This document shows positions 1 to 64,000 of a stretch of DNA of 64,000 bases, piece after piece. The notes below the pieces were generated by a model. The model searched no databases. It saw nothing but the letters and a program-made list of their open reading frames with translations, and was not told the DNA's origin. A program made the position numbers and the translations under genes. Positions within the stretch are counted from its first letter, which is position 1. Each line of letters starts with the position of its first letter. This DNA comes from Candidatus Latescibacterota bacterium (GTDB lineage Bacteria; Latescibacterota; UBA2968; GCA-2709665): positions 4,032,001 through 4,096,000 of the forward strand of contig OZ241917.1 of the NCBI GenBank assembly GCA_965203805.1, in the 5' to 3' direction.

Positions 1-177
1 CAGGACCAGGAAAACCAGGAGCCGATGAAAGCCACGGAAGAACTGGGAAGGGTTCTGGTGGAGGCCGCGGTTCAGAAAACTGTCGAATACCTCCAGGGTA
101 TGATCGACGCCGCGAACCGCGAGATACAACCTCACGTCTATTCCAAGGAAATGCACGCCGAACAGGCGAAGAAATAG
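1..177 (+). CDS. 3' end of a gene, possibly creatininase/amidohydrolase family (partial)
   Basis: Frame 1 is open from the window edge to TAG at 175-177: ...PMKATEELGRVLVEAAVQKTVEYLQGMI..., which resembles the ATxExG C-terminal helix of creatininase-family proteins. Confidence 0.45.
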   Translation, partial: QDQENQEPMKATEELGRVLVEAAVQKTVEYLQGMIDAANREIQPHVYSKEMHAEQAKK

Positions 178-213
178 CCTTCAGGCAGCGAGAACTTCCG
201 GAGAGGATGAACA

Positions 214-1455
214 ATGACCGTCGAACGGGCCAGATACGGGGCCGATGCCGCCGCGGGGTTGGCCGGCACGCTGCCCCAGCCCTTTCCGCGCACCATCGGA
301 CCCAACGCAATGACCTACCTCCAGGAGGTGGTCGACTCGGGTCTTACGTGCAACATGATCGGGCGATTCGAGGACGCATTCGCCGAAGAGATGGGTGTGA
401 AGCACTGCATCGCCACGCCGGGTTGCACGCCGGCACTCGCTGTTCTGGCGTGCGCATTGGCGTTTGATCCGGGGGACGAGATCATTGTCAGTTCCGTCAC
501 GGACTACGGGTCCGTGCAGGGGCTTATCAGAGAGAATTATATCCCGGTCTTCGCGGACACCGATGCCGGGACGCTGGTCAGCAGCGCGGAAACGATAGAA
601 CCCTGTATCACGGATCGCACGCGCGCGATTCTGGTTGTGCACATGACCGGAACGATCTGCGATATGGACCCCATAGTCGAACTCGCCGGCAAACACGGTC
701 TCGTCGTCTATGAAGACGTCTGCCAGGCTGTCTTCGGGGAATACAAGGGTCGGTTGGCGGGGGCTCTGTCCGATGCGGGCGCTTTTTCCTTCGATTCCGA
801 AAAAACCATGGGTTCGGACGTTGGCGGCTGCGTCGTGACCAACGACGACGACCTGGCCGAACGCATGCGATTCATCGGCCATAGCCGCGGCGGCCAGATG
901 CTCGAGGGGTTCGGCCGGCAGCACGTCGTGCCCGGGTTCGCCCACCGCATGCCCCAGTGCACCGCCGCCATCTCCCTGGCGCAGCTCGAGATCATCCGTC
1001 CCAACGTGGAGCGGCGCGACCGGATGGTCCGCCTGCTCACGGAAATACTGGAGGAAATCCCGGGCATTACCCCGCTTCCGATTCCGGATTACATGGACGT
1101 CTACTCCTGCTGGATGACCGGCTTCAGCGTCGACCCCGACGCGTTCACCTGTACCCCGGATGAATTCGCGCAACAGGTCGCGGACGGGGGAATTCCCGGT
1201 ACGGGGACGGGACGTTATTACCTGATGCCCCCGGCCCTGCCATTCCTTGCCGAGAAAGCGGAACAGAAGCTGTATCCCTATTCCACGCCCCCCGCTTCCC
1301 GGGCCTATTCGTACCGCGGGGATACATGCCCGAATGCAAAGCGCTTTCTGGAGTCCTTCGTCCGCTGGACTTCGTTCTGCGAACGATATGAACCCGAACA
1401 CTGCGAACTCGCCGCGCAGATTGTCAGGGAAGTAGCCGATAGGAATCGCGCATAA
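214..1455 (+). CDS. DegT/DnrJ/EryC1/StrS-family PLP-dependent aminotransferase
   Basis: 413 aa; motifs FEDAFAEEMGVKHCIA, VVHMTG, VYEDVCQA, and SFDSEKT carrying the PLP lysine; RBS GAGGA upstream. Confidence 0.9.
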   Translation: MTVERARYGADAAAGLAGTLPQPFPRTIGPNAMTYLQEVVDSGLTCNMIGRFEDAFAEEMGVKHCIATPGCTPALAVLACALAFDPGDEIIVSSVTDYGSVQGLIRENYIPVFADTDAGTLVSSAETIEPCITDRTRAILVVHMTGTICDMDPIVELAGKHGLVVYEDVCQAVFGEYKGRLAGALSDAGAFSFDSEKTMGSDVGGCVVTNDDDLAERMRFIGHSRGGQMLEGFGRQHVVPGFAHRMPQCTAAISLAQLEIIRPNVERRDRMVRLLTEILEEIPGITPLPIPDYMDVYSCWMTGFSVDPDAFTCTPDEFAQQVADGGIPGTGTGRYYLMPPALPFLAEKAEQKLYPYSTPPASRAYSYRGDTCPNAKRFLESFVRWTSFCERYEPEHCELAAQIVREVADRNRA

Positions 1456-1485
1456 ACACCGGGCGGCGGAGACGAGGAGGTCCGG

Positions 1486-2541
1486 ATGTCGGAAACACGC
1501 TATCGGGAAATCGAAGTCTCCGGTTCGCCGGTAGAGATGGGGCGACAGATCGGCGAGGCCGCCCGCAACGAAATCCGCGGCTTTGTGGATATCGCGCTCG
1601 AACGCGTAAACAAGAACGTTTCGGTATCGGTGGACAAAGCCATGTCCGTTGCCCGCGACTGCATGCCGTATGTAGAGCGATATGCGCCCCACCATCTGGA
1701 GGAGATGCGCGGCATGTCCGAATCCTCCGGCGTCTCGCTCGACGACCTCATGATGCTTCAGATCCGCAATCAGCTTCAGGCCGACGCGGATTCCGGCTGC
1801 ACGTCATTTTCAGTCGCCACGCCCGCCGGAACGGGCAACATTGTGGGCCAGAATTGGGACAACGACCCGGCGCTGAACCCCTTTACCATCGTTCTCACCC
1901 GCCGTCCGGAAGGCATGCCCGCCCTCCTGAATATCACCCAGGCCGGCATTATCGCTTACATCGGCCTGAACAGCGAAGGCATCGGGCTTTGCCTGAATAC
2001 CCTGCCCGCGCCCTCCCGACTCCTGGGCGTTCCGCACTACTTCACCGTCCGCGGCATTTACGAAACCCTGACCATGGAAGACGCCGTTCAGGCCGTACGC
2101 CGGGCAAAGCGCGCCATACCCGCCAACATCATCCTCGCGACGCCGCAGGGGCCGGCGGACCTGGAGGTTACCCTGGACAACGTGCACGTAATCCGGGACG
2201 ACGGGGTGGGCTTGGTGACCCATACCAACCACTGCGAGCATCCGGAACTGGCGCATAACAATGACGTCTTCCCTGAACTCATCCAGTCGGGCGGGCGCAA
2301 GATCCGAATCCAGAAGCTCTTCAGCGACATGGAACGTCCCTTTGCGATAAAGAGCCTGAAAGCCGCCCTGAGCGATCATGAAGACCACCCCACCTCCATC
2401 TGCCGCCATCCCAACGATCATCCCACGACCGGGTATTGGGCGACCGCGTTCTCCGTGATTATCGAAACCGATACCCGCCGCATGCACGTGAGCAAGAACA
2501 ACCCCTGCCAGAACCCGTATGAGACCTATGCGCTGAACTGA
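1486..2541 (+). CDS. Peptidase C45 / acyl-CoA:6-APA acyltransferase-like Ntn hydrolase
   Basis: 351 aa; GCTS autoproteolysis site, GQNWD, GLNSEGIG and HTNH motifs; RBS GAGGAGG. Confidence 0.88.
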   Translation: MSETRYREIEVSGSPVEMGRQIGEAARNEIRGFVDIALERVNKNVSVSVDKAMSVARDCMPYVERYAPHHLEEMRGMSESSGVSLDDLMMLQIRNQLQADADSGCTSFSVATPAGTGNIVGQNWDNDPALNPFTIVLTRRPEGMPALLNITQAGIIAYIGLNSEGIGLCLNTLPAPSRLLGVPHYFTVRGIYETLTMEDAVQAVRRAKRAIPANIILATPQGPADLEVTLDNVHVIRDDGVGLVTHTNHCEHPELAHNNDVFPELIQSGGRKIRIQKLFSDMERPFAIKSLKAALSDHEDHPTSICRHPNDHPTTGYWATAFSVIIETDTRRMHVSKNNPCQNPYETYALN

Positions 2542-2591
2542 TCGGTACCGCGCCGGAACGTACCGCGCCCGGTATTCCGGGAACCCCGTCC

Positions 2592-4463
2592 ATGTCTCTC
2601 ACGCCCAGGCAGATCGAACACGCGCTTTCGCGCAAACTCCTGCGCAACCGGCACACCCGCATCATGATGGACTATTATGCGGAAAAGCTGCCGCGCCTGG
2701 AAACGCCTGTGTCCCCCGCGGAATGGAAGAAGCGAACCGCCAGAATTCGCCGGGACCTGCTGAAGAAAGTCTACCTGACCGGCCTGGATCCGGCCGTCAA
2801 CGATCGCCCGCCGTCGGTCCGGTGGCGAGGCGCCCTCAAGGGCAACGGCTATCGCATCCGGAAACTCCACTACGAAGGATATCCGGGCATGCGGATCCCG
2901 GCGCTGCTCTACGAGCCCGAGAATCTCAAGGGCAAGGTCCCGGCCGTGCTCAACCCGAACGGTCACCATCGCGGCGGCAAGGCCATGGACTACAAGCAGG
3001 CGCGGTGCATCAACCTGGCCAGACGCGGCATGCTCGCCCTGAACTTCGAATTTATCGGCATGGGGGAACTTCAGGGTTCGCTCAACCACATGCACCAGGC
3101 CCACATCGACCTGTGCGGCGTGGCCGGCGTCAGCGCCATGTACCTGGCCATGAAACGCGGACTGGACGTTCTGCTCGCGCACGAAAATGCCGATCCGAAA
3201 AGGGTGGCCATGACCGGCCTCTCGGGCGGCGGGTGGCAGACCGCCGTGCTCACGGCGATCGATGAACGCATTGGCGTCAGCGTGCCGGTTTCCGGGCACT
3301 CCCCGATCTGGCACCGGGCGACGAAACGATGGCAGGACCACGGCGACCTGGAACAGACGCCGGTCGATCTCTGCACCGTGGCGGACTACGACACCCTCAC
3401 CGCGATGTTCGCGCCCCGTCCGGCGCTGCTTGTCCACAGTGTAAACGACGGGATTTTCCGCCCGGAATTCATGCGGCCGGCCCTGTATACGCCCGCACGA
3501 AGGGTATACGAGCGGCTCGGCGTATCCGATCGAATCGGGTTTTACGCGAACGAAGATCCGGGCACGCACAACTACGAGAAGGATATCCGCGAGCAACTGT
3601 ACAAGTTTCTGAAACGCGCGTGGGATCTGGATATTTCGACTGAAGACATCCCCTGTGACGACGAGATACGCTCCGAATGGGAGCTCAACGTCGGGCTGCC
3701 GCCGGGAAACCCCACGTACCTCTCGATAGCCGGCGACCTCGCCGGACGCCTGCCCGTGAAACGGTCGACTGCCGGTACAAAGGAGCAGGATCGCAGACGC
3801 CTCGCCAGGGTGCTGCGACTACCGCCCGAGTACACCGTCGAGCCGCGAGCCGTCCGCAAACCGCGAACGCTCGCTGGCGTACGGATCTCGCACCATATCC
3901 TGGAGATGGGCCGCTGGAACGTCCCCGTCACGGAATTCGATCCGCCGGATTCGAACGACGTCCTGCTCATCCTCCCGGATAACGGTCGTGCCGGTGCAGC
4001 GAGGAGTGTGGACAACGCGCTTCAGGCCGGCAAACGCGTTTTCGTGGCAGACCTGCTCGCGTTCGGCGAGCAGGTTATCGCCGACGGCGCCTACCACTAC
4101 CTCTTCATGGAGTGCATTGCCGCGGCTGGCGACCGTCCCCTGGGCATCTGCACGACCCAGTTGCTCGCCCTCCGACGCTGGATCGAGTCGACCTCCGGCG
4201 GCAGTTCCCTAAATATTACCGCGCATGGCCTCTCCACCGGCCTGATCGCTCTCAGTGCGTCGGCCCTGCGGCCGCGGGGCGTCGACGCACTCAGCGCCAA
4301 CCTTCCGGACACGCTGCGCCGGCTCGTCGACTGGAGCATCGACTACACGGACGAGCCTGTCCCGTTCTGTTTCGGCCTGCTCGAACAGTTCGATATCGAA
4401 GACCTGATCGTGCTTTCCGATCCGGTGGATATTCTTATCGACGGTCGCGGACCGATGCGTTGA
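2592..4463 (+). CDS. Alpha/beta hydrolase (acetylxylan esterase/dienelactone hydrolase-like) with a second, degenerate hydrolase domain
   Basis: 623 aa; PAVLNPNGH, nucleophile elbow MTGLSGGG, and GTHNY His; the C-terminal half repeats the fold with AHGLSTG. Confidence 0.8.
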   Translation: MSLTPRQIEHALSRKLLRNRHTRIMMDYYAEKLPRLETPVSPAEWKKRTARIRRDLLKKVYLTGLDPAVNDRPPSVRWRGALKGNGYRIRKLHYEGYPGMRIPALLYEPENLKGKVPAVLNPNGHHRGGKAMDYKQARCINLARRGMLALNFEFIGMGELQGSLNHMHQAHIDLCGVAGVSAMYLAMKRGLDVLLAHENADPKRVAMTGLSGGGWQTAVLTAIDERIGVSVPVSGHSPIWHRATKRWQDHGDLEQTPVDLCTVADYDTLTAMFAPRPALLVHSVNDGIFRPEFMRPALYTPARRVYERLGVSDRIGFYANEDPGTHNYEKDIREQLYKFLKRAWDLDISTEDIPCDDEIRSEWELNVGLPPGNPTYLSIAGDLAGRLPVKRSTAGTKEQDRRRLARVLRLPPEYTVEPRAVRKPRTLAGVRISHHILEMGRWNVPVTEFDPPDSNDVLLILPDNGRAGAARSVDNALQAGKRVFVADLLAFGEQVIADGAYHYLFMECIAAAGDRPLGICTTQLLALRRWIESTSGGSSLNITAHGLSTGLIALSASALRPRGVDALSANLPDTLRRLVDWSIDYTDEPVPFCFGLLEQFDIEDLIVLSDPVDILIDGRGPMR

Positions 4464-4497
4464 CGCTGCAGCACCCGGCACTTCCCGGCCGGCTCTA

Positions 4498-5307
4498 ATG
4501 TGTCGTCGTCGATCCAGAAAGGCAATTGCAGTGTCTGATTCCGCAACCATCCATCTGGACGCGCGCTATTACCGCGCGCTGCCCATCGACAGTCCCGGGT
4601 ACGAATCGGTCACGTTCGAACTTCCCGTCCGGCGAACGGCGCTCATCGGCATGCACTGTTGGAATATCGGCTGTCCCGACGGGCCTCCCCTGAACATGGA
4701 CTACTGCGTGGATCTGGGCTGGCCCGAGGCTACGGCGGAAGGGTACCGCATCATGTGCGAGGTGATGCGCCCCGCCATGGATGCGGCGCGGTCGATCGGA
4801 CTGCCCGTGGTACACGTGGAAGCCGATTGGATGGACGAACAATACCCGCATATTCCGTCCAGACGTGACAAGACGAATGTCTGGAAGCCTGCAGGACGCC
4901 AGAAGGAGATGCTGGACCGCGCGCATGGCCCCGACTATATGAAACACTCGCCGCTCGCAAAAATGCGGCGGGCCGAAATTGTGTCTCCCGTCGGCGACGA
5001 GCCGATGGTCTTCTACACCGACACCCTGGACGCAACCCTGAAAGCGAACGACATCGATACCCTCATCTACACCGGATTCGCGGCCGATATGTGCGTGCTG
5101 GGCTCCGAGGGCGGCGGGCAGGCGATGCTCTCCCGAGGGTACCGCTGTATCCTGATGCGCGACGGTACGGTGGGCGTGGAACGTCCGGATACCTTCGACG
5201 AACGCCTTGCCACACGCTACGGCATTCACATCTTTGAATGGAAGATCGGGTACAGCACCACGTTCGAAGCGTTCATGACGGCGGCCGAAACCGGTAGACG
5301 AGCCTGA
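4498..5307 (+). CDS. Isochorismatase-like cysteine hydrolase
   Basis: RTALIGMHCWN, ARSIGLPVVHV, LKANDIDTLIYTGFAADMCV and GYRCILMRDGT pattern; true start may be the GTG at about 4531. Confidence 0.75.
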   Translation: MCRRRSRKAIAVSDSATIHLDARYYRALPIDSPGYESVTFELPVRRTALIGMHCWNIGCPDGPPLNMDYCVDLGWPEATAEGYRIMCEVMRPAMDAARSIGLPVVHVEADWMDEQYPHIPSRRDKTNVWKPAGRQKEMLDRAHGPDYMKHSPLAKMRRAEIVSPVGDEPMVFYTDTLDATLKANDIDTLIYTGFAADMCVLGSEGGGQAMLSRGYRCILMRDGTVGVERPDTFDERLATRYGIHIFEWKIGYSTTFEAFMTAAETGRRA

Positions 5308-5344
5308 ACCTTAACTCACGAAGCGAAACGGAAAGGGATATTCG

Positions 5345-6337
5345 ATGGCCCTCCGGATCTGCAATTGGAAACACGGAAAGCAATGGGTCTACTCCATCAC
5401 GTACGACGAAGCGCTGATCGAGTTGCACGAACGCGCCGTGCCCATCCACGAAGAATACAACGTTCCCGGGCATTTGGAGGCGGTGGCCGGCCATATCGGC
5501 GAGATCCGGCAACTCGGCAACTCGAGCTACAACGGGTTCCGGCATATGACCGGCGAAGAAATGCGAGAGATGGTGGATCGGGGCTGGGGTGTGGGCAACC
5601 ACTCATGGAGCCACGAAGTGATCCGGCCGGATATGCTGGACAGGGAATTGCGCGAGGCCAAGGAGGTGCTGGAAGAGGCCATTGACGGTCCGGTGGACCT
5701 CTACTGCTCGCCCGGCAACAACACCAATATGGCGGACCACGTCCTGGCTGCATGCCGGGAGTATGGCTATCTGGGAGCGATGAGTCTCACGGACGCCCTC
5801 AACCGCCCGGGCGACGAAGGCTTCTGGCTGAACCGCACCGCGCTGCACGACCAGTTCTACGAGCCCTTCTACAGCGAGTTCGATCCATTCCGGAACATAC
5901 GCCATGCGCAGAGGGACAGCGGATGGATCATCGACTATTGCCACTGTCCGCTGGATGAGGCCGTCCACCGGAACAAAGACTGCAGCGCGGAACAGCTTCG
6001 GAGGCGTTTTGAAGCGGTTCTCGGCGAAGGCGGGGACGACGTCTGGTGCGCGGTTCCGGAAGAAGCCGTCTTCTATCACCTGACTCGTCGCCACGCCGAG
6101 ATCGCCACCGTGGCGAACACCGCCGATGAAAAGAGTTATCGGCTGAATCTGCACGAACTGTCCGATCGGGTCACCTGCCGTGCGCTGACTTTGGACGCCG
6201 ACGTGCCCGCGGCCTGGTGCCGGTATCCCCGCGTCCGCGTCAACGATCAGCCCATGCCCGCCTCGCTCGTCGGCCCGGGCGTCCTGCGAATCACGGTTGA
6301 CGTCACGGACGGGATGGAGTTGACGTATTCCGCGTAG
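5345..6337 (+). CDS. Polysaccharide deacetylase (NodB/CE4-like)
   Basis: SITYDE motif 1 and GNHSWSH metal-binding motif. Confidence 0.8.
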   Translation: MALRICNWKHGKQWVYSITYDEALIELHERAVPIHEEYNVPGHLEAVAGHIGEIRQLGNSSYNGFRHMTGEEMREMVDRGWGVGNHSWSHEVIRPDMLDRELREAKEVLEEAIDGPVDLYCSPGNNTNMADHVLAACREYGYLGAMSLTDALNRPGDEGFWLNRTALHDQFYEPFYSEFDPFRNIRHAQRDSGWIIDYCHCPLDEAVHRNKDCSAEQLRRRFEAVLGEGGDDVWCAVPEEAVFYHLTRRHAEIATVANTADEKSYRLNLHELSDRVTCRALTLDADVPAAWCRYPRVRVNDQPMPASLVGPGVLRITVDVTDGMELTYSA

Positions 6338-6365
6338 ATCCAATCCCGGAACGGCATGCGAAACA

Positions 6366-6944
6366 GTGACTGCAGAAGCCCCGAAAATGGACGGTTTCCC
6401 GGGTCACGACCTTCACCTTGAGACAGCGCGCCTGAACCTGCGGCCGTTTGAGGCGGCGGATTTCGATCTGGCGGTTCCGTTTTATCAGGACCCGGACTTC
6501 CTGAATGCAATGGAAGCAGAGCCGCCCGAGGCGCCCGTTACCCGCGACTATCTGGAGGGCGCGGGCAGGGCGATGGCGGCGCAGGGGTTCCTGTTCGCCA
6601 TTGTCGAAAAAGAGTCCGGCCGCACCATCGGCGAAGTGTGTCTGCAGTGGATGAATCTGGACCGCGGGAGGATTCCGGGCGAGAAAGTTATGCGCCTGCC
6701 GATCGGGATCTGGGACAAGTCGCTGTGGGGTCGCGGCTACGGAAAAGAAGTGGCGCGTTGTCTGATCACGTATGCGTTTGAAGAACTGAAAATCGATCGC
6801 TTCTGCCCGATGGACGTGTGCACGGACAATGCACGATCGGTAGCGCTGTGGCGGTCGCTTGGCCTCACCGTCGCGAGGGAAGTGGATGGCGGCAATGTGC
6901 TGGACTTCGAGATCACACGCGAGGACTATGGGCGGATGACGTGA
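6366..6944 (+). CDS. GNAT acetyltransferase, RimJ/RimL family
   Basis: LETARLNLRPF N-terminus, WGRGYGKE acetyl-CoA motif, and N.RS.ALW..LG. Confidence 0.85.
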   Translation: MTAEAPKMDGFPGHDLHLETARLNLRPFEAADFDLAVPFYQDPDFLNAMEAEPPEAPVTRDYLEGAGRAMAAQGFLFAIVEKESGRTIGEVCLQWMNLDRGRIPGEKVMRLPIGIWDKSLWGRGYGKEVARCLITYAFEELKIDRFCPMDVCTDNARSVALWRSLGLTVAREVDGGNVLDFEITREDYGRMT

Positions 6945-6954
6945 GAAAACCTGA

Positions 6955-7695
6955 AAGCGGTGAGACGTAAGAGGGTAGACGGCAGATGAAGACGGTGAGA
7001 GGGTAGAGGTGAGACGTTAGATGACGTCCTTGCCTGATTGGATCTTACTTTATGCCTGCGGCAAGAAATGAAACCGTACAGGGCACACAATATCTCCCGT
7101 CTCACGTCTTACGTCTCACCGCTCTTCGGGCACTCACGGTATCTCCCGTCTCACGTCTTACGTCTACCCGTTCTTCAGGCACCCACATCATCTCACGTCT
7201 CCCCTCTCACCGCCACCGACCTACCCCCTATCCCCCTTCCCGGGGGGAAGGGGGGAACTGTGATCCTCTCGCAGTGTCCTGGTTGTCTCCCCCTCTCCCC
7301 CCGGGAGAGGGGGCTGGGGGGAGAGGTCTGCGCATCCGCGACGTAATGTCGCCCGGCCGTATCGATGTCCGGTGGACGCAGGGTTGTCATCTCCCGTCTC
7401 CCCGCCTTTAAGGAATTTGGGGAGATGTGGAAGTTGAATTTGATTTACGGCTTGTTGGTTTTCGCTTTTGCTTCTAGCTGACTGCCGAACGCTGACCGCT
7501 GATTGCTGTCTGTTTCCCTTAGTGTCTTGGTGTCTTTGTGTGAGTAGATTTAGCCCTCGTCTCCGCGCATGGATCGAGGTAAAGTTCTCTATCGTCTTCC
7601 ATCTCCCGTATTCCGTCACTGCCTCTCCTGGTTGCCCGTCTTTGGGTTGTTTCCGGTTTTCTTAGTGTCTTCGCGTCTTTGTGTGAGTAGATTTA
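6955..7695. repeat. Mosaic intergenic repeat tract A (heptamer runs, 49-bp tandem units, purine/pyrimidine hairpins, 35-bp direct repeat)
   Basis: TCTCACG-type heptamers in units starting at 7091, 7140 and 7189; hairpins at 7221-7258 and 7286-7328; CTTAGTGTCTT..GTCTTTGTGTGAGTAGATTTA at 7518-7552 and 7661-7695. Confidence 0.85.
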
Positions 7696-10671
7696 ATCCG
7701 TATCTCCGAGCGTCGCGATCGAGGGGACAATGTATTCGTCTCCCGGATTGACGAGGTACGTGTAGCCGCCGGCGAGATCGGCGCCTTCCCTGAGCCCCCG
7801 AACAATCGTAATATCGCCCGTTGAGACGCCGCCGTTCGTGGCGGCCGCGATCCTGTAGCTCGTATCCATCGGCAGGTCGTTTACGAAATGAATCGTGCGG
7901 CCGACCAGGTCGGGACCGGCCGGCAGGGGCGGATCCAGGTCAACCAGGTTGTTCGCCGGGTCGGAAGCGTCGATTCCTGTCACCCTCCCGCGCCATGCGG
8001 GACGTTCCGCAGCCAGTTCAACGCCGCCGACAGCCAGTGACGTACCGCCGATCATTCGCATCAGATTCACCTCATCCCCCGCCATGCGGATCATGCCGAG
8101 GGTGCCGTCGAACCTGATCCCGCCTTCCACTTCGACTTCCATCGCTTCCTCACAACTGATCAGGATGTCCGTGCGGCCGCCCAACAGCACCACGGCCACG
8201 GCTGCGGCGCTGCAGGCATCCCCGGCGTGCTTTACCTCCAGCTCCCGTACCCGAGAGATGAACCGATTTGTATCGTAAGGTTCCAGGACGTTGAGAAACC
8301 GGCTCTGCATCTCCTCGCCCAGCCTGCTCTGGATCAGATACCTTGGCCGCTGCAGCCGCCGCGGCGAATCCCCCGTGGCGAGCGCCACCTCATCGCAGGG
8401 CGTTAGCGCGTGCAGGCGAAGGTGCGGCTCGCAGCCTTCCGGAATGCGGCCGTGGAGGTCCTCGATCTTCCAGTCGACGGTGTAGGGTGTGCGGACGGCC
8501 CCCTGCGAGCGTTCCACGTCGTAGAGGTACGTGAAGCCGCTCTCCTTGAAGAAGTCCGCATTCTCACCGGCCAGCGTGGCGAACGAAACGTTGGGATCCG
8601 CAAAGGTGCCGCCATCCTGACCGACGAGTTCCAGGCCGGCAACACCAGCCGTTTCCGCGGCGCCATGCCAGGACAGACGGTGGTTTCTCCCGCCCCTTGC
8701 ACGGAACACATCCAGAATGTAGCTGTTGTCGTTGTCCACGTCGACCAGGGCGACCGTGCGCCGGTAGGTTCGCAGCCCCTCATAGGCGTTCGGCGCATTC
8801 ACCTGGATCCCGCGCAACGGGGGTTCGACTGCGAAGTACTCGACCTGTCCGCCGGGGCTGTACGCCGATCGGGTATCGCCTACAAGCAGCGTATTGTGAC
8901 TGATGGTATTGGCCGTCCACGCGTGTCGTTTCGGCCAGGTCCCGGTATATTCCGGATAGCCCAGATCCGGCATCATCGCCACGTTTTTCGCCAGCAGTCC
9001 CACGTTGAGCGAATCGTGGTGGGAGTGGCCCTTTCCCTGCCCGTAGTGGATGAACACGGCGCGGCCGTTTTCCGGTTGGCCGGTCTGCAGTTGCGCCTGC
9101 CCGTACCGCCCGAAGTGCTCACTCGTCAGGTTGCCCGATCCCTGTTGACCGACGTTCCGTATCTCACGGATCAGCGCGTCCGGATCCTCGCGGAAAATAT
9201 CGTCATCCAGGCGCAGGGAGGTGCCGTGCACCGCGTGCTCGTGCCAGGCCAGGGCGGCGAAACGCGGGTCACCGTACAGACGGTACGCGCGGACATAGGT
9301 CGCGGCATCGCCCTGCCGGCCCCAAGCGCCTACAGCACCGCTGTCACCCGTATTGGGCATCATGCCATCCAGTACGTTCAAGCGGGACTCCACGAGATAG
9401 GCCTGTTTGAGCTTCGGGTAATCCTCGACGAGATTGTGTTTCGTGTACTCAGGATACGTGGACAGAATCTGCGCCAGTTCCCGCATGTGGCGGGTCCAGA
9501 TGAGACCGTAACCCCCGCACTCGCCGCCCATGCCATCCCGGTCCAGCCCCTCGGTCAGCACCCACGACACCGGATCATGCTGAGCCGAGTGGTCTCCGGG
9601 AAACCCTGGATGGAACAGCCAGTCCAGCCACTCCGGCGTCAATTCGGGATGGTCCAGAGCAATCGCGGCGGTGGCGAGGGAGGTGTGATTCATGCCCGTG
9701 TTTCCGCTGATCCGGCCGTCCCTTACAGAGGCAAGCGCCTCTAAAAACAGGTGATCGTGGATATGTCCGCAGATTGCGGCGATGCTCTCTTTGTCCCCCA
9801 GGTTGTATTTTCCGGCTTTGTCGGAGCAGAAGGCCACCAGTTCTTCGTCGTTCCGAATGCCGTCGAAGATGACGTCGTAGCTCCGCGCAAAGCCCTGCGC
9901 GACGGAGGTTTCCCAGATACAACCCTCGATACGGCCTCTCCCGGAACCGCCCTGGCTGTGTTGAAATCCCATCTCGTGCAGCGGCAGGTAGTCCATCTCC
10001 GGATAAACGTCGGCGATCCGGTCCAGCAGCACGCCAGCTTTATGGGCGTAGCGCCGGTCATTGGTGAGCGAGTACGCGTCGGCCAGCGCGGCAACGCCCC
10101 GCTGTATCCGGCGCCACACGGCTTCGAAATTGTAGTATGCGATGATATCGTGTCGATTGCCCTGTTCGTCGAACATGCCGTACCCGTCGTCTACATAGAG
10201 TTCGCGCCGGGGGTCGGACGGATCGGGATGATCGGCGTTGAAGAGCAGCGAGCGGTCGCCCAATTCACGACGGAACATCCCGTGCTCGTCAAGGGCCGTC
10301 CTGTAGAAGGCCCCGAAGTCGTTCCTCGGATAGACCTCTCCGCAGTGTTCGCACCAGATCTTCCACGGCCTGGCGTCGTCGAACTCCCACCATTCGCGCC
10401 CGGATTTCGCCGGGGCCGCTTCGCCGCATCCGGGGCAATAGGGCTGCTGCCCCTTGTACGTCACCCCTTCATTGGTGTAGACTGTCCGCGGCAGTTCCTG
10501 TGCGGTGACCATGCCCCACAACGCATCGTCGGTGCGGCCGACCCACTCGCCGGCCGCCGCAACCGCGCGCTCCTGCCGCTCGCGCGCCCAGTCGTATTTC
10601 TTCGCATTCGCCACCGCATTCGACCGCATCGCCGCGCTGACGAATCGGCTTTGCTTCTTTCCAATTGGCAT
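7693..10671 (-). CDS. Heparinase II/III-family protein (polysaccharide lyase-like)
   Basis: GHSHHDSLNVGL, PDLGYP and TISHNTLLV motifs; start reassigned to ATG 10671 with RBS AAAGGAG. Confidence 0.8.
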   Translation of the reverse strand: MPIGKKQSRFVSAAMRSNAVANAKKYDWARERQERAVAAAGEWVGRTDDALWGMVTAQELPRTVYTNEGVTYKGQQPYCPGCGEAAPAKSGREWWEFDDARPWKIWCEHCGEVYPRNDFGAFYRTALDEHGMFRRELGDRSLLFNADHPDPSDPRRELYVDDGYGMFDEQGNRHDIIAYYNFEAVWRRIQRGVAALADAYSLTNDRRYAHKAGVLLDRIADVYPEMDYLPLHEMGFQHSQGGSGRGRIEGCIWETSVAQGFARSYDVIFDGIRNDEELVAFCSDKAGKYNLGDKESIAAICGHIHDHLFLEALASVRDGRISGNTGMNHTSLATAAIALDHPELTPEWLDWLFHPGFPGDHSAQHDPVSWVLTEGLDRDGMGGECGGYGLIWTRHMRELAQILSTYPEYTKHNLVEDYPKLKQAYLVESRLNVLDGMMPNTGDSGAVGAWGRQGDAATYVRAYRLYGDPRFAALAWHEHAVHGTSLRLDDDIFREDPDALIREIRNVGQQGSGNLTSEHFGRYGQAQLQTGQPENGRAVFIHYGQGKGHSHHDSLNVGLLAKNVAMMPDLGYPEYTGTWPKRHAWTANTISHNTLLVGDTRSAYSPGGQVEYFAVEPPLRGIQVNAPNAYEGLRTYRRTVALVDVDNDNSYILDVFRARGGRNHRLSWHGAAETAGVAGLELVGQDGGTFADPNVSFATLAGENADFFKESGFTYLYDVERSQGAVRTPYTVDWKIEDLHGRIPEGCEPHLRLHALTPCDEVALATGDSPRRLQRPRYLIQSRLGEEMQSRFLNVLEPYDTNRFISRVRELEVKHAGDACSAAAVAVVLLGGRTDILISCEEAMEVEVEGGIRFDGTLGMIRMAGDEVNLMRMIGGTSLAVGGVELAAERPAWRGRVTGIDASDPANNLVDLDPPLPAGPDLVGRTIHFVNDLPMDTSYRIAAATNGGVSTGDITIVRGLREGADLAGGYTYLVNPGDEYIVPSIATLGDTD

Positions 10672-10907
10672 TCGGTTCACTCCTTTCAGACCACAACACC
10701 GGGTCGAATTCCAGGACACGTCCACGATTCTAATCTTGTTGATAATTCAGGTATTCCGCAACTGCTAAACATCCGGGTGGACCTGCGACGCGTCGTGGGT
10801 TCCGGGTTGAAATCTCTGCGACAGAGGTTATATTACGCGAGGCGTGCACCATTCAAGGTAGCCGAAAAGGCCGGAATTCACGAGCTATTCATACGGAGGA
10901 GAGTACA

Positions 10908-11645
10908 ATGGACGAAACCGCAAACGACCGCGACGTGGAAAGCGGAGAGGGGACGGGGATAGTCAGCAGGATGATCGGCGCTATGTTCTCGCCGGGACGG
11001 ACATTCGCTTCCGTCAATGCGCATACCGACCACAGGGACTGGTATCTCCCCATGATCGTCATCGCGATCATCGGTATGTTCACCGCGTATCTGTTAATGC
11101 CCGCCGCTCAGACGGCCGGGATGCAGGCCGTGCAGGAACAACTCGCGAAAGACGAATCCCTTACGGAGGAACAGCGGGCGATGCAACTGGAAAATGCGCG
11201 AAGGGTGATGGGCTTCAGCGCCGTTGTGCTTTCGCCCATAGGCACCGCCGTGACCATCTTCGTCCAGGCGGCGATTTTTCTGGCGCTCGCCAATTTCGTT
11301 TTCGGCGGCGACGGCACGTACAAAAAGACGCTGGCCGTTGTGAGCTACAGTTCACTCGTGGCGGTACCCGCCGCCGTTGTCGCGCTGCTGCTCGGCATGG
11401 CCTGGGATGCGCCAACGGTCCAACTCGGCCTGGGTCTGCTGGCGCCGGAATCCATGAAAGGAAGTTACATTCATCACTTCCTGTCCATGGTCACCGTCTT
11501 CGCCGTCTGGAAGTATCTGTTGGTTTCGGTCGGCCTGGGAGTTGTTGCGGGTATCCGGACAAAGCTTGCGGGGATGGGGGTCTTCGGACTCTGGATCCTC
11601 TACGTCCTCGCCGCTGCCTTCGCACGGTCCGCTGTCGCCGTCTGA
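10908..11645 (+). CDS. Yip1-family membrane protein
   Basis: MFSPGRTFASV motif followed by about five hydrophobic segments; RBS GGAGGAG. Confidence 0.8.
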   Translation: MDETANDRDVESGEGTGIVSRMIGAMFSPGRTFASVNAHTDHRDWYLPMIVIAIIGMFTAYLLMPAAQTAGMQAVQEQLAKDESLTEEQRAMQLENARRVMGFSAVVLSPIGTAVTIFVQAAIFLALANFVFGGDGTYKKTLAVVSYSSLVAVPAAVVALLLGMAWDAPTVQLGLGLLAPESMKGSYIHHFLSMVTVFAVWKYLLVSVGLGVVAGIRTKLAGMGVFGLWILYVLAAAFARSAVAV

Positions 11646-11710
11646 CGGCAGGGAACGGATATCATAGAGAGCACCCTGAGGGGAAGGTTGTTACACATCA
11701 TTGCACGTAC

Positions 11711-11762
11711 ACCCTTAGCCACTCCCTGAGCTTGTCGAAGGGTCGAAGGGTCGGCGAAGGGT
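11711..11762. repeat. REP-like hairpin between convergent genes, possibly acting as a terminator
   Basis: Inverted arms ACCCTTAGCC / GGCGAAGGGT enclose CCCTGAGCTTGTCGAAGGG and tandem GTCGAAGG. Confidence 0.45.
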
Positions 11763-11851
11763 TAATAACGCACCGAAACGCGGCCAGATGATTGAACCAT
11801 TCCCGGGAGACCGGTCGAATTCAACCATCTGGCCGCGTTGTGTTTCTACGT

Positions 11852-11953
11852 TTACTCTCTTACGATTGTCTCCAATTTCCCAATCAGACGTTAAAGATCG
11901 CTTGCGTACATAAGCAGATCCACAAGCCTTACACCGTCATCACGCCTGCTCAT
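11852..11953 (-). pseudogene. HEPN (HepT/DUF86) toxin remnant, internally deleted and with an internal stop
   Basis: Reads MSRRDDGVRLVDLLMYAS-DL*RLIGKLETIVRE*: a DUF86-like N-terminus joined directly to a DUF86-like C-terminal helix; overlaps the MNT stop. Confidence 0.7.
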
Positions 11954-12151
11954 AGACCGCCTCCGCTGAACTGAGTATTTCCTTCCGAGGCAGCCAGTTC
12001 GGGTTGCTTTCGACCCCTCTGAAGGTGTGAAGGTCGACTTTTCTCCCGTATATCACCGACAACTCATCCTGCATGGCGATGAACTTCAGTCCTGGCGTCT
12101 TTCCCGGCTCGAATTCCACGATCACGTCCACGTCGCTCCCCGGCGTGAAAA
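11940..12151 (-). pseudogene. 5'-truncated MntA-like minimal nucleotidyltransferase
   Basis: SDVDVIVEFEPGKTPGL...GRKVDL; clearly homologous to 20203-20517 but lacks the N-terminal LFGS motif. Confidence 0.85.
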
Positions 12152-12309
12152 TGAGGCGCAGCGGCAGCAAGCTTGAGCATGAATCAATCGTTAATCCTCT
12201 AATTGGCGCGCCGGCGCAACTGTCCTAATATCCCAATCCAGTTGTGACGCGAACTCCCTGCGTAGCCGGATCATGCCTGAAGACCGAGTTATGGCACCGA
12301 TTTTGTTGC

Positions 12310-13472
12310 TAGTGTTTCGTCCCAGGAGTAACTTGCAAAAATAGTTCACTTGCCATAGATTCCCTATAGCGAAAGGAGGAATCTATGGCCAGGGGACGTC
12401 CGTTAGCGCCACTGAGTATTGGGGATGAGGTTCGTGCGCAACTGGAAACCATTTCCCGTTCAAGAAGCATGTCGCACAGTCTTGTGTGCCGGGCGAAGAT
12501 CGTTCTGATGAGTGATCAAGGGCTGTCGAATCAGCAGATCGGACGACAGCTTGGTCTGTCGGGAGCCACAGTCGGGAAGTGGCGCCGTCGGTTTTTAGAA
12601 CAAGGTCTGATGGGGCTTTATGATGAATTGCGCCCCGGGGGGCCCCGCTCGATCAGCGATGAGCGCATCGCCTCGCTGATTCATGCAACGCTCAAAGACA
12701 AGCCGTCGGGAGCCACCCACTGGACCTGCCGCTCTCTGGCAGCCCAGACGCAACTGTCCAAGTCCACGGTTCAGCGCGTGTGGAAAGCGTTTGGTCTACA
12801 GCCGCACCGGCAAAAACACTTCAAGCTGTCCAATGATCCGTTCTTTGTCGAGAAGGTACGTGACATTGTCGGACTGTATCTGAACCCTCCCGACAACGCG
12901 ATGGTATTATGCGTTGACGAAAAGAGTCAGATCCAGGCATTGGAGCGAACGCAGCCGATATTGCCTTTGGGGTTGGGCTATGTGGAAGGGGTCACCCACA
13001 ATTATATCCGGCACGGCACCACGACCTTGTTCGCCGCGCTGGAGGTCGCTTCCGGCAAGGTGCTGGCCCAATGCAAACCCCGACATCGACACCAGGAATT
13101 TTTACAATTCCTCAAATATATCGACCAAAACGTCCCGAAGGACCTTGACATTCATCTCGTCGTCGACAACTACGCCACGCACAAGCACGAAAAAATCAAA
13201 CGCTGGATCGCAGCCAGGCCCCGATACCACGTTCACTATACACCGACCTATGCGTCCTGGCTCAACCAGGTCGAGATCTGGTTCGGCATCATTACCCAGA
13301 AAGCCATCCGACGCGGGACCTTCAAAAAGGTGAAAGACCTCATCGCCAACATTCAGGATTTCACCAACCATTATAACGCCAACTCACGACCGTTCGTCTG
13401 GACCGCCACCGCAGAATCGATCCTTGACAAGATCACCAGACTTTTTGAACTAATTCATGGGACAAGACACTA
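12310..13472 (+). mobile_element. IS630-family insertion sequence (copy 1)
   Basis: Ends CTAGTGTTTCGTCCCA / TGGGACAAGACACTAG; TA duplicated at 12310-11 and 13471-72 within a CTAG target. Confidence 0.95.
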
Positions 13473-13473
13473 G
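12385..13473 (+). CDS. IS630-family DDE transposase
   Basis: 362 aa; HTH N-terminus, VDEKSQIQ, VDNYATH and WLNQVEIWF motifs; the stop codon is supplied by the target-site TAG. Confidence 0.95.
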   Translation: MARGRPLAPLSIGDEVRAQLETISRSRSMSHSLVCRAKIVLMSDQGLSNQQIGRQLGLSGATVGKWRRRFLEQGLMGLYDELRPGGPRSISDERIASLIHATLKDKPSGATHWTCRSLAAQTQLSKSTVQRVWKAFGLQPHRQKHFKLSNDPFFVEKVRDIVGLYLNPPDNAMVLCVDEKSQIQALERTQPILPLGLGYVEGVTHNYIRHGTTTLFAALEVASGKVLAQCKPRHRHQEFLQFLKYIDQNVPKDLDIHLVVDNYATHKHEKIKRWIAARPRYHVHYTPTYASWLNQVEIWFGIITQKAIRRGTFKKVKDLIANIQDFTNHYNANSRPFVWTATAESILDKITRLFELIHGTRH

Positions 13474-13870
13474 CTTCTCGCATGGATTTTTCGACCGTCT
13501 TAGTTCGCCTACGTGCGGGTTTGCGACTGGAAACGCGTAACGATGAGGTCGTGTAAGCCTTGCGGGTGAAAGATAGTATTCGTTTTACATCCGTCTCGGT
13601 TGGCAAAGTTCGTCCACCTTTTGTCCAAGGAGTGAGAGTTGCTATCGGATTGTCGTGTAGCATCTCACTCCAAATTCGATCCTGATGTGCGGTTCTCGAA
13701 CCATGATGCGGAATCTTAAAGACCGACGCTTTGCAATTCGGCCTTTCTGTTGAGGCGAGTATTTCCAACCAGCCCGGTCCCTCAAGATCGGAACCGAGCA
13801 GTATCGCTGTATTGCCAATTTTGACCAATAAGACAACCGCAACTTCGTTGGGGGTCAAACTAGTACTTAC

Positions 13871-13899
13871 TTGACAAAAAAAGCGAAATAATATATCTT
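13871..13899 (+). promoter_or_regulatory. Sigma70-like transposase promoter
   Basis: TTGACA-17 bp-TATCTT just inside the left IS end; IS copy 1 has the analogous TTGCAA-17-TAGATT at 12333-12361. Confidence 0.55.
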
Positions 13900-13930
13900 G
13901 TGCTCATAGGGAATCGATCTCAGTTCAACT

Positions 13931-15016
13931 GTGGAGAGGAGACCGCCTATGAGCCGCCCCGCCGTGTTGATCACGTTGCGTGACGAGGAAAAAGAGACGC
14001 TGTTGAGTTGGACACGTTCAGGCAAGACGCAACACCGTTATGTGCTGCGCGCCCGGATTGTTCTTTCAGCGTCCCAGGGCGATGCGAACCGGGACATCGC
14101 CAGGGATCTGGGAACGCGCGAGGCCACGGTGTGCAAGTGGCGCCGGCGCTTTCACGAGTCGGGTCTTTCCGGGTTGCAGGACAAGGCGAGATCGGGCAAG
14201 CCTGCCAAGTACGACCAGTCAAGCGAAAAGCGCATTTTGGAGGCCTTGGACGATGCCCCGCCCAAGGGCTATGGAAACTGGACCGGTCCGTTGTTGGCCG
14301 ACAAGCTGGGAATTTCTGTCCACTATGTCTGGCAGGTCTTGCGCAACCACGGCATTTCGCTGGCCAGAAGGCGCAGCTGGTGTATCAGCACCGATCCGGA
14401 ATTTGCCACCAAGGCCGCAGCCATCGTGGGGTTGTATCTGGAACCTCCCAAAAATGCGATTGTCTTGTGCGTCGACGAAAAGCCCGCGATTCAGGCGTTG
14501 GAAAGGGTACAGGGATGGCTCAAGCTGCCCAACGGCAAGGCCGTAACCGGCTTTAACCACGAATACAAGAGAAACGGCACCACCACGTTATTCGCTGCAT
14601 TGAACGTCGCCACCGGCCTCGTCAAGGCCGGGCATTACAAAAGGCGCAAACGACGCCAGTTTCTGAGCTTTATGAACGAACTTGTCGCCGAATACCCCGA
14701 TCAGGAACTCCACATCATCCTCGACAACCTGAACACCCACAAGCCCAAGAATGACCGCTGGCTGCCGCGCCATCCCAATGTCCACTTCTACTACACCCCC
14801 ACCCACGCATCCTGGCTCAACCAGATCGAAATCTGGTTCAGCATCCTGTGGAGAAGCGCGCTCAAAGGCGGCTCCTTCACCTCGATTCGAGACTTACGCA
14901 CCGCCATCAATCACTTCATTGACGCCTACAACGAGAACGCACATCCCTTCGAGTGGAAATCCACAAAAGTCCGACCCAAAGCCCTTGAAGAAAAATACTC
15001 TAATTTAACCAATTAA
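13931..15016 (+). CDS. IS630-family DDE transposase
   Basis: VDEKPAIQ, LDNLNTH and WLNQIEIWF motifs. Confidence 0.95.
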   Translation: MERRPPMSRPAVLITLRDEEKETLLSWTRSGKTQHRYVLRARIVLSASQGDANRDIARDLGTREATVCKWRRRFHESGLSGLQDKARSGKPAKYDQSSEKRILEALDDAPPKGYGNWTGPLLADKLGISVHYVWQVLRNHGISLARRRSWCISTDPEFATKAAAIVGLYLEPPKNAIVLCVDEKPAIQALERVQGWLKLPNGKAVTGFNHEYKRNGTTTLFAALNVATGLVKAGHYKRRKRRQFLSFMNELVAEYPDQELHIILDNLNTHKPKNDRWLPRHPNVHFYYTPTHASWLNQIEIWFSILWRSALKGGSFTSIRDLRTAINHFIDAYNENAHPFEWKSTKVRPKALEEKYSNLTN

Positions 15017-15584
15017 GTACTAGGTGTTCTCCTTTTAGTCTCACCAACTTGAGGCCGAATTCGGTCTATTTCGCGCAAAAAGCTATCAATTTCCTTATCG
15101 GATGGCGAGAGGGACCAAAACTCGCAATTGTCAAAACTAAAGATTCTGCGATTTGCTATTGCAAATACCGGCCTGGTTGATCTCTTTTCGAGAAGCGATC
15201 GGACCCTATAGATTTCCTTCATTCCAGAATTTACTTTGGACATCGGACGGCTTGCTACTGAGTCCATCATCGCGAGGAATTCTTCTGCTCGAAGGGCGGA
15301 TGCACAGCAGAAATGTGCACTGGTGCAGACATCGACCAATTCTCCCATACCTCGAATGTGGTCGTCATGCCAATGTGAAGCGACTATTAGTCGAACGACA
15401 TCAGCAGGGTTTAGCCCAAGGCCCTGAAAATACGCCAGCGCGACTGGCCGCGAATCCGCATCAATGCAGGAATCGACAATTACCCAACTTCCGTTTCCTA
15501 TGTGAAGTAAGATGCATTCTCCGTATCCAGGCCCTATTAGGGTTACTTCCAATACATCTTGTTCGGGTAGTTCGTCAGATGCGG

Positions 15585-16196
15585 TCAATCTGCCCATAAC
15601 TGAGCGGTCCTCTTAGCCCGTTGGTCGGCCTCCGTTATTTCTTGTTTGGTAACCACTGGAAGATCGCGAAAGACGATCCGGGAAACGCGCTGCTTAGTAC
15701 CGCTAGCGGATCGCTCGTAGCCGATGACCCAGCGAAAAATGCTACCAAGACGTATGCTTTTACGTTCGTCGTTCGTGATCTCGGAAAACGGAATAACAGC
15801 TTCTTCCTCTTCATAGGTGGAGCTTTTGGTTAGATCCAATAGCCGTACCGTAAAGTCCTCCGTTCCCTTCAAGATTACGTACCCTTCCCATTCCTGGAGT
15901 AAATGGAAACTGGTGCTGGACACGGTTCTCGAAACCGTCGCTAAATCAGGAAAATCGATTACATTGCGTAAATCGGAACCGATTTTGGCCGATGTCAAAG
16001 GATCCTCAATTGTGGCCTCCGCGACATCAGTGTCATGCGTTTGAGGGATGTGAGGCTGTTGTAATGTCGCTGTGATCCGATCCGCATATCCTTCCCGGAG
16101 CAATTGGTTAGGTGCGCTGGCTTCGCTGGAATTGTCGCTGAGGCTAGATGTATTCTGTAGTCTATCGACTACAGGGGCGGCTGCTGAATCTGACAT
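15585..16196 (-). CDS. Hypothetical protein with a low-complexity N-terminus and a compact beta-rich C-terminal domain
   Basis: 203 aa; ATG overlaps the upstream stop (TAATG) and the end overlaps the MBL start by 13 nt; C-domain LQEWEGYV...FTVRLLDL...GSIFRWVIGY. Confidence 0.75.
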   Translation of the reverse strand: MSDSAAAPVVDRLQNTSSLSDNSSEASAPNQLLREGYADRITATLQQPHIPQTHDTDVAEATIEDPLTSAKIGSDLRNVIDFPDLATVSRTVSSTSFHLLQEWEGYVILKGTEDFTVRLLDLTKSSTYEEEEAVIPFSEITNDERKSIRLGSIFRWVIGYERSASGTKQRVSRIVFRDLPVVTKQEITEADQRAKRTAQLWAD

Positions 16197-16894
16197 TATT
16201 GTTCCTCCGTCAAGGACATAATGTGATCGATGATGTCGTCTGCACGGCGCAATGAGTCGTCGAATTTCTCCTCAAGTAACTCAACGATCTTCCTGGTTTG
16301 CATCTCCGGTTCCACATCTCCCACAACGTAATGGTCATTCACCCCAACGTAGACCCCGAGATTCTCGTGCTCGACCCTGTTGGATGGCTCCACCTTTACG
16401 TTAATTTGCCCGCCAACCGGTCTATTACAAGGATCTACCTGTCTCATCGTAAGGGATACCATTCCACCGCGCTCTCCATCCAAGTCAAGTTTTCTCGCCC
16501 AATCCCCCCAAGGCTCGACAGGTGCGAGTAATCTTCCTAGTTGGTCTCTCTGTTTATGGTCCAGCACGCAAAAGTGGACATTACGGTTAATACCGACGGT
16601 CGTTAGCGGTGTATGGTGAAGGTGTTCACGAAATATTCGGACAGCGAGATCTCGAATCCGAACATATGGGCACTGGGTCGTATCCATTCGCATGCGTTCT
16701 GGAACGACTTGCATGTTAAGCCAATCCGCGTTAAAGCTCGTAAATTGAGGATGGGCAATGTTCGTTTCCGCAATTTCGATTATTCTTCTAGGTAAAAGTT
16801 GATGCCATCCGAACCAGGCGGGTGTAAATATCACAGGATTGAAACGGCCAAGCAAAACGAGCGAAACCCCGGCGATTTCGGGTTCAATTCTCAT
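16196..16894 (-). CDS. Hypothetical protein, first gene of the three-gene module
   Basis: 232 aa; RBS AGGAG upstream; LVLLGRFNPVIFTPAWF and VGINRNVHF motifs. Confidence 0.8.
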   Translation of the reverse strand: MRIEPEIAGVSLVLLGRFNPVIFTPAWFGWHQLLPRRIIEIAETNIAHPQFTSFNADWLNMQVVPERMRMDTTQCPYVRIRDLAVRIFREHLHHTPLTTVGINRNVHFCVLDHKQRDQLGRLLAPVEPWGDWARKLDLDGERGGMVSLTMRQVDPCNRPVGGQINVKVEPSNRVEHENLGVYVGVNDHYVVGDVEPEMQTRKIVELLEEKFDDSLRRADDIIDHIMSLTEEQ

Positions 16895-16998
16895 TGCTGA
16901 ATTCTCCTGTCGAATCGTCTATTGCTCGTTCCGGCTCTGGGATTTGTCACGTTAGCTACCTTGAGGTTGAAGAGGTCGGTATAGCCCCCATGCCATTG

Positions 16999-19900
16999 TT
17001 ATGTATAAGGATTAAATCCAAAGTCTGCAAGCATCCTGTCTATGTAGTCGTATTGCTCGTTTCGCTCCTGAAATAAGATATGCGCCCCGGCAAACTGCTC
17101 CCTATCCCAATTCCCGTTTTCGTATCGCATGGAAAGGTCGTCGTAAGGTGTTGCGGAAACGATAAACGAATCGAGCGTGACGCCTTTGCGATCACTTCTG
17201 TCAGCAATCTCTCTGGCCAATTGTGGCAGCTTTTCGTGAAGCTGCGCCTTTTCGTCATTGCAATATGCAAGTGCATGTAGCATTCCGTGCGGCTCGACGA
17301 AGACGATGTGTTGTTTCCTTCCTTGTTTGACCCAAAGGATGAAGTCCGGATAGAAGCCGCTAGATTCAAAAAATCCTACGCCCGCGCCACGGCTCTGGTT
17401 TCGCAATAGAAACACCTCCCGGCCGGACAGCCTACCGTCACTCTCCTTCTTCCAGTAGTCCTTCAAGTCCTTTACAAACTGTTTTTCACTCTTGTTTAAG
17501 GCGGGGGGAGTGGTCTTGACGTCATCTTCCTCGCTGTATTCTATCAGTAGAGGTTGGTAGAGGTGCCGATCGAAGTGAAGGCGAGGTAACTCGTCCGTTT
17601 CCTTCTCGTATAGTCTCTCGCAGTCGTCGATCAGCCGTTCGATGTTCTCCATTAAGGAGACTTTGGAGCGTTTGACGCTGACAACGTACCGGCCCCTACC
17701 CTCGGATTCACGACCAAAGCTCAGATTCGGATCGCGCTCGTCGAGGGTCTGGTAAACCATCTGATTCGACTCCCATCGGTCCCGGTGGACGCGGTAGAAG
17801 GAGTCGACGTATTTCCGCAGAATTGAAGTTACTGCACTTTGAAGCCGTTCTACATCCTCAAATGACTGAGGTCGTACTACCGATTCATCGGCGATCAGGC
17901 TATAGCGTTCACCGTCCGCAACTATCCGACGCGGTGCGTCGGGCAATACGCACAGATTGCTCAGGCCTTTCTGTTCCGTATACTCAATCAGGTCGAGATA
18001 GGCCCGCTGCCAATCCACCAGATCAAGGCTGTCCTGTGGGAGCGCCCGCTCGTGACCAACATGCGCGTCGGACGATAATACTCCGTCTTCGCTGCTTTCC
18101 AGCGACTGAACCTTTAGCGACAGGTCGACCCGTACCTTCCTTACTTCGGAATCCGGCTCCAGGAGATGACTTTGAGTCTTGACGAATTCGCCATCGTCTT
18201 GTATCCGCGGCACGACGAGTCCGGCCGCTAGCAGTTTCTTATCGGGGCGAACAAAAAGCGGTAGCTCATCGTAACCTTCGGTGTCGACGCCCTCCCTCTC
18301 AAGGTACTTCCTGAAGTCGGCCATATAGTTGGCGCGAACCGCGAAGATGTTGAGCGTTTCGAGAAGCCGGATGTGACTCGGGTGCGTACCGTCCAATGCC
18401 GCGCTCCGCTTCAGGCTTGCGTCCATGCCTCGCAAGCGTACCCCGCGACCGAATAATTGGATGATTTCCGAACCTTCCCTCTGCCCGATTTTCAAAAGTC
18501 CCATATTCGAAACGCGCCAGGAATTCCATCCTTCCATGAATTTCTTCGCGCCAATCAGTACCTCGATAGTGGTATGCAGATCATTGATGCTATCGAAAAG
18601 CGATCCGGACAGAGCGTCATCTTCCAGCGTTATTCCAGTGTCTGCATCCTCCACCAGATTTTTGAATGAGCTAACGTCGCCTATGTAGATTAGCCCGAAA
18701 TAGTCCTCGGCGCCACTCGCTTTCAGGCCCAATTCGCCTTCGGCGCCCCGAATTGTGCATAAGTGTAGACCACCCCCCACTTGGGTATGGAATACCATTT
18801 TAAGTATGTCCTGGTAAATCACTTCCGACGAGCGTTCAGTTGCCCGCAGAAACGGGAATTTCCCCGAGAACACATCTTGACCGTACTGTGTTACGAGCCC
18901 ACTCTCGCCGTTAATGATTCGATGAATGGCATTGGTCGTCCACCGGCGCTCACTCAAGACCAAATGCAGGAACCGTGCCACTGTCAGGACGTCACTGGAT
19001 TTCTCCTTGTTCTTTTTGTACACAGCATTTACTGTGCTGCCTACAAAGACTGACAGCGGTCTCTCAAGGTCGTAAGGGCGCAATTCGTCGGCCGACTGAG
19101 CAAAAACACATTGCTGCTCGTAGAAGGACAGCAAGTTGCCGAGCAATAATGTCTCCGTCTCCTCGGAGGTCGTCTCCTCGACGAGATTGAGTATTCGAAA
19201 ATCCTTGCCGAAACCGTCTCCGTGAAAATACCTGTACGAGTAATCGAAGACGATGGCCTTACCATATTCCCTGGTAAGTTCGTCGTTGCCAACTGCTTTC
19301 AGTGCCTGACCAAACGTCGCGCTGTATTCCAATGTAAAGCCACTTTCGCCAAGCTCGTCACGGTAGCGACGCCACACGTCGCCACCCGAACCCTTGTGGC
19401 CCTCATCGACGAAAATCAGATTGTTGCCTTCAAACGCTTCGACGGGTACACTGACACCTCCGCCACGCTTCTGTTCAACCAATTTGGTGATTTCGATGAT
19501 TCTAACTTCGTCGTGGTGAGAGAATGGATCGCTCTCCGTGAGGGTAAAGCGGCTGCATGCAATGCCCGATGCACGCATCTCGCTTTGATGTTGCTCGCTC
19601 AATCCCTCGTTAGGCGTAATCAGCAGGATATTGTCCAGCGGCTGGTCGTTGTAGTGCCTGAACTGGTGATAGTTAAGGTGCATGATCAGGGTTTTGCCGC
19701 TCCCGGTTGCCATCCAGAAAGCCAGTTTCTTCAGGTCGGTTTCACAGAATTTCTCACCTTTATTTCTACCAGCGGTGAATGAGTTCAGGGAACTAAGCAT
19801 CTCACCACGTTGGTTGAAGTATTGATAGAGGAAGACTTCCACGTAGAGAGCCGCGAGGTACTGAAAGTACCGTAGCGTAATCGGTTCGGACCGTCGGGCA

Positions 19901-20148
19901 TTCATGTCATTCAAGTGCTTTCGGATATTCTGGTCGTACTGCAACAGTGTATCTGGAGCAATCTTCACCGCGTCCCCACGGCTGACCAATCGGTGAAAAA
20001 CATGACTGCGTCCATCGGGATCGAACCCCTCGGCCGTCTGCTTCATATCGCAAAGCAGGTCGCGGTTTTGCTCGTAGCCGAATTGATGGTTTAACCATGC
20101 CAATAGTACCAGGCGCTGATCCAGGTCGGTATTCTGTGCCGGTGGCAT
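16999..20148 (-). CDS. res: Type III restriction endonuclease subunit Res
   Basis: 1049 aa; MATGSGKT (Walker A), VDEGH, SAT, FMEGWN, QLFGRGVR, and C-terminal FYPDFILW..VFVEPHG PD-(D/E)xK-type nuclease motif. Confidence 0.92.
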   Translation of the reverse strand: MPPAQNTDLDQRLVLLAWLNHQFGYEQNRDLLCDMKQTAEGFDPDGRSHVFHRLVSRGDAVKIAPDTLLQYDQNIRKHLNDMNARRSEPITLRYFQYLAALYVEVFLYQYFNQRGEMLSSLNSFTAGRNKGEKFCETDLKKLAFWMATGSGKTLIMHLNYHQFRHYNDQPLDNILLITPNEGLSEQHQSEMRASGIACSRFTLTESDPFSHHDEVRIIEITKLVEQKRGGGVSVPVEAFEGNNLIFVDEGHKGSGGDVWRRYRDELGESGFTLEYSATFGQALKAVGNDELTREYGKAIVFDYSYRYFHGDGFGKDFRILNLVEETTSEETETLLLGNLLSFYEQQCVFAQSADELRPYDLERPLSVFVGSTVNAVYKKNKEKSSDVLTVARFLHLVLSERRWTTNAIHRIINGESGLVTQYGQDVFSGKFPFLRATERSSEVIYQDILKMVFHTQVGGGLHLCTIRGAEGELGLKASGAEDYFGLIYIGDVSSFKNLVEDADTGITLEDDALSGSLFDSINDLHTTIEVLIGAKKFMEGWNSWRVSNMGLLKIGQREGSEIIQLFGRGVRLRGMDASLKRSAALDGTHPSHIRLLETLNIFAVRANYMADFRKYLEREGVDTEGYDELPLFVRPDKKLLAAGLVVPRIQDDGEFVKTQSHLLEPDSEVRKVRVDLSLKVQSLESSEDGVLSSDAHVGHERALPQDSLDLVDWQRAYLDLIEYTEQKGLSNLCVLPDAPRRIVADGERYSLIADESVVRPQSFEDVERLQSAVTSILRKYVDSFYRVHRDRWESNQMVYQTLDERDPNLSFGRESEGRGRYVVSVKRSKVSLMENIERLIDDCERLYEKETDELPRLHFDRHLYQPLLIEYSEEDDVKTTPPALNKSEKQFVKDLKDYWKKESDGRLSGREVFLLRNQSRGAGVGFFESSGFYPDFILWVKQGRKQHIVFVEPHGMLHALAYCNDEKAQLHEKLPQLAREIADRSDRKGVTLDSFIVSATPYDDLSMRYENGNWDREQFAGAHILFQERNEQYDYIDRMLADFGFNPYT

Positions 20149-20150
20149 CT

Positions 20151-20219
20151 CTACGGATCATCCTTCACGTGGGTTTCCAGTTGTTCAATCAGCAGCGGCA
20201 GGTCATCCCGCCTGCTCAT
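20151..20219 (-). pseudogene. HEPN (HepT/DUF86) toxin remnant, in-frame internal deletion (22 aa)
   Basis: MSRRD-DLPLLIEQLETHVKDDP*; overlaps the MNT stop and ends 2 nt before the res start. Confidence 0.75.
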
Positions 20220-20517
20220 AGACGACCTCCACCGAGGTGAGTATATCCTTCCGGAGCAGCCTATTCGGGTTGCTTTCGACGCCCCGGAAGGTGTGTAGAT
20301 CCACTCTTCTCCCGTATATTTCCGACAACTCGTCCTGCATGGTGATGAACTGCAGTCCCGGTGTCTTGCCCGGCTCGAACTCCACGAGTACATCCACGTC
20401 GCTCTCAGACGTGAAGTCGTCGCGCAGCACCGAGCCGAACAGCGCCAGACGCTTGATACCGTTGCGACGGCAGAAGGCGGCGATCTTTTTCTTCGGAATG
20501 TCAATTCTCGTGGTCAT
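20203..20517 (-). CDS. MntA-like minimal nucleotidyltransferase antitoxin
   Basis: 104 aa; LALFGSVLRDDF..ESDVDVLVEF...GRRVDL. Confidence 0.92.
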   Translation of the reverse strand: MTTRIDIPKKKIAAFCRRNGIKRLALFGSVLRDDFTSESDVDVLVEFEPGKTPGLQFITMQDELSEIYGRRVDLHTFRGVESNPNRLLRKDILTSVEVVYEQAG

Positions 20518-20525
20518 GTCTATCG

Positions 20526-21695
20526 TTAACTTCCCATTAAAGGCACCCGAAACGGCCGGCGTTTCAGCATTGTTTCCTTATTGGCGCAGTAGCTGTTCCC
20601 TTCCTTTGTAATCCAATTCTTCTCCGTGAGCCATTGTAGATCCTTCATGATGATCCATGGTTTTTCCCCATAGGACTCACCAAAGCGGTCGCCTGTCATC
20701 ATTAATGACAATGGATCAACTGCTTGATCGCCGGCCGATAGATCCAGAAGCAGGTCGCGGCGCCTTTTTCCAGCGACAGTATCCTGTCTCGGAAAATGTT
20801 GATATATATGGTGCTGCCAAACGATATCCAGATGCTGCTTCCAAATCATCTCCAGTTGACCGTGAAGCCCGTCGAGGAATCCCTGCACGGCATAGGCGAG
20901 AAAGGGTACGACCTTTCCACCGGATTGGCTGGAACGCGCGAGTTGGCGCGCATATTCGGCACGCGTGGCGCTATAATGGCTGCTCAACAAGTGACAGGCG
21001 GGTACCGGTATGCCCGACCGCAACAGGATTGCGAATTCCAGCAACCTCGCCGTGCGGCCGTTGCCGTCTCCAAACGGATGGATCCATGCCACATAAAGAT
21101 GGGCTATTACCGCCTTGATGATTGCAAACGTAATCTCCTCGCCTTCGGGTACCTTGAATTCATCCCTTAGCCAGTGGCACATTCTCTCCAGCAGGAATTC
21201 GCAATCCTCCGCGGGCGCGCCTCGATATCGCCTGCCCACGCCCACTGAGTGGGTTCGAATTGTGCCCGGAATGGAACCTTCCTGTTGGTCGAGCTTGCCG
21301 AGAACGGCTCTATTCATCTCTTTGATCCATTCGATATCCAGGGGCTCGACCGACCCCTCGCGCATTCCCTTGATTGTCGTGTTGATGGCCTCAATAATGT
21401 TGTCAATCTCCTGCGCCAGATACTCGCGCGAGGGGGGCAGTTCCAGTTTTCCCTCTATATGCCGCAACACATCCTCTTCGGACAGGGTATTTCCTTCAAT
21501 GGCGGTCGTGGCATGGACGCCCTTGGCCAGATAAACCTTATAGAGGTCCTCCGCCGATTCATGAACGAGCGGCACCCTGGAGACGTGCTCGATCTTGGAA
21601 GCGCATTCCCCCAGTTTCATCCAGAGCGAATAGGGCACGTCACGCAGGTCGACTTGAAACGTGATCCAGGGATGGGTCTTCTGGTATTTTCTCAT
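20526..21695 (-). CDS. Fic-domain protein (class II-like)
   Basis: HPFGDGNGRTAR catalytic motif and TTAIEGN inhibitory motif; start reassigned to ATG 21695. Confidence 0.9.
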   Translation of the reverse strand: MRKYQKTHPWITFQVDLRDVPYSLWMKLGECASKIEHVSRVPLVHESAEDLYKVYLAKGVHATTAIEGNTLSEEDVLRHIEGKLELPPSREYLAQEIDNIIEAINTTIKGMREGSVEPLDIEWIKEMNRAVLGKLDQQEGSIPGTIRTHSVGVGRRYRGAPAEDCEFLLERMCHWLRDEFKVPEGEEITFAIIKAVIAHLYVAWIHPFGDGNGRTARLLEFAILLRSGIPVPACHLLSSHYSATRAEYARQLARSSQSGGKVVPFLAYAVQGFLDGLHGQLEMIWKQHLDIVWQHHIYQHFPRQDTVAGKRRRDLLLDLSAGDQAVDPLSLMMTGDRFGESYGEKPWIIMKDLQWLTEKNWITKEGNSYCANKETMLKRRPFRVPLMGS

Positions 21696-21741
21696 GGTTT
21701 GCCTACGTCCGGAATTCGCGCCATATCGTCCATTCGCCTCG

Positions 21742-23256
21742 TTACTCCCCGTCTTTCCCTTCGCCAAATTCCTCCGCGATTTTTGTCATCATGCGCCGTA
21801 GCATTTCGTTGAAGATCTTTTTAAGTACGTCCAGATCCTGTCCGATGAATTGTTCCTCAAAATCGAGGTCCCGACACTTAAACTTCCAAACGCAACGACT
21901 AGAGTCTGCTTCGTTCTCAACTTTGAACTCGAAATCAACCCCTTTATTCGCTTGATATCCGGTCAGCCAGAGACCCAGACTGGTGGACACAAGGAGAGCG
22001 CTTTCGGGCCAGTCGTCAACTGGTTCGTCGAGCCGAAAAGTTCGAACCTGATTGTCCTCGCTCCTCACCGAAGAATTTTTTCTGGTTACATGGAGACTCT
22101 CAAACATATCGGAAAACCCCTCGCACTTCTCTTTGCAATAAGAAGAAAACGGATACACCACGCTGTCCGCATACTCCCTGACCCGAAAAAGCTCACTGGT
22201 ACCGGTTTGCATCGATCGTTTGAAGAGCTCAATTTCCTTATCTATGTCCTCCACATCGTCAATACGCTCGCCACGGGCGGCGCGCAGATGAAGACTCAGG
22301 GTATTTTCGCAATTTTCGGCAATACACTCAATAAACTCGGACAGGTCCTCGGATTTGTCGGCCCGTTCCAGCGATTCGATGTATCGATTTCTTTCCTGGA
22401 TTGGGATTATTGCCACTGTGTAGCCATGCTTGATCAGGATCATGTTCATCAGCAGCCGCGCCATTCGACCGTTTCCATCGTCGAATGGATGAATTCTGAC
22501 AAAGCGGTAGTGGAACGTAGCGGCAATGACGACTGGATGCTCGCCCTCGCTTTCGGCCCTTCTGTACCAGTCGATGAGGTCGCTCATTGCCGGCTTAACC
22601 TGGTCGGGGGGCAGATAGTAGTATATCTCGCCGGTTGAGGTACGAACGTTGTTGGGCTGGGCCTTATAGTCGCCAATGGTGATCAGTCGTTTCGTGGGCC
22701 GACCATCGGGTGTCAGTGCGTCGACTTCATACGGATCTTTCAATAATACCTTATGAAGATTGCGGATGAAGACCTCGTTAAGTTCCTCTTTACACTTTAC
22801 GGCATCTTCTATGGCCCTTACCGCTTGGTCGTGCCCCTCGACGTCCAAATGATCGCGCAAGGACTTTCCGTGGGCGGTCAGCCCATGCAGGATCAGGCTT
22901 CTCGTTTCTCCAAGGGTCAGGCTATTGCCTTCTATAGCATTGGAGTGATAGTTCGACTCGATTCTGAGCTTCTGTTCTATCCGCTCTACGACGTAGGACG
23001 ATAGAGGCCGCAGTGCGTCCAAATCCGCTTTCAATGCATTTATCTCTTCAATGACGTTGCCCAAATTGCCTACCAGGTTCACAGTCTGATGTCTTGGTTC
23101 CTTATCGGGCTTCTGATCGGTGTCTTCCGCGGGCATGTCTGCAGGCATGGTTTCCTCAGGCGGTGCATCCTGCACAGAATCGTTCATTGAGCGTTCAACA
23201 CCCAGCCATCGCTTCAAGGATTCCCAACGTTTTGCAGATGTTCCCTGGCGTGCCAT
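21742..23256 (-). CDS. Fic-domain protein with an uncharacterised C-terminal domain
   Basis: HPFDDGNGRMAR and SNAIEGN motifs; about 170 aa C-terminal extension. Confidence 0.9.
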   Translation of the reverse strand: MARQGTSAKRWESLKRWLGVERSMNDSVQDAPPEETMPADMPAEDTDQKPDKEPRHQTVNLVGNLGNVIEEINALKADLDALRPLSSYVVERIEQKLRIESNYHSNAIEGNSLTLGETRSLILHGLTAHGKSLRDHLDVEGHDQAVRAIEDAVKCKEELNEVFIRNLHKVLLKDPYEVDALTPDGRPTKRLITIGDYKAQPNNVRTSTGEIYYYLPPDQVKPAMSDLIDWYRRAESEGEHPVVIAATFHYRFVRIHPFDDGNGRMARLLMNMILIKHGYTVAIIPIQERNRYIESLERADKSEDLSEFIECIAENCENTLSLHLRAARGERIDDVEDIDKEIELFKRSMQTGTSELFRVREYADSVVYPFSSYCKEKCEGFSDMFESLHVTRKNSSVRSEDNQVRTFRLDEPVDDWPESALLVSTSLGLWLTGYQANKGVDFEFKVENEADSSRCVWKFKCRDLDFEEQFIGQDLDVLKKIFNEMLRRMMTKIAEEFGEGKDGE

Positions 23257-23317
23257 CTATTTCACCGTTTCAGCTAACACGAGCCACTTGGATTCGGCGT
23301 TCTCACAGTAGTCTTGA

Positions 23318-24070
23318 CTACTTTCTTTCCACGGTTGGCACATCTGATGAGACCGTATGTCCCAAAATAAGGCTTCGAAAGGACGCCATATGCTCCGTCG
23401 CATCACTAACTATACTTCGGTGTTCCGATAACTCTTCTTCGGGCAACAATCGCGCCAATTTTCCCTTCTTGCTTTCCTCCAAAACGGCAATACTGATCGG
23501 CTCGTTTATTCCCCCAGGATTAACTTCACATGCGTGTCGCAATGCCCAAACCGCGGTAAATATACCACCTCGCAAGGTCGGCGGTTCTTCATTCCAAAAT
23601 ATAGATCGGAAAAACGCCAGAAGAGGGTCAAGAATGGGTTGTCCGCTTCCAGCCGCTACCCACCAGTTACCTTCGAGCATCTTAATTTCAGGTTGAAATC
23701 CAGCAGCAGACGGCAGTTCACATAAGGACATTCCGTCCTTGGCCGAAAATGCTACCAGAGCCGAAAAATCCAGCTGCGTAATTCCGGTTTGTTGAAAGTC
23801 GTTTATTCCTGATTGGGAAAGTAATTTTCCGACTTCAATGGCACCTTTTCCCTTAAATTCCTGGCCTCTCCACAATCTTCGAACAACGTCATAGAATCTC
23901 TGGGCATGGCCAACATAACCGGATCCAGCAACGATCACATGATCATCTACGATTTCTATCTTTTTTGTTGGCTGCTCGATTGTGCGGTGCTGTTCGTGGA
24001 CAAACGTCGCAGACCCGTCGGCCCCGATCACCACCCCATCCTTGCATCGAATCCCGATCAATGCAGTCAT
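23318..24070 (-). CDS. Proteasome beta-subunit/HslV-like Ntn threonine hydrolase
   Basis: After Met removal: Thr1, Asp17 (GVVIGAD), KKI (Lys33 equivalent), VAGSG and AAGSG (Ser129-equivalent GSG). Confidence 0.85.
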   Translation of the reverse strand: MTALIGIRCKDGVVIGADGSATFVHEQHRTIEQPTKKIEIVDDHVIVAGSGYVGHAQRFYDVVRRLWRGQEFKGKGAIEVGKLLSQSGINDFQQTGITQLDFSALVAFSAKDGMSLCELPSAAGFQPEIKMLEGNWWVAAGSGQPILDPLLAFFRSIFWNEEPPTLRGGIFTAVWALRHACEVNPGGINEPISIAVLEESKKGKLARLLPEEELSEHRSIVSDATEHMASFRSLILGHTVSSDVPTVERK

Positions 24071-24072
24071 AC

Positions 24073-24528
24073 TTATTCCTGAAAAATGCTGTTTTCACGC
24101 ATATCCGGATACGACTTATAAATCGCGCCTACAAGCTCGGCAAAAGACAAACTCCGTACCCACTCTGACAGTCGTTTCAGATATTTCTGTACGTATTTGG
24201 GCAATTGAGAGAGCTTCTTCTCCCCCTGTATCTGTCCTGCGTAAGTCAGGCAGTACGAGCGACCCGCTATGGTAGCACCCGAGATGTGTTCCGTTATCTG
24301 GACGAGTCCCATTTTCTGAAGGGCTTCAAGTTCCGCATATACGGCCTTATCAAATGGACCGTAGTCATACGGCTCAAACGCAAACTGCTTGCCGTGCATT
24401 TCATCCGCGACATTCTCATCAATCAGGAAAAATAATTTCTGGATTTGTACCGGCTCAAACGTGGCATCCGGCACAGCGGAAAGCCCTGCAAGGACCATCT
24501 TCTGTCGGTGCGAAAGTACGAGTGGCAT
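24073..24528 (-). CDS. SocA/Panacea (DUF4065)-like winged-helix protein
   Basis: PVQIQKLFFL, FEPYDYGPF..VYAELE and YCLT..G pattern; ends 2 nt before the protease start. Confidence 0.7.
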   Translation of the reverse strand: MPLVLSHRQKMVLAGLSAVPDATFEPVQIQKLFFLIDENVADEMHGKQFAFEPYDYGPFDKAVYAELEALQKMGLVQITEHISGATIAGRSYCLTYAGQIQGEKKLSQLPKYVQKYLKRLSEWVRSLSFAELVGAIYKSYPDMRENSIFQE

Positions 24529-24603
24529 AAGAATCCCCTTTACATTGACAAACCCAGTAGGATTGTCCCGGCCTGAAAGCGGATCGTTTTACGTCTATTA
24601 CTG

Positions 24604-24632
24604 AACATACGTTCACTGATGTATATTGTCAA
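24604..24632 (-). promoter_or_regulatory. Sigma70-like promoter with overlapping inverted repeats, upstream of the Panacea-like gene
   Basis: TTGACA(24632-27)-17 bp-TATGTT(24609-04); palindromes GTATATT-N6-AATATAC (24621-40) and TGAAC-N4-GTTCA (24602-15). Confidence 0.65.
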
Positions 24633-24732
24633 GAATATACGACCAAATTATGGTTCAATTCAGTTCGTATTTTGATGGCCGGTCTTCTGCGGGTAGATTC
24701 TCGTAAAGCAGCTAACGGCCTGGATTTTTGTT

Positions 24733-27700
24733 TCACGCCTCCACTCCTGCGAACATCCGTCGCTTGAACAGGGGATCCAGCGCTTTTGCATTTTGGATAA
24801 AGGAATCACCATTTGCATAAACTGTGTCTGCTCCCTCAGCCAATTTCTGATCAGCCACAAAGTCTTTGTCCCGCTCAAAGTCCGATTTCTCCCACCCATC
24901 GGTTTCGCGCCAAACGACCACGACAGTTCGCCCCTCATGTGTCTGGCCGCTATAGACCAGGTACCGCCGATCGTTGTCGTAATGGACGTGCCGCGTCTGC
25001 ACGTGTAGTCCGATCAGGTAGTTGAAGGTCTCCGGGATATCAGCCAACATTTGTCCCGTCTGTCCATCTGAGCGGATGTTCAGTCGGTAGGAGAACGGTC
25101 TCGCGAGCTTCTCTACGTTCAGCAAGGTGTCGCTATGTCGTGTCTCCCATCGCAGCATGTATTTTAGCAGATAATCATCGAATTGTAGAGCCTGTTGTTG
25201 TGAAACTTCATCGAAGTCTATGTTGTTCAACGCATCCTCGTAGCTTTCAAGACGCGAATATTTCACAATACGAGGTCCGGGCTCGACATCTTGCGGTGTA
25301 ATCCGTAATTTGGGCTTTCCGCCCTTCCATTCTGGTGCAAACGTGACCTTCTTTATCCGTGGAAGCAGAACGGTGTCGAAATATTCACCCATCTCAACAA
25401 GGATGAATTTGCGTTGGCCGCCGTCCTCGCGATTGAGATTAATGACCGCGTGGCCGGTAGTACCGGAGCCGGCAAAATAGTCGATTACGACATCAAATAA
25501 AGTATCCGAAGCTGCACCGATTAACTCCTCATAGAAATTCACCGAATGGCAATATGGGAAATTCGTGAGCCCCATTGCGTCTAGGTCTGTTTTTCCTCGC
25601 TTGGCATCCTGCATCACGGAAGAAATCTGTCTCGTAGATTCAGTTGTCAAGTATCGTTTCTGTCGTGGTTGGGTGCTGTGATCAGGTCCAAAGATAATCT
25701 CGCCGCGCGCATTCATACTCTTTAAGGTCTCGGGTGTACGTGAGAATCCATTAGGCGGCACCGGACAGGGTTTGTGCGTTACAGGATGAACCAAGGGTTC
25801 ATGAAACTTTGGATCAGATCTAGGTTCTGGTGCCCTCAGACTGACACTTTGGTAGATCCTTCCATCCTGATCCAGATACCTGTATGCTTTTTCTCCGCCG
25901 GTGAGCTGTGGATTCCTGTTTACCCAGTTTGCGTATGCCTTTCTTGCTGTTTCCGTAACTCCGCCGCTAGCCTTTATAATGTCTTCTGCTTCATTCAACA
26001 TCATTTGAATCGAATTATTGCGAAGATTAATGGGTTTATCAGTCTTTGCTCTCCAAATGACATATTCATGTTGAATTGCCACGCCTCCGCCAGCTGTCAT
26101 GGGGTTTCTTTTATCCCAAATCAAAGTACCTGCATTGCCAATGTCGAGACTATCCATCAACATGTGGAGTCTTTCGTACTCATTCTCGTCGATATGGCAA
26201 AGGAACAAGCCTTCCTCGCTCAACAGTTCAAGAGCTGTACCAATGCGATTGCTCATCATCGTAAGCCAACTCGAATGCTGGTAGTTATTCTTGTAGAGGA
26301 AGCCGCTTGTCTGAGTGTTATAAGGAGGATCAATGTGTGCGCACTTTATCCGACCATTGTACTTTCTCGACAGAAGATTGAGTGCCTGCCAATTGTCACT
26401 GTGTATCAATACACCGTCAGTTATACTGTCCAGGTCATCAAACGTGCCTAACAGCCGATCTACGAATTCTAGATCGAAGTGTTTCGAATCTAGGACCAGG
26501 GTCGGGTGCTCTGTCAAGTACTGGATACGATTGTCAGTTTTTTCCATTCCAGGGGTGAACAGGTCAGGTTGATCTTCGTCAATAATGTACGAATCTTTCC
26601 ATTCAGTCCACTGAGCGTCGCATTTTGCGATATCAGCGACAAAGTGATCGGCAATGTGCCTTAAGGATATGCAGTAATTGGTTTCGATAACAAACTTCCG
26701 CTTTTCCCAAAGTATTTTTTGGAAGTTCTCAATCTGGTCAAGGAAGTTGATGACCTGACTACCGACAGATCTGATAACCTGCATCATCTGAAACCAACTC
26801 TCGGCTCGTCTTGCGCCTGCCACTTCCATTTGGTCTAGATTAAGCACTTCGTTTTTGAGATAGAAGTCGAGTTCGCGAATGAGAAATGCATTGAGGTTCT
26901 TGTGAATGAAGAAATCCGAGGTGTTCCGCCTCGTGTACTGGAGCAGGTGATGTTCGAAAGAAGAAATGGACTCGCCATCGTTCTTTTGTCGCCTTTCGGC
27001 CAAAAGCGCAGCCACTGCGTCAGGTACATGTTTGAGCAGAACTGGAATCTGAGACACAGCTTCGTTGATGATGGCATCCTGCTGGTTCTTACCACGGTAC
27101 GAGATTTCTTCCCGTTCGGTCAAAGGTCGGAACTCGAATGGAATCTCGAGGCGCTTTGCATTTTCATCCCAAGCAGGCGCCTCCAAAGATGGTACAAAAA
27201 ACCGCCTATCACCCTTGGTATTGTCCCGCTCGACGTCAGCAGCTTTTAGTTTGAAATGCACGCTGATGCCTCGCGAAGCAAAGGCATAGTCTTGAAAGTG
27301 TTCGCCAGTCTTCACATAGTATTGGTCACTGTTCGCCCAATGCAGATGTACTTCTTCGCCGTTGTAAGGAATGGCATACCGATGGCGCTTCGAATATCGT
27401 CGTTTGGATATGAAGTCGCCATCCTGGTAGTACCGGCTAAAGAACGCGTACAGATGGTTGAATATCGCCGCTTCGAGTCCTTTTTGTCCCAAGCCGCCTG
27501 CAGATTTCGCCTTCAACTCCAGGTAGCACTTTCCGAGCGGCGTATTGTGGAACATTTCCGCAAGGTTTCCGTCAGCATCGATGGCGGCGTGGCCAAAAGA
27601 TGCTAGAATCTGCTTTCGGTTTTCCTGGAGCTTTTTCTCGGTCTGCGCTTCCTCGGCGGCGGCGCCCTTCTTTAGTTCTTCATAGACGGTATTCGGCAGG

Positions 27701-27834
27701 CTTTCGATTATAAATCGCTCGATAACGTCCCGCTTGTGATTCATTATGCGATAGATTCCGAAGTCCAGGTCCGCGCAGTCGAACTGGAACAACTCGCGAA
27801 GGAGGTCCTGAAATTTGGCGAGTGGCGTACTCAT
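24733..27834 (-). CDS. mod: Type III RM DNA methyltransferase subunit Mod
   Basis: 1033 aa; HIDPPYNT (motif IV) precedes DYFAGSGTTG (motif I), i.e. beta-class order; DLDFGIYRI N-terminus. Confidence 0.92.
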   Translation of the reverse strand: MSTPLAKFQDLLRELFQFDCADLDFGIYRIMNHKRDVIERFIIESLPNTVYEELKKGAAAEEAQTEKKLQENRKQILASFGHAAIDADGNLAEMFHNTPLGKCYLELKAKSAGGLGQKGLEAAIFNHLYAFFSRYYQDGDFISKRRYSKRHRYAIPYNGEEVHLHWANSDQYYVKTGEHFQDYAFASRGISVHFKLKAADVERDNTKGDRRFFVPSLEAPAWDENAKRLEIPFEFRPLTEREEISYRGKNQQDAIINEAVSQIPVLLKHVPDAVAALLAERRQKNDGESISSFEHHLLQYTRRNTSDFFIHKNLNAFLIRELDFYLKNEVLNLDQMEVAGARRAESWFQMMQVIRSVGSQVINFLDQIENFQKILWEKRKFVIETNYCISLRHIADHFVADIAKCDAQWTEWKDSYIIDEDQPDLFTPGMEKTDNRIQYLTEHPTLVLDSKHFDLEFVDRLLGTFDDLDSITDGVLIHSDNWQALNLLSRKYNGRIKCAHIDPPYNTQTSGFLYKNNYQHSSWLTMMSNRIGTALELLSEEGLFLCHIDENEYERLHMLMDSLDIGNAGTLIWDKRNPMTAGGGVAIQHEYVIWRAKTDKPINLRNNSIQMMLNEAEDIIKASGGVTETARKAYANWVNRNPQLTGGEKAYRYLDQDGRIYQSVSLRAPEPRSDPKFHEPLVHPVTHKPCPVPPNGFSRTPETLKSMNARGEIIFGPDHSTQPRQKRYLTTESTRQISSVMQDAKRGKTDLDAMGLTNFPYCHSVNFYEELIGAASDTLFDVVIDYFAGSGTTGHAVINLNREDGGQRKFILVEMGEYFDTVLLPRIKKVTFAPEWKGGKPKLRITPQDVEPGPRIVKYSRLESYEDALNNIDFDEVSQQQALQFDDYLLKYMLRWETRHSDTLLNVEKLARPFSYRLNIRSDGQTGQMLADIPETFNYLIGLHVQTRHVHYDNDRRYLVYSGQTHEGRTVVVVWRETDGWEKSDFERDKDFVADQKLAEGADTVYANGDSFIQNAKALDPLFKRRMFAGVEA

Positions 27835-27847
27835 GGCTTAATTTTCC

Positions 27848-27949
27848 TCACGAACCATACAGCCTATCAATGCGGGCGAGTTTCAGGTCGCTTCTGGCGT
27901 AGCGTAGCCAGTCTTCAGCATTCCCCGGAACCAGAGATTCAGAGCCCAT
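27848..27949 (-). pseudogene. HEPN-domain toxin remnant (N-terminal helix only)
   Basis: MGSESLVPGNAEDWLRYARSDLKLAR..*; W...A..DL..A is a typical HEPN N-terminus; overlaps the MNT stop. Confidence 0.7.
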
Positions 27950-28250
27950 AGACTTCAATGCCTTCTTTGAGGGCGTTCTTGTAGATCAGGCCGTCATTGT
28001 CCTTGTGCTCTGCCCGGTCCCGTTCGGTTGCGACGACAATATCGAATGGTACCGCCAGTCCCTTTATTTCGCGGTAAAGTTTCTGCGCGGTTTGCCGCCG
28101 ATGAGTGCCGTCGGGCATGACGACCAGAAGATCGATGTCGCTCTGCAGCCCTGACTCTTTTCTGGCTGCAGAGCCGAAGAGCACGATTCGCAAAGGATTT
28201 ACACGCTTTACGACCTCGCCAACGAGCCTGTCTGCCTTCGAATCAGCCAT
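27939..28250 (-). CDS. Minimal nucleotidyltransferase (MNT)
   Basis: 103 aa; IVLFGSAAR...SDIDLLVV...FDIVV. Confidence 0.9.
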   Translation of the reverse strand: MADSKADRLVGEVVKRVNPLRIVLFGSAARKESGLQSDIDLLVVMPDGTHRRQTAQKLYREIKGLAVPFDIVVATERDRAEHKDNDGLIYKNALKEGIEVYGL

Positions 28251-28285
28251 TGTCCTTTACTTTCGCTGAGGTACAGGTTTCTCAA

Positions 28286-28314
28286 TGTATACACAATGAT
28301 ATGCAAATCGTCAA
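28286..28314 (-). promoter_or_regulatory. Sigma70-like promoter at the start of the defence island
   Basis: TTGACG-17 bp-TATACA preceded by TGTG, about 35 nt upstream of the MNT ATG. Confidence 0.55.
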
Positions 28315-28338
28315 GGGCAAGACCGGTCAAACGGGGGT

Positions 28339-29091
28339 TCAGCGACGCACCCGGAACCCCTGGGCCGTCAGGAATTCGTCCAGTTCGGCGCGGGCGTGGA
28401 ATTGCCCGGTGCGGTCCGCCATAACCGTGGTCCATCGCTGGTCGCCTTCGTGCATCCCCTGCGAGGTATAGAAGTCGACCATGGTCCTGTCGTATTCCTC
28501 CATGGCCAATTGATGCGTCTCGTCGCAGAGATACCGCTCGCGGTGCAGAACCGCGTCCAGAGGCAACCGCGGTTTGACTTCCGGATCCTGCGCCGGATAC
28601 CCGATGCAGAAGCCGGCCACGGCGACGACGTACGGAGGTAGATCCAGCAATTTGCCCACCGACTTCGGATTGTTCCGCATCGCACCGATCATGCAGATGC
28701 CCAGTCCCAGCGATTCCGCGGCAATTGCCACGTTCTGCATCATCAGCGCCGCGTCCACCGTCGCGATCATCAGGGCCTCCGCATAGTCCCCGTCAAACCG
28801 TTCCGCCCCATGCATCCGGTTGGCCATCCTGTCCCGGTGCAGGTCCGCGCAGAAGGCCAGAAACGCCGCGCTCTGGTGGATCTGCGCCTGATCGGCGCAC
28901 AGTTCGGCCAGTCTCTTCTTCCGCTTCGGGTCCGCCACGTGGATGACCGTGTAAGCCTGCAGGTTGCTTGACGTGCTCGCCTGCTGCCCGCACCGGATCA
29001 AGGTCTCGAGGACGCCGTCGGGCAGCGGCCGGTTCCGGAACCGGCGGACACTACGGTGCGAGAGCAGTAGGTCGATCGTTGGATTGGACAT
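28339..29091 (-). CDS. NADPH-dependent nitroreductase/flavin reductase, NfsA/Frp family
   Basis: HRSVRRF, ASTSSNLQAY, AAESLGLGICMIGAMRN and KPRLP motifs. Confidence 0.9.
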   Translation of the reverse strand: MSNPTIDLLLSHRSVRRFRNRPLPDGVLETLIRCGQQASTSSNLQAYTVIHVADPKRKKRLAELCADQAQIHQSAAFLAFCADLHRDRMANRMHGAERFDGDYAEALMIATVDAALMMQNVAIAAESLGLGICMIGAMRNNPKSVGKLLDLPPYVVAVAGFCIGYPAQDPEVKPRLPLDAVLHRERYLCDETHQLAMEEYDRTMVDFYTSQGMHEGDQRWTTVMADRTGQFHARAELDEFLTAQGFRVRR

Positions 29092-29104
29092 GTAGAACCT
29101 CGTT

Positions 29105-29520
29105 AGAGCGGTGAGACGGAAGAGGACAAGCAGCTTTCAGCGGTCAGCTCTCAGCATTCAGCTTGAATCAAAATCGAAAATCGACTCACACGAAGACACA
29201 AAGGGAAAGGCAGAGCACAGCTTGAATCAAACGACAAAAATCAACTTCCACATCTCCCCAAATTCCCTGCCATTGAAAGACAGCTATCAGCGGTCAGCTC
29301 TCAGCATTCACCTTGAATCAAGACCAACCCATTGACGTCAACGCCGTGAAGAGACAGGACCGCGAGGGGCGTTGCGAGGGCAGGATGCCCTCGCTCCCGG
29401 GGGGATCTATCCCGCCTGCCTGACGGCAGGCACCCTTTCCTGAAGGAAAGGGAAAAGCGGTTGCCTTGATAGGATCCCGCTTTCCCCCTTCCTTTATGAA
29501 GGGGGTCAGGGAGTAGGTCT
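29105..29520. repeat. Mosaic intergenic repeat tract B
   Basis: 41-bp direct repeat at 29131-29171 and 29281-29321; 26-mer at 29241-29266 is the exact reverse complement of 7412-7437; CTCACACGAAGACACAAAG; several hairpins. Confidence 0.85.
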
Positions 29521-29541
29521 TCCTGAAGTCTGAAGGCCAAT

Positions 29542-29572
29542 AAAAACGGGCGGGTTTCGAAACCCACCCATT
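29542..29572 (-). terminator. Intrinsic terminator of the atp operon
   Basis: Minus strand GGGTGGGTTTCGAAACCCGCCCG followed by TTTTT, about 30 nt after the atpC stop. Confidence 0.7.
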
Positions 29573-29602
29573 CTATGGAAACGCCTTGTCTTGTACGACG
29601 GC

Positions 29603-30007
29603 CTAATGTCCCCCGATCCGGAGGCGGTTGATCGCCCGCGCCAGGGACAAACTCGCCCGCGCCTCGTCGATCTGCTGACCGCGCCTTTTCTCCAGCCTTT
29701 CGCGCGCGCGGTCCCTGGCGGCTTCCGCACGGGTCACGTCGATTTCCTGCGAGAATTCCGCCGTCTCCGCCAGAACGGTAACGCGGTCGCGCTGGACTTC
29801 CGCGAATCCGCCGCTGATCGCAACCGACGTTGACCTCCGCTCCCGATCGGAAAAGGTCATCCGGCCGATGTCCAGAGAGGCCAGCATCGGATGGTGTCCG
29901 GCAAGCACACCGAATCCGCCCTCGGTTCCCGGCGCCCGCAGGCTCTCCACTTCGCCCGAATAAACCGTCTTTTCCGGTGTGACAATCTCGAGTTGAAACC
30001 CGGACAT
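29603..30007 (-). CDS. atpC: ATP synthase F1 epsilon subunit
   Basis: LEIVTPEK, GGFGVLAGHHP and SGGFAEV motifs; operon position. Confidence 0.95.
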   Translation of the reverse strand: MSGFQLEIVTPEKTVYSGEVESLRAPGTEGGFGVLAGHHPMLASLDIGRMTFSDRERRSTSVAISGGFAEVQRDRVTVLAETAEFSQEIDVTRAEAARDRARERLEKRRGQQIDEARASLSLARAINRLRIGGH

Positions 30008-30032
30008 CGAATTCCCGTATGTAATTCAGACT

Positions 30033-31762
<1,730 letters not shown>

Positions 31763-31825
31763 AACGAAGCGATGAGACGAAAGCCAAAGCTAAAGCCGGT
31801 AGCCGCGACATGCGCGAAAGCCGTC

Positions 31826-32677
31826 CTACGCGACTGCTTCGGCGCCGCCGATGATGTCCATCAACTCCAGGGTAATCGAAGACTGGCGCACCTTGTTCAT
31901 TTCCCGCGTCAATTCTTCAATCAGGTCTCCCGCATTCTTCGTCGCGTTATCCATCGCCGCCATTCGGGCCGCCTGCTCTCCCGCATTGGACTCCAGCAGG
32001 GCCCGCCAGACCTGGAAGTTCACGTGCCGGGGCACCAGCGTATCCAGCAACCGCTCGGGTTCAGGCTCGAAAATGTACTCGCCGGACACGCCCTCTTCAT
32101 CCGTATCCTGGGGCGCAATCGGCAGAAGGCGGTTGATCACGGGTTCCTGCCGTCCCAGCGACAGGAACTCATTGTTGGCAATCCACACCTGGTCCACGTC
32201 GCCGGACACGAATCGATCCGTCAGATCGCGGGCGATGTCCACGGCCTGACCCAGATTCAGGTCGCCAAATACATCGAGGTATTCCCGGCTGATCGTAAAT
32301 CCGCGTTGACGAAAGAAGTCACGCCCTTTCCTGCCGATCGCGACCAGTTCGACGTCTCCATGTTCATCCAGTTCCGACAGCGCCTTCCGGCAGATTCCGG
32401 CGTTGAAACCGCCGCACAGTCCACGGTCCGCCGTAACCACCGCAACCGCGGTCCGGCCGGACTCGCCCTGCCTGAAAAGAGGATGCCGATCCGCGTCGAT
32501 GCTCGCGGTAAGCCGTTGAAGGGTACGATCCAGTTGTTCGGCATAGGGCCGGGCAGCAAGAATGGCGTCCTGGGCTTTGCGCACTCTGGCCGCGGCAACC
32601 AGCTGCATGGCGTGCGTCACCTTCTGGATATTTGTGACCCCGGTTACCCGGTTTCTGAGTTGACGCAATGTCGCCAC
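31826..32677 (-). CDS. atpG: ATP synthase F1 gamma subunit
   Basis: TADRGLCGGFN, EQAARMAAMDNATKNA and RQSSITLEL motifs. Confidence 0.97.
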   Translation of the reverse strand: MATLRQLRNRVTGVTNIQKVTHAMQLVAAARVRKAQDAILAARPYAEQLDRTLQRLTASIDADRHPLFRQGESGRTAVAVVTADRGLCGGFNAGICRKALSELDEHGDVELVAIGRKGRDFFRQRGFTISREYLDVFGDLNLGQAVDIARDLTDRFVSGDVDQVWIANNEFLSLGRQEPVINRLLPIAPQDTDEEGVSGEYIFEPEPERLLDTLVPRHVNFQVWRALLESNAGEQAARMAAMDNATKNAGDLIEELTREMNKVRQSSITLELMDIIGGAEAVA

Positions 32678-32696
32678 CGGCTACTCCCCCGCGCTC

Positions 32697-34217
32697 CTAC
32701 GCCGACACCTGAAAGCCGCGCTTCACGCTCTCGATCGCGGCTTCGATGACGGTCTTCGCCTCGTCGCTCAGTTCTTCGCTGCTCGTGATCTCGTCCACCA
32801 CATCCTGGTGGTGGTCTCGCATATAGGCCAGTGCCTCGGCCTCAAACCGCCGTACGTCGTCCGTGGGCAGTTCGTCGATGCTCGCGCCCACGGTAAGGGA
32901 CACAACCTGCTCGCCAAGCGACATTGGGGCGTACTGGTCCTGTTTGAGAATCTCAATCAGTTTCTCGCCGCGATTCAGCAGGTTTCGTGTGGCCGTGTCC
33001 AGGTCCGATGCGCCGAACTGTGCGAACGCCTGGACCTCGTTGTATCGCGCGATATCGCCGCTCAATGTGCCGGAAACCGCCCGCATCGCCCGTGTTTTTG
33101 CCGAACTGACCCTGGAAACGGAAGCGCCGACGTCCATCGCAGGGCGGATACCGGAATAGAACAATTCCGGCTTCAGCAGAATCTGCCCGTCGGTGATCGA
33201 GATCACGTTGGTCGGCACGAACGTGGATACGTCCCCTTCCAGGATCTCGATGATGGGCAGCGCCGTGAGAGAGCCCCCGCCCTCCTCGTCGCTCAATTTG
33301 CAGGCGCGTTCCAGTAGGCGCGAGTGCAGGTAGAACACGTCGCCGGGATAGGCTTCCCGCCCCGGCGGCCGGCGCAGGACCAGCGCCATTTCCCGGTATG
33401 CCCAGGCCTGCTTGGAGAGGTCGTCGTACACGATCAGCGCGTGTTCGCCCTTGTCGCGGAAGTACTCGCCCATCGAACATCCGGCGTAGGGCGCCAGGAA
33501 CTGGAGCGGCGCCGGATCGCTGGCCGTGGCCGATACGACGATTGTATATCCCAGGGCGCCGTTTGCCTCGAGTTCGGCAACCACTTTCGCCACGGACGAC
33601 GCTTTCTGCCCGATACCCACGTAGATGCACTTGACGCCGGTGTTCTTCTGGTTGATGATGGCGTCCAGCCCGATTGCCGTCTTTCCGGTCTGCCTGTCGC
33701 CGATGATCAACTCGCGCTGTCCGCGCCCGATAGGGGTTGCGGCGTCCACGACCTTTATTCCCGTCTGCAGCGCTTCCTCCACCGGCTGACGCTGGATCAC
33801 CCCGGGCGCAATCCGCTCCACGGGCAACGTCTGCGACGTGCGAACCGGCCCCTTTCCATCCAGCGGTTCGCCCAGAGGCGTCACCACCCGTCCCAGCAGT
33901 TCGTCTCCCACGGGCACTTCGACGACGCGGCCCGTCCGCCGGACCTGGTCGCCTTCCTTGATTGCCGTGTCGTCCCCAAAAAGGACGCAGCCGACGTTGT
34001 CCTCTTCCAGGTTGAACGCCATGCCCATGATGTTATCGGGAAACGCGACCAGTTCACTGGCCTGTGCGTTGCCCAGCCCGTGAACGCGCGCCACGCCGTC
34101 GCCCACCTGAAGCACGGTCCCGGTTTCATAAACGTCGATATCCCGTTCGGACTCCAGAATCTGCTGCTTGAGAATGTCGGAGACTTCATCGGGGCGAATC
34201 TGCAAGTTCATCGCCAT
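32697..34217 (-). CDS. atpA: ATP synthase F1 alpha subunit
   Basis: GDRQTGKT and [24 protein letters not shown] motifs. Confidence 0.97.
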
Positions 34218-34234
34218 AAGTATCTACACCTCGG

Positions 34235-34780
34235 TTATGATAAACCGGAAACCAGCCTCTGGCGCATCCGGTTCAACTGCGCTTCGAGGGTTGCGTCGAA
34301 CACGTGGTCGCCCATCCTGGTCACAAAGCCCGCCTTGAGTCCCGCGTCGACTTCGACGTCCAGCCGGACCTGCTTCCCGGACCAGGCCGACAGCCTCTGT
34401 GCAAGGCGCGCGCGCTGGTCCTGCGAAAGTTCCCGCGCCGTACGGACGTATGCGGTGTTCAGGCCTCTGCGATCGTCCAGTTGCGTCAGAAAAGACCGGA
34501 TGATGTTTTCAAGCCCCCGCTCGCGCCTCTTGTCGCACAACAGCAGCAGGAAATTGAGCGTGAGATCGCCGATCCGTCCCGAAAAAAGCCTCCGGACGGC
34601 CGTCCGCTTCTGTTCCGGATAAATCAGGGGGTCGCTCAGAAAGGCCCGCAGGTCTTGCGATTCACGAATCAGATCCAGAAGACCCTCCAGGTCCTCACGG
34701 ATCCGGTCCAGCGCATCCCGCTCTTCTGCCGCCTGGATGAGCGCCCTGGCATAACGCGTTGCGACGGGGGTTTCGTTCAA
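34235..34780 (-). CDS. atpH: ATP synthase F1 delta subunit
   Basis: VATRYARAL N-terminus; operon position. Confidence 0.93.
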   Translation of the reverse strand: MNETPVATRYARALIQAAEERDALDRIREDLEGLLDLIRESQDLRAFLSDPLIYPEQKRTAVRRLFSGRIGDLTLNFLLLLCDKRRERGLENIIRSFLTQLDDRRGLNTAYVRTARELSQDQRARLAQRLSAWSGKQVRLDVEVDAGLKAGFVTRMGDHVFDATLEAQLNRMRQRLVSGLS

Positions 34781-34795
34781 GCTCGGCTCCGGAAA

Positions 34796-35293
34796 TCAGT
34801 TTTGTCCTGGTTCCGGAATGCTGTCGATAAACTCGTCGACCAGCTTCCGGTTTCTGTCATTGTCCAGATTCTCGTCCAGCACTTTACCGGCGGCTTCGAT
34901 GGCCAGACCCGCGGCGTGCGTGCGCAACTCCTGGATCGCCTGCTCCTTCTCCTGCCGGATCGTTCGCCGGGCCTGCTCCAGCATCTGCCGGGCTTCGTCC
35001 GCGGCGCGTTCGCGCACTTCCTGTGCCGCGCGCTCGGCCGCCTCCCGACCTTCAGAAATCGCCTGCCGGGCTTCGGCCTGGGCCTGCTCCATTGCCCGAC
35101 GGTTTTCTTCAGCCGCACTCTGCGCTTCTTCCCTGGCTTTCTCGGCCTGGTTCAGGGAATCCCGAATGCGCTTTTCACGCTCGTCCAGCATAGCCAGCAG
35201 GGGTTTCCAGGCAACACGCTTGAGAACAAGCAGCAGCAGGACGAAGGTAATAATGGTCCAGAACATCAGACCCGTATCGACATTCAGCAACAT
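34796..35293 (-). CDS. atpF: ATP synthase Fo b subunit
   Basis: N-terminal TM segment, AWKPLLAMLDERE, and a coiled coil. Confidence 0.95.
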   Translation of the reverse strand: MLLNVDTGLMFWTIITFVLLLLVLKRVAWKPLLAMLDEREKRIRDSLNQAEKAREEAQSAAEENRRAMEQAQAEARQAISEGREAAERAAQEVRERAADEARQMLEQARRTIRQEKEQAIQELRTHAAGLAIEAAGKVLDENLDNDRNRKLVDEFIDSIPEPGQN

Positions 35294-35334
35294 ACCCGTT
35301 CCTCTGGTTTAGACGTTCTCAACCGGTTGCTTTC

Positions 35335-35586
35335 TCAGCCGCCTTTCGTTGCCAGAAGAAAGCAGACCACCTGCCCGAAAAGGGCCACACCCTCTATGAA
35401 TGCCGCCGTAATGATCATCGAGGTCCGGATATCGCCGGCCGCTTCGGGCTGCCGCGCGGTGCCCTCTACGGCCATACCGGCCAAACGTCCGATTCCAATA
35501 CCGGCGCCGATCGTTACCAGCCCCGCGCCAATGCCTGCGGACAGATAACCGTATGCTTCGGCCGCCACGGATGCCACGTCTGCCAC
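35335..35586 (-). CDS. atpE: ATP synthase Fo c subunit
   Basis: GAGIGIG, ARQPE and FIEGVALF motifs. Confidence 0.96.
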   Translation of the reverse strand: MADVASVAAEAYGYLSAGIGAGLVTIGAGIGIGRLAGMAVEGTARQPEAAGDIRTSMIITAAFIEGVALFGQVVCFLLATKGG

Positions 35587-35650
35587 AACACACCTCCTCC
35601 GCTAGGAAGTTAAGGGTTTACAGTGAAACGAAAACAACGTGATTCTACGC

Positions 35651-36454
35651 TCAGTGGTCCTGATGCACCGCCATCCCGATAAAGACGGCGGACAACATGG
35701 TGAATATGTACGCCTGCACCAGTGCCACGAAGATTTCGAGCAGATAGATCGCCAGCGCAAATGCCACGGACACGGGGGCGACGGCGTACGACTTGAACAT
35801 GAAAATGAGTCCCAGCAATGCCAGGATGATCACGTGTCCGGCGGTCATATTGGCAAAAAGACGAATACAGAGGGCAAAGGGCTTGGCAATCAGGCCGATG
35901 AGCTCGATGGGGATCATCAGGAGCGTGATCGGCAGCGGCAGTCCGTGCGGCACCAGCCCCTTGAAGTAGCCCAGAAAACCATTGTGCAGAATGCCACCCA
36001 ATTGAATCACCAGAAAGGCGCAGACGGCCAGACCGGCGGTTACGCTCACGTTGCCGGTCGCCGTAGCGCCGTACGGTACCAGGCCCAGCAGATTGCAGGT
36101 CAGGATGAAGAAAAATACGGTAAACAGAAAGGGCAGGAACCGTCCGGCCTCTCTTGCGCCGATATTGGGAACGGCGATTTCATCCCGGATGAAGACGACA
36201 ACCGACTCCAGCAGATTGGCGAGTCCCGAGGGTACCAGGCCCCGGCGCCGGGTTGTCGAGGTGAAGACCCACAGCAGAAACGCGGCCGCAACCCACATCA
36301 TGACCACGTGCCGGGTGATGGCGATATCGACGCCGAACAACTCAAAACGAGGGATTTCGAAATGATATCCGAAGGGCAGATGGAGCTCAGAGGAATCCAG
36401 CAGGTGCTCCATGATGTAGTCTTTTTTGCCTTCCGCGGCGCCTTCTGAAGCCAT
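35651..36454 (-). CDS. atpB: ATP synthase Fo a subunit
   Basis: IRLFANMTAGH and LEIFVALVQAYIF motifs. Confidence 0.96.
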   Translation of the reverse strand: MASEGAAEGKKDYIMEHLLDSSELHLPFGYHFEIPRFELFGVDIAITRHVVMMWVAAAFLLWVFTSTTRRRGLVPSGLANLLESVVVFIRDEIAVPNIGAREAGRFLPFLFTVFFFILTCNLLGLVPYGATATGNVSVTAGLAVCAFLVIQLGGILHNGFLGYFKGLVPHGLPLPITLLMIPIELIGLIAKPFALCIRLFANMTAGHVIILALLGLIFMFKSYAVAPVSVAFALAIYLLEIFVALVQAYIFTMLSAVFIGMAVHQDH

Positions 36455-36458
36455 TGAG

Positions 36459-36863
36459 TCAAACCCCTTCTTTTGAAACCCGCCGAACCGCGGCGCGCCT
36501 CACAAAGAACCGGATTTCCAGTATCTGAAAGAGCAGGTACGATAGAAAAAGAGAGAATACCAACCCGTAAATCGACAACGCCGTGATTTCGATCAGGAGA
36601 ACCAGTACGCCGCAGATGACCAGCATCCGCAGGACCATTCCACCCAGCAGCGTCTTCAGGAAGACCGACTGCGGCCGGTCGAACGACCAGATGGCCGAGA
36701 GCCCCCCGGCCAGTGCGTTCAGTGCGCCAATGCCAAATCCGACGGCGGCCGCAAGGACCATTTCAATGCCCCAATAGAGGTACAGCGGGATACCGCTTAA
36801 AACCGCCGCCGCGATCACGACGGCCCCGACCTGCCTGCCAAATCGGAGGAATTCCGTTCCCAA
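36459..36863 (-). CDS. atpI: ATP synthase protein I-like membrane protein
   Basis: Four hydrophobic segments directly upstream of atpB; probable TTG start at 36863 (the ORF-track extension to 37088 lies inside the MITE). Confidence 0.7.
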   Translation of the reverse strand: MGTEFLRFGRQVGAVVIAAAVLSGIPLYLYWGIEMVLAAAVGFGIGALNALAGGLSAIWSFDRPQSVFLKTLLGGMVLRMLVICGVLVLLIEITALSIYGLVFSLFLSYLLFQILEIRFFVRRAAVRRVSKEGV

Positions 36864-36870
36864 AGTCTGA

Positions 36871-37129
36871 CAGCCCGTTGAAAAAGTCCATCCGGTCTGC
36901 GTCCGGCCCTTGTGACCGAAATACGGCGTTGCCTGCCTGCGCCTGCCTGTCCCGTTGGAACGGCAGACAGGCCAAGCAACGCGCCTGCCTGCCGCGGGAA
37001 GCGCAGCGGCGCAGGCAGGCGGCAGGCAGGCGCTCCCTCCCCGAATCCAGGGATTCGCGTCGGTCGTGCGCCTTGTCTTCGGCCACAATGACTCGCCCTC
37101 GCCTGCAGAGCGACTTTTTCAACGGACTG
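36871..37129. mobile_element. 259-bp MITE with 18-bp terminal inverted repeats
   Basis: CAGCCCGTTGAAAAAGTC (36871-88) / GACTTTTTCAACGGACTG (37112-29), one mismatch; flanks CTGA/CTAA; internal nested GCCTGCCTG..CAGGCAGGC palindromes. Confidence 0.8.
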
Positions 37130-37147
37130 CTAACCTCCGGACGGTCG

Positions 37148-37399
37148 CTATTGGTTGCCCTTCTTATCGCGTTCCTGGAGTCGAATTGCCGTTCTGTAAA
37201 GGTTCAGAAAACCGACGGTGATGCCCAGAAACGTACCGACCAGCATCAGATACGGGGTCGTTCCCAGTTTGCCGTCCAGCCACCGTCCGCCAAAGAGGCA
37301 GAGAAGAATGGCCGCCGCAAACTCGATGCCCAGGTTCAGATAGGGACCCGCCTTCCGATAGGCTGCCGCGAGACCCGGTTGTTTTCCTTCCTCCGCCAT
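37148..37399 (-). CDS. atpZ: AtpZ/AtpI-family (gene 1) small membrane protein
   Basis: LGIEFAAAILL..GGRWLDGKLGT.P pattern; first gene of the atp operon. Confidence 0.85.
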   Translation of the reverse strand: MAEEGKQPGLAAAYRKAGPYLNLGIEFAAAILLCLFGGRWLDGKLGTTPYLMLVGTFLGITVGFLNLYRTAIRLQERDKKGNQ

Positions 37400-37668
37400 C
37401 GTTCAACGGACCGTTAAGGAGGGAAGGGCGTTTGTGATGGAATATCCCCGTGTATTGTATGGCTCGGAGACCCTTCACCTTAATTCGACAAAAACAGCAA
37501 CGGGTCGCTGCGACGAAACCTTCCTGAACGGGCCGAACAGGTCGTCAGGAAGGGCATTTTTTCCGTGCACGTCCAGTGACCTGAAGGTTCATAAAAATAA
37601 GAAGTTAAATCGCCTTTATTCACTTGCACATATTCGAATTTACGTCCCAGGATTACGGCGAATCAAGG

Positions 37669-39117
37669 TTAAATCCCAATCAGGTTGCCTACCGTCTGCC
37701 TGGCAAATTCCAGAACCCGCGAGGGCGCCAGGCCGATATAGAGAGTCGCCAGGGACGTCAACAGCAGTGCGGTTCGTGTGAGCGCGGGAAACGTCCCCAC
37801 CGGCTCCTGGTCCGCGGGCTGTCTCATATACATACTTACGACAACGCCGAGATAGAAATAGACGGAGACCAGGCTGTTCAGCACCGCGATAACGGTGAGG
37901 GCGACCTGCCCCGCGTCGATGGCCGCCCGGAAGATGTAGAATTTTCCAAAGAACCCGGCAGTGGGCGGCAGTCCGGCCAGGGAGAGCATGAACAGCGTCA
38001 TCGTCAGTCCGAGAAGCGGATGTTTGAAGCCCAGACCCGCGTAATCCGAAATATCCAGGTTTTCTTCGCCCTTGCGCGCCACCAGAATCAGGACCGCAAA
38101 AGCGCCGATATTCATAAATGTATAAGCCAGCAGATAAAACAGCGCCGCGGAAATCCCGCTCTCGTTGGCCGCGGTGAGCGCAACCAATATGTAACCGGCG
38201 TGGGCAACGCTGGAATATGCCAGCATTCGCTTGATGCTGCGCTGCCCCAGCGCGCTCAGGTTGCCAACGGTCATGGTCAGCGCGGCAAGGATCCAGAGCA
38301 CCGCCGTCCACTCCGTCTTCAGCGATTCCAGAGACACCATCAGCACGCGCAGGAATGCAACGAAGGCGGCCGCCTTGGGGCCCGCTGAAAGGAAGGCGGT
38401 AACCGCTGCGGGCGCGCCTTCGTAGACATCGGGCGCCCACATGTGGAACGGCACTGCCGCCACTTTGAATGCGAAGCCCACAACCAGCAATACCATCCCG
38501 GCATATAACATCAGGCCGCCGCCATCCACGCTCCTGGACAACATCGCGCCGACCTGCTGCAGGTTTGTGGAGCCGGTCGATCCGTAAATCAGGGCGATTC
38601 CATAAAGCAGAAACCCGGTCGCAAATGCGCCCAGCAGCAGATACTTCAAGGAGGCTTCGTTGGACACGGAGCGCGAGCTGAGGAATCCGACCAGGATATA
38701 GAGAGACAGGGACATCAGTTCCAGACCCAGGAATATGACGATAAGATCCGTCCCCGCGGCCATGAGCATCATGCCCAGGGTGGCCGTCAGCAACAGCAGA
38801 TAATATTCGCTGCGGCTGCCTTGTTCCTGCCTCAGGTAACCTGTGGAAACAAAAATGGTCAGCGCCGTGCCGACCGTAAAAATAATGTTGGAAAAGAGCG
38901 CGAAATTGTCCAGTGCGAGCATGCCGCCGAAAGCCTGTTCGGACCGTCCCCAGAGACCCGCGCAGGCGACCGCCGCCAGACCCGTTCCGACAATGGCAGC
39001 GTATGCCGCGCCCATACCCCGATTTACCGGCCGGACGATGTCGATGCACAGGATCAACAACGCGCTGGCCGCCACGATCAGCGAGGGAACGAGCACGATC
39101 CAGTTCAGGTCAGGCAA
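37669..39117 (-). CDS. nuoN: NADH-quinone oxidoreductase subunit N
   Basis: FLGLELMSLSLY, EASLKY, FKVAAVPFHMWAPDVYEGAP and KRMLAYSSVAHAGY motifs. Confidence 0.95.
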   Translation of the reverse strand: MPDLNWIVLVPSLIVAASALLILCIDIVRPVNRGMGAAYAAIVGTGLAAVACAGLWGRSEQAFGGMLALDNFALFSNIIFTVGTALTIFVSTGYLRQEQGSRSEYYLLLLTATLGMMLMAAGTDLIVIFLGLELMSLSLYILVGFLSSRSVSNEASLKYLLLGAFATGFLLYGIALIYGSTGSTNLQQVGAMLSRSVDGGGLMLYAGMVLLVVGFAFKVAAVPFHMWAPDVYEGAPAAVTAFLSAGPKAAAFVAFLRVLMVSLESLKTEWTAVLWILAALTMTVGNLSALGQRSIKRMLAYSSVAHAGYILVALTAANESGISAALFYLLAYTFMNIGAFAVLILVARKGEENLDISDYAGLGFKHPLLGLTMTLFMLSLAGLPPTAGFFGKFYIFRAAIDAGQVALTVIAVLNSLVSVYFYLGVVVSMYMRQPADQEPVGTFPALTRTALLLTSLATLYIGLAPSRVLEFARQTVGNLIGI

Positions 39118-39306
39118 CGCAGAAGTCCTCGGTGATAATTATTAGCGGCATTAATTAACGGGGATGCGATAAAAAAGTCAAGCCTAAAGTTTCAATCTGG
39201 AGCGCATGTGGATAATTGCCGGAAAACCCATCTGCCATGCGCAACGAAAAATCATCACAATTAATGGTTATTATTATACTTAGGTATTGATATCTGTTCC
39301 CGGATT

Positions 39307-40995
39307 TCAGAAGCAGTAGATCAGGAAGGCGGCCAGAACGATCGTCACGACCAATACGGCAGTGCCCGTGGTCCAGGTCCGGCTCAGAATGCCCTGGGGG
39401 CCGTGGTATAGCCGGCATCCGGAAATCGCCGCCGAGACCAGCGCCTTTCCGCCCCGAAGTACCGGATTTCCCGCGGAACCGCCCGCCCGCGCAACAACCC
39501 GGACGATACCGGGAAGCAGGCGTCGGTACGTCCAGTCGGCGTCCAGGTTCATCGACCGGAGTACGGACGGATAAATCCCGGTCCGTTTCAATAAGACGAA
39601 GGCCAGAGCGGAGAAAGTCAACAACTGAACCTGGACAATCACGTGGTCCACCGTATAGGGTTCGAAATCCACGGCATGAGGCAGAATATCGTACAGTGGT
39701 TTCGGTACAATTCCAATCAGAACGCACATTGCCGCTGCCGCGCCCATGGCGACGAGCATGTTCAGCGGCGCTTCTCTGCATCGGATCCCCGAATCACGCG
39801 AGAAGAAAGCAAGGTAGGGGATTCTGATGCCTATATAAATCAACGCGCCGGCCGACGCGAACACCAGGACCGCCCATGTCAGGACATAGTGACCATTGGC
39901 TGCCGACCAGACGATAAACGACTTACTGACGAAGCCGCTGAAGAATGGAAAGGCCGAAATCGACGCGGCGCCAACGATGCAGAACACCGTTGTCAGCGGC
40001 ATGGATCTGTACAGCCCGCCTAGCTCCGACGCTTTCGCTGTTCCGGTACGGTAGAGCACGGCGCCCATCGACATAAACAACAGGGCTTTGTAAAGGACGT
40101 GCGTGAACGCGTGGGCGGCCGTACCGTTCAGGGACGTCTCCGTTCCGATCCCAATGCCAACCACCATAAATCCGAGCTGGATATTCAGGCTGTAGGACAG
40201 CACCCGCCTGAGGTCGTTTTCAATGACCGCATAGAACATCGGAAACGTGGTCATCGCGGCGCCGATCGGGATCAGGATCTCCGTACCGGGAAACCCCCGT
40301 GCAAGCGCGTAGACCGCCAGCTTGGTTGTGAACGCGCTCAGAAAAACGGTTCCGGTCACCGTTGCCTCCGGATAGGCGTCCGGCAGCCAGCTGTGCAGCA
40401 GGGGAAAGGCGCATTTGATTCCAATAGCGATCAGGATCAGCGTCGTGCCCGGACCGTTCAGCCCCAACCCGGTAAACGCGATCGACCCTGTCTCGCTCAG
40501 GTGGAGCAGAATGCCGGCGAGCAGAATCATACCCGAAGAGATCTGAACAACGAGGTAACGCATCCCGGCGGCGTAGGCCCGGTCGGTACGGCGGCTCCAG
40601 ATCAGGAATACGGAGGAAATCGCCGCCAGTTCCCAATAGACGAAGAGGGTAATGAGATCGCCCGCGAAGAGGGCGCCTATGGCGCAGCCCGCATAGAACA
40701 GGCCGGCAACGTGCTGCGCGTTGTCTTTCACGTGGAGCGCATAGACGACGCTCAACAGGGCGGCGATATGGAACACATAGCCAAAGACCAGGCTGAGCCC
40801 GTCGATCCGGACCAGCGTCAGAGCGTAGTCGAAGATCCGGATCTGTCCGTATTCGCCCGGGGAGAATCCAAGCAGGTGGGCAAGCCCGGCAACCGGCAGC
40901 AGGAGCATATAGGCCGACTGTAAACGTCCCCGCAGGAGCGGTATCAGCAGCGACCCGATCATCAGGATCAACGCCGGCGGAAACTGATCAATCAT
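39307..40995 (-). CDS. Mrp Na+/H+ antiporter subunit D/A-like (third antiporter-like subunit)
   Basis: FVYWEL, KCAFPLLHSWLPDAYP and RRVLSYS motifs; start reassigned to ATG 40995. Confidence 0.88.
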   Translation of the reverse strand: MIDQFPPALILMIGSLLIPLLRGRLQSAYMLLLPVAGLAHLLGFSPGEYGQIRIFDYALTLVRIDGLSLVFGYVFHIAALLSVVYALHVKDNAQHVAGLFYAGCAIGALFAGDLITLFVYWELAAISSVFLIWSRRTDRAYAAGMRYLVVQISSGMILLAGILLHLSETGSIAFTGLGLNGPGTTLILIAIGIKCAFPLLHSWLPDAYPEATVTGTVFLSAFTTKLAVYALARGFPGTEILIPIGAAMTTFPMFYAVIENDLRRVLSYSLNIQLGFMVVGIGIGTETSLNGTAAHAFTHVLYKALLFMSMGAVLYRTGTAKASELGGLYRSMPLTTVFCIVGAASISAFPFFSGFVSKSFIVWSAANGHYVLTWAVLVFASAGALIYIGIRIPYLAFFSRDSGIRCREAPLNMLVAMGAAAAMCVLIGIVPKPLYDILPHAVDFEPYTVDHVIVQVQLLTFSALAFVLLKRTGIYPSVLRSMNLDADWTYRRLLPGIVRVVARAGGSAGNPVLRGGKALVSAAISGCRLYHGPQGILSRTWTTGTAVLVVTIVLAAFLIYCF

Positions 40996-41233
40996 AGTAG
41001 TCTTCCTTGCGTCCCAGAACCACGCGCAGCCCCCTGGCTGCCAGCACAAGCACGACGGCGGCCGCAAACCCGTAAAACGCATGAAAACCGAACCATTGCT
41101 CGGCCGATATATGGGTATGTTTGTGGATGAAACCATCCGCCAACAGCAGCAGAACGCAGACCGCATAGAGAACCCGGCATGTCTTCTTCAAGATTCCGGC
41201 TCCCTCGAGCCTGTTTTTCGAATTATCTTCCAT
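40988..41233 (-). CDS. Small two-TM membrane protein within the mrp cluster
   Basis: 81 aa; FGFHAFYGF and R.EDYYD C-terminus; overlaps the next gene. Confidence 0.75.
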   Translation of the reverse strand: MEDNSKNRLEGAGILKKTCRVLYAVCVLLLLADGFIHKHTHISAEQWFGFHAFYGFAAAVVLVLAARGLRVVLGRKEDYYD

Positions 41234-41245
41234 ATGCTTCGTCCG

Positions 41246-42712
41246 TCAGGGTTGTGCGATCGGCGCGAGCAACCGGTAGATCTCATCGGCGCCGAAGAAC
41301 AGCGCGAGACATCCGAGGGCCGTCAAGCAAAGCGGAACCACGCAGAACGCCGGGGCCTCCCGTATGGGAGTCGGGCCCGCCGGCCCGGAGGCGGGCGCCG
41401 CAAAAAACGCGCGTGCGACGATCGGCATCAGATACGCGACGTTCAAAAGCGAACTGACGATCAACACGGCCGCGAAAATAAACTGGCCCGCATCCGCCGC
41501 GCCCAGCGCCAGGTACCACTTGCTCCACGAACCTCCAAGCGGAGGCAGGCCGATTACGCTCAGCGATCCCACAAAAAAGGCGAACATGGTCACCGGCATT
41601 GTCTTCCCGATGCCGGCCATATCGCTGATCTCCGTCTTGTGCGCTGCCACCATGATGGCGCCGGCACAGAAAAACAGCGTTATTTTTCCGAATGCATGCA
41701 TCGCAATATGCATCGAGCCGCCGATAATCCCCCAGTTGTTGGCCAGGGCCGCGCCGAGCACCACGTAGGACAGTTGGCTGACCGTGGAATAGGCGAGACG
41801 CGCCTTGAGATTGTCTTTGGTCAGCGCAACCAGGGATGCAATCAGCAACGTTGCGGCGGCCACACCGGCCAGCCACAGGCTTGTGCCCGTGTTCGCAAGC
41901 AGGTCGATGCCAAAGATGTAGACCACAACTTTCATCACGGTAAACACGCCGGCTTTGACAACGGCCACCGCATGCAGCAGGGCGCTCACCGGCGTTGGCG
42001 CCACCATCGCCGCCGGCAGCCACTGGTGGAAAGGCATCAGGGCGGCCTTGCCGGTGCCAAACGCATAGAGCGCCAGCAGCAGGCCCACCACGCCCGGACT
42101 CGCTTTTCCCTCGAGGATGCCGCCGGGTTCGAATTCCAGGGTACCCGTCAGGTTCCATGTCCACACGACCGCCAGGAGCATCAACCCCACCGACGTGCCC
42201 AGCAGGATGCCCATGTAGATCCTTCCGGACCGCAGCGCCTCCTTCGTACGATGGTGGGTAACCAGTGGATAGGTCGAAAGGGTCAGTATCTCGTAGAAGA
42301 TGAACAGGGTGAGCATGTTGCGGGCAAACGCCACGCCCAGGGCGCCCGCGATGGCCACCGAGAAGAAAACGTAGAACCGGGTCTGGTGCGTTTCGTGATG
42401 CCCGCGCATGTACCCGATGGAGTACAGAGACGTCACGATCCAGAGCCCCGAGGCGATCAAACCGAAGAGCATGCCCAGGGGTTCAACTTCAAATGCCAGC
42501 GCCAGGCCCGGCAGCACCTCGAGAATCTGTATGCCCGGCCTCGCTCCGGAGATGACTTCAGGAACCAGGGTGAGAACCACGAAAAACAGCACGCCACCGG
42601 TTGCCAGCGTGGCCGCCTCACGGAGATTGGGCCTCCGTCCGAGAAGACCGATCACCGGGGCCCCGAGAAGGGGCAGCAGAACGGCAATCAGCGTGGCGTC
42701 GGAAGCGGTCAT
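41246..42712 (-). CDS. mrpD: Mrp antiporter subunit D-like (second)
   Basis: FIFYEILTL and KAALMPFHQWLPAAMVAPTPVSALLH motifs; start ATG 42712 overlaps the upstream stop. Confidence 0.88.
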   Translation of the reverse strand: MTASDATLIAVLLPLLGAPVIGLLGRRPNLREAATLATGGVLFFVVLTLVPEVISGARPGIQILEVLPGLALAFEVEPLGMLFGLIASGLWIVTSLYSIGYMRGHHETHQTRFYVFFSVAIAGALGVAFARNMLTLFIFYEILTLSTYPLVTHHRTKEALRSGRIYMGILLGTSVGLMLLAVVWTWNLTGTLEFEPGGILEGKASPGVVGLLLALYAFGTGKAALMPFHQWLPAAMVAPTPVSALLHAVAVVKAGVFTVMKVVVYIFGIDLLANTGTSLWLAGVAAATLLIASLVALTKDNLKARLAYSTVSQLSYVVLGAALANNWGIIGGSMHIAMHAFGKITLFFCAGAIMVAAHKTEISDMAGIGKTMPVTMFAFFVGSLSVIGLPPLGGSWSKWYLALGAADAGQFIFAAVLIVSSLLNVAYLMPIVARAFFAAPASGPAGPTPIREAPAFCVVPLCLTALGCLALFFGADEIYRLLAPIAQP

Positions 42713-44226
42713 GGCGCGACTCCCAGAAGCCAGCCGGCGGCCCGGCGGGAAACGCCCACGGTGAAAGACGTCGAAACCCCGAAGTACAGGGTGGCCGCAA
42801 TCAGAATCCACATCGGGATGTGCATCAGCAGCGGCGCCTCGTTAACTCCGGAGGGCTCTGCGGGTTTGCGGAAATAGGCGACTTCAACCACCCGCCACAC
42901 ATAGACCACCGCCAGCAGGGAGCCCACCAGGACCAGAACCGCGACCGGCCACCAGCCCTTCTCCAGGGCCGCAAGAACCAGGTACCACTTGCTGATGAAT
43001 CCCACCGTAACCGGGACGCCGATCAGGCTCAGGCCGCCAAGTACGAAAGCGGCTGTCGTGACCGGCATGCGGCGTCCGAGACCATGCATATCGTCAAGAT
43101 TCACCGAACCCGCGCGGAGGGCGATACAACCCATGCACAGGAACAGCGCGCCCTTCATTACGGCGTGATTGAACACATGCACGATTCCCGCGGTGAGACC
43201 ATTCAACGACCCCGGTCCGAACCGGACATCCGGCGCGGCGCCGCTCGCCGACACCAAGGCGACTCCCAGCATGATGTAACCGACCTGGGCAACGCTGGAC
43301 CAGGCGAGCATGCGTTTGACGTTCGTCTGGAAAATGGCGACCGCCGAGGCCACGAAAACAGCCAGCAGCGAAAGCGGCAACAGCACCACCTGCAATCCGA
43401 CCGTATCGAATGCGAAACGGAGTCCGAAAACGGTGAAGACGAACCGCAGGAGAACGTAGATGGAGACCTTGGTCGCCGTTGCCGCGAGGAAGGCCGTTAC
43501 CATGGACGGCGCATAACAATACGCGTCGGGCAGCCACATGTGCAGGGGAAACAGCGCCAGTTTCAAACACAGGCCGACGCCGAGGAACGCGAACGCGGCC
43601 AGCACGGTCCTGCTGCCCAGGACCGGACCCAGACGTACCGCGAGGTCCGCCATGTTCAGCGTCCCCGTGGCCATATAGAGGAGCCCCACGCCGATGAGAA
43701 TAAACGTCGCCCCCACGGTACCCATCACCAGATACTGGTATGAGGCCGTCAGGGCGCGGCGGTCTTCACCAAGGCTGATCAGCGCGTAGGTTGAAAGGGA
43801 GGAAATCTCAAGAAAGACAAACAGGTTGAACGCGTCTCCGGTGATGGCGATGCCGAGGAGGCCCGTCAGACACAGGAGATACGCCGCGTAGAACAGATAG
43901 TGGCGGTCGTGCGGGATCTCACACGCCGCGCTGGGTGGCGCGTACAGGAGCACGACGGCGCCGATGAATGCCACCAGGAGCAATACGAACGCATTGACGG
44001 TATCGATCCGGTACTCGATCCCCCAGGGGGCGCTCCAGCTTCCGAGCGCATAGGAAACCGTCCCGGCATCCAGGACCCTGACGAGCAGCAGCGCGGCGAT
44101 TCCGAATACGATCCAGCCGACAGCGGCAGCGAAGGCCCAGGCCAGCATTCTTCGCCGAAGGAGGAGGCAGACCGGCGCGGCAATGAGGGGAACCACGATT
44201 TGCAGAATGGGCAGGTGGACGGCCAT
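42709..44226 (-). CDS. mrpD: Mrp antiporter subunit D
   Basis: W.APWGIE, DAFNLFVFLEI and KLALFPLHMWLPDAY motifs; start ATG 44226. Confidence 0.92.
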   Translation of the reverse strand: MAVHLPILQIVVPLIAAPVCLLLRRRMLAWAFAAAVGWIVFGIAALLLVRVLDAGTVSYALGSWSAPWGIEYRIDTVNAFVLLLVAFIGAVVLLYAPPSAACEIPHDRHYLFYAAYLLCLTGLLGIAITGDAFNLFVFLEISSLSTYALISLGEDRRALTASYQYLVMGTVGATFILIGVGLLYMATGTLNMADLAVRLGPVLGSRTVLAAFAFLGVGLCLKLALFPLHMWLPDAYCYAPSMVTAFLAATATKVSIYVLLRFVFTVFGLRFAFDTVGLQVVLLPLSLLAVFVASAVAIFQTNVKRMLAWSSVAQVGYIMLGVALVSASGAAPDVRFGPGSLNGLTAGIVHVFNHAVMKGALFLCMGCIALRAGSVNLDDMHGLGRRMPVTTAAFVLGGLSLIGVPVTVGFISKWYLVLAALEKGWWPVAVLVLVGSLLAVVYVWRVVEVAYFRKPAEPSGVNEAPLLMHIPMWILIAATLYFGVSTSFTVGVSRRAAGWLLGVAP

Positions 44227-44585
44227 CAGGGCGTCTCCTCGCCCCGACCGTAGATTTCCTCTTCTTCGATGGTGCCGAATGCTTCCCTGATCCTCACAAC
44301 GATCGCCAGCCCGAGAGACGTCGTGGCGATGCCGACGACGATCGCCGTCAGAATCAGAACATGCGGCAGCGGATTGGAATAGCTCCGCACACCCTCCGCG
44401 ACAATCGGCGCGCTCCCCCCGGAGACCTTGCCCAAACTGATGTAGAACAGGAAGACCGAGGTCTGAAAGATATTCAGGCCGATCAGCTTCTTGACCAGGT
44501 TGCCGCTGGCGATCACCGCATAGAACCCGATCATCATCAGGACAACGACCATCCAATAGTTGTATAGGCCCGGGAATTCCGTCAT
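44226..44585 (-). CDS. mrpC: Mrp antiporter subunit C
   Basis: NLVKKLIGL and NPLPHVLILTAIVVG motifs. Confidence 0.93.
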   Translation of the reverse strand: MTEFPGLYNYWMVVVLMMIGFYAVIASGNLVKKLIGLNIFQTSVFLFYISLGKVSGGSAPIVAEGVRSYSNPLPHVLILTAIVVGIATTSLGLAIVVRIREAFGTIEEEEIYGRGEETP

Positions 44586-45001
44586 GCGCGATTCCTGCCG
44601 ACAAAGGCGAAGAAGATTCCGATAATTACCGAAGCCACGGTGATTCCCACACCCAGTTCGATCAGGAGAATACCCAGATGCTGACCGGCCACAGGATCCG
44701 CGCCAAGCACGCCGTAGTCCAGGTAGCGGCCGCCCTTCACTATTCCCGCGACCCCGGTGAAGGCATACAGGAGCAGCCCGAGGGCGATGACAATTTCCAC
44801 GACCGCAGGCCCGGTCACTCGCTTCGCCTCGTCCAGGCCGAATATCAGCGTATAGAGGACAAAGCCCGCGGCGAAAATCACACCGGCCTGGAACCCGCCT
44901 CCCGGCCCGAAATCGCCGTGAAACTGGACGTAGAGCGCAAACAGAAGGATCAGCGGGATGAACAATTTGGCGATGACCCGCGGTATGATCTGATTCTTCA
45001 C
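44582..45001 (-). CDS. mrpB: Mrp antiporter subunit B
   Basis: HGDFGPGGGFQAG motif. Confidence 0.92.
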   Translation of the reverse strand: MKNQIIPRVIAKLFIPLILLFALYVQFHGDFGPGGGFQAGVIFAAGFVLYTLIFGLDEAKRVTGPAVVEIVIALGLLLYAFTGVAGIVKGGRYLDYGVLGADPVAGQHLGILLIELGVGITVASVIIGIFFAFVGRNRA

Positions 45002-45573
45002 CGTCCGTCCTCCGGGTCGCGTCTCGGCCGGGCTCCCTTCAACAACAGCAGCACCCCCACGCCCGCACAGAAGATCACGGTGGTCTCGCCAAGCGTATCG
45101 TATCCTCTGTAGCTGGCAAGCACGGACGTCACGACATTCTCAACGTCAACGCGCGCTGCTGAACCATCCGCGTGCGGCACGGAATCTTTGAGGTATTCGG
45201 GCGCGACATGGGTATGAACCGGCGCTTCCGGGTCGCCGAACCGCGGCATGTCCAGAGTGCCGTAAATCAGGACCGCACCCGTCGCCAGGACCGCCAACAG
45301 GGGCAAAGGTGACGGACGAGACGATTTCGCTTCCTCGCGGGTTGTCAGCGCAAGGGTCCCGATCAGCAGCACGGTCGAGATGCCCGCGCCCACGGCGGCC
45401 TCGGTAAAGGCCACGTCCACGGCGTCCATCACGGTAAACAATCCGGCGGAAAGCAGGCTGAATATCCCGGCGAGAATCACGGCGGCGAGAAGGTTCCGGG
45501 TGAGGACGACGGCGACGGCGGTGGCAGCCAGGAGCGCCAGCAGGACAACGTCCACGAGCTCGATCATGGTCAT
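44998..45573 (-). CDS. Mrp subunit B-related protein (DUF4040 / MrpA C-terminal region)
   Basis: AVDVAFTEAAVGAG and NVVTSVLASYRGYDTLGE motifs; start ATG 45573. Confidence 0.9.
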   Translation of the reverse strand: MTMIELVDVVLLALLAATAVAVVLTRNLLAAVILAGIFSLLSAGLFTVMDAVDVAFTEAAVGAGISTVLLIGTLALTTREEAKSSRPSPLPLLAVLATGAVLIYGTLDMPRFGDPEAPVHTHVAPEYLKDSVPHADGSAARVDVENVVTSVLASYRGYDTLGETTVIFCAGVGVLLLLKGARPRRDPEDGR

Positions 45574-45881
45574 TGGTTGTCCTCCGGAAGCGATGGCTTC
45601 AACCCGGAGGTGAAGGCGGCCTTTGCGACCGCGTGCGTGGATGCCGGGCTGGTCAGAAAGAGAAGCAGGAGGATCAGAAACAGCTTGACGGTTGCCATGC
45701 TGAACCCGCCCTGTAACATCAGCCCCACAAGCACAAGGCCGGCGCCGAGCGTATCGGTGATTCCGGCGGCGTGCATCCGACTGTAAACGTTGGGAAGTCT
45801 GATCAGCCCGATGCCGCCCACGATACAGAAAAACGATCCCAGCAGCAGACATGCCCAACTTGCGACGTCGTGAACCGTCAT
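45570..45881 (-). CDS. mrpG: Mrp antiporter subunit G
   Basis: GLIRLPNVYSRMHAAG..DTLG and TSPASTHA motifs. Confidence 0.93.
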   Translation of the reverse strand: MTVHDVASWACLLLGSFFCIVGGIGLIRLPNVYSRMHAAGITDTLGAGLVLVGLMLQGGFSMATVKLFLILLLLFLTSPASTHAVAKAAFTSGLKPSLPEDNQ

Positions 45882-46165
45882 TCGGAAGTCTCTCCGCTCT
45901 CGCCGTCCGTCGACCCGAAATCGCCGTATTGAACGTACTTGAGCACGGCGAATGTTCCAATGAAGTTCAACAGGACGTAGATCAGCGCCAGGTCGAGAAA
46001 ATCAGGCCGGCCTGTCAGAAAACCCAGCACCGCGATCAGGAGTATCATCTTGGTGCCGAACATATTTGCGGCCAGGACGCGGTCGTAAACCGTTGGACCC
46101 GCGATCGCTCGGATCAGCGCCAGAACCATCGTTATGAGGACTGCCGCCATCGCCGCCGCAAACAT
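45878..46165 (-). CDS. mrpF: Mrp antiporter subunit F
   Basis: GPTVYDRVLA motif. Confidence 0.93.
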   Translation of the reverse strand: MFAAAMAAVLITMVLALIRAIAGPTVYDRVLAANMFGTKMILLIAVLGFLTGRPDFLDLALIYVLLNFIGTFAVLKYVQYGDFGSTDGESGETSE

Positions 46166-46680
46166 CAGGAAGTTCCCTCCACTGCCGTGACGCGGCGATC
46201 CATCCCGCCGTCCAGAAGTTCCTCGGCGCTTTCACGCGTAAGCGCGTGAACAAGAATCGTGTCGTCTTCCACTTCCACCGAAACCGTCCCGGGCGTCAGT
46301 GTGATGGAATTGGCGTAGATGACCTTTCCCAGTGCCTGTTTCTGGCTTGCCCTGGTTTTGACCAGAGTGGGGCTGATGGGCATTCCCGGAGACAGTATTC
46401 GCAAGGCCACGTCGATATTGGACCGGACAATAACAAACAGAAGCCACGGAACGTATGCAAGTGCGCGAGCCGCAAGGTGAATCGGATGTGCCTCGGAATC
46501 GACGATTCCCATCCGCCGGACAATGGCGACCACCGTCAGGCATGACACGACCCCGAGCGCGAGTACCAGCGATCGGTCGATGGAATAGCGCCCAGACCAG
46601 AGCAGCCAGACACCGAATAACACAACGGCCAGACTCAGCAAGATTCTCAAATCCTGTTCCCTCCGCGCCGGGTTCTGCAA
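46165..46680 (-). CDS. mrpE: Mrp antiporter subunit E
   Basis: ANSITLTPGT motif; start may be TTG 46650. Confidence 0.93.
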   Translation of the reverse strand: MQNPARREQDLRILLSLAVVLFGVWLLWSGRYSIDRSLVLALGVVSCLTVVAIVRRMGIVDSEAHPIHLAARALAYVPWLLFVIVRSNIDVALRILSPGMPISPTLVKTRASQKQALGKVIYANSITLTPGTVSVEVEDDTILVHALTRESAEELLDGGMDRRVTAVEGTS

Positions 46681-46710
46681 CGGCCGGACGCGTCTGTTTT
46701 CCGGTTCGGA

Positions 46711-48231
46711 TTATTCGTTTTTTTCGCGTGTGGGTACCGAAGCGAATGTGTCTTTCAGGCTTTCAATCTGCCTGATGCGCACCTGTTCGATCACCATTTT
46801 CGCAGACAGTTCGGTTTTTTTCAGGAACGCGCCCGGGTACACGCCAATCCAGAACATCAGGACCACCAGCGGCGTCAGAATGAACCACTCCCGTACGGAC
46901 AGGTCCGCCAGCTTTCGATTTCGTTCGTCTGTCACCTCGCCCCACACCACGCGCTGAAACATCCACAACATGTACACGGCCGCAAGGACCACACCGGAGG
47001 CGGCAATGATGCCGTGTACCTTGCTTGCCTTGAAAGCGCCGAGAAGGATCAGAAACTCGCCCACAAATCCGTTCAGCCCCGGAAGACCGATCGAAGAAAG
47101 CGTCGTGATCAGGAAAAAGGTCGCGAATACCGGGATGGTCTTTGCCAACCCGCCGAAGTCGGCGATGAGCCGCGTGTGACGGCGTTCGTAGATCATACCC
47201 ACGATCAGGAACAGCGCGCCTGTGGACAGCCCGTGGTTCACCATCTGAATAATCCCGCCCTGCATGCCCTGGGCGTTCATCGAAAAAATACCCAGGACCA
47301 CGAAGCCCAGGTGGCTCACGCTGGAATAAGCCACCAGTTTCTTGATATCCGTCTGGACCATAGCCACCAGAGCGCCGTAAACGATGCCGATCACGGACAG
47401 CGCCATGATATGCGGGGTGAAGTACAGCGCAGCCATCGGGAACAACGGCAGGCAGAACCGTATCAGCCCGTAGGTTCCCATTTTCAGAAGAACGCCCGCA
47501 AGGATCACGCTGCCCGCCGTCGGCGCCTCGACGTGCGCGTCAGGCAACCAGGTATGAAGTGGAAACAGCGGCACCTTGATGGCGAAACTCAGGAAAAACG
47601 CCAGGAAGAGCCAGTGCTGCTGCGGGTGCAGATAGGTCATCTTCTGAAGCACCAAAAGGTCGAAGGTGCCATACTGCAGACCGAGATAGACAATCGCTAC
47701 GAGCATCAACAGACTGCCCGCCAGGGTAAACAGCACGAATTTTATCGCCGCATAGATTCGCCGTTCGCCGCCCCAGACGCCGATCAACAGGTACATCGGA
47801 ATCAGCATGGCCTCCCAGAACACGTAGAAGAGGAACAGGTCCAGGGCGCAGAACACCCCGATCATTCCGGTTTCCAGCAGAAGCATCGAAGCCATGTACT
47901 CCCGCACACGGGAGGTTATTGACGTCCACGAAGCGAGAATCGCCAGGAACGTGAGCAGGGTGGTCACCAGTACCAGCAGGAGACTGATTCCGTCGATCCC
48001 CACAAAATAGGAGATGCCGAACGCCCCCACCCACTCCATCTTTTCCACAAACTGCATCCCCGCGGCGCCTGATCTGAACCCGGCAACCAACAAAACGGAC
48101 AGCAGCAGATTCACCAGCGCCACCGCCAGAGCGAGAGCGCGGCTCAACCCGTCGCGTCCGCGACCCAGAAGCAGGACCAGAACGCCGCCAATCAATGGGA
48201 TGAAGATCAGGCCTGTCAGGATTCCAGGCAT
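46711..48231 (-). CDS. nuoM: NADH-quinone oxidoreductase subunit M
   Basis: [13 protein letters not shown] and [20 protein letters not shown] motifs. Confidence 0.96.
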
Positions 48232-48263
48232 CGGTTCAGTTCCTCAACTCGCGCAAAATCAGC

Positions 48264-50123
48264 TCAGTTCCCCGACACGTAATACAACACCGCAACCACG
48301 CCAATCACCATCCAGAGCGCATAAGTGGGCGCGTTGCCCGACTGAAAGCGGGTGACGACCCAACCCGATCCCTTCACCAGCAGGCCCAGCCCGTTCGCGA
48401 TCCCATCCACCACCATCGCATCGAGAATACGCGCCAGCGCCAGCGAGAGCAGATGAATCGGACGGACGACGAGGGCGTGGTAGATCTCGTCGACGTACCA
48501 CTTGCGAATCAGCAGACCGTGAAGGGAATTCGAGGACGCCGCTCCCAGCCGGCCGGCTCTGTGCATCCGGTACGCGAACCCGATTCCCAGTAGACCCGCG
48601 AGAATGGAAATGCCCACCAGCATCCCGCCGGACAGTCCGCCCGACGCGGTGTGCTGAGCCGCTCCTGCCGTATCGCTCAGGAACGCATCGATCCAGCCGT
48701 GCCCCGGCGGAACGCCCACGAATCCGACCAGGGCCGATCCCAGCGCCAGCACAACCAGCGGCGCCGTCATGTTGTAAGGAGACTCGTGAGCGTGTTCGTA
48801 CAGATGCCGATCGCGAGGTTGTCCATGGAAAGTCATAAAGACCAGCCGGAACATGTAAAACGCCGTAAGCACAGCGCCCGCGACACCCAGGACCCAGATC
48901 GCCACGTTACCGGAGCGGTACGCGCTCACCAGGATTTCGTCCTTGCTCCAGAAACCGGCCAGGGGCGGAATCCCCGCGATGGCGAGCGCACCGACCCAGA
49001 ACGTAGCGCCGGTCACCCGCATCTTGCCCAGCAGCCCGCCCATCTTACGCATATCCAGTTCGTCCTGCATCGCGTGCATCACACTGCCCGCGGCCAGAAA
49101 CATCAATCCTTTGAAGAACGCGTGCGTGAACAGGTGGAAAATCCCGGCCGTATATGCGCCAACGCCCACGCCAACGAACATGTACCCCAGCTGGCTGACG
49201 GTCGAATAGGCCAGCACCCGTTTGATGTCGGTATTCACCAGAGCGATGGTCGCCGCCAGCAGCGCCGTGGCAACGCCGACCCATGCCACCACGGTCCCCG
49301 CGGTAGGCGCGAGCGTATAAAGCACATTCGAGCGCGCCACCATATAGACGCCGGCCGTGACCATCGTGGCCGCGTGAATCAGGGAACTCACCGGCGTCGG
49401 GCCTTCCATTGCGTCGGGCAGCCAGACGTAGAGCGGAAACTGCGCCGACTTGCCGCAGGCGCCGACGAAAAGCAGAAGCGCGATCGCCGTTGCGACGCCC
49501 GTGGACAACATCAGCGGCGCCTTTTCGAATACCTCGGTGTAATGTACCGTGCCCAGGTAACTTACCATCAGAAAAATCCCGAGCAGGAAACCGAAATCTC
49601 CGATCCGGTTCACGATAAACGCTTTCTTGCCTGCATCCGAAGCGGACTTCCGCTCGTACCAGAAGCCGATCAGGAGATATGAACATAGACCAACGCCTTC
49701 CCATCCCACGAACATCAACAGATAATTGTTCGCGAGTACCAGCACCAGCATGGAAAACACAAACAGGTTCAGGTAGGCAAAGAATCGGGCGAATCCCGGG
49801 TCGTTGCGCATATATCCGAAAGAATAGACATGGATCAGGAACGAAATTGTCGTAACCGTCACAATCATGATGGTCGACAGGGCATCGACCTGGAACCCCA
49901 CGGCGGCCTTGAACGAACCTGCCGCAATCCATGTGTACACGTCTTCGTTCAATTCTCCGCCGCCCACCACCCAGAACAGAACGCGCAGGGACAGTACACA
50001 CGAAAGCCCCACCGCCGCGGCGCCGATAACCCCGGACGCCTCCCGCAGCCGGTACCCGAACAGTCCGTTTACGGCCGCACCGGCGAGCGGAAAGAGAATG
50101 ATCAGAATCACAACGGTCAACAT
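48264..50123 (-). CDS. nuoL: NADH-quinone oxidoreductase subunit L
   Basis: GWEGVGLCSY and GKSAQFPLYVWLPDAMEGPTPVS motifs; 619 aa. Confidence 0.96.
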   Translation of the reverse strand: MLTVVILIILFPLAGAAVNGLFGYRLREASGVIGAAAVGLSCVLSLRVLFWVVGGGELNEDVYTWIAAGSFKAAVGFQVDALSTIMIVTVTTISFLIHVYSFGYMRNDPGFARFFAYLNLFVFSMLVLVLANNYLLMFVGWEGVGLCSYLLIGFWYERKSASDAGKKAFIVNRIGDFGFLLGIFLMVSYLGTVHYTEVFEKAPLMLSTGVATAIALLLFVGACGKSAQFPLYVWLPDAMEGPTPVSSLIHAATMVTAGVYMVARSNVLYTLAPTAGTVVAWVGVATALLAATIALVNTDIKRVLAYSTVSQLGYMFVGVGVGAYTAGIFHLFTHAFFKGLMFLAAGSVMHAMQDELDMRKMGGLLGKMRVTGATFWVGALAIAGIPPLAGFWSKDEILVSAYRSGNVAIWVLGVAGAVLTAFYMFRLVFMTFHGQPRDRHLYEHAHESPYNMTAPLVVLALGSALVGFVGVPPGHGWIDAFLSDTAGAAQHTASGGLSGGMLVGISILAGLLGIGFAYRMHRAGRLGAASSNSLHGLLIRKWYVDEIYHALVVRPIHLLSLALARILDAMVVDGIANGLGLLVKGSGWVVTRFQSGNAPTYALWMVIGVVAVLYYVSGN

Positions 50124-50183
50124 CGCCAGCTCACTTTATTCGGACAGAAGAATCGCGGTCGTCGTCTCACCGTCCCGCGGCGC

Positions 50184-50495
50184 CTACCATTTCAGCAGAT
50201 TCACCTCGCCAACGTCCAATGTCTGTCTGTTCCTGTAAAGCGCAATGATAATCGCCAGCCCGACCGCAACTTCGGCGGCGGACACCGCCATCACGAAGAA
50301 TACGAACACCTGGCCGGAACCCGAACCCATATAACGCGCCATGGTCACGAACAGAAGATTGACCGCGTTCAGCATCAGCTCGATACACATGAATATCACG
50401 ATCGCATTGCGGCGAACCAGCACGCCAGTCACGCCGATCGCGAAAAGCATCGCGCTCAGGATCAGGTAATATGAAACCGGAACGGCCATCTCCAT
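50184..50495 (-). CDS. nuoK: NADH-quinone oxidoreductase subunit K
   Basis: IELMLNAVN and AAEVAVGLA motifs. Confidence 0.96.
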
Positions 50496-50568
50496 CTCGC
50501 TGTCAAGAAACTGTTTTGGAATTCGTCATCCGGACACAACCCGGGACGGGAGCCTGCGCCCCGAGCCG

Positions 50569-51105
50569 CTAACGCGCCTGACGGGACCGGCTTTCTTCGC
50601 TTTCACGATCCCGTTTCACCATGACCATCACGCCGATCAGCGCGACCAGCAGAATCACGGAAACCACCTCGAAGGGAAACAGATACCTGGTGTAGAGCAG
50701 TTTGCCGATGGCATTGATGTTGTCCGTAAAAAGCGGCACCTCGTCGGATACCGGCGTGTCTGCCCAATGTCGTCCAGCCATGAAGCCGAGCTGCGCCACC
50801 AGTACCGCCGCCAGCAATACCACCGCGACCCGCCGATATTTGCCGGCCACGCGTTCGAGCGCGCCGGCATGGCCCAGGTTAAGAAGCATAATCACAAACA
50901 GGAAGAGTACCATAATTGCGCCGGCATAGACGATAATCTGCACCGCCGCGAGGAAATAGGCATTCAGCAAAACAAAAAGCCCCGCCAGGGCGAAGAACGC
51001 AGCCACAAGAGACAGGGCACTGTAAACCGGATTTCGAAACGCGACGAGGAGCACCCCCGCGGCGAGCGCGATTGCGGCGAAGACAAAAAAGAACGTCTGC
51101 TCCAT
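50569..51105 (-). CDS. nuoJ: NADH-quinone oxidoreductase subunit J
   Basis: QIIVYAGAIMVLFLFVIML and YLFPFE motifs. Confidence 0.96.
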   Translation of the reverse strand: MEQTFFFVFAAIALAAGVLLVAFRNPVYSALSLVAAFFALAGLFVLLNAYFLAAVQIIVYAGAIMVLFLFVIMLLNLGHAGALERVAGKYRRVAVVLLAAVLVAQLGFMAGRHWADTPVSDEVPLFTDNINAIGKLLYTRYLFPFEVVSVILLVALIGVMVMVKRDRESEESRSRQAR

Positions 51106-51127
51106 TCTCCCTCCCGCAAGGTGCGGC

Positions 51128-52168
51128 TCAACTCGCGAGCGTCAGATAAAGTCCCGTTAAGAAGACGTTTAGAAGCGCCAGCGGCAGCAGCACCTTCCAC
51201 CCCAACCACATGACCTGATCGTACCGAAAACGGGGAAGGGTCCAGCGCACCCACAGGAACAGGAACATGAAGAATCCGGTCTTGACCAGAAATGCGAGCA
51301 CCTTGAGCAGACTCGCGCCCATTGAGGTACTGCCGGGATCCACCAGCCATGGCATATGCCAGCCGCCGAAGAACAGGGTGGCGATGACGGCCGACGCCGT
51401 AATCATGTGAGCGTACTCGGCCATGAAGAACATGGCGAACTTCATGCTGCTGTACTCGGCGTGATATCCCGCCACCAGTTCCTGTTCGGATTCCGGCAGA
51501 TCGAACGGCAGCCTGTTGCTTTCCGCGAACGCGGCCGCGGTGAACAACACGAATCCCAGTGGCTGCGTGAACACGTTCCATCCCGGTAAAAACCCGAACA
51601 GCGTTCGCTCGGACTGCTGCCTGACGATATCGTCCAGTTGCAGTGTGCCCGCGGCCATGAGTACGCCGATCAGCGACAGCCCGAGCGCCAGTTCGTAGCT
51701 GATCATCTGGGCGGAAGCGCGCAACCCGCCCAGCAGGGCATACTTGTTGTTGGACGCCCACCCGCCGAGCACCACCCCGTAGACCCCCAGAGACGCCAGC
51801 GCCAGGAGGTAAAGGATGCCGACATTTATATCGGCGATCTGCAGCCGGACCTCACGGCCCCACAGGGTCATGGTATCGCCGAACGGTACGATGGCAAAAC
51901 CCATCAGCGCGGGGACGAGAATGGCGGGCGGCGCGGCCAGATAGACGAAACGGTTCACATGCCGGGGAATCACATCTTCCTTGAACAGGAATTTCAGTCC
52001 GTCGGCAAGCGGCTGCAGCAAACCCCAGGGCCCAACCCGGTTCGGGCCCAGCCGGTTCTGGATATACGCACTGATCTTCCGCTCGGCCAGAACAAGATAG
52101 GCAACCGCGCCCAGCATTCCGACGAATACCACAACGATCTTCACGACACTTTCAATCGCGTAATCCAT
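51128..52168 (-). CDS. nuoH: NADH-quinone oxidoreductase subunit H
   Basis: GPNRVGPWGLLQPLADGLK and PFDLPESEQELV motifs. Confidence 0.97.
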   Translation of the reverse strand: MDYAIESVVKIVVVFVGMLGAVAYLVLAERKISAYIQNRLGPNRVGPWGLLQPLADGLKFLFKEDVIPRHVNRFVYLAAPPAILVPALMGFAIVPFGDTMTLWGREVRLQIADINVGILYLLALASLGVYGVVLGGWASNNKYALLGGLRASAQMISYELALGLSLIGVLMAAGTLQLDDIVRQQSERTLFGFLPGWNVFTQPLGFVLFTAAAFAESNRLPFDLPESEQELVAGYHAEYSSMKFAMFFMAEYAHMITASAVIATLFFGGWHMPWLVDPGSTSMGASLLKVLAFLVKTGFFMFLFLWVRWTLPRFRYDQVMWLGWKVLLPLALLNVFLTGLYLTLAS

Positions 52169-52176
52169 AAACGCAT

Positions 52177-53793
52177 CTACGTTCCGGCTGCCTCGATCTC
52201 AACGAGTGGCTTTCCCTGGTCTCCCCCGTCATCGCAGTCCACTCCCTCAAAGGCCGCGACGGCGTTTTCCAGGTCGGCCATAACCGCTTCGATCCGGTCG
52301 TGTGCAGCGTCGACCCCCATCTCCCGGTTGACGTCCCGAAGGATCTCCCAGTCCGCACGCGCGTCGCCGACCGGCGCCAGGCCCCGGCGCACACGCTGCA
52401 CCCGTCCGTCGAAATTGGTAAACGTGCCGTCCTTCTCGATAAACGTCGCGCCGGGCAGGATCACGTCGGCCATCGCCGTCCAGCTGCGTGCCTGGATATC
52501 CTGAACGACCAGAAAGTCGAGGGTTGCCAGGGCCGTCTGTTCCTCCTCGGACAACGAAGCCAGAGGGTCGCCGCCTAGAAGGTAGAGACCCCGTATCCGC
52601 CCTTCCGCCACGCCACGCCAGATTTCCGAAGCCTCCCTGAGAGATAACCCCAACCCCTCGAGCACGGTCCGCGCGCCGCGTGAATTGGGAGACTTGTCCC
52701 CATGGATGGTGAATCCGCCCTTGAACACCACATCGCCCTCGTCGCTGAGTCTGGTGTGGACCGCGACGGGACCGCCCGCCAGCCCGTTCGAGAAGAGACT
52801 GCCGAAGAGATAGTGCTCTTCGTTGGTCAGGTGAGCCGACGCAATCCCCGCCACGGCGCCATCTCCGTATTCCGACCGAACGCGTTCGAATCCGGCCCTC
52901 GTCGCCTTCAGCGCGACGTCCCACAGCGCCAGTTCCTGCTCCTCGCCGCGTCCCAGCATCGGAAACAGCAGACGGTCGTCGGCATGCACGTAACCCCACC
53001 CGTGGCGTCCGTCGTCACACATCCAGTATTCGTTCACATCCGGATTCTCGCGCGGCACCAGTCGGTAGATCCGTTCATTGTTGTAATCGGCCCTGATGTT
53101 GCATCCCGTGCTGCATCCCGGGCAGATCGTGTCGACCGACTTCAGAAACCATACGCGCTGTTTGAAAAGAAACGATTTGTCCAGCAATGCGCCGACCGGG
53201 CAGATATCCACGGTATTGCCCGACAGTCGATTGTCCATCCTCGCCCCGGGGAACACGTCGATTTCGTTATAGACCCCCCGATTGAAGTACCCCAGCTCCC
53301 CCGTGCCGGAAATCTCGTCGCAGAACCGGATGCAGCGGGTGCACCGGATGCACCGGTCGGAATACAACAACACGTGCCTGCCGACGTCTTTCTTGGGCTG
53401 GACCAGCTTCTTCTCGTGGTACCGGCTCCTGTCGGACCCGTACGTGTAGCTGTAGTCCTGCAGTTCGCACTCGCCGGACTGATCGCACACCGGACAGTCC
53501 AGCGGATGATTCACCAGCAGGAATTCCATCACGGCATTCTGGTTTTCCTTGACGACGTCGGACTGCGTATCCACAACCATGCCATCGGCGGGCATGGCAG
53601 AGCAGGAAGGTCCGAGGCTGCGACGACCGCCCACGTCCATCTCTACAAGGCACATGCGGCAGTTTGCCGGTGCGCTGAGCCCCGGGTGGTAGCAATAGTG
53701 AGGGACGTATATCCCGTTGTCAATCGCCGTCTGGAGCACGTTCTTTCCAGGGACGATCTCAATTTCACTGCCATCGATCGTAAATGTCGCCAT
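52177..53793 (-). CDS. nuoG: NADH-quinone oxidoreductase subunit G (short, 538 aa)
   Basis: CYHPGL..ANCRMC (N1b), HPLDCPVCD..GEC (N5), CIRCTRC..CPVGAL (N4) and CPGCSTGC (N7) motifs. Confidence 0.93.
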   Translation of the reverse strand: MATFTIDGSEIEIVPGKNVLQTAIDNGIYVPHYCYHPGLSAPANCRMCLVEMDVGGRRSLGPSCSAMPADGMVVDTQSDVVKENQNAVMEFLLVNHPLDCPVCDQSGECELQDYSYTYGSDRSRYHEKKLVQPKKDVGRHVLLYSDRCIRCTRCIRFCDEISGTGELGYFNRGVYNEIDVFPGARMDNRLSGNTVDICPVGALLDKSFLFKQRVWFLKSVDTICPGCSTGCNIRADYNNERIYRLVPRENPDVNEYWMCDDGRHGWGYVHADDRLLFPMLGRGEEQELALWDVALKATRAGFERVRSEYGDGAVAGIASAHLTNEEHYLFGSLFSNGLAGGPVAVHTRLSDEGDVVFKGGFTIHGDKSPNSRGARTVLEGLGLSLREASEIWRGVAEGRIRGLYLLGGDPLASLSEEEQTALATLDFLVVQDIQARSWTAMADVILPGATFIEKDGTFTNFDGRVQRVRRGLAPVGDARADWEILRDVNREMGVDAAHDRIEAVMADLENAVAAFEGVDCDDGGDQGKPLVEIEAAGT

Positions 53794-53838
53794 CTTGATT
53801 TATCCCGGAACCCGAATGGATTTGTCCTGCCTGACGGG

Positions 53839-55137
<1,299 letters not shown>

Positions 55138-55158
55138 ACCCTGTCAAATCGACTGTTG

Positions 55159-55638
55159 TTACGCGGACCGGTCCAGCAGTTCGTCCAGCTTTTCCCGGGT
55201 CACGCAACGATGCAGTTCCTCGTTGATCAGAACGGCCGGCGCGCCTTCGCATGCCGCAATGCACTCCACCTTGGCCAGCGTGAACCGTCCGTCTCCGGTG
55301 GTTTCACCCACGTCTATTTTCAGTTTTTCCTTAAGGTGTTTCGTAAGCTCGCCGGCGCCGCAGAGCGCACAGGACAGCGTGCCGCAGACATGGATGACAA
55401 CCTCGCCCACGGGCGCCTTGTGGAACATGGGATAGAAGCTCATCACGCCCGCCGCATGGGCGGGCGGGATATCCAGCATGTTCGCCACGTATCTCAATCC
55501 TTCGAGGGAGATGTACCCCCACTCCTTCTGCGCCAGATGCAGAACCGGAAGAATTGCCGCCTTGCGCCATTCCTGCGGATAGTGCGTGACAATCTCCTCG
55601 CACTTCTTCAACGTCTCATCGGAAAGCGCGATCGCCAT
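55159..55638 (-). CDS. nuoE: NADH-quinone oxidoreductase subunit E
   Basis: VCGTLSC...ECIAAC 2Fe-2S ligands. Confidence 0.95.
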   Translation of the reverse strand: MAIALSDETLKKCEEIVTHYPQEWRKAAILPVLHLAQKEWGYISLEGLRYVANMLDIPPAHAAGVMSFYPMFHKAPVGEVVIHVCGTLSCALCGAGELTKHLKEKLKIDVGETTGDGRFTLAKVECIAACEGAPAVLINEELHRCVTREKLDELLDRSA

Positions 55639-55681
55639 ATTATAGTGTCCTGTCCTTCGAACGGTTCAAGTCCGCGGACTG

Positions 55682-57454
55682 TTACCGGTCCAACTCACCC
55701 GCAATTACATTGATGCTGCCCAGAATGGCCACCACGTCGGCCACCATATGCCCGTGCGCCAGTTTCGGAAAGCACTGGTAGTTCATAAACGAAGGGGGTC
55801 TTACCCTCAGCCGGTATGCGGCGCCGCTCCCGTCGCTGACGATATAGAAGCCCAATTCCCCGTTCGGACCCTCCGTAGCCAGGTAGATTTCTCCCGGGGG
55901 CGGCGCGATTCCGTGATGGTCCATCGTCACCTTGAAGTGGTGGATCAGCGACTCCATCCCGGTATACACGTCGTCTTTCTCGGGAAGAATCACCTTGGCG
56001 TCGTCGACCTTTACGGCGCCTCCGGGCAGGTTGTTCACCGCCTGTTCGATAATTCGGATGCTCTGATTCAGTTCCTCCATGCGGACCAGGTACCTGTCGT
56101 AGACGTCGCCCTTCTCGCCCACGGGAACGTCGAAGTCAAACGCTTCGTAACCCAGGTACGGTTCGGCCTTCCGCAAATCGTAGTTCACGCCGGAACCGCG
56201 AGCCATCGGACCCGTCAGATTCCACGCGATGGCGTCTTCGGCAGAGATAACGCCGATTCCCTTGGTACGGTCTATCCAGATCCTGTTGCGGGTCAGCAGC
56301 CTGTCGACCTCCCCGGCCGCCCTGGGGAATTGCGCCGTGAAGTCCGTGACCAGTTCGTGGAAATTGTCGGGCACATCCCACCCCAGCCCGCCGACCCGAG
56401 TATAGCTGGTGGTCAGGCGGGTGCCGGTGACGGCCTCGAATATATCGTACAGGCGTTCACGTTGTTCGAACGTGTAGAGGAAAACCGTCATCGCGCCGAT
56501 ATCCAGCGCATGCGTCCCCAGCCAGACCATGTGGTCCGCGATGCGGGAGAGTTCCGACAGAATGACACGGATACACACGGCGCGCGGCGGGACTTCCAGG
56601 CCCATCAGTTTTTCCACCGTCATCGCGTAACCGATGTTGTTGCACAACGGTGAAAGATAGTTCATCCGGTCCGTGACCGTGACCCACTGGTTGTAGGTAT
56701 GGTGTTCCCCCAGTTTTTCGAAGCCCGTATGCAGGTAGCCTATGTCCGGAAGACACCTGGAAATACGTTCGCCATCCAATTCGAGCGTGAGCCGCAGCGT
56801 CCCGTGGGTTGCCGGATGCTGGGGCCCCAGGTTCAGGACCATCCGCTCCGACGCCAGCGGGTCGTCGTCCGGTGCGTCGTCGTCCCCGAAGGGATTGCCC
56901 TCGAAACCGGGATCTTCCGGCGCGATAATGTCCCGCTCGCCCCGTCCATTGAGCGGGTAATCTTTCCTCAGCGGGTAGTACTGAAAGTTCACCGGCATCA
57001 ATATGCGCCGCAGGTCCGGATGGCCCTCGAACCGGATGCCGAACATATCGTAGACTTCGCGCTCCGGCCATTCTGCGCCTTTCCACAAGAAGCACGCGGA
57101 GGGGATCCCGCAGTTTTCTTCGCCTACCTTCGCCCGAAGCCGAAAGCGCTGGTTGTGAGGATGAGAATAGAGGTGATAGACCACATTGAACCGGACGTCA
57201 GGACGCGGCCCGGGATATTCGGAATAGTCGACGGCCGTCACATCGGACAATCGATCGTATTCCAGGCCCGGCTCATCCCGCAAAAAGGCCAGCACTTCCG
57301 AGACCCGGTCCGTATCGCAGACCGCCGTACAGTCGCCGCAGAATTCGGAAAACTCGAGGCCGTCTTCCCGGAACCGTTCCTTCAACTTTCTCGCTGTCAG
57401 GCTTTCTGCCGCCATGTCTGCCGCCGAAGTCCCGGATTTGTCTTCCTGGGCCAT
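55682..57454 (-). CDS. nuoCD: Fused NADH-quinone oxidoreductase subunit C/D
   Basis: EREVYDMFGI and PLRKDYP (C part); GPQHPATHG, DRMNY and GELDR (D part). Confidence 0.95.
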   Translation of the reverse strand: MAQEDKSGTSAADMAAESLTARKLKERFREDGLEFSEFCGDCTAVCDTDRVSEVLAFLRDEPGLEYDRLSDVTAVDYSEYPGPRPDVRFNVVYHLYSHPHNQRFRLRAKVGEENCGIPSACFLWKGAEWPEREVYDMFGIRFEGHPDLRRILMPVNFQYYPLRKDYPLNGRGERDIIAPEDPGFEGNPFGDDDAPDDDPLASERMVLNLGPQHPATHGTLRLTLELDGERISRCLPDIGYLHTGFEKLGEHHTYNQWVTVTDRMNYLSPLCNNIGYAMTVEKLMGLEVPPRAVCIRVILSELSRIADHMVWLGTHALDIGAMTVFLYTFEQRERLYDIFEAVTGTRLTTSYTRVGGLGWDVPDNFHELVTDFTAQFPRAAGEVDRLLTRNRIWIDRTKGIGVISAEDAIAWNLTGPMARGSGVNYDLRKAEPYLGYEAFDFDVPVGEKGDVYDRYLVRMEELNQSIRIIEQAVNNLPGGAVKVDDAKVILPEKDDVYTGMESLIHHFKVTMDHHGIAPPPGEIYLATEGPNGELGFYIVSDGSGAAYRLRVRPPSFMNYQCFPKLAHGHMVADVVAILGSINVIAGELDR

Positions 57455-57510
57455 GCGATTGCCCGTTCGTCAGTCGTGTATCGTCGATGTTTCAGACGCG
57501 CCGTCCGCGT

Positions 57511-57876
57511 TCAATCCCAATCCAGGCCGCCCTTCCGCCACACATACGCCAGGCCCAGCGCAAGAACGCCGAGGAATACCACCATTTCCGTAAAAATAAA
57601 GTTCCCCTGAGCCAGCATTTCCTTAAAGACAACGGCCCAGGGGTATAAAAACACGACTTCGATATCGAAGACGATAAACAGCATCGCCACAACGTAAAAT
57701 TTGACCGAAAACCGCAGTCTGGCATCGCCTACCGGAGGCACCCCCGATTCGTATGGCGACAATTTGACCGGATTGGGTCGGCGGGGCCCGAACAGATGCG
57801 TTAATAATAAACTGACGGCTGCAAACCCGACGGCCACCGCCATCAGAATAACAATCGGAAAATAATCGACCAGCAT
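57511..57876 (-). CDS. nuoA: NADH-quinone oxidoreductase subunit A
   Basis: PYESG and FIVFDIEVVFLYPWA motifs. Confidence 0.96.
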   Translation of the reverse strand: MLVDYFPIVILMAVAVGFAAVSLLLTHLFGPRRPNPVKLSPYESGVPPVGDARLRFSVKFYVVAMLFIVFDIEVVFLYPWAVVFKEMLAQGNFIFTEMVVFLGVLALGLAYVWRKGGLDWD

Positions 57877-57950
57877 CGTGCGTCTGGGCCTCCCACGTAC
57901 TCAAGTAGCGGTTCCGGAATGCCATTCATTCCGAGGCCCGCTTTTCGGCG

Positions 57951-57984
57951 GTGATAGTATATCACAAGGATTGTCAAATGTCAA
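57951..57984 (-). promoter_or_regulatory. Sigma70 promoter of the nuo-mrp operon with an overlapping palindrome
   Basis: TTGACA(57984-79)-17 bp-TATACT(57961-56) with extended TGn; GTGATA-GTA-TATCAC at 57951-57965. Confidence 0.75.
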
Positions 57985-58311
57985 GCCATTACCGAAGAAT
58001 CAACAGGCCCCGGCTGAAGCGTGATTTCAGGGCCCGATCCGATTCCGTATTCATTCCCGCCAGGCGCGATTTCGTTCCCGCAATCCAGGGCTCGAACGGG
58101 CGATTATCCGTTGACACCAACGGCCGCGTGGCTCATATTGTCCATAACGGCGCGGCCGGGTGGGGAACCCCGTTTCGCGACCGCTGAGAGTCAACCACGG
58201 ACGAACATTGCAATCCAGGCGCAGGGGTCCGGGGATCCGTGACCGGTTCAGCGTAACCGCAAGCGAACGGCGCCCCGGTACGGACCGCGACAATTCGACC
58301 AGAGAAACACC

Positions 58312-58890
58312 ATGTTTCGCAGGATTCTTTCTTCAATGTGCGCCAAATCACCTTCTCCGCCGCCGCCGCAGCTGGAAATGACAAGGGATACGCTGCAAGA
58401 CCTTCCGGAAATCCGGATCCCCGAAGGGTATGGGCTGCGGACGTACCGATCGGGCGACGAAGCCGGATGGTGCGCAATCATGGAGGGTAATGTCGGTCGG
58501 GACTGGACGCCTGACACCTGCCGTCAAAAACTCATTGACGACCCCCGCTTCCATCCGGAAAGTCTCTTTTTCGCAACCATCGATTCGCGGCTCGTCGGCT
58601 CCGCCTGCGCGTGGAGCCGGGATCTGACCGAACGCATCGTTGGGGAAGTGCACATGGTTGCCGTGCTGGAGGACCAGCGCGGGAAAGGCCTGGGCCACCT
58701 GGTCAACGCCGCTGTGCTTCATCGACTCAGAGACCTGGGCTATCGCCAGGCCCACCTGCTCACCGACGATTGGCGGGTACCGGCCATCAAGAGCTATCTC
58801 ACGGCAGGATTCCGGCCTCTGCATACCCACGACAGTCACGCGAAACGGTGGTCGGAGATCCTCGCCCGGCTCGGTACCCGGGGCGGATGA
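58312..58890 (+). CDS. GNAT-family acetyltransferase
   Basis: VAVLEDQRGKGLG and AIKSYLTAGF motifs. Confidence 0.88.
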   Translation: MFRRILSSMCAKSPSPPPPQLEMTRDTLQDLPEIRIPEGYGLRTYRSGDEAGWCAIMEGNVGRDWTPDTCRQKLIDDPRFHPESLFFATIDSRLVGSACAWSRDLTERIVGEVHMVAVLEDQRGKGLGHLVNAAVLHRLRDLGYRQAHLLTDDWRVPAIKSYLTAGFRPLHTHDSHAKRWSEILARLGTRGG

Positions 58891-58997
58891 AAGAAAAGAA
58901 ACGCCGGGACCCGCGGCGATTGCGCGTACGAAGATCCGGACGTCCGGACATTCAGATGCCGCGGGTACCGGCCTGTAGCAAGCGACAGGAGTCGAGT

Positions 58998-60065
58998 ATG
59001 AAGGCTGCCATTCTGCACAGACCGCTCAACCGAGTTTCCGTCGAAGACGTCGATATCGCCGCTCCCCGGCAGGGTGAAGTGCTCCTGGATATCGTGGGCG
59101 CGGGGGTCTGCCACAGCGATTATCATTACGTCGACGGACACGTTGCGCCTCGCGCGCTCCCCTGGGTGATGGGACATGAAGGCGCGGGCATCGTCCGGGA
59201 GACCGGCCCCGGTGTGACCGGTGTCAGCGTTGGCGACAAGATTATCCTCTCTCTGGACGCGATGTGCGGCCATTGCCGGAACTGCAGCCAGGGCAGTCCG
59301 GCGCTCTGCGAAACCCATCAGGGAGCGTTGCCGAGTCGCATTTCCAGGAACGGGACGACGTATTACCACGGCCGGCCCACCTACACGGAGCAGACCGTCG
59401 TATCGGCGGACGCGTGTGTGAAGGTTCCGGATCACACCGATCTCCGAAAGGCGTGTCTCATCAGCTGCGCGGTGATTACGGGTATCGGCGCCGTAGTGAA
59501 TCGCGCAAAGGTCGAAGCCGGCGCGACCATGGCCGTGTTCGGCTGCGGCGGGGTTGGTCTCAACGTTATCCAGGGCGGCGTGCTCGCATCGGCCGGCAAG
59601 ATCATCGCCGTGGACAAGGTGCCGTATAAACTGGAACTGGCCGAGCAGTTCGGCGCCACGCATATCGTCGATGCGGACCGGGAAGACGCCGTTCGGCGGA
59701 TCGTGGAGATTACCGGGGGCGGCGCGGATTACGCCTTCGAGGTGGTGGGATTCCCGGCGCTGGTTCGGCAGGCGTTCGCATCGGTCCGAACGAGCGGCAC
59801 CGCGGTTGTGGTCGGGGTACAGCCAACCGGCCAGGATATATCCGTTGACGGCGAGGACCTGTTGCGGGATCGCGCCGTGATGGGTTCGTGGCACGGCGCC
59901 GCCCGCGCCCGCGTGGATTTCCTCTGGATTCTGGATCTGTACCGGCAGGGGAAGATCAAGCTGGACGAGCTGATTTCCCGCTATCGACCACTGGATGAGA
60001 TCAATGAGGCGTTCGAAGACATGGTTCAGGGGAAGGTGGCGCGCACGGTGCTGGTTTTCGATTGA
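58998..60065 (+). CDS. Zn-dependent alcohol dehydrogenase (MDR superfamily)
   Basis: GVCHSD, GHEGAG, CGHCRNC..C and FGCGGVG motifs; start reassigned to ATG 58998 with RBS AGGAG. Confidence 0.93.
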   Translation: MKAAILHRPLNRVSVEDVDIAAPRQGEVLLDIVGAGVCHSDYHYVDGHVAPRALPWVMGHEGAGIVRETGPGVTGVSVGDKIILSLDAMCGHCRNCSQGSPALCETHQGALPSRISRNGTTYYHGRPTYTEQTVVSADACVKVPDHTDLRKACLISCAVITGIGAVVNRAKVEAGATMAVFGCGGVGLNVIQGGVLASAGKIIAVDKVPYKLELAEQFGATHIVDADREDAVRRIVEITGGGADYAFEVVGFPALVRQAFASVRTSGTAVVVGVQPTGQDISVDGEDLLRDRAVMGSWHGAARARVDFLWILDLYRQGKIKLDELISRYRPLDEINEAFEDMVQGKVARTVLVFD

Positions 60066-60135
60066 GGGGCTTTGCAGGCGTTTATTATGGGCCGACGTCA
60101 ATGAGTCGTTTATCACTTTCGATTAGGACTGAAAG

Positions 60136-62673
60136 ATGGCATTGAAGAAATCCCAACTCTATTCATCACTCTGGCAAAGCTGCGACGAGTTACGTGGTGG
60201 CATGGACGCGTCTCAGTACAAAGACTACGTCCTGACCCTTTTGTTCATGAAGTATGTCTCTGACAAACACGCCTCCGATCCCAACGCGCTTATCGAAGTT
60301 CCTCCTGGCGGCGGCTTTTCGGACATGGTGGCGTTGAAAGGAAACAAGGAAATAGGAGACAGGATAAACATAATTATTGGAAGACTTGCCGAGTCGAACG
60401 ATTTAAAAGGTGTCATCGATCAGGCGGATTTCAATGACGAAAGCAAGCTCGGTTCGGGCAAGGAAATGCAGGATCGGCTTTCCAAACTGGTTGCCATATT
60501 CGACGGTCTGGACTTCCGGGCCAACCGCGGCGGGGGAGATGATCTGCTCGGCGACGCGTACGAATACCTGATGATGCACTTCGCCACCGAGTCGGGTAAG
60601 AGCAAAGGGCAATTTTACACGCCGGCCGAGGTATCCCGTATCATGGCGAAAGTGATCGGTATTGGACCTGACACTCGCCAGGACCAGACCATCTACGATC
60701 CGACCTGCGGCTCCGGCTCGTTACTGCTCAAGGCCGCGGACGAGGCGCCAAACGGCATCACAATCTACGGCCAGGAGATGGACAACGCCACTTGGGCGCT
60801 GGCTCGAATGAATCTGATCCTGCATGGCCACCCGACAGCCGAACTTTGGCGTGGGAATACGCTGGCCTCACCGTATTTCAAAAACTCTGATGACAGTCTC
60901 AAGACGTTTGATTTCGCCGTCGCGAATCCACCCTTTTCTGCAAAAGCCTGGACAAGCGGCCTCAATCCGGAACACGACGAATACGGACGGTTCGGGTATG
61001 GTATCCCCCCGGCAAAGAATGGTGACTATGCCTTCCTCTTGCACCTCATTGCGTCGCTCAGGAGCAACGGAAAGGGTGCGATTATCCTGCCGCACGGCGT
61101 GTTATTCCGTGGCAACAAGGAAGCGGATATCCGCAAGAACCTCGTCCGGCACGGCTTTATCAAGGGTATCATCGGCCTGCCAGCCAATCTATTCTATGGC
61201 ACCGGCATACCCGCCTGCATACTGGTCATCGATAAGCAGAGCGCCCACGCTCGCACGGGTATCTTTATGATCGATGCCAGCAAGGGCTTCCTCAAGGATG
61301 GGAACAAGAATCGCCTGCGGGCGCAGGACATCCATCGAATCGTCGATGTATTCAACAATCAAATCGAGGTGCCTCGCTATTCCCGCATGGTGCCGGTAGC
61401 CGAGATCGGCAGTCCCGCTAACGACTACAACCTCAACATTCCGCGATATATCGACTCCAGTGACCCGGAGGATTTGCACGATCTTGACGCGCACCTGCAT
61501 GGCGGCATTCCGGATCGGGACCTCGATGCACTTGCTGCTTATTGGGAGGTCTTCCCGTCATTGCGTCAGGCGTTGTTTGTAGGTAATGGCCGTCCGGGTT
61601 ATAGCGACGCCAGGGTTGAAACCCAACAGATGAAGGATGCTATTCTCAACCACGGCGAATTCAAGGTCTACATGCGGCGGGTCTCAGTTGTTCTCGATAG
61701 TTGGTGGGAGGCCCACCAGCCCGTCCTTATGTGCCTCGAAAAGGGAACCGATCCCAAGAATATCATCCTCATCTTGTCGGAAGACCTACTCACGCGTTTG
61801 TCCGGTCTGCCACTGCTCGACAGGTATGACATTTTTCAGCGACTGATGGACTACTGGGACGAGGTTATGCAAGACGATGTATACCTCATCGCCGATAATG
61901 GATGGAAAGCTGGCCGTAACCTGCGCTCTCCATACGAAAAAGAAACGCCGGAAATTAAAATCAAAAAAAGAAAAACGACCTCCAATTACGTGGGGGAAGT
62001 CATTCCGGCATCCTTGGTAATCACGAGGTTTTTCTGTGCCGAACAGCAAGAACTCGAGAGGCTTGAGTCAGACGTCGCTAAATTAGCGGAACGGAAAGAG
62101 GAGTTTGAAGCAGAACATGCTGCAGACGAGGGCGTTCTCAACGGACTCGAAGGCAAGAGTGGAATCACCAAGGGTAATGTGCAGCAACGCGCAGTAGAAC
62201 TTAAGGAATCCATCCTGAAAGCGTATCCCAAGAATAAGCCCGAGCACGATCAGGCGAAGTCGATCAAGAAGACGACATTTGGCGATAATGACTGGATCAA
62301 GAACATAAAGGACGCAGAAGGCCTATTCGAGGAGCTGGATGTTCTTTACGATTATCTTCAGCTGATCGCGGATGAGACAAGGCAAAAGAAGGCGCAAGAA
62401 CGAGCGATGGAAGCGTTGCACATGGCGGTAAATGAGAAGTACAACCAGCTCACTGATGTAGAAATAAAGTCTCTTGTGATCGAGGACAAATGGTTCGCGC
62501 GCATCCGAGCCGATATTCAGGCAGAGGTGCAGCGAATTACACAGCAACTTACCGGTAGGGTCAAGCAACTCGACGAGCGTTATGCGCGGCCGCTTCCCAA
62601 GTTGGAGCGGGAGGTCGATGAATACAGCGCGAAGGTCGAGGGCCACCTGAAAAAGATGGGACTATCGTTGTAG
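60136..62673 (+). CDS. hsdM: Type I RM methyltransferase subunit M
   Basis: LRGGMDASQYKDY, GQFYTP, YDPTCGSGSLL and ANPPF motifs; 845 aa long-C-terminus type. Confidence 0.95.
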   Translation: MALKKSQLYSSLWQSCDELRGGMDASQYKDYVLTLLFMKYVSDKHASDPNALIEVPPGGGFSDMVALKGNKEIGDRINIIIGRLAESNDLKGVIDQADFNDESKLGSGKEMQDRLSKLVAIFDGLDFRANRGGGDDLLGDAYEYLMMHFATESGKSKGQFYTPAEVSRIMAKVIGIGPDTRQDQTIYDPTCGSGSLLLKAADEAPNGITIYGQEMDNATWALARMNLILHGHPTAELWRGNTLASPYFKNSDDSLKTFDFAVANPPFSAKAWTSGLNPEHDEYGRFGYGIPPAKNGDYAFLLHLIASLRSNGKGAIILPHGVLFRGNKEADIRKNLVRHGFIKGIIGLPANLFYGTGIPACILVIDKQSAHARTGIFMIDASKGFLKDGNKNRLRAQDIHRIVDVFNNQIEVPRYSRMVPVAEIGSPANDYNLNIPRYIDSSDPEDLHDLDAHLHGGIPDRDLDALAAYWEVFPSLRQALFVGNGRPGYSDARVETQQMKDAILNHGEFKVYMRRVSVVLDSWWEAHQPVLMCLEKGTDPKNIILILSEDLLTRLSGLPLLDRYDIFQRLMDYWDEVMQDDVYLIADNGWKAGRNLRSPYEKETPEIKIKKRKTTSNYVGEVIPASLVITRFFCAEQQELERLESDVAKLAERKEEFEAEHAADEGVLNGLEGKSGITKGNVQQRAVELKESILKAYPKNKPEHDQAKSIKKTTFGDNDWIKNIKDAEGLFEELDVLYDYLQLIADETRQKKAQERAMEALHMAVNEKYNQLTDVEIKSLVIEDKWFARIRADIQAEVQRITQQLTGRVKQLDERYARPLPKLEREVDEYSAKVEGHLKKMGLSL

Positions 62674-62694
62674 GAAGGATAGAGGAGGATCAAC

Positions 62695-63558
62695 GTGTCA
62701 GGATCGAGTGCGACAAGTCTTCCAACCGTTCCATTCGGGAAATATCGGATCAGCCGGCTGATCATGGGCGACAATCCGATCTACGGATATTCACATTTCA
62801 ATCAGCTACTCTCGGGACATCAGAAGGAAGTCAATACATCTGATCAAGTGATGGCGACCCTGCGGCGCGCGGAGGAAGTAGGCATCAACGCTTGGCAGAA
62901 TTCCCTGACCCAACGATCTACCGCCGATCTTCAACGGTACCGCGAAGAGGGCGGTACGATCCATTACTTCTGCCTCAGCCCTGGCGGGTTATGGTACGAC
63001 GACCCCTCGCGGATCGTAGAAGCCGCCAGACACGAACCGATCGGGATGGCGCCCCACGGAAGCGGTGTCGCAGGGCGGTGTCTCAAGGAGAATCGCCTTG
63101 GGTATCTTCGAGATATCCTCAAGAAGATTCGTGACACCGGCGTCATGGTCGGGTTGTCGGTTCACAATCCCCGTCTCATTGATGTTGTCGAAGAAGAAGA
63201 TTGGGATATCGACTATTTCATGACCGCGCTGTATTATTTGGAAGGCGCCCAAGAGGAGTTCGAACAAAAATTTGGCTATGCGCCCCTTGGTGAAATCTAC
63301 CTCCGCGAACACCGCGACCGCATGTGCCGCATCATCCGCAACACTACCAAACCCTGTATTGTCTTCAAAGTCCTCGCGGCCGGTCGCACGATCGGCTCCA
63401 GGAGCCGGATTCGCGAAGAATTCGCCTATACGCTCGATAATATCAAGTCAAACGACATTCTTCTGGTGGGGATGTATCAGAAATTCAACGACCAACTCGG
63501 CGAAAACGCGGCTATGGTAGCGGAATTGTGTCAGGGAGAGTCAGTTTTAGGCGGGTAG
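62695..63558 (+). CDS. Hypothetical protein, aldo/keto-reductase-like fold
   Basis: LPTVPFGKYRISRLIMGDN, VGLSVH.P and FKVLAAGR resemble AKR-like barrels; RBS GAGGAGG. Confidence 0.6.
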   Translation: MSGSSATSLPTVPFGKYRISRLIMGDNPIYGYSHFNQLLSGHQKEVNTSDQVMATLRRAEEVGINAWQNSLTQRSTADLQRYREEGGTIHYFCLSPGGLWYDDPSRIVEAARHEPIGMAPHGSGVAGRCLKENRLGYLRDILKKIRDTGVMVGLSVHNPRLIDVVEEEDWDIDYFMTALYYLEGAQEEFEQKFGYAPLGEIYLREHRDRMCRIIRNTTKPCIVFKVLAAGRTIGSRSRIREEFAYTLDNIKSNDILLVGMYQKFNDQLGENAAMVAELCQGESVLGG

Positions 63559-63585
63559 CAAACCACGCACGACCATTGCTACCCG
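63552..63585. terminator. Hairpin overlapping the stop codon of the inserted gene
   Basis: CGGGTAGCAA-N14-TTGCTACCCG perfect 10-bp stem; no strong U-tract. Confidence 0.35.
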
Positions 63586-63637
63586 TTGATCGCACGGTGG
63601 GCTAATCAGATGAACAATAAACGCAGTTCTTTGGACA

Positions 63638-64000
63638 ATGGCCTTGATGCTCCGACATAGACTATCCGGGGATTTGCCGGTGGGTTACAAGCGTACAGAA
63701 CTCGGGTTACTTCCTGACGCGTGGGAAGCAGTGCCTCTCGGTGATCTCTTCGTTTTCAAGAATGGCTTAAACAAAGCCAAGCGTTTCTTCGGTACCGGGT
63801 CACCTATCGTCAATTACATGGACGTTTTTAGACGCCCGGGACTTAAGGCGGAAGATTTGTCAGGAAGGGTTGACCTCAGTCCTGAAGAGATCAAGAAATA
63901 CAAGGTGCGGCAGGGCGACGTTTTTTTTACGCGTACTTCCGAGACTATTGAGGATGTAGGTGTCGCATCGGTTATGCTCAACGAGCCGCGCGATACCGTA
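63638..64000 (+). CDS. hsdS: Type I RM specificity subunit S (5' part, runs off the window)
   Basis: Manual translation ...PVGYKRTELGLLPDAWEAVPLGDLFVFKNGLNK...GDVFFTRTSE; the exact start is uncertain. Confidence 0.88.
   Translation, partial: MALMLRHRLSGDLPVGYKRTELGLLPDAWEAVPLGDLFVFKNGLNKAKRFFGTGSPIVNYMDVFRRPGLKAEDLSGRVDLSPEEIKKYKVRQGDVFFTRTSETIEDVGVASVMLNEPRDTV

Follow-up and report, generated by a model that had tools for sequence, protein, structure and literature searches.

A three-gene locus homologous to the anti-phage system DS-42, with its MBL gene split by two IS630-family elements

Introduction

DS-42 (working identifier PRO1) is an anti-phage system that was discovered with DefensePredictor as an operon of an E. 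coli prophage (DeWeirdt et al., Science 2026, PMC13092281), and its proteins are WP_249925928.1 (A), WP_001024069.1 (B), and WP_001198055.1 (C) (Tables S6 and S8 of that study). The protection reported, for the E. coli version only, is a -log EOP of 1.10 (∼12-fold) with Bas1, accompanied by smaller plaques and marked as replicated; Table S7 holds, for a 24-phage panel, a single PRO1 row and zero mutant rows, which amounts to weak protection (PMC13092281). The name DS-42 has zero occurrences in the main text of that paper, and neither a mechanism for the system nor biochemical data on any of its proteins were found in the accessible texts. The term MBL was not found in the accessible text of the DefensePredictor preprint. 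Nothing further was found in the literature from 2025 on DS-42 in phage defence, and nothing in the literature on TIGR04255, the module accessions, or the gene names.

The MBL proteins of protease-linked defence systems are, according to the accessible portions of two reports, DNases that are blocked by two loops lacking in ComEC (10.1101/2025.09.03.673762; 10.1101/2025.11.14.688446).

Locus layout and homology to DS-42

The window (the whole stretch of 64,000 nucleotides that was analysed) contains the following features, given here in the order in which the minus strand is read.

16999..20148, minus strand: res, type III restriction subunit; upstream neighbour in the same island, given as context and outside the module
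16196..16894, minus strand: gene 1, DS-42A homologue, 232 aa; holds LLGRFNPVIFTPAWF
15585..16196, minus strand: gene 2, DS-42B homologue, 203 aa
15020..15597, minus strand: MBL gene (DS-42C homologue), piece 1, about codons 1-192; HxHxDH; PF00753, E 2e-7
13860..15023, plus strand: IS630-family element B, 1160 bp plus duplicated CTAG; transposase at 13931-15016; NF033545, E 7e-77
13470..13863, minus strand: MBL gene, piece 2, about codons 193-322; GSD and HHGS; TIGR00361 (ComEC), E 9e-7, far below cut-off
12309..13473, plus strand: IS630-family element A, 1161 bp plus duplicated CTAG; transposase at 12385-13473; NF033545, E 2e-81
12191..12312, minus strand: MBL gene, piece 3, about codons 323-361 plus stop; C terminus of intact homologues, 47-86%

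The coordinates and lengths in the original prediction were right, as were the gene 1 motif and both overlaps, namely the one base that genes 1 and 2 have in common at 16196 (TAATG) and the 13 nt (15585-15597) by which gene 2 overlaps the MBL start. The module does lie downstream of res (PADLOC REase_III, E 3e-144), at a gap of 104 bases, in a low-GC island (∼45-57% around the module versus ∼60% in the flanks). The 361-aa MBL that had been described with intact motifs (HWHDDH at 75-80, GSD at 215, and HHGS at 244) exists only with both IS630 elements left out, in a frame that starts at 15597 and has its stop ending at 12191; in the genome as it is, the gene is in three pieces. Both elements have CTAG on either side and terminal inverted repeats, and the genome carries 7 more full copies of element B and 6 more full copies plus 1 partial copy of element A, all at 99-100%. 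The same split was seen in X3, another sample of this organism, and alleles without the insertions were present in two other samples. In X12, gene 1 is partly covered by RNA contigs, as is the MBL junction without the insertions; contigs of this kind cannot show transcription.

The three DS-42 accessions of PMC13092281 are the three ECOR29 proteins and genes found in our analysis. Gene 1 aligned with the enterobacterial DS-42A profile over 203 columns (hhalign probability 98.0, E 1.9e-13), with reciprocal HMM matches at E 7.8e-14 and 1.1e-12 (Z=1000). Gene 2 aligned with DS-42B over 102 columns of the C-terminal domain (hhalign probability 95.3, E 2e-8; HMM E 1.1e-8, Z=1000), the N-halves being unalignable, and the MBL aligned with DS-42C over 283 columns at 34% identity (hhalign E 1.7e-38). 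The order A-B-C in one transcriptional unit is that of the window. Window genes 1 and 2 had no match in Pfam, NCBIfam, or PADLOC 2.0, and the E. coli DS-42A and DS-42B proteins had none in PADLOC, the library of which is older than DS-42. The locus is almost certainly a distant homologue of DS-42 with an MBL gene that two IS630 elements have split; because of this split the window copy is a pseudogenised DS-42 member, inactive as it stands.

The original prediction is supported as to the conserved anti-phage module of three genes and its ComEC-type MBL. Its further claim, that the module was undescribed and matched no system, fails because the homology to DS-42 runs gene for gene in the same order. 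The locus itself is ordinary, a dead copy of an already validated system, and its value is as a lead on DS-42.

Conservation and decay of the three-gene unit

A, B, and MBL occurred in the same order in 39 of 41 gene-1-anchored loci, and the remaining two stop at a contig edge; the module is therefore real beyond chance. Both A and B were also present in 48 of 48 MBL-anchored loci with at least 1600 upstream bases, which were drawn from the best 80 of 388 matches. Gene-neighbourhood conservation, which the original prediction had proposed as a check, is evident from both sets, and the triad looks obligate, a property that is new here. It was found in records titled Latescibacterota, Gemmatimonadota, Acidobacteriota, Entotheonella, Bacteroidota, Proteobacteria, and others. 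All five of the E. coli loci that were opened lie antisense between Q and holin of lambdoid prophages, and the two that were measured have a GC content of 33-34% versus 51%. PADLOC matches at E≤1e-25 were present at 7 of 23 metagenome loci, a hand-picked set without a control.

Of 39 gene-1-anchored loci, thirty were intact (counting L031, despite its truncated B frame of 179 aa), six had a break in the MBL alone, and three had breaks in both A and MBL. Decay thus strikes the MBL first, in nine of nine damaged loci, which is also new here; a broken partner beside an intact MBL was seen in none of the nine. Going by gene length, all six of six single-gene lesions would fall in the MBL with a chance of 0.009-0.02, and the asymmetry as a whole comes from nine loci, many of them related and some possibly assembly errors. 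This distribution of lesions suggests that the MBL is the costly part of the system. The same asymmetry would also arise if the largest gene, which is prone to IS insertion, were simply lost first.

We tentatively favor, with a confidence that stops a little short of even, a model in which the intact system is a latent, metal-dependent DNase that is held off by A and B until phage infection, and in which OB proteins of phages act as mimics.

Predicted folds of A and B

The AlphaFold model of gene 1 (pLDDT 85.5) has a TIGR04255-like curved beta-sheet with helices. The top Atlas cluster for gene 1 is named TIGR04255 (score 0.98) and an Adhaeribacter homologue bears this name in UniRef; in the NCBIfam scan, the library of which may not hold the model, 0 of 24 gene 1 members matched TIGR04255 at E≤1. 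Neither SecB, the fold suggested for this gene in the original prediction, nor a protease was among the 50 fold matches listed. The top three were McsB, taurocyamine kinase, and arginine kinase (Z 8.6, 8.3, and 7.5; rmsd 3.3-4.0 over ∼160 residues, with Z of 7-8 being the tool's stated background). These kinases, together with the invariance of N103 and N186 in 92 homologues (W27 and P125 are invariant as well), would suit a guanido-kinase or glutamine-synthetase-fold enzyme that makes or transfers a signal, with the MBL being a phosphodiesterase of small molecules and not a DNase. Such an enzyme is very improbable, given background-level Z scores and the fact that no Arg or Lys column in A reaches at least 85% conservation in the 92 homologues. 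In guanido kinases, ATP binding involves several arginines.

Gene 2 consists of a variable N-half (∼1-94), an OB-fold domain (∼95-180), and a C-terminal helix (model pLDDT 87.4). The predicted OB fold of the C-terminal part is new for DS-42B and agrees with the original suggestion for this gene; the best fold matches were the OB domains of IF5A and EF-P and cold-shock domains (Z 7.1-5.5). No solved structure matching B by sequence was found, and a protease was absent from the 50 fold matches listed. The N-half is S/T/P-rich, as had been noted (30% versus 19% in the C-half), has few aromatic residues, and is probably disordered. Mean pairwise identity among 26 homologues is 19% in the N-half versus 59% in the C-half, and B frames are mostly ∼175-225 aa long. 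An N-half that is so divergent and poor in aromatic residues, yet kept in most homologues, suggests that B is labile.

OB folds bind nucleic acid more often than they inhibit enzymes, which counts against B as an inhibitor. B might instead be a positive sensor, held by A, that binds phage single-stranded DNA or RNA and recruits the MBL nuclease or opens it; in that case the phage proteins would act as dominant-negative decoys, or their genes would have been captured for some other task. Most of the 50 best fold matches are nucleic-acid-binding OB domains (IF5A, EF-P, cold-shock, and SSB), which is consistent with this alternative, as are the conserved aromatic and basic residues of B (F-x-W-x-I-G-Y and R); obligate co-occurrence fits an activator equally well. 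However, a sensor of this kind predicts neither that an intact MBL never stands beside a damaged partner (0/9) nor that an unfolded N-half is kept at near-constant length, and we consider it possible but rather unlikely.

The MBL and its relation to protease-linked MBLs

The distance from the HxHxDH block to the N-x-x-x-V-L block is 103 profile positions in the MBL family versus 63 residues in two ComEC chains. The MBL is thus predicted to be ∼40 residues longer than ComEC, in the region of the inhibitory loops of other defence MBLs, and extra residues at the place where protease-linked MBLs carry such loops suggest that the MBL is latent. In PADLOC, the nearest models were RTasMBL and LmuA (best E 6e-15 and 1e-16), which matched 24 of 24 members. 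As identities for the MBL, 6A-MBL, Avs1a, LmuA-MBL, RTasMBL, and PDC-M48B were rejected as weak matches, and beta-lactamase names from NCBIfam as generic fold matches far below cut-off. Azaca, which the accessible part of its description classes under nuclease-NTPase systems, was also dropped.

The MBL could alternatively be a true zymogen with inserted loops that are cut in trans by a protease of the phage or the host, with A and B as adaptors that present the MBL or sense the protease. By sequence spacing, the insertion is predicted to sit where, in the accessible accounts, trypsin-linked MBLs have cleaved loops, and the nearest PADLOC models are those of protease-linked MBLs. However, the operon is without a protease (genes 1 and 2 having no Pfam, NCBIfam, or PADLOC match), no recurrent fourth gene was found among the 30 largest neighbour clusters, and the family consensus lacks the KSS and IS(G)N motifs at which zymogen MBLs are cleaved. 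Cleavage in trans is therefore improbable. The missing motifs also count against the favored model of a latent DNase.

OB-domain proteins of jumbo phages

The jumbo phages CBB, GAP32, XbC2, and Kaldavass encode proteins of 105-113 aa that correspond to the OB domain of B without the N-half, the CBB gene being FDG95_gp578. In a phylogeny these proteins were sister to enterobacterial DS-42B (SH-aLRT 99.6, UFBoot 100), with an alignment of 118 columns in which AT-rich sequences may attract each other; they are 31-40% identical to the closest DS-42B and 17-18% to the B of the window. GAP32 K4FB73 was the sole viral structure matching the window's OB domain at E≤0.001 (E 2.2e-4; TM 0.51, rmsd 9.9). 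The genes adjoining the OB protein in CBB and XbC2 had no match to A or MBL, and no MBL homologue was present in 50,697 phage records. In the accessible anti-defense and OB-fold literature, nothing was found on GAP32 beyond the CBB genome paper. Judged from their sequences, the stand-alone phage B domains may serve in counter-defence.

Proposed mechanism

In the model of a latent DNase restrained by its partners, the MBL (C) would be the toxic effector that cuts DNA, A would be a scaffold or sensor, and B, with its unfolded N-half, would be a labile guard. A and B would together hold the MBL inactive; phage infection would remove or displace B, and the outcome would be abortive infection. In jumbo phages, the lone B domain would serve as a stable mimic of B and keep the system from switching on. 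Obligate co-occurrence, the predicted extra residues of the MBL, the lesion asymmetry, the variable N-half of B, and the phage proteins also lend indirect support to the putative labile antitoxin and nuclease of the original prediction.

A more specific and more doubtful proposal is that DS-42 is a protease-free, guard-type nuclease, in which a labile OB protein gates an MBL DNase that is auto-inhibited and belongs to the zymogen lineage, and that mimasvirus-type jumbo phages (CBB, GAP32, XbC2, and Kaldavass) took the DS-42B OB domain of their hosts, shed the unfolded half, and use the remainder as an anti-defence mimic.

DS-42 had one weak phenotype; it now appears as a fixed three-gene unit across phyla with a predicted OB fold for the middle protein. 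The results point to a latent nuclease without an activating protease and make the four phage genes candidate inhibitors. These readings are testable with an existing plasmid strain, MG1655 pCV1-PRO1 (Table S11, PMC13092281).

Comparison with known systems

The 6A-MBL and Pycsar MBL effectors share with the window module the use of an MBL fold in defence; the match to 6A-MBL reaches 25 bits versus a cut-off of 220, and, unlike Pycsar, the window operon has no cyclase gene. Toxin-antitoxin-chaperone systems (HigBAC and CmdTAC) resemble it in the three-part layout, the partly unfolded middle protein, and the probable nuclease. However, gene 1 has 232 aa and SecB is absent among its 50 listed fold matches, and the middle protein of the window has a predicted OB fold rather than a recognised antitoxin domain.

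The trypsin-MBL modules (Avs1/Avs2, Hachiman-MBL, Lamassu-MBL, and RT-associated MBL) are closer, in that both they and the window have a ComEC-like MBL with extra sequence, which in the window family is predicted from sequence spacing to lie at the inhibitory-loop region, and their profiles match the window MBL family weakly. The scores are far below family level (Avs1a, 19 bits versus a cut-off of 420), the cleavage motifs are missing from the window family, and the window operon is without protease, STAND ATPase, SMC, helicase, or RT.

DS-42 differs from the window locus in setting (the Q-holin slot of a prophage versus a chromosomal restriction island of an environmental bacterium) and in that the MBL gene of the window is split by two IS630 elements, and identity is only ∼16-34%. 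Nevertheless, the two share three genes in the same order, with sizes of 232/203/361 aa in the window and 238/190/363 in DS-42, and a ComEC-like MBL, DS-42C being annotated as cd07731 (Table S8, PMC13092281).

A disrupted operon related to DS-42

The three genes come after res, a type III restriction gene; the surrounding island is low in GC and also carries mod and two Fic genes. They overlap by one base and 13 bases. Their predicted sizes and positions were borne out:

16196-16894, minus strand: gene 1 (A), 232 aa
15585-16196, minus strand: gene 2 (B), 203 aa
15597 (start) to 12191 (end of the IS-free frame), minus strand: MBL gene (C)

A 361-aa MBL frame with HWHDDH, GSD, and HHGS is obtained after IS removal; in this genome the gene is cut into three pieces by two IS630 elements (1161 and 1160 bp; profile match, E 2e-81 and 7e-77), each in a CTAG site and with terminal inverted repeats. 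The insertions are probably recent, since six and seven further full copies of the two elements are present in the genome at 99 to 100% identity. With those in the window, the recently expanded elements number seven and eight full copies, and they are found near each other at two further sites (∼5.187-5.197 Mb and 5.511-5.514 Mb). In a comparison covering 4 of 22 listed sequencing runs, a single contig from a coral metagenome (X4) crossed the operon and skipped exactly 1161 and 1160 bases, contigs from a sponge metagenome (X6) skipped both elements, and another sample from the organism of the window (X3) had both.

One E. coli gene 1 allele is named "anti-phage protein" in RefSeq. Table S6 of PMC13092281 gives the prophage operon PRO1, or DS-42, as WP_001198055.1, WP_001024069.1, and WP_249925928.1, which are the ECOR29 triad genes found here. 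The single PRO1 row of its Table S7, from a panel of 24 phages, reports phage Bas1 with a −log EOP of 1.10 and smaller plaques. Table S8 marks DS-42 as replicated, with a ComEC-like MBL as protein 3, a weak CHS5_N match (0.78) for protein 2, and no domain row for protein 1; the name DS-42 is absent from the main text. Each gene of the window was matched to its DS-42 counterpart by profile comparison: A with probability 98.0 and E 1.9e-13; B with probability 95.3 and E 2e-8, over just the C-terminal domain; and C at 34% identity with E 1.7e-38. Thus, the window holds a new, pseudogenised, distant member of DS-42, and the original prediction that the module was undescribed is refuted.

Other features of the island include mod (24733-27834) and res (16999-20148), both on the minus strand and set apart by cargo genes (span, 16999-27834): an Ntn hydrolase/SocA-like pair, the two Fic genes, one of them SoFic-like (E 8e-52), and a minimal nucleotidyltransferase gene (20203-20517). 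The coupled pair (23318-24528, minus strand), located between mod and the Fic genes, consists of genes for a proteasome-beta-like Ntn hydrolase of 250 aa (PF00227, E 1.6e-11) and a protein of 151 aa that resembles SocA/DarG-C (PDC-M19A, E 1.7e-13); it is possible that these form a further defence or toxin-antitoxin pair. Directly downstream of the MBL stop, 11936-12185 resembles, by eye, a decayed nucleotidyltransferase gene akin to 20203-20517, and a contig of run X4 matches 11936-12149 at a second place.

Conservation and distribution

Co-occurrence elsewhere had been named beforehand as a test. Of 41 genome loci retrieved with gene 1, 39 had gene 2 and then the MBL gene in the same order, and the other two stop at a contig edge. 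Both partners were also present in all 48 MBL-anchored metagenome loci with at least 1,600 upstream bases, from the best 80 of 388 hits. Gene 1 matches were found in 29 of 168 genomes of the window's phylum, patchily within genera. The triad was found on two plasmids, one from Adhaeribacter and the other from Pantoea, and in 17 of 5,426 E. coli genomes; of 13 viral contigs picked up by the enterobacterial gene 2 profile, 12 have it. All five E. coli loci opened are in lambdoid prophages, where the triad occupies the space between the antiterminator Q gene and the holin gene in antisense orientation; GC content was 33 to 34% versus 51% in the two measured. Among 102 neighbouring ORFs, 10 matched PADLOC at E ≤ 1e-25, in 7 of 23 hand-picked metagenome loci (a count without a control); these were mostly restriction genes. 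At two loci the triad sits inside a type I restriction-modification operon: at L143:2788-5059 it separates hsdM from hsdR, and at L144:2834-5080 it separates hsdS from hsdR and is encoded on the other strand.

Candidate mechanism

Among 39 loci with enough sequence, 30 were intact (including L031, in which B is shortened), 6 had only the MBL broken, and 3 had A and the MBL broken; L001 and L039, at contig ends, were left out. In none of the 39 was a partner broken while the MBL remained intact. The chance of six of six MBL lesions from gene length alone is 0.009 to 0.02, uncorrected for kinship or assembly errors. MBL-first damage, to which the window conforms, is the trace expected of a toxic effector with protective partners but is not proof of one. 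The most likely mechanism, a tentative one, would have the MBL act as a latent DNase that A and B, the latter a labile protein with an OB fold, keep in check until infection sets it free.

A was modelled (pLDDT 85.5) as a curved sheet with helices. The best fold matches were guanido-kinase domains, at Z scores (8.6 to 7.5) near the tool's background. Across 92 homologues, W27, N103, P125, and N186 do not vary and no Arg or Lys column reaches 85% conservation, which makes a kinase unlikely. That A is a signalling enzyme of some kind seems improbable. Atlas, a protein cluster resource, and UniRef call relatives of A TIGR04255; in an NCBIfam scan, none of 24 family members matched that profile at E ≤ 1.

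The N-half of B is variable (19% pairwise identity, 30% S/T/P, 2% aromatic) and the C-half conserved (59%). As had been suggested, the predicted C-half (pLDDT 87.4) matches OB domains, those of IF5A, EF-P, and Unr, at modest Z scores of 7.1 to 5.5 in a list of mostly OB folds. B might instead be a nucleic-acid-sensing activator, a weaker candidate than restraint of the DNase by A and B.

A stand-alone B domain in jumbo phages

The Atlas cluster nearest to the B domain is a mostly viral, 103-aa protein (0.93). E. coli DS-42B retrieved 6 of 50,697 phage records, representing four jumbo phages (CBB, GAP32, Kaldavass, and XbC2), three with enterobacterial hosts. In the three phages opened, the matching protein is encoded by a gene of its own, is 105 to 113 aa long, and lacks the variable half; the flanking genes tested in CBB and XbC2 gave no match to A or the MBL. 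Independently, the GAP32 protein was the sole viral structure matching the window B model at E ≤ 0.001 (TM 0.51). A tree of 46 of 113 sequences (16 selected and 30 drawn at random), with the window's protein as root, placed the three phage proteins that it contained as sister to a clade in which enterobacterial DS-42B is joined by related prophage loci (99.6/100), as did a fast tree of all 113 (99.8); the phage proteins are only 31 to 40% identical to their closest DS-42B, and compositional attraction is possible. In each of the three records opened (stand-alone gene at L082:3995-4336, L083:2001-2318, and L084:2001-2318), a DNA methyltransferase is encoded two to three genes upstream of it, plausibly an anti-defence neighbourhood.

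An anti-defence mimic would be expected to be a stabilised version of a labile guard, and the stand-alone protein is a candidate for one. A literature search found no published account of it as a DS-42 mimic. This testable lead, rather than the window locus itself, carries the interest of the system.

Comparison with protease-activated MBLs

By sequence, the solved structures nearest to the MBL are those of ComEC domains (E 2.6e-12), in which two anchored motifs are 63 positions apart versus 103 in the DS-42 type. Protease-activated defence MBLs are reported to be DNases that a pair of loops in this region holds inactive (10.1101/2025.09.03.673762; 10.1101/2025.11.14.688446); the extra positions of the DS-42-type MBL are placed there by sequence spacing. 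Cleavage of the MBL by a protease in trans nevertheless appears doubtful, although less so than a signalling role for A: the protease-activated MBLs come with a protease whereas DS-42 does not, and their KSS and IS(G)N cleavage motifs are missing from the DS-42 MBL consensus.

What the first reader, a model, noticed from the sequence alone, without database searches (positions are those of the whole stretch)
23318..24528. SocA/Panacea-like protein paired with a stand-alone proteasome-beta-like threonine protease
Seen: a two-gene unit (2-nt gap) with its own promoter inside the RM locus. Gene 2 begins M-T and has the proteasome beta/HslV catalytic constellation (Thr1, Asp17, Lys in KKI, GSG) with no propeptide. 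No alpha subunit, HslU, Pup or AAA ATPase is nearby, and the context is not the transglutaminase/ATP-grasp operon typical of Anbu. Known: SocA is a proteolytic adaptor antitoxin, and Panacea domains neutralise many unrelated toxins. Inference: an undescribed TA or anti-phage module in which a proteasome-fold protease is either the toxin or a dedicated degrader fed by the adaptor. This is the strongest novelty candidate in the window.
Basis: partly seen in the sequence, partly recalled or inferred. Interest (0 to 1): 0.85.

Follow-up and report, generated by a model that had tools for sequence, protein, structure and literature searches.

The report
Mobile antitoxin-like protein plus proteasome-like protease
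A small, self-contained two-gene cassette that hops between genomes pairs an antitoxin-like protein with a stand-alone proteasome-type protease, most likely a new kind of toxin-antitoxin or anti-phage module, though nobody has tested it.

Summary
Two minus-strand genes 2 nt apart (partner 24073-24528, 151 aa; protease 23318-24070, 250 aa) lie between the mod and res genes of a type III restriction-modification system.

**Protease.** It has a genuine proteasome fold (PF00227; Z 20-23 to 20S subunits). It starts Met-Thr, and the Thr1/Asp17/Lys33/Ser-Gly equivalents are invariant. It falls far below the HslV and 20S equivalog cut-offs.

**Partner.** It is not a Pfam Panacea member, but it is a remote relative (hhalign 90.7%, with the GP motifs aligned). 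Its best structural match is the toxin-sequestering C-terminal domain of DarG.

**Conservation.** The pair is adjacent in 76 of 77 informative loci with an intact protease, across many bacterial phyla and methanogens, and no third gene is conserved.

**Mobility.** The pair behaves as a discrete cassette of about 1.45 kb. It is absent from the same RM slot in sister genomes and duplicated alone within one genome.

**Partner swapping.** The same partner family also pairs with a DUF2335 membrane protein and occurs in phages without the protease.

**Best reading (about 0.5).** This is a PanAT/DarTG-like type II toxin-antitoxin or abortive-infection module with a proteasome-fold toxin. Function is inferred, not shown.

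My literature searches found no description of the pairing.

The parts
24604..24632 (-). Sigma-70-like promoter candidate (TTGACA-17-TATGTT) in the 204-bp region upstream of the partner gene
   Evidence: a consensus match only. The upstream region travels with the cassette: it is absent from the empty sites in sister genomes. About 154 bp of upstream region is included in the duplicated cassette of G028.
24073..24528 (-). Partner gene, 151 aa: winged-helix core plus C-terminal helices, a remote Panacea / DarG-C-terminal-domain-like protein and the putative antitoxin
   Evidence: invariant Y56 G57 F59, P58 at least 90%; pLDDT 94.0; 7yk3 DarG chain: Foldseek E 5e-4; Z 10.6, rmsd 4.3, 139 aligned; hhalign 90.7% to Panacea.
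23318..24070 (-). Stand-alone proteasome-fold N-terminal-threonine hydrolase, 250 aa, no propeptide: the putative toxin or effector
   Evidence: pLDDT 86.8; 20S Z 20-23; Anbu 19.6; HslV 17.9; BPH 17.6; connectase about 11; the Thr codon directly follows a start codon in 75 of 80 loci.
23311..24732 (-). The inserted cassette (about 1.42 kb): upstream region plus both genes. It is present in G000 and G077 and absent at this site in G069 and G051.
   Evidence: The boundaries are my reading of the alignments and are approximate to about +/-10 nt.
23262..23310 (.). Degenerate relic of the mod 3' end left between the cassette and the Fic gene start
   Evidence: Alignment A6 and A4. By my count about 32 of 46 positions are identical to the uninterrupted mod/fic junction of G051.
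24733..27834 (-). Context: type III RM methyltransferase (Mod)
21742..23256 (-). Context: Fic-domain protein (504 aa)
   Evidence: PF02661; PDC-S04 / SoFic models
20526..21767 (-). Context: second Fic-domain protein (413 aa, SoFic-like)
   Evidence: SoFic 8.3e-52
20203..20517 (-). Context: MNT-type nucleotidyltransferase (104 aa)
   Evidence: PF01909; PDC-S09
16999..20148 (-). Context: type III RM restriction subunit (Res)

Best explanation
This is an autonomous, horizontally mobile two-gene toxin-antitoxin-type module, probably used for abortive-infection defence.

The upstream gene encodes a Panacea/DarG-CTD-like antitoxin. It would bind the downstream protein directly and keep it inactive, and its winged helix may also repress the cassette's own promoter.

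The downstream gene encodes a propeptide-less proteasome-fold threonine protease. It would become catalytically competent as soon as its initiator Met is removed. When the antitoxin is lost, titrated or inactivated (for example during phage infection or loss of the cassette), the protease would cleave host and/or phage proteins and stop growth.

Shown: the gene anatomy, both folds, conservation of the catalytic residues, conservation of the pairing, cassette mobility, and partner swapping.

Inferred: physical binding, toxicity, the trigger, the substrates, autoregulation, and any role in defence.
For: (1) Pair conservation. 75 of 80 protease-anchored loci have the partner adjacent, and L023 keeps a partner fragment at its contig edge. 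Among the 77 informative loci with an intact or merely frameshifted protease, 76 have the partner. All 10 protease copies found in 168 genomes of the phylum have it adjacent. No third gene is conserved among the +/-3 ORFs: the largest cluster holds 6 ORFs from 5 near-kin loci.

(2) Tight coupling. In 66 of the 67 co-directional loci the partner stop lies -13 to +17 nt from the protease start (mode 3). The pair stays together even when the partner is inverted, in 7 convergent loci and 1 divergent locus. Pairwise distances of the two proteins correlate (r 0.66; Mantel 0 of 999 permutations; 71 pairs).

(3) The partner resembles direct toxin-binding antitoxin domains. Its best structural match is the DarG chain of the DarTG complex 7yk3 (Foldseek E 5e-4; Z 10.6, rmsd 4.3, 139 of 151 residues aligned; the next matches are generic winged helices at Z<=8.6). 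It hits the PADLOC DarG model at positions 163-268 of 329 (E 7e-5). The DarG C-terminal domain sequesters DarT (PMC7003065, passages). hhalign against 18 true Panacea proteins gives 90.7%, with the family's YGPF aligned to the Panacea GPV. That motif is reported as the Panacea signature and as needed for neutralisation (PMC8832971, passages).

(4) Partner swapping, as in PanA. Five strong partner homologues (E 1e-43 to 2e-48) in another genus have no protease; 3 of the 5 are followed by a DUF2335 membrane protein. Of 18 viral-contig partner loci, 11 carry the protease, 1 is cut by a contig end and 6 carry other neighbours.

(5) Mobility. Of the 5 of 15 genus genomes that share this RM system, 2 have the pair, 2 have an empty site with mod abutting fic, and 1 has a different cargo (an MNT nucleotidyltransferase plus a 73-aa ORF). 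In G028 a 1,448-bp unit consisting of just this cassette is present twice at 98% identity with unrelated flanks.

(6) Sporadic spread. The pair is in 6 of 168 phylum genomes and 2 of 15 genus genomes. It occurs across many bacterial phyla and Methanomicrobiales (titles).

(7) Neighbourhoods. In 13 of the 41 loci scanned (L002-L042 only, of 79), an integrase, transposase, RM, Abi, TA or prophage gene lies within +/-2 ORFs.

(8) Decay pattern. The two loci with N-terminally truncated proteases (L044, L073) are also the ones that have lost the partner, as expected if the antitoxin becomes dispensable once the toxin is dead.
Against: There is no experimental datum of any kind.

One intact protease (L058) has no partner within 6 kb.

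Eight loci have the two genes on opposite strands, which is unusual for type II TA operons.

Proteasome-family proteases normally need ring assembly and often an unfoldase, so intrinsic toxicity is not self-evident.

The partner fails the Pfam and NCBIfam thresholds for Panacea/SocA, and its core is a common winged helix that could simply be a transcription factor.

Many loci (for example L003, L005-L007, L017) sit among housekeeping genes.

The protease has no hit in PADLOC-DB v2.

The Asp166/Ser169 equivalents of 20S beta subunits are not conserved. This rests on my reading of A1 against motif positions recalled from memory.
Confidence: 0.5

Rival explanations
1. Adaptor- or regulator-fed protease, the reader's second option and SocA-like logic. 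The protease is not toxic in itself. The partner acts as its specificity or assembly factor. It either recruits a particular target, such as a phage protein, to the protease, or senses a signal and switches the protease on. The pair would then be a defence or regulatory proteolysis system rather than a TA pair.
For: The obligate pairing, co-inheritance and weakly supported interaction fit this reading equally well. SocA, a Panacea protein, is a proteolytic adaptor (PMC8832971, passage). The pair survives gene inversion, as expected for a protein complex rather than an operon-level addiction module. No AAA unfoldase is conserved nearby, so some other substrate-delivery factor would be needed.
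Against: The same partner family also pairs with a non-protease (a DUF2335 membrane protein) and occurs alone in phages. That fits a generic neutraliser better than a protease-specific adaptor. The closest structural relative, the DarG C-terminal domain, is a sequestering inhibitor. According to the paper, most tested PanAs neutralise by direct binding and do not need ClpXP or Lon.
Confidence: 0.25
2. Repressor-protease switch. I recall ImmR/ImmA and LexA-like logic as the analogy; no call tested it. The winged-helix protein is a DNA-binding repressor of the cassette or of a mobile element, and the protease cleaves it in response to a signal.
For: The partner's core is a winged helix, with weak PadR/MarR-type matches. 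A promoter-like site and a 9-nt inverted repeat lie upstream. Some loci lie in prophage-like or integrase contexts.
Against: There is no conserved third gene or regulated target. The cassette moves as just these two genes. The partner's strongest whole-domain match is a protein-binding antitoxin domain, not a DNA-bound regulator. DNA binding is untested.
Confidence: 0.12
3. Non-conflict enzyme pair. It would be a specialised housekeeping peptidase, or a connectase-like transpeptidase/ligase, with its dedicated substrate or chaperone.
For: Connectase shows that proteasome homologues can be sequence-specific ligases (PMC7980362, abstract seen in the listing). Many loci sit among housekeeping genes.
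Against: The family is sporadic (6 of 168 phylum genomes). It shows a presence/absence polymorphism inside an RM operon, cassette duplication, and viral-contig copies. Structural similarity to connectase is much lower (Z about 11) than to 20S subunits (Z 20-23).
Confidence: 0.08

Closest known systems
PanAT systems (Panacea/DUF4065 antitoxins with many unrelated toxins; Kurata et al. 2022, PMC8832971: abstract and passages read)
   Same: Both are two-gene modules. The antitoxin-like protein shares remote profile homology with Panacea (hhalign 90.7%) and has an aligned G-P-hydrophobic motif. The same antitoxin family pairs with unrelated neighbours. Distribution is mobile and sporadic.
   Different: The partner fails PF13274 (no hit at E<=10) and the NCBIfam SocA cut-off. 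Its model is a winged helix plus helical extension. The main text of the paper has no occurrence of 'proteasome' or 'peptidase', and its occurrences of 'protease' that I read concern ClpXP/Lon and rare accessory third genes. I could not see its supplementary datasets.
DarTG, specifically the C-terminal DarT-binding domain of DarG (PDB 7yk3; PMC7003065 passages read)
   Same: This is the best structural match of the whole partner (Z 10.6, 139 residues aligned). The PADLOC DarG model also hits over its C-terminal part. That domain neutralises its toxin by sequestration.
   Different: There is no macrodomain and no DarT. The neighbour here is a protease, not an ADP-ribosyltransferase. Sequence identity is only 14-16%.
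SocAB (type VI TA; SocA is a ClpXP adaptor)
   Same: Both link a Panacea-type protein to proteolysis.
   Different: In SocAB the protease is the housekeeping ClpXP and the toxin is SocB. Here the protease is the encoded partner itself, and there is no third gene.
Orphan proteasome homologues catalogued by Fuchs, Alva & Lupas 2021 (PMC8665760: Results part 1 and passages read), for example WPH
   Same: Both are stand-alone and propeptide-less, occur in bacteria and archaea, are similar to both archaeal alpha and beta subunits, and have C-terminal helices as in Anbu. These features fit that paper's description of WPH.
   Different: Identity with WPH or any other named cluster could not be tested, because I could fetch neither the accessions nor the Mendeley alignments. 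The paper states that no genomic context or co-occurrence suggestive of function was found. Here a near-obligate partner is shown.
HslV, 20S beta, Anbu, BPH, connectase
   Same: All share the Ntn proteasome fold and a Thr1 nucleophile.
   Different: Scores are far below the HslV and archaeal beta equivalog cut-offs. No conserved HslU/AAA, alpha subunit or ATP-grasp/transglutaminase neighbours were found. The profile search of the PDB returned only 20S alpha and beta chains (35 of 35), with no HslV, Anbu or BPH at E<=0.01.

Membership tests
Proteasome-like Ntn hydrolases (PF00227 / MEROPS T1) | Score above the Pfam gathering threshold | tested here: met
   44.6 bits against 22.4, E 1.6e-11
Proteasome-like Ntn hydrolases (PF00227 / MEROPS T1) | Alpha-beta-beta-alpha Ntn fold | tested here: met
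   Model pLDDT 86.8. Foldseek to 20S subunits: E 3.7e-13, TM 0.67. Z 20-23, rmsd 2.3-3.1, 179-203 residues aligned.
Proteasome-like Ntn hydrolases (PF00227 / MEROPS T1) | N-terminal Thr nucleophile plus the Asp/Glu17, Lys33 and Ser129-Gly130 equivalents | tested here: met
   T2, D18, K37 and G143 are invariant and S142 is at least 90% conserved. T2 aligns to residue 1 of the mature beta subunit. The Thr codon follows a start codon in 75 of 80 loci. Met removal is inferred from general knowledge and was not tested.
HslV | NCBIfam equivalog cut-off | tested here: not met
   12.8 bits against 137, and 11.5 against 157.75
HslV | Adjacent HslU AAA+ partner | tested here: not met
   No conserved third gene in 80 loci. 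None in window 16999-28250.
20S proteasome beta subunit | Equivalog cut-off, alpha-subunit partner, propeptide | tested here: not met
   38.5 bits against 224. No alpha subunit adjacent. No propeptide. The genome's real PrcB/PrcA/Pup ligase lie elsewhere.
Anbu | Operon with ATP-grasp, alpha-E and transglutaminase genes | tested here: not met
   1 of 41 scanned loci has a transglutaminase-core ORF within +/-2 ORFs (L025). None in the window. The structural Z of 19.6 to a designed Anbu is not discriminating.
WPH or another named cluster of Fuchs et al. 2021 | Clustering with that family's sequences | not testable with these tools
   I could fetch neither the representative accessions nor the Mendeley alignments. 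The descriptive features fit WPH.
Panacea / SocA (PF13274, NF047745) | Score above the curated thresholds | tested here: not met
   No PF13274 hit at E<=10. SocA 16.6 bits against 190.
Panacea / SocA (PF13274, NF047745) | Homology at profile level, with the conserved G-P-V-type motif | tested here: met
   hhalign A2 against A3: 90.7%, E 1.3e-6, 128 columns, YGPF aligned to GPV. Motif importance comes from PMC8832971. No control was run against unrelated winged-helix families.
Panacea / SocA (PF13274, NF047745) | One antitoxin family paired with unrelated toxins | tested here: inconclusive
   Protease, DUF2335 and other small ORFs are seen as neighbours, but none of them is shown to be a toxin.
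DarG | N-terminal macrodomain and a DarT neighbour | tested here: not met
   The 151-aa protein matches only the C-terminal part of DarG. The neighbour is PF00227.
Type II toxin-antitoxin system | Compact two-gene unit that is autonomous and mobile | tested here: met
Type II toxin-antitoxin system | The toxin arrests growth, and the antitoxin binds and neutralises it | not testable with these tools
   This needs expression and rescue assays and binding assays.

The most novel reading that the evidence does not exclude
A propeptide-less proteasome-fold threonine protease is the toxin or effector of a mobile toxin-antitoxin / abortive-infection cassette, held in check by a Panacea/DarG-CTD-type antitoxin. 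This would be the first proteasome-family toxin. It would also give the first function and obligate partner for one of the orphan prokaryotic proteasome homologue families. Stand-alone partner homologues lying between phage terminase and portal genes would then be candidate counter-defence antitoxin mimics.
Probability: 0.4. Interest if true: 0.82.

Novelty: new variant of a known kind. Interest (0 to 1): 0.7.

Why it matters
Prokaryotic proteasome homologues beyond HslV and the 20S particle are numerous but functionally orphan. The survey that catalogued 22 new families explicitly found no informative gene context (PMC8665760).

Here one such family gains a near-obligate partner whose relatives are toxin-neutralising domains, together with clear evidence that the pair moves as a unit through defence-type loci.

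If the protease is the toxin, it adds a new biochemical class, proteasome-fold proteolysis, to toxin-antitoxin and anti-phage effectors. It would also extend the reach of the Panacea/DarG-CTD neutraliser superfamily well below current Pfam detection. Finally, it would offer a simple two-gene system for asking how a proteasome-like protease is kept silent without a propeptide, an alpha ring or an ATPase gate.

Tried and rejected
- **Complex prediction.** The verdict was weak support only: ipSAE 0.42, 0.42 and 0.48 against a best control of 0.00. The runs agreed in at least 52% of contacts, and partner pLDDT was at least 82. The tool says such passes (at or under 0.60) were reached by only 7 of 80 solved complexes and by both mismatched pairs that passed. 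No interface was given, so I do not count it as evidence.
- **Expression.** No RNA holder was listed, so I did not lay reads.
- **Plasmids.** There was no match.
- **Viral contigs scanned with the protease.** Only 2 loci were found. The partner-anchored scan then found 11 with the protease, so the first scan was limited by its patterns.
- **Fused forms.** None scored among proteins of 439-2000 aa (weak evidence by the tool's own note). The 395-aa hit P0072 is not a partner fusion.
- **Profile search of the PDB with the partner.** Nothing scored better than E 0.19.
- **Cluster look-up for the WPH accession.** It was not among the accessions shown, so family naming stays open.
- **Earlier scan notes.** There were none for this sequence or place. 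Word search returned notes on other proteasome-like families with small partners. I used them as a theme only and did not test them.
- **Terminal inverted repeats at the G028 cassette ends.** I saw none by eye, so the mobilisation mechanism is unknown.
- **Neighbour scan coverage.** The Pfam scan covered only loci L002-L042 (148 of 290 selected ORFs). The other 38 loci were not scanned.
- **Supplements.** They could list this toxin cluster or name this family.
Full report
**What is there.**
On the minus strand, a 151-aa ORF (24073..24528) is followed after 2 nt by a 250-aa ORF (23318..24070) that begins Met-Thr. Both have purine-rich stretches a few bases upstream of their ATGs, which I read directly. 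Upstream lies a 204-bp non-coding stretch with a TTGACA-17-TATGTT site on the correct strand (24632..24604). That site is a consensus match only.

The pair sits inside a type III restriction-modification operon. Mod (24733..27834) scores MTase_III 2.5e-248 and Res (16999..20148) scores REase_III 3.3e-144. Two Fic-domain genes and an MNT-type nucleotidyltransferase also lie between Mod and Res, all on the same strand.

**The protease.**
- It passes PF00227 (44.6 bits against a cut-off of 22.4).
- NCBIfam places it nearest archaeal beta (8.9e-10) and alpha (1.4e-7) subunits, but far below their cut-offs. HslV models score 12.8 and 11.5 bits against cut-offs of 137 and 157.75.
- The family is large. 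205 proteins scored E<=0.001 in the word-based search. 968 50%-identity representatives did so in the exhaustive search, 196 of them at E<=1e-30.
- In a 20-sequence alignment M1, T2, D18, K37, G51 and G143 are invariant and S142 is nearly so.
- A profile search of the PDB returned 35 sequences at E<=0.01. All are 20S alpha or beta chains, and T2 sits on residue 1 of the mature A. fulgidus beta subunit.
- The AlphaFold model (pLDDT 86.8) has the Ntn sandwich plus two C-terminal helices.
- It matches 20S subunits at Z 20-23, a designed Anbu at 19.6, HslV at 17.9, BPH at 17.6 and connectase at about 11.
- In 75 of 80 related loci the catalytic Thr codon directly follows ATG, GTG or TTG. The five exceptions are a contig edge, two truncations and two split or partial alignments.

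So the family as a whole has no propeptide. The active N-terminus needs only removal of the initiator Met, which is general knowledge and was not tested here.

**The partner.**
- Pfam gives no Panacea hit even at E<=10, only a sub-threshold PadR match. NCBIfam SocA scores 16.6 bits against a cut-off of 190.
- PADLOC shows that the domain recurs in defence proteins: PDC-M19A (1.7e-13), the C-terminus of a type I specificity-subunit model (4e-9), DarG positions 163-268 of 329 (7e-5) and RT_UG17.
- The model (pLDDT 94.0) is a winged helix with a long central helix and a C-terminal helical extension.
- Its best match over the whole domain is the DarG chain of the M. tuberculosis DarTG complex (Foldseek E 5e-4; Z 10.6, rmsd 4.3, 139 aligned). 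Generic winged-helix regulators follow at Z<=8.6.
- The DarG C-terminal domain neutralises DarT by sequestration (PMC7003065, passages).
- I built an alignment of 18 bona fide PF13274 proteins from genomes of the same phylum. hhalign against the partner alignment gave 90.7% probability, E 1.3e-6, over 128 columns. The family's invariant Y-G-P-F aligned with the Panacea G-P-V.
- The Panacea paper calls that motif the domain's signature and reports that a double substitution in it abolishes neutralisation (PMC8832971, passages).
- An ESM-Atlas look-alike cluster carries PF13274 on 21% of its members. I treat that as a lead only.

I conclude that the partner is a remote relative of the Panacea/DarG-CTD neutraliser domains and not a member by curated thresholds.

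**Is the pairing real?**
A scan of 185,579 species genomes anchored on the protease found 153 relatives, and the best 80 were kept.
- 75 of the 80 have a partner homologue adjacent.
- L023 retains the last 38 residues of the partner at its contig edge.
- L041 is uninformative, because the protease starts at the contig end.
- L044 and L073 carry N-terminally truncated proteases and no partner.
- Only L058 has an intact protease without a partner.

Arrangement: the partner is upstream on the same strand in 67 loci, with a gap of -13 to +17 nt in 66 of them. The genes are convergent with touching or overlapping 3' ends in 7 loci, and divergent in 1. No third gene is conserved among the +/-3 ORFs; the largest cluster holds 6 ORFs from 5 closely related Chloroflexota loci. 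Pairwise distances of the two proteins correlate (r 0.66; 0 of 999 permutations; 71 pairs after I dropped 9 truncated, split or edge loci). Kin share both genes, so this shows co-inheritance and not contact.

The record titles span:
- Latescibacterota, Acidobacteriota and Alpha-, Beta- and Gammaproteobacteria;
- Chloroflexota, Verrucomicrobiota, Nitrospirota, Nitrospinota and Omnitrophota;
- Planctomycetota, Spirochaetota, Patescibacteria, Bacillota and Thermodesulfobacteriota;
- Methanomicrobiales archaea.

Within the window's own phylum the pair is in only 6 of 168 genomes. There are 10 copies, and all 10 have the partner adjacent. Within its genus the pair is in 2 of 15 genomes.

**Mobility.**
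A DNA search of the genus shows that 5 of 15 genomes share this RM operon.
- G000 and G077 carry the pair.
- G069 and G051 have mod abutting the first Fic gene, with roughly 210-220 bp where the window has about 1.7 kb.
- G071 has a different cargo at that spot, an MNT-type nucleotidyltransferase plus a 73-aa ORF.

Alignment of the junctions shows that the window keeps a degenerate copy of the mod 3' end (about 23262-23310) next to the Fic start. This relic is shared with G077, so the insertion spans about 23311-24732 (my reading). Independently, genome G028 holds two copies of a 1,448-bp segment at 98% identity, with unrelated flanks and sharp ends. The segment contains only the two genes plus about 117 bp downstream and about 154 bp upstream.

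The unit that moves is therefore exactly 'upstream region + partner + protease'. I saw no terminal inverted repeats, so the mechanism of movement is unknown.

**Partner swapping.**
Five strong partner homologues (E 1e-43 to 2e-48) in another genus of the phylum lack the protease. They carry a C-terminal extension of about 75 aa, and in 3 of the 5 they are followed by a DUF2335 predicted membrane protein.

In IMG/VR, 18 loci encode partner homologues:
- 11 have the protease immediately downstream.
- 1 is cut by the contig end.
- 6 have other neighbours, including copies next to a large-terminase gene (L139-141) or between large-terminase and portal genes (L147).

A weaker partner-like domain is fused to DUF488 next to a canonical Panacea gene in the window's own genome (L081). 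This is the behaviour described for Panacea antitoxins, where one neutraliser domain is combined with many unrelated effectors, including membrane toxins (PMC8832971, abstract and passages).

**Neighbourhoods.**
I scanned the +/-2 ORFs of 41 loci (L002-L042; 148 ORFs; the remaining 38 loci were not scanned). Thirteen loci have integrases, transposases, RM genes, Abi_2, BrnA, a Panacea gene, an McrB-type N-domain, an OLD-like ATPase with a UvrD helicase, or RecT with an M78 peptidase nearby. Others are flanked by plain housekeeping genes.

**Mechanism.**
The most economical reading is a type II TA-like module. The antitoxin-like protein binds and silences a protease that would otherwise be active from the moment of synthesis. 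Loss or titration of the antitoxin would release proteolysis that stops the cell or the phage.
- The two truncated proteases have lost the partner, while two frameshifted ones (L059, L069) keep it. That fits the reading but is thin evidence.
- The complex prediction gave weak support only (see Tried and rejected) and I do not rely on it.
- Against the reading stand one intact solo protease, eight opposite-strand arrangements, the usual dependence of this protease family on oligomerisation, and the complete absence of experiments.

The main rival is that the partner is a specificity or activation factor for a non-toxic protease. The two readings make opposite predictions for a simple expression/rescue assay and for peptidase assays with and without the partner.

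**What is known.**
Fuchs, Alva and Lupas (PMC8665760) catalogued 22 new proteasome-homologue families. Their 'WPH' is widespread in bacteria and archaea, similar to both alpha and beta subunits, and has predicted C-terminal coiled coils. That description fits this family, but I could not test identity. They report finding no genomic context or co-occurrence suggestive of function.

The following searches found no paper that describes this pairing:
- 'Panacea + antitoxin + proteasome'
- 'DUF4065 + proteasome'
- 'proteasome-like / toxin-antitoxin / Ntn'
- 'widespread proteasome homolog / WPH'
- 'NetFlax + proteasome'
- 'proteasome homolog / anti-phage / defense system'
- 'HslV-like / proteasome-like / antitoxin / abortive infection'

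The protease has no PADLOC-DB v2 model. Earlier notes of this scan describe other proteasome-like families with small partners on mobile DNA. None concerns this family.

**Verdict.**
This is a new variant of a known kind: a Panacea/DarG-CTD-type TA-like cassette whose effector is a proteasome-fold protease. It is of real interest because it gives an orphan proteasome family a partner, a context and a testable function.

Noticed in passing
G000:C1:3298477-3302034 (locus L083), outside the window: The genome encodes a canonical bacterial Pup-proteasome cluster: a 333-aa PF00227 protein with a long N-terminal extension (PrcB-like), an adjacent 259-aa PF00227 protein (PrcA-like) and a Pup-ligase-family gene (3e-117). 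The cassette protease is therefore an extra, unrelated proteasome homologue.
   Followed up: partly
window 20203-23256, and genus genomes G069, G051, G071 (L128-L130): The slot between mod and res of this type III RM operon is a variable cargo site. It holds Fic-Fic-MNT in all five genomes that have the operon, plus either the protease pair, nothing, or an MNT nucleotidyltransferase with a 73-aa ORF. In the empty sites the mod stop codon abuts the Fic start codon.
   Followed up: partly
L114-L118 (genus g45 of the same phylum): Strong homologues of the partner with a conserved C-terminal extension of about 75 aa occur without the protease. In 3 of the 5 loci the next gene is a 186-195-aa DUF2335 predicted membrane protein, a possible second TA-like pairing of the same antitoxin family.
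   Followed up: partly
L139-L141 and L147 (IMG/VR contigs): Partner-family genes without the protease sit in phage genomes. They lie next to the large terminase gene (L139-141) or between terminase and portal (L147, 276 aa with a C-terminal extension). They could be orphan antitoxin-type counter-defence genes.
   Followed up: no
L081:157-1152 (G000:C1, about 2,582,400): A 331-aa protein has a weak partner-like N-terminal domain fused to DUF488. It is followed by a canonical PF13274 Panacea gene (L081:1390-1956) and a 127-aa ORF. The partner's best PADLOC hit, PDC-M19A, may be this architecture. A DUF488 protein also lies directly downstream of the pair in the Methanolinea locus L028.
   Followed up: no
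L119/L120 (G061) and L121/L122 (G028): The pair is multi-copy in some genomes. G061 has three copies within a repeat of at least 6.75 kb at 99.9% identity, partly at contig ends. G028 has two copies as a bare 1,448-bp cassette, plus a 286-bp fragment of its upstream end about 2.2 kb away.
   Followed up: partly
window 27939-28250 (-): A second MNT-type nucleotidyltransferase (103 aa; PF01909, PDC-S09) lies just upstream of mod. I saw no obvious HEPN partner ORF next to either MNT gene.
   Followed up: no
L010:6620-8146 and L016:7078-8655: In two Caulobacterales-type loci the pair is followed by a 508-525-aa protein with a cytidine/deoxycytidylate deaminase domain (also MafB19-like), possibly another conflict-system gene.
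   Followed up: no
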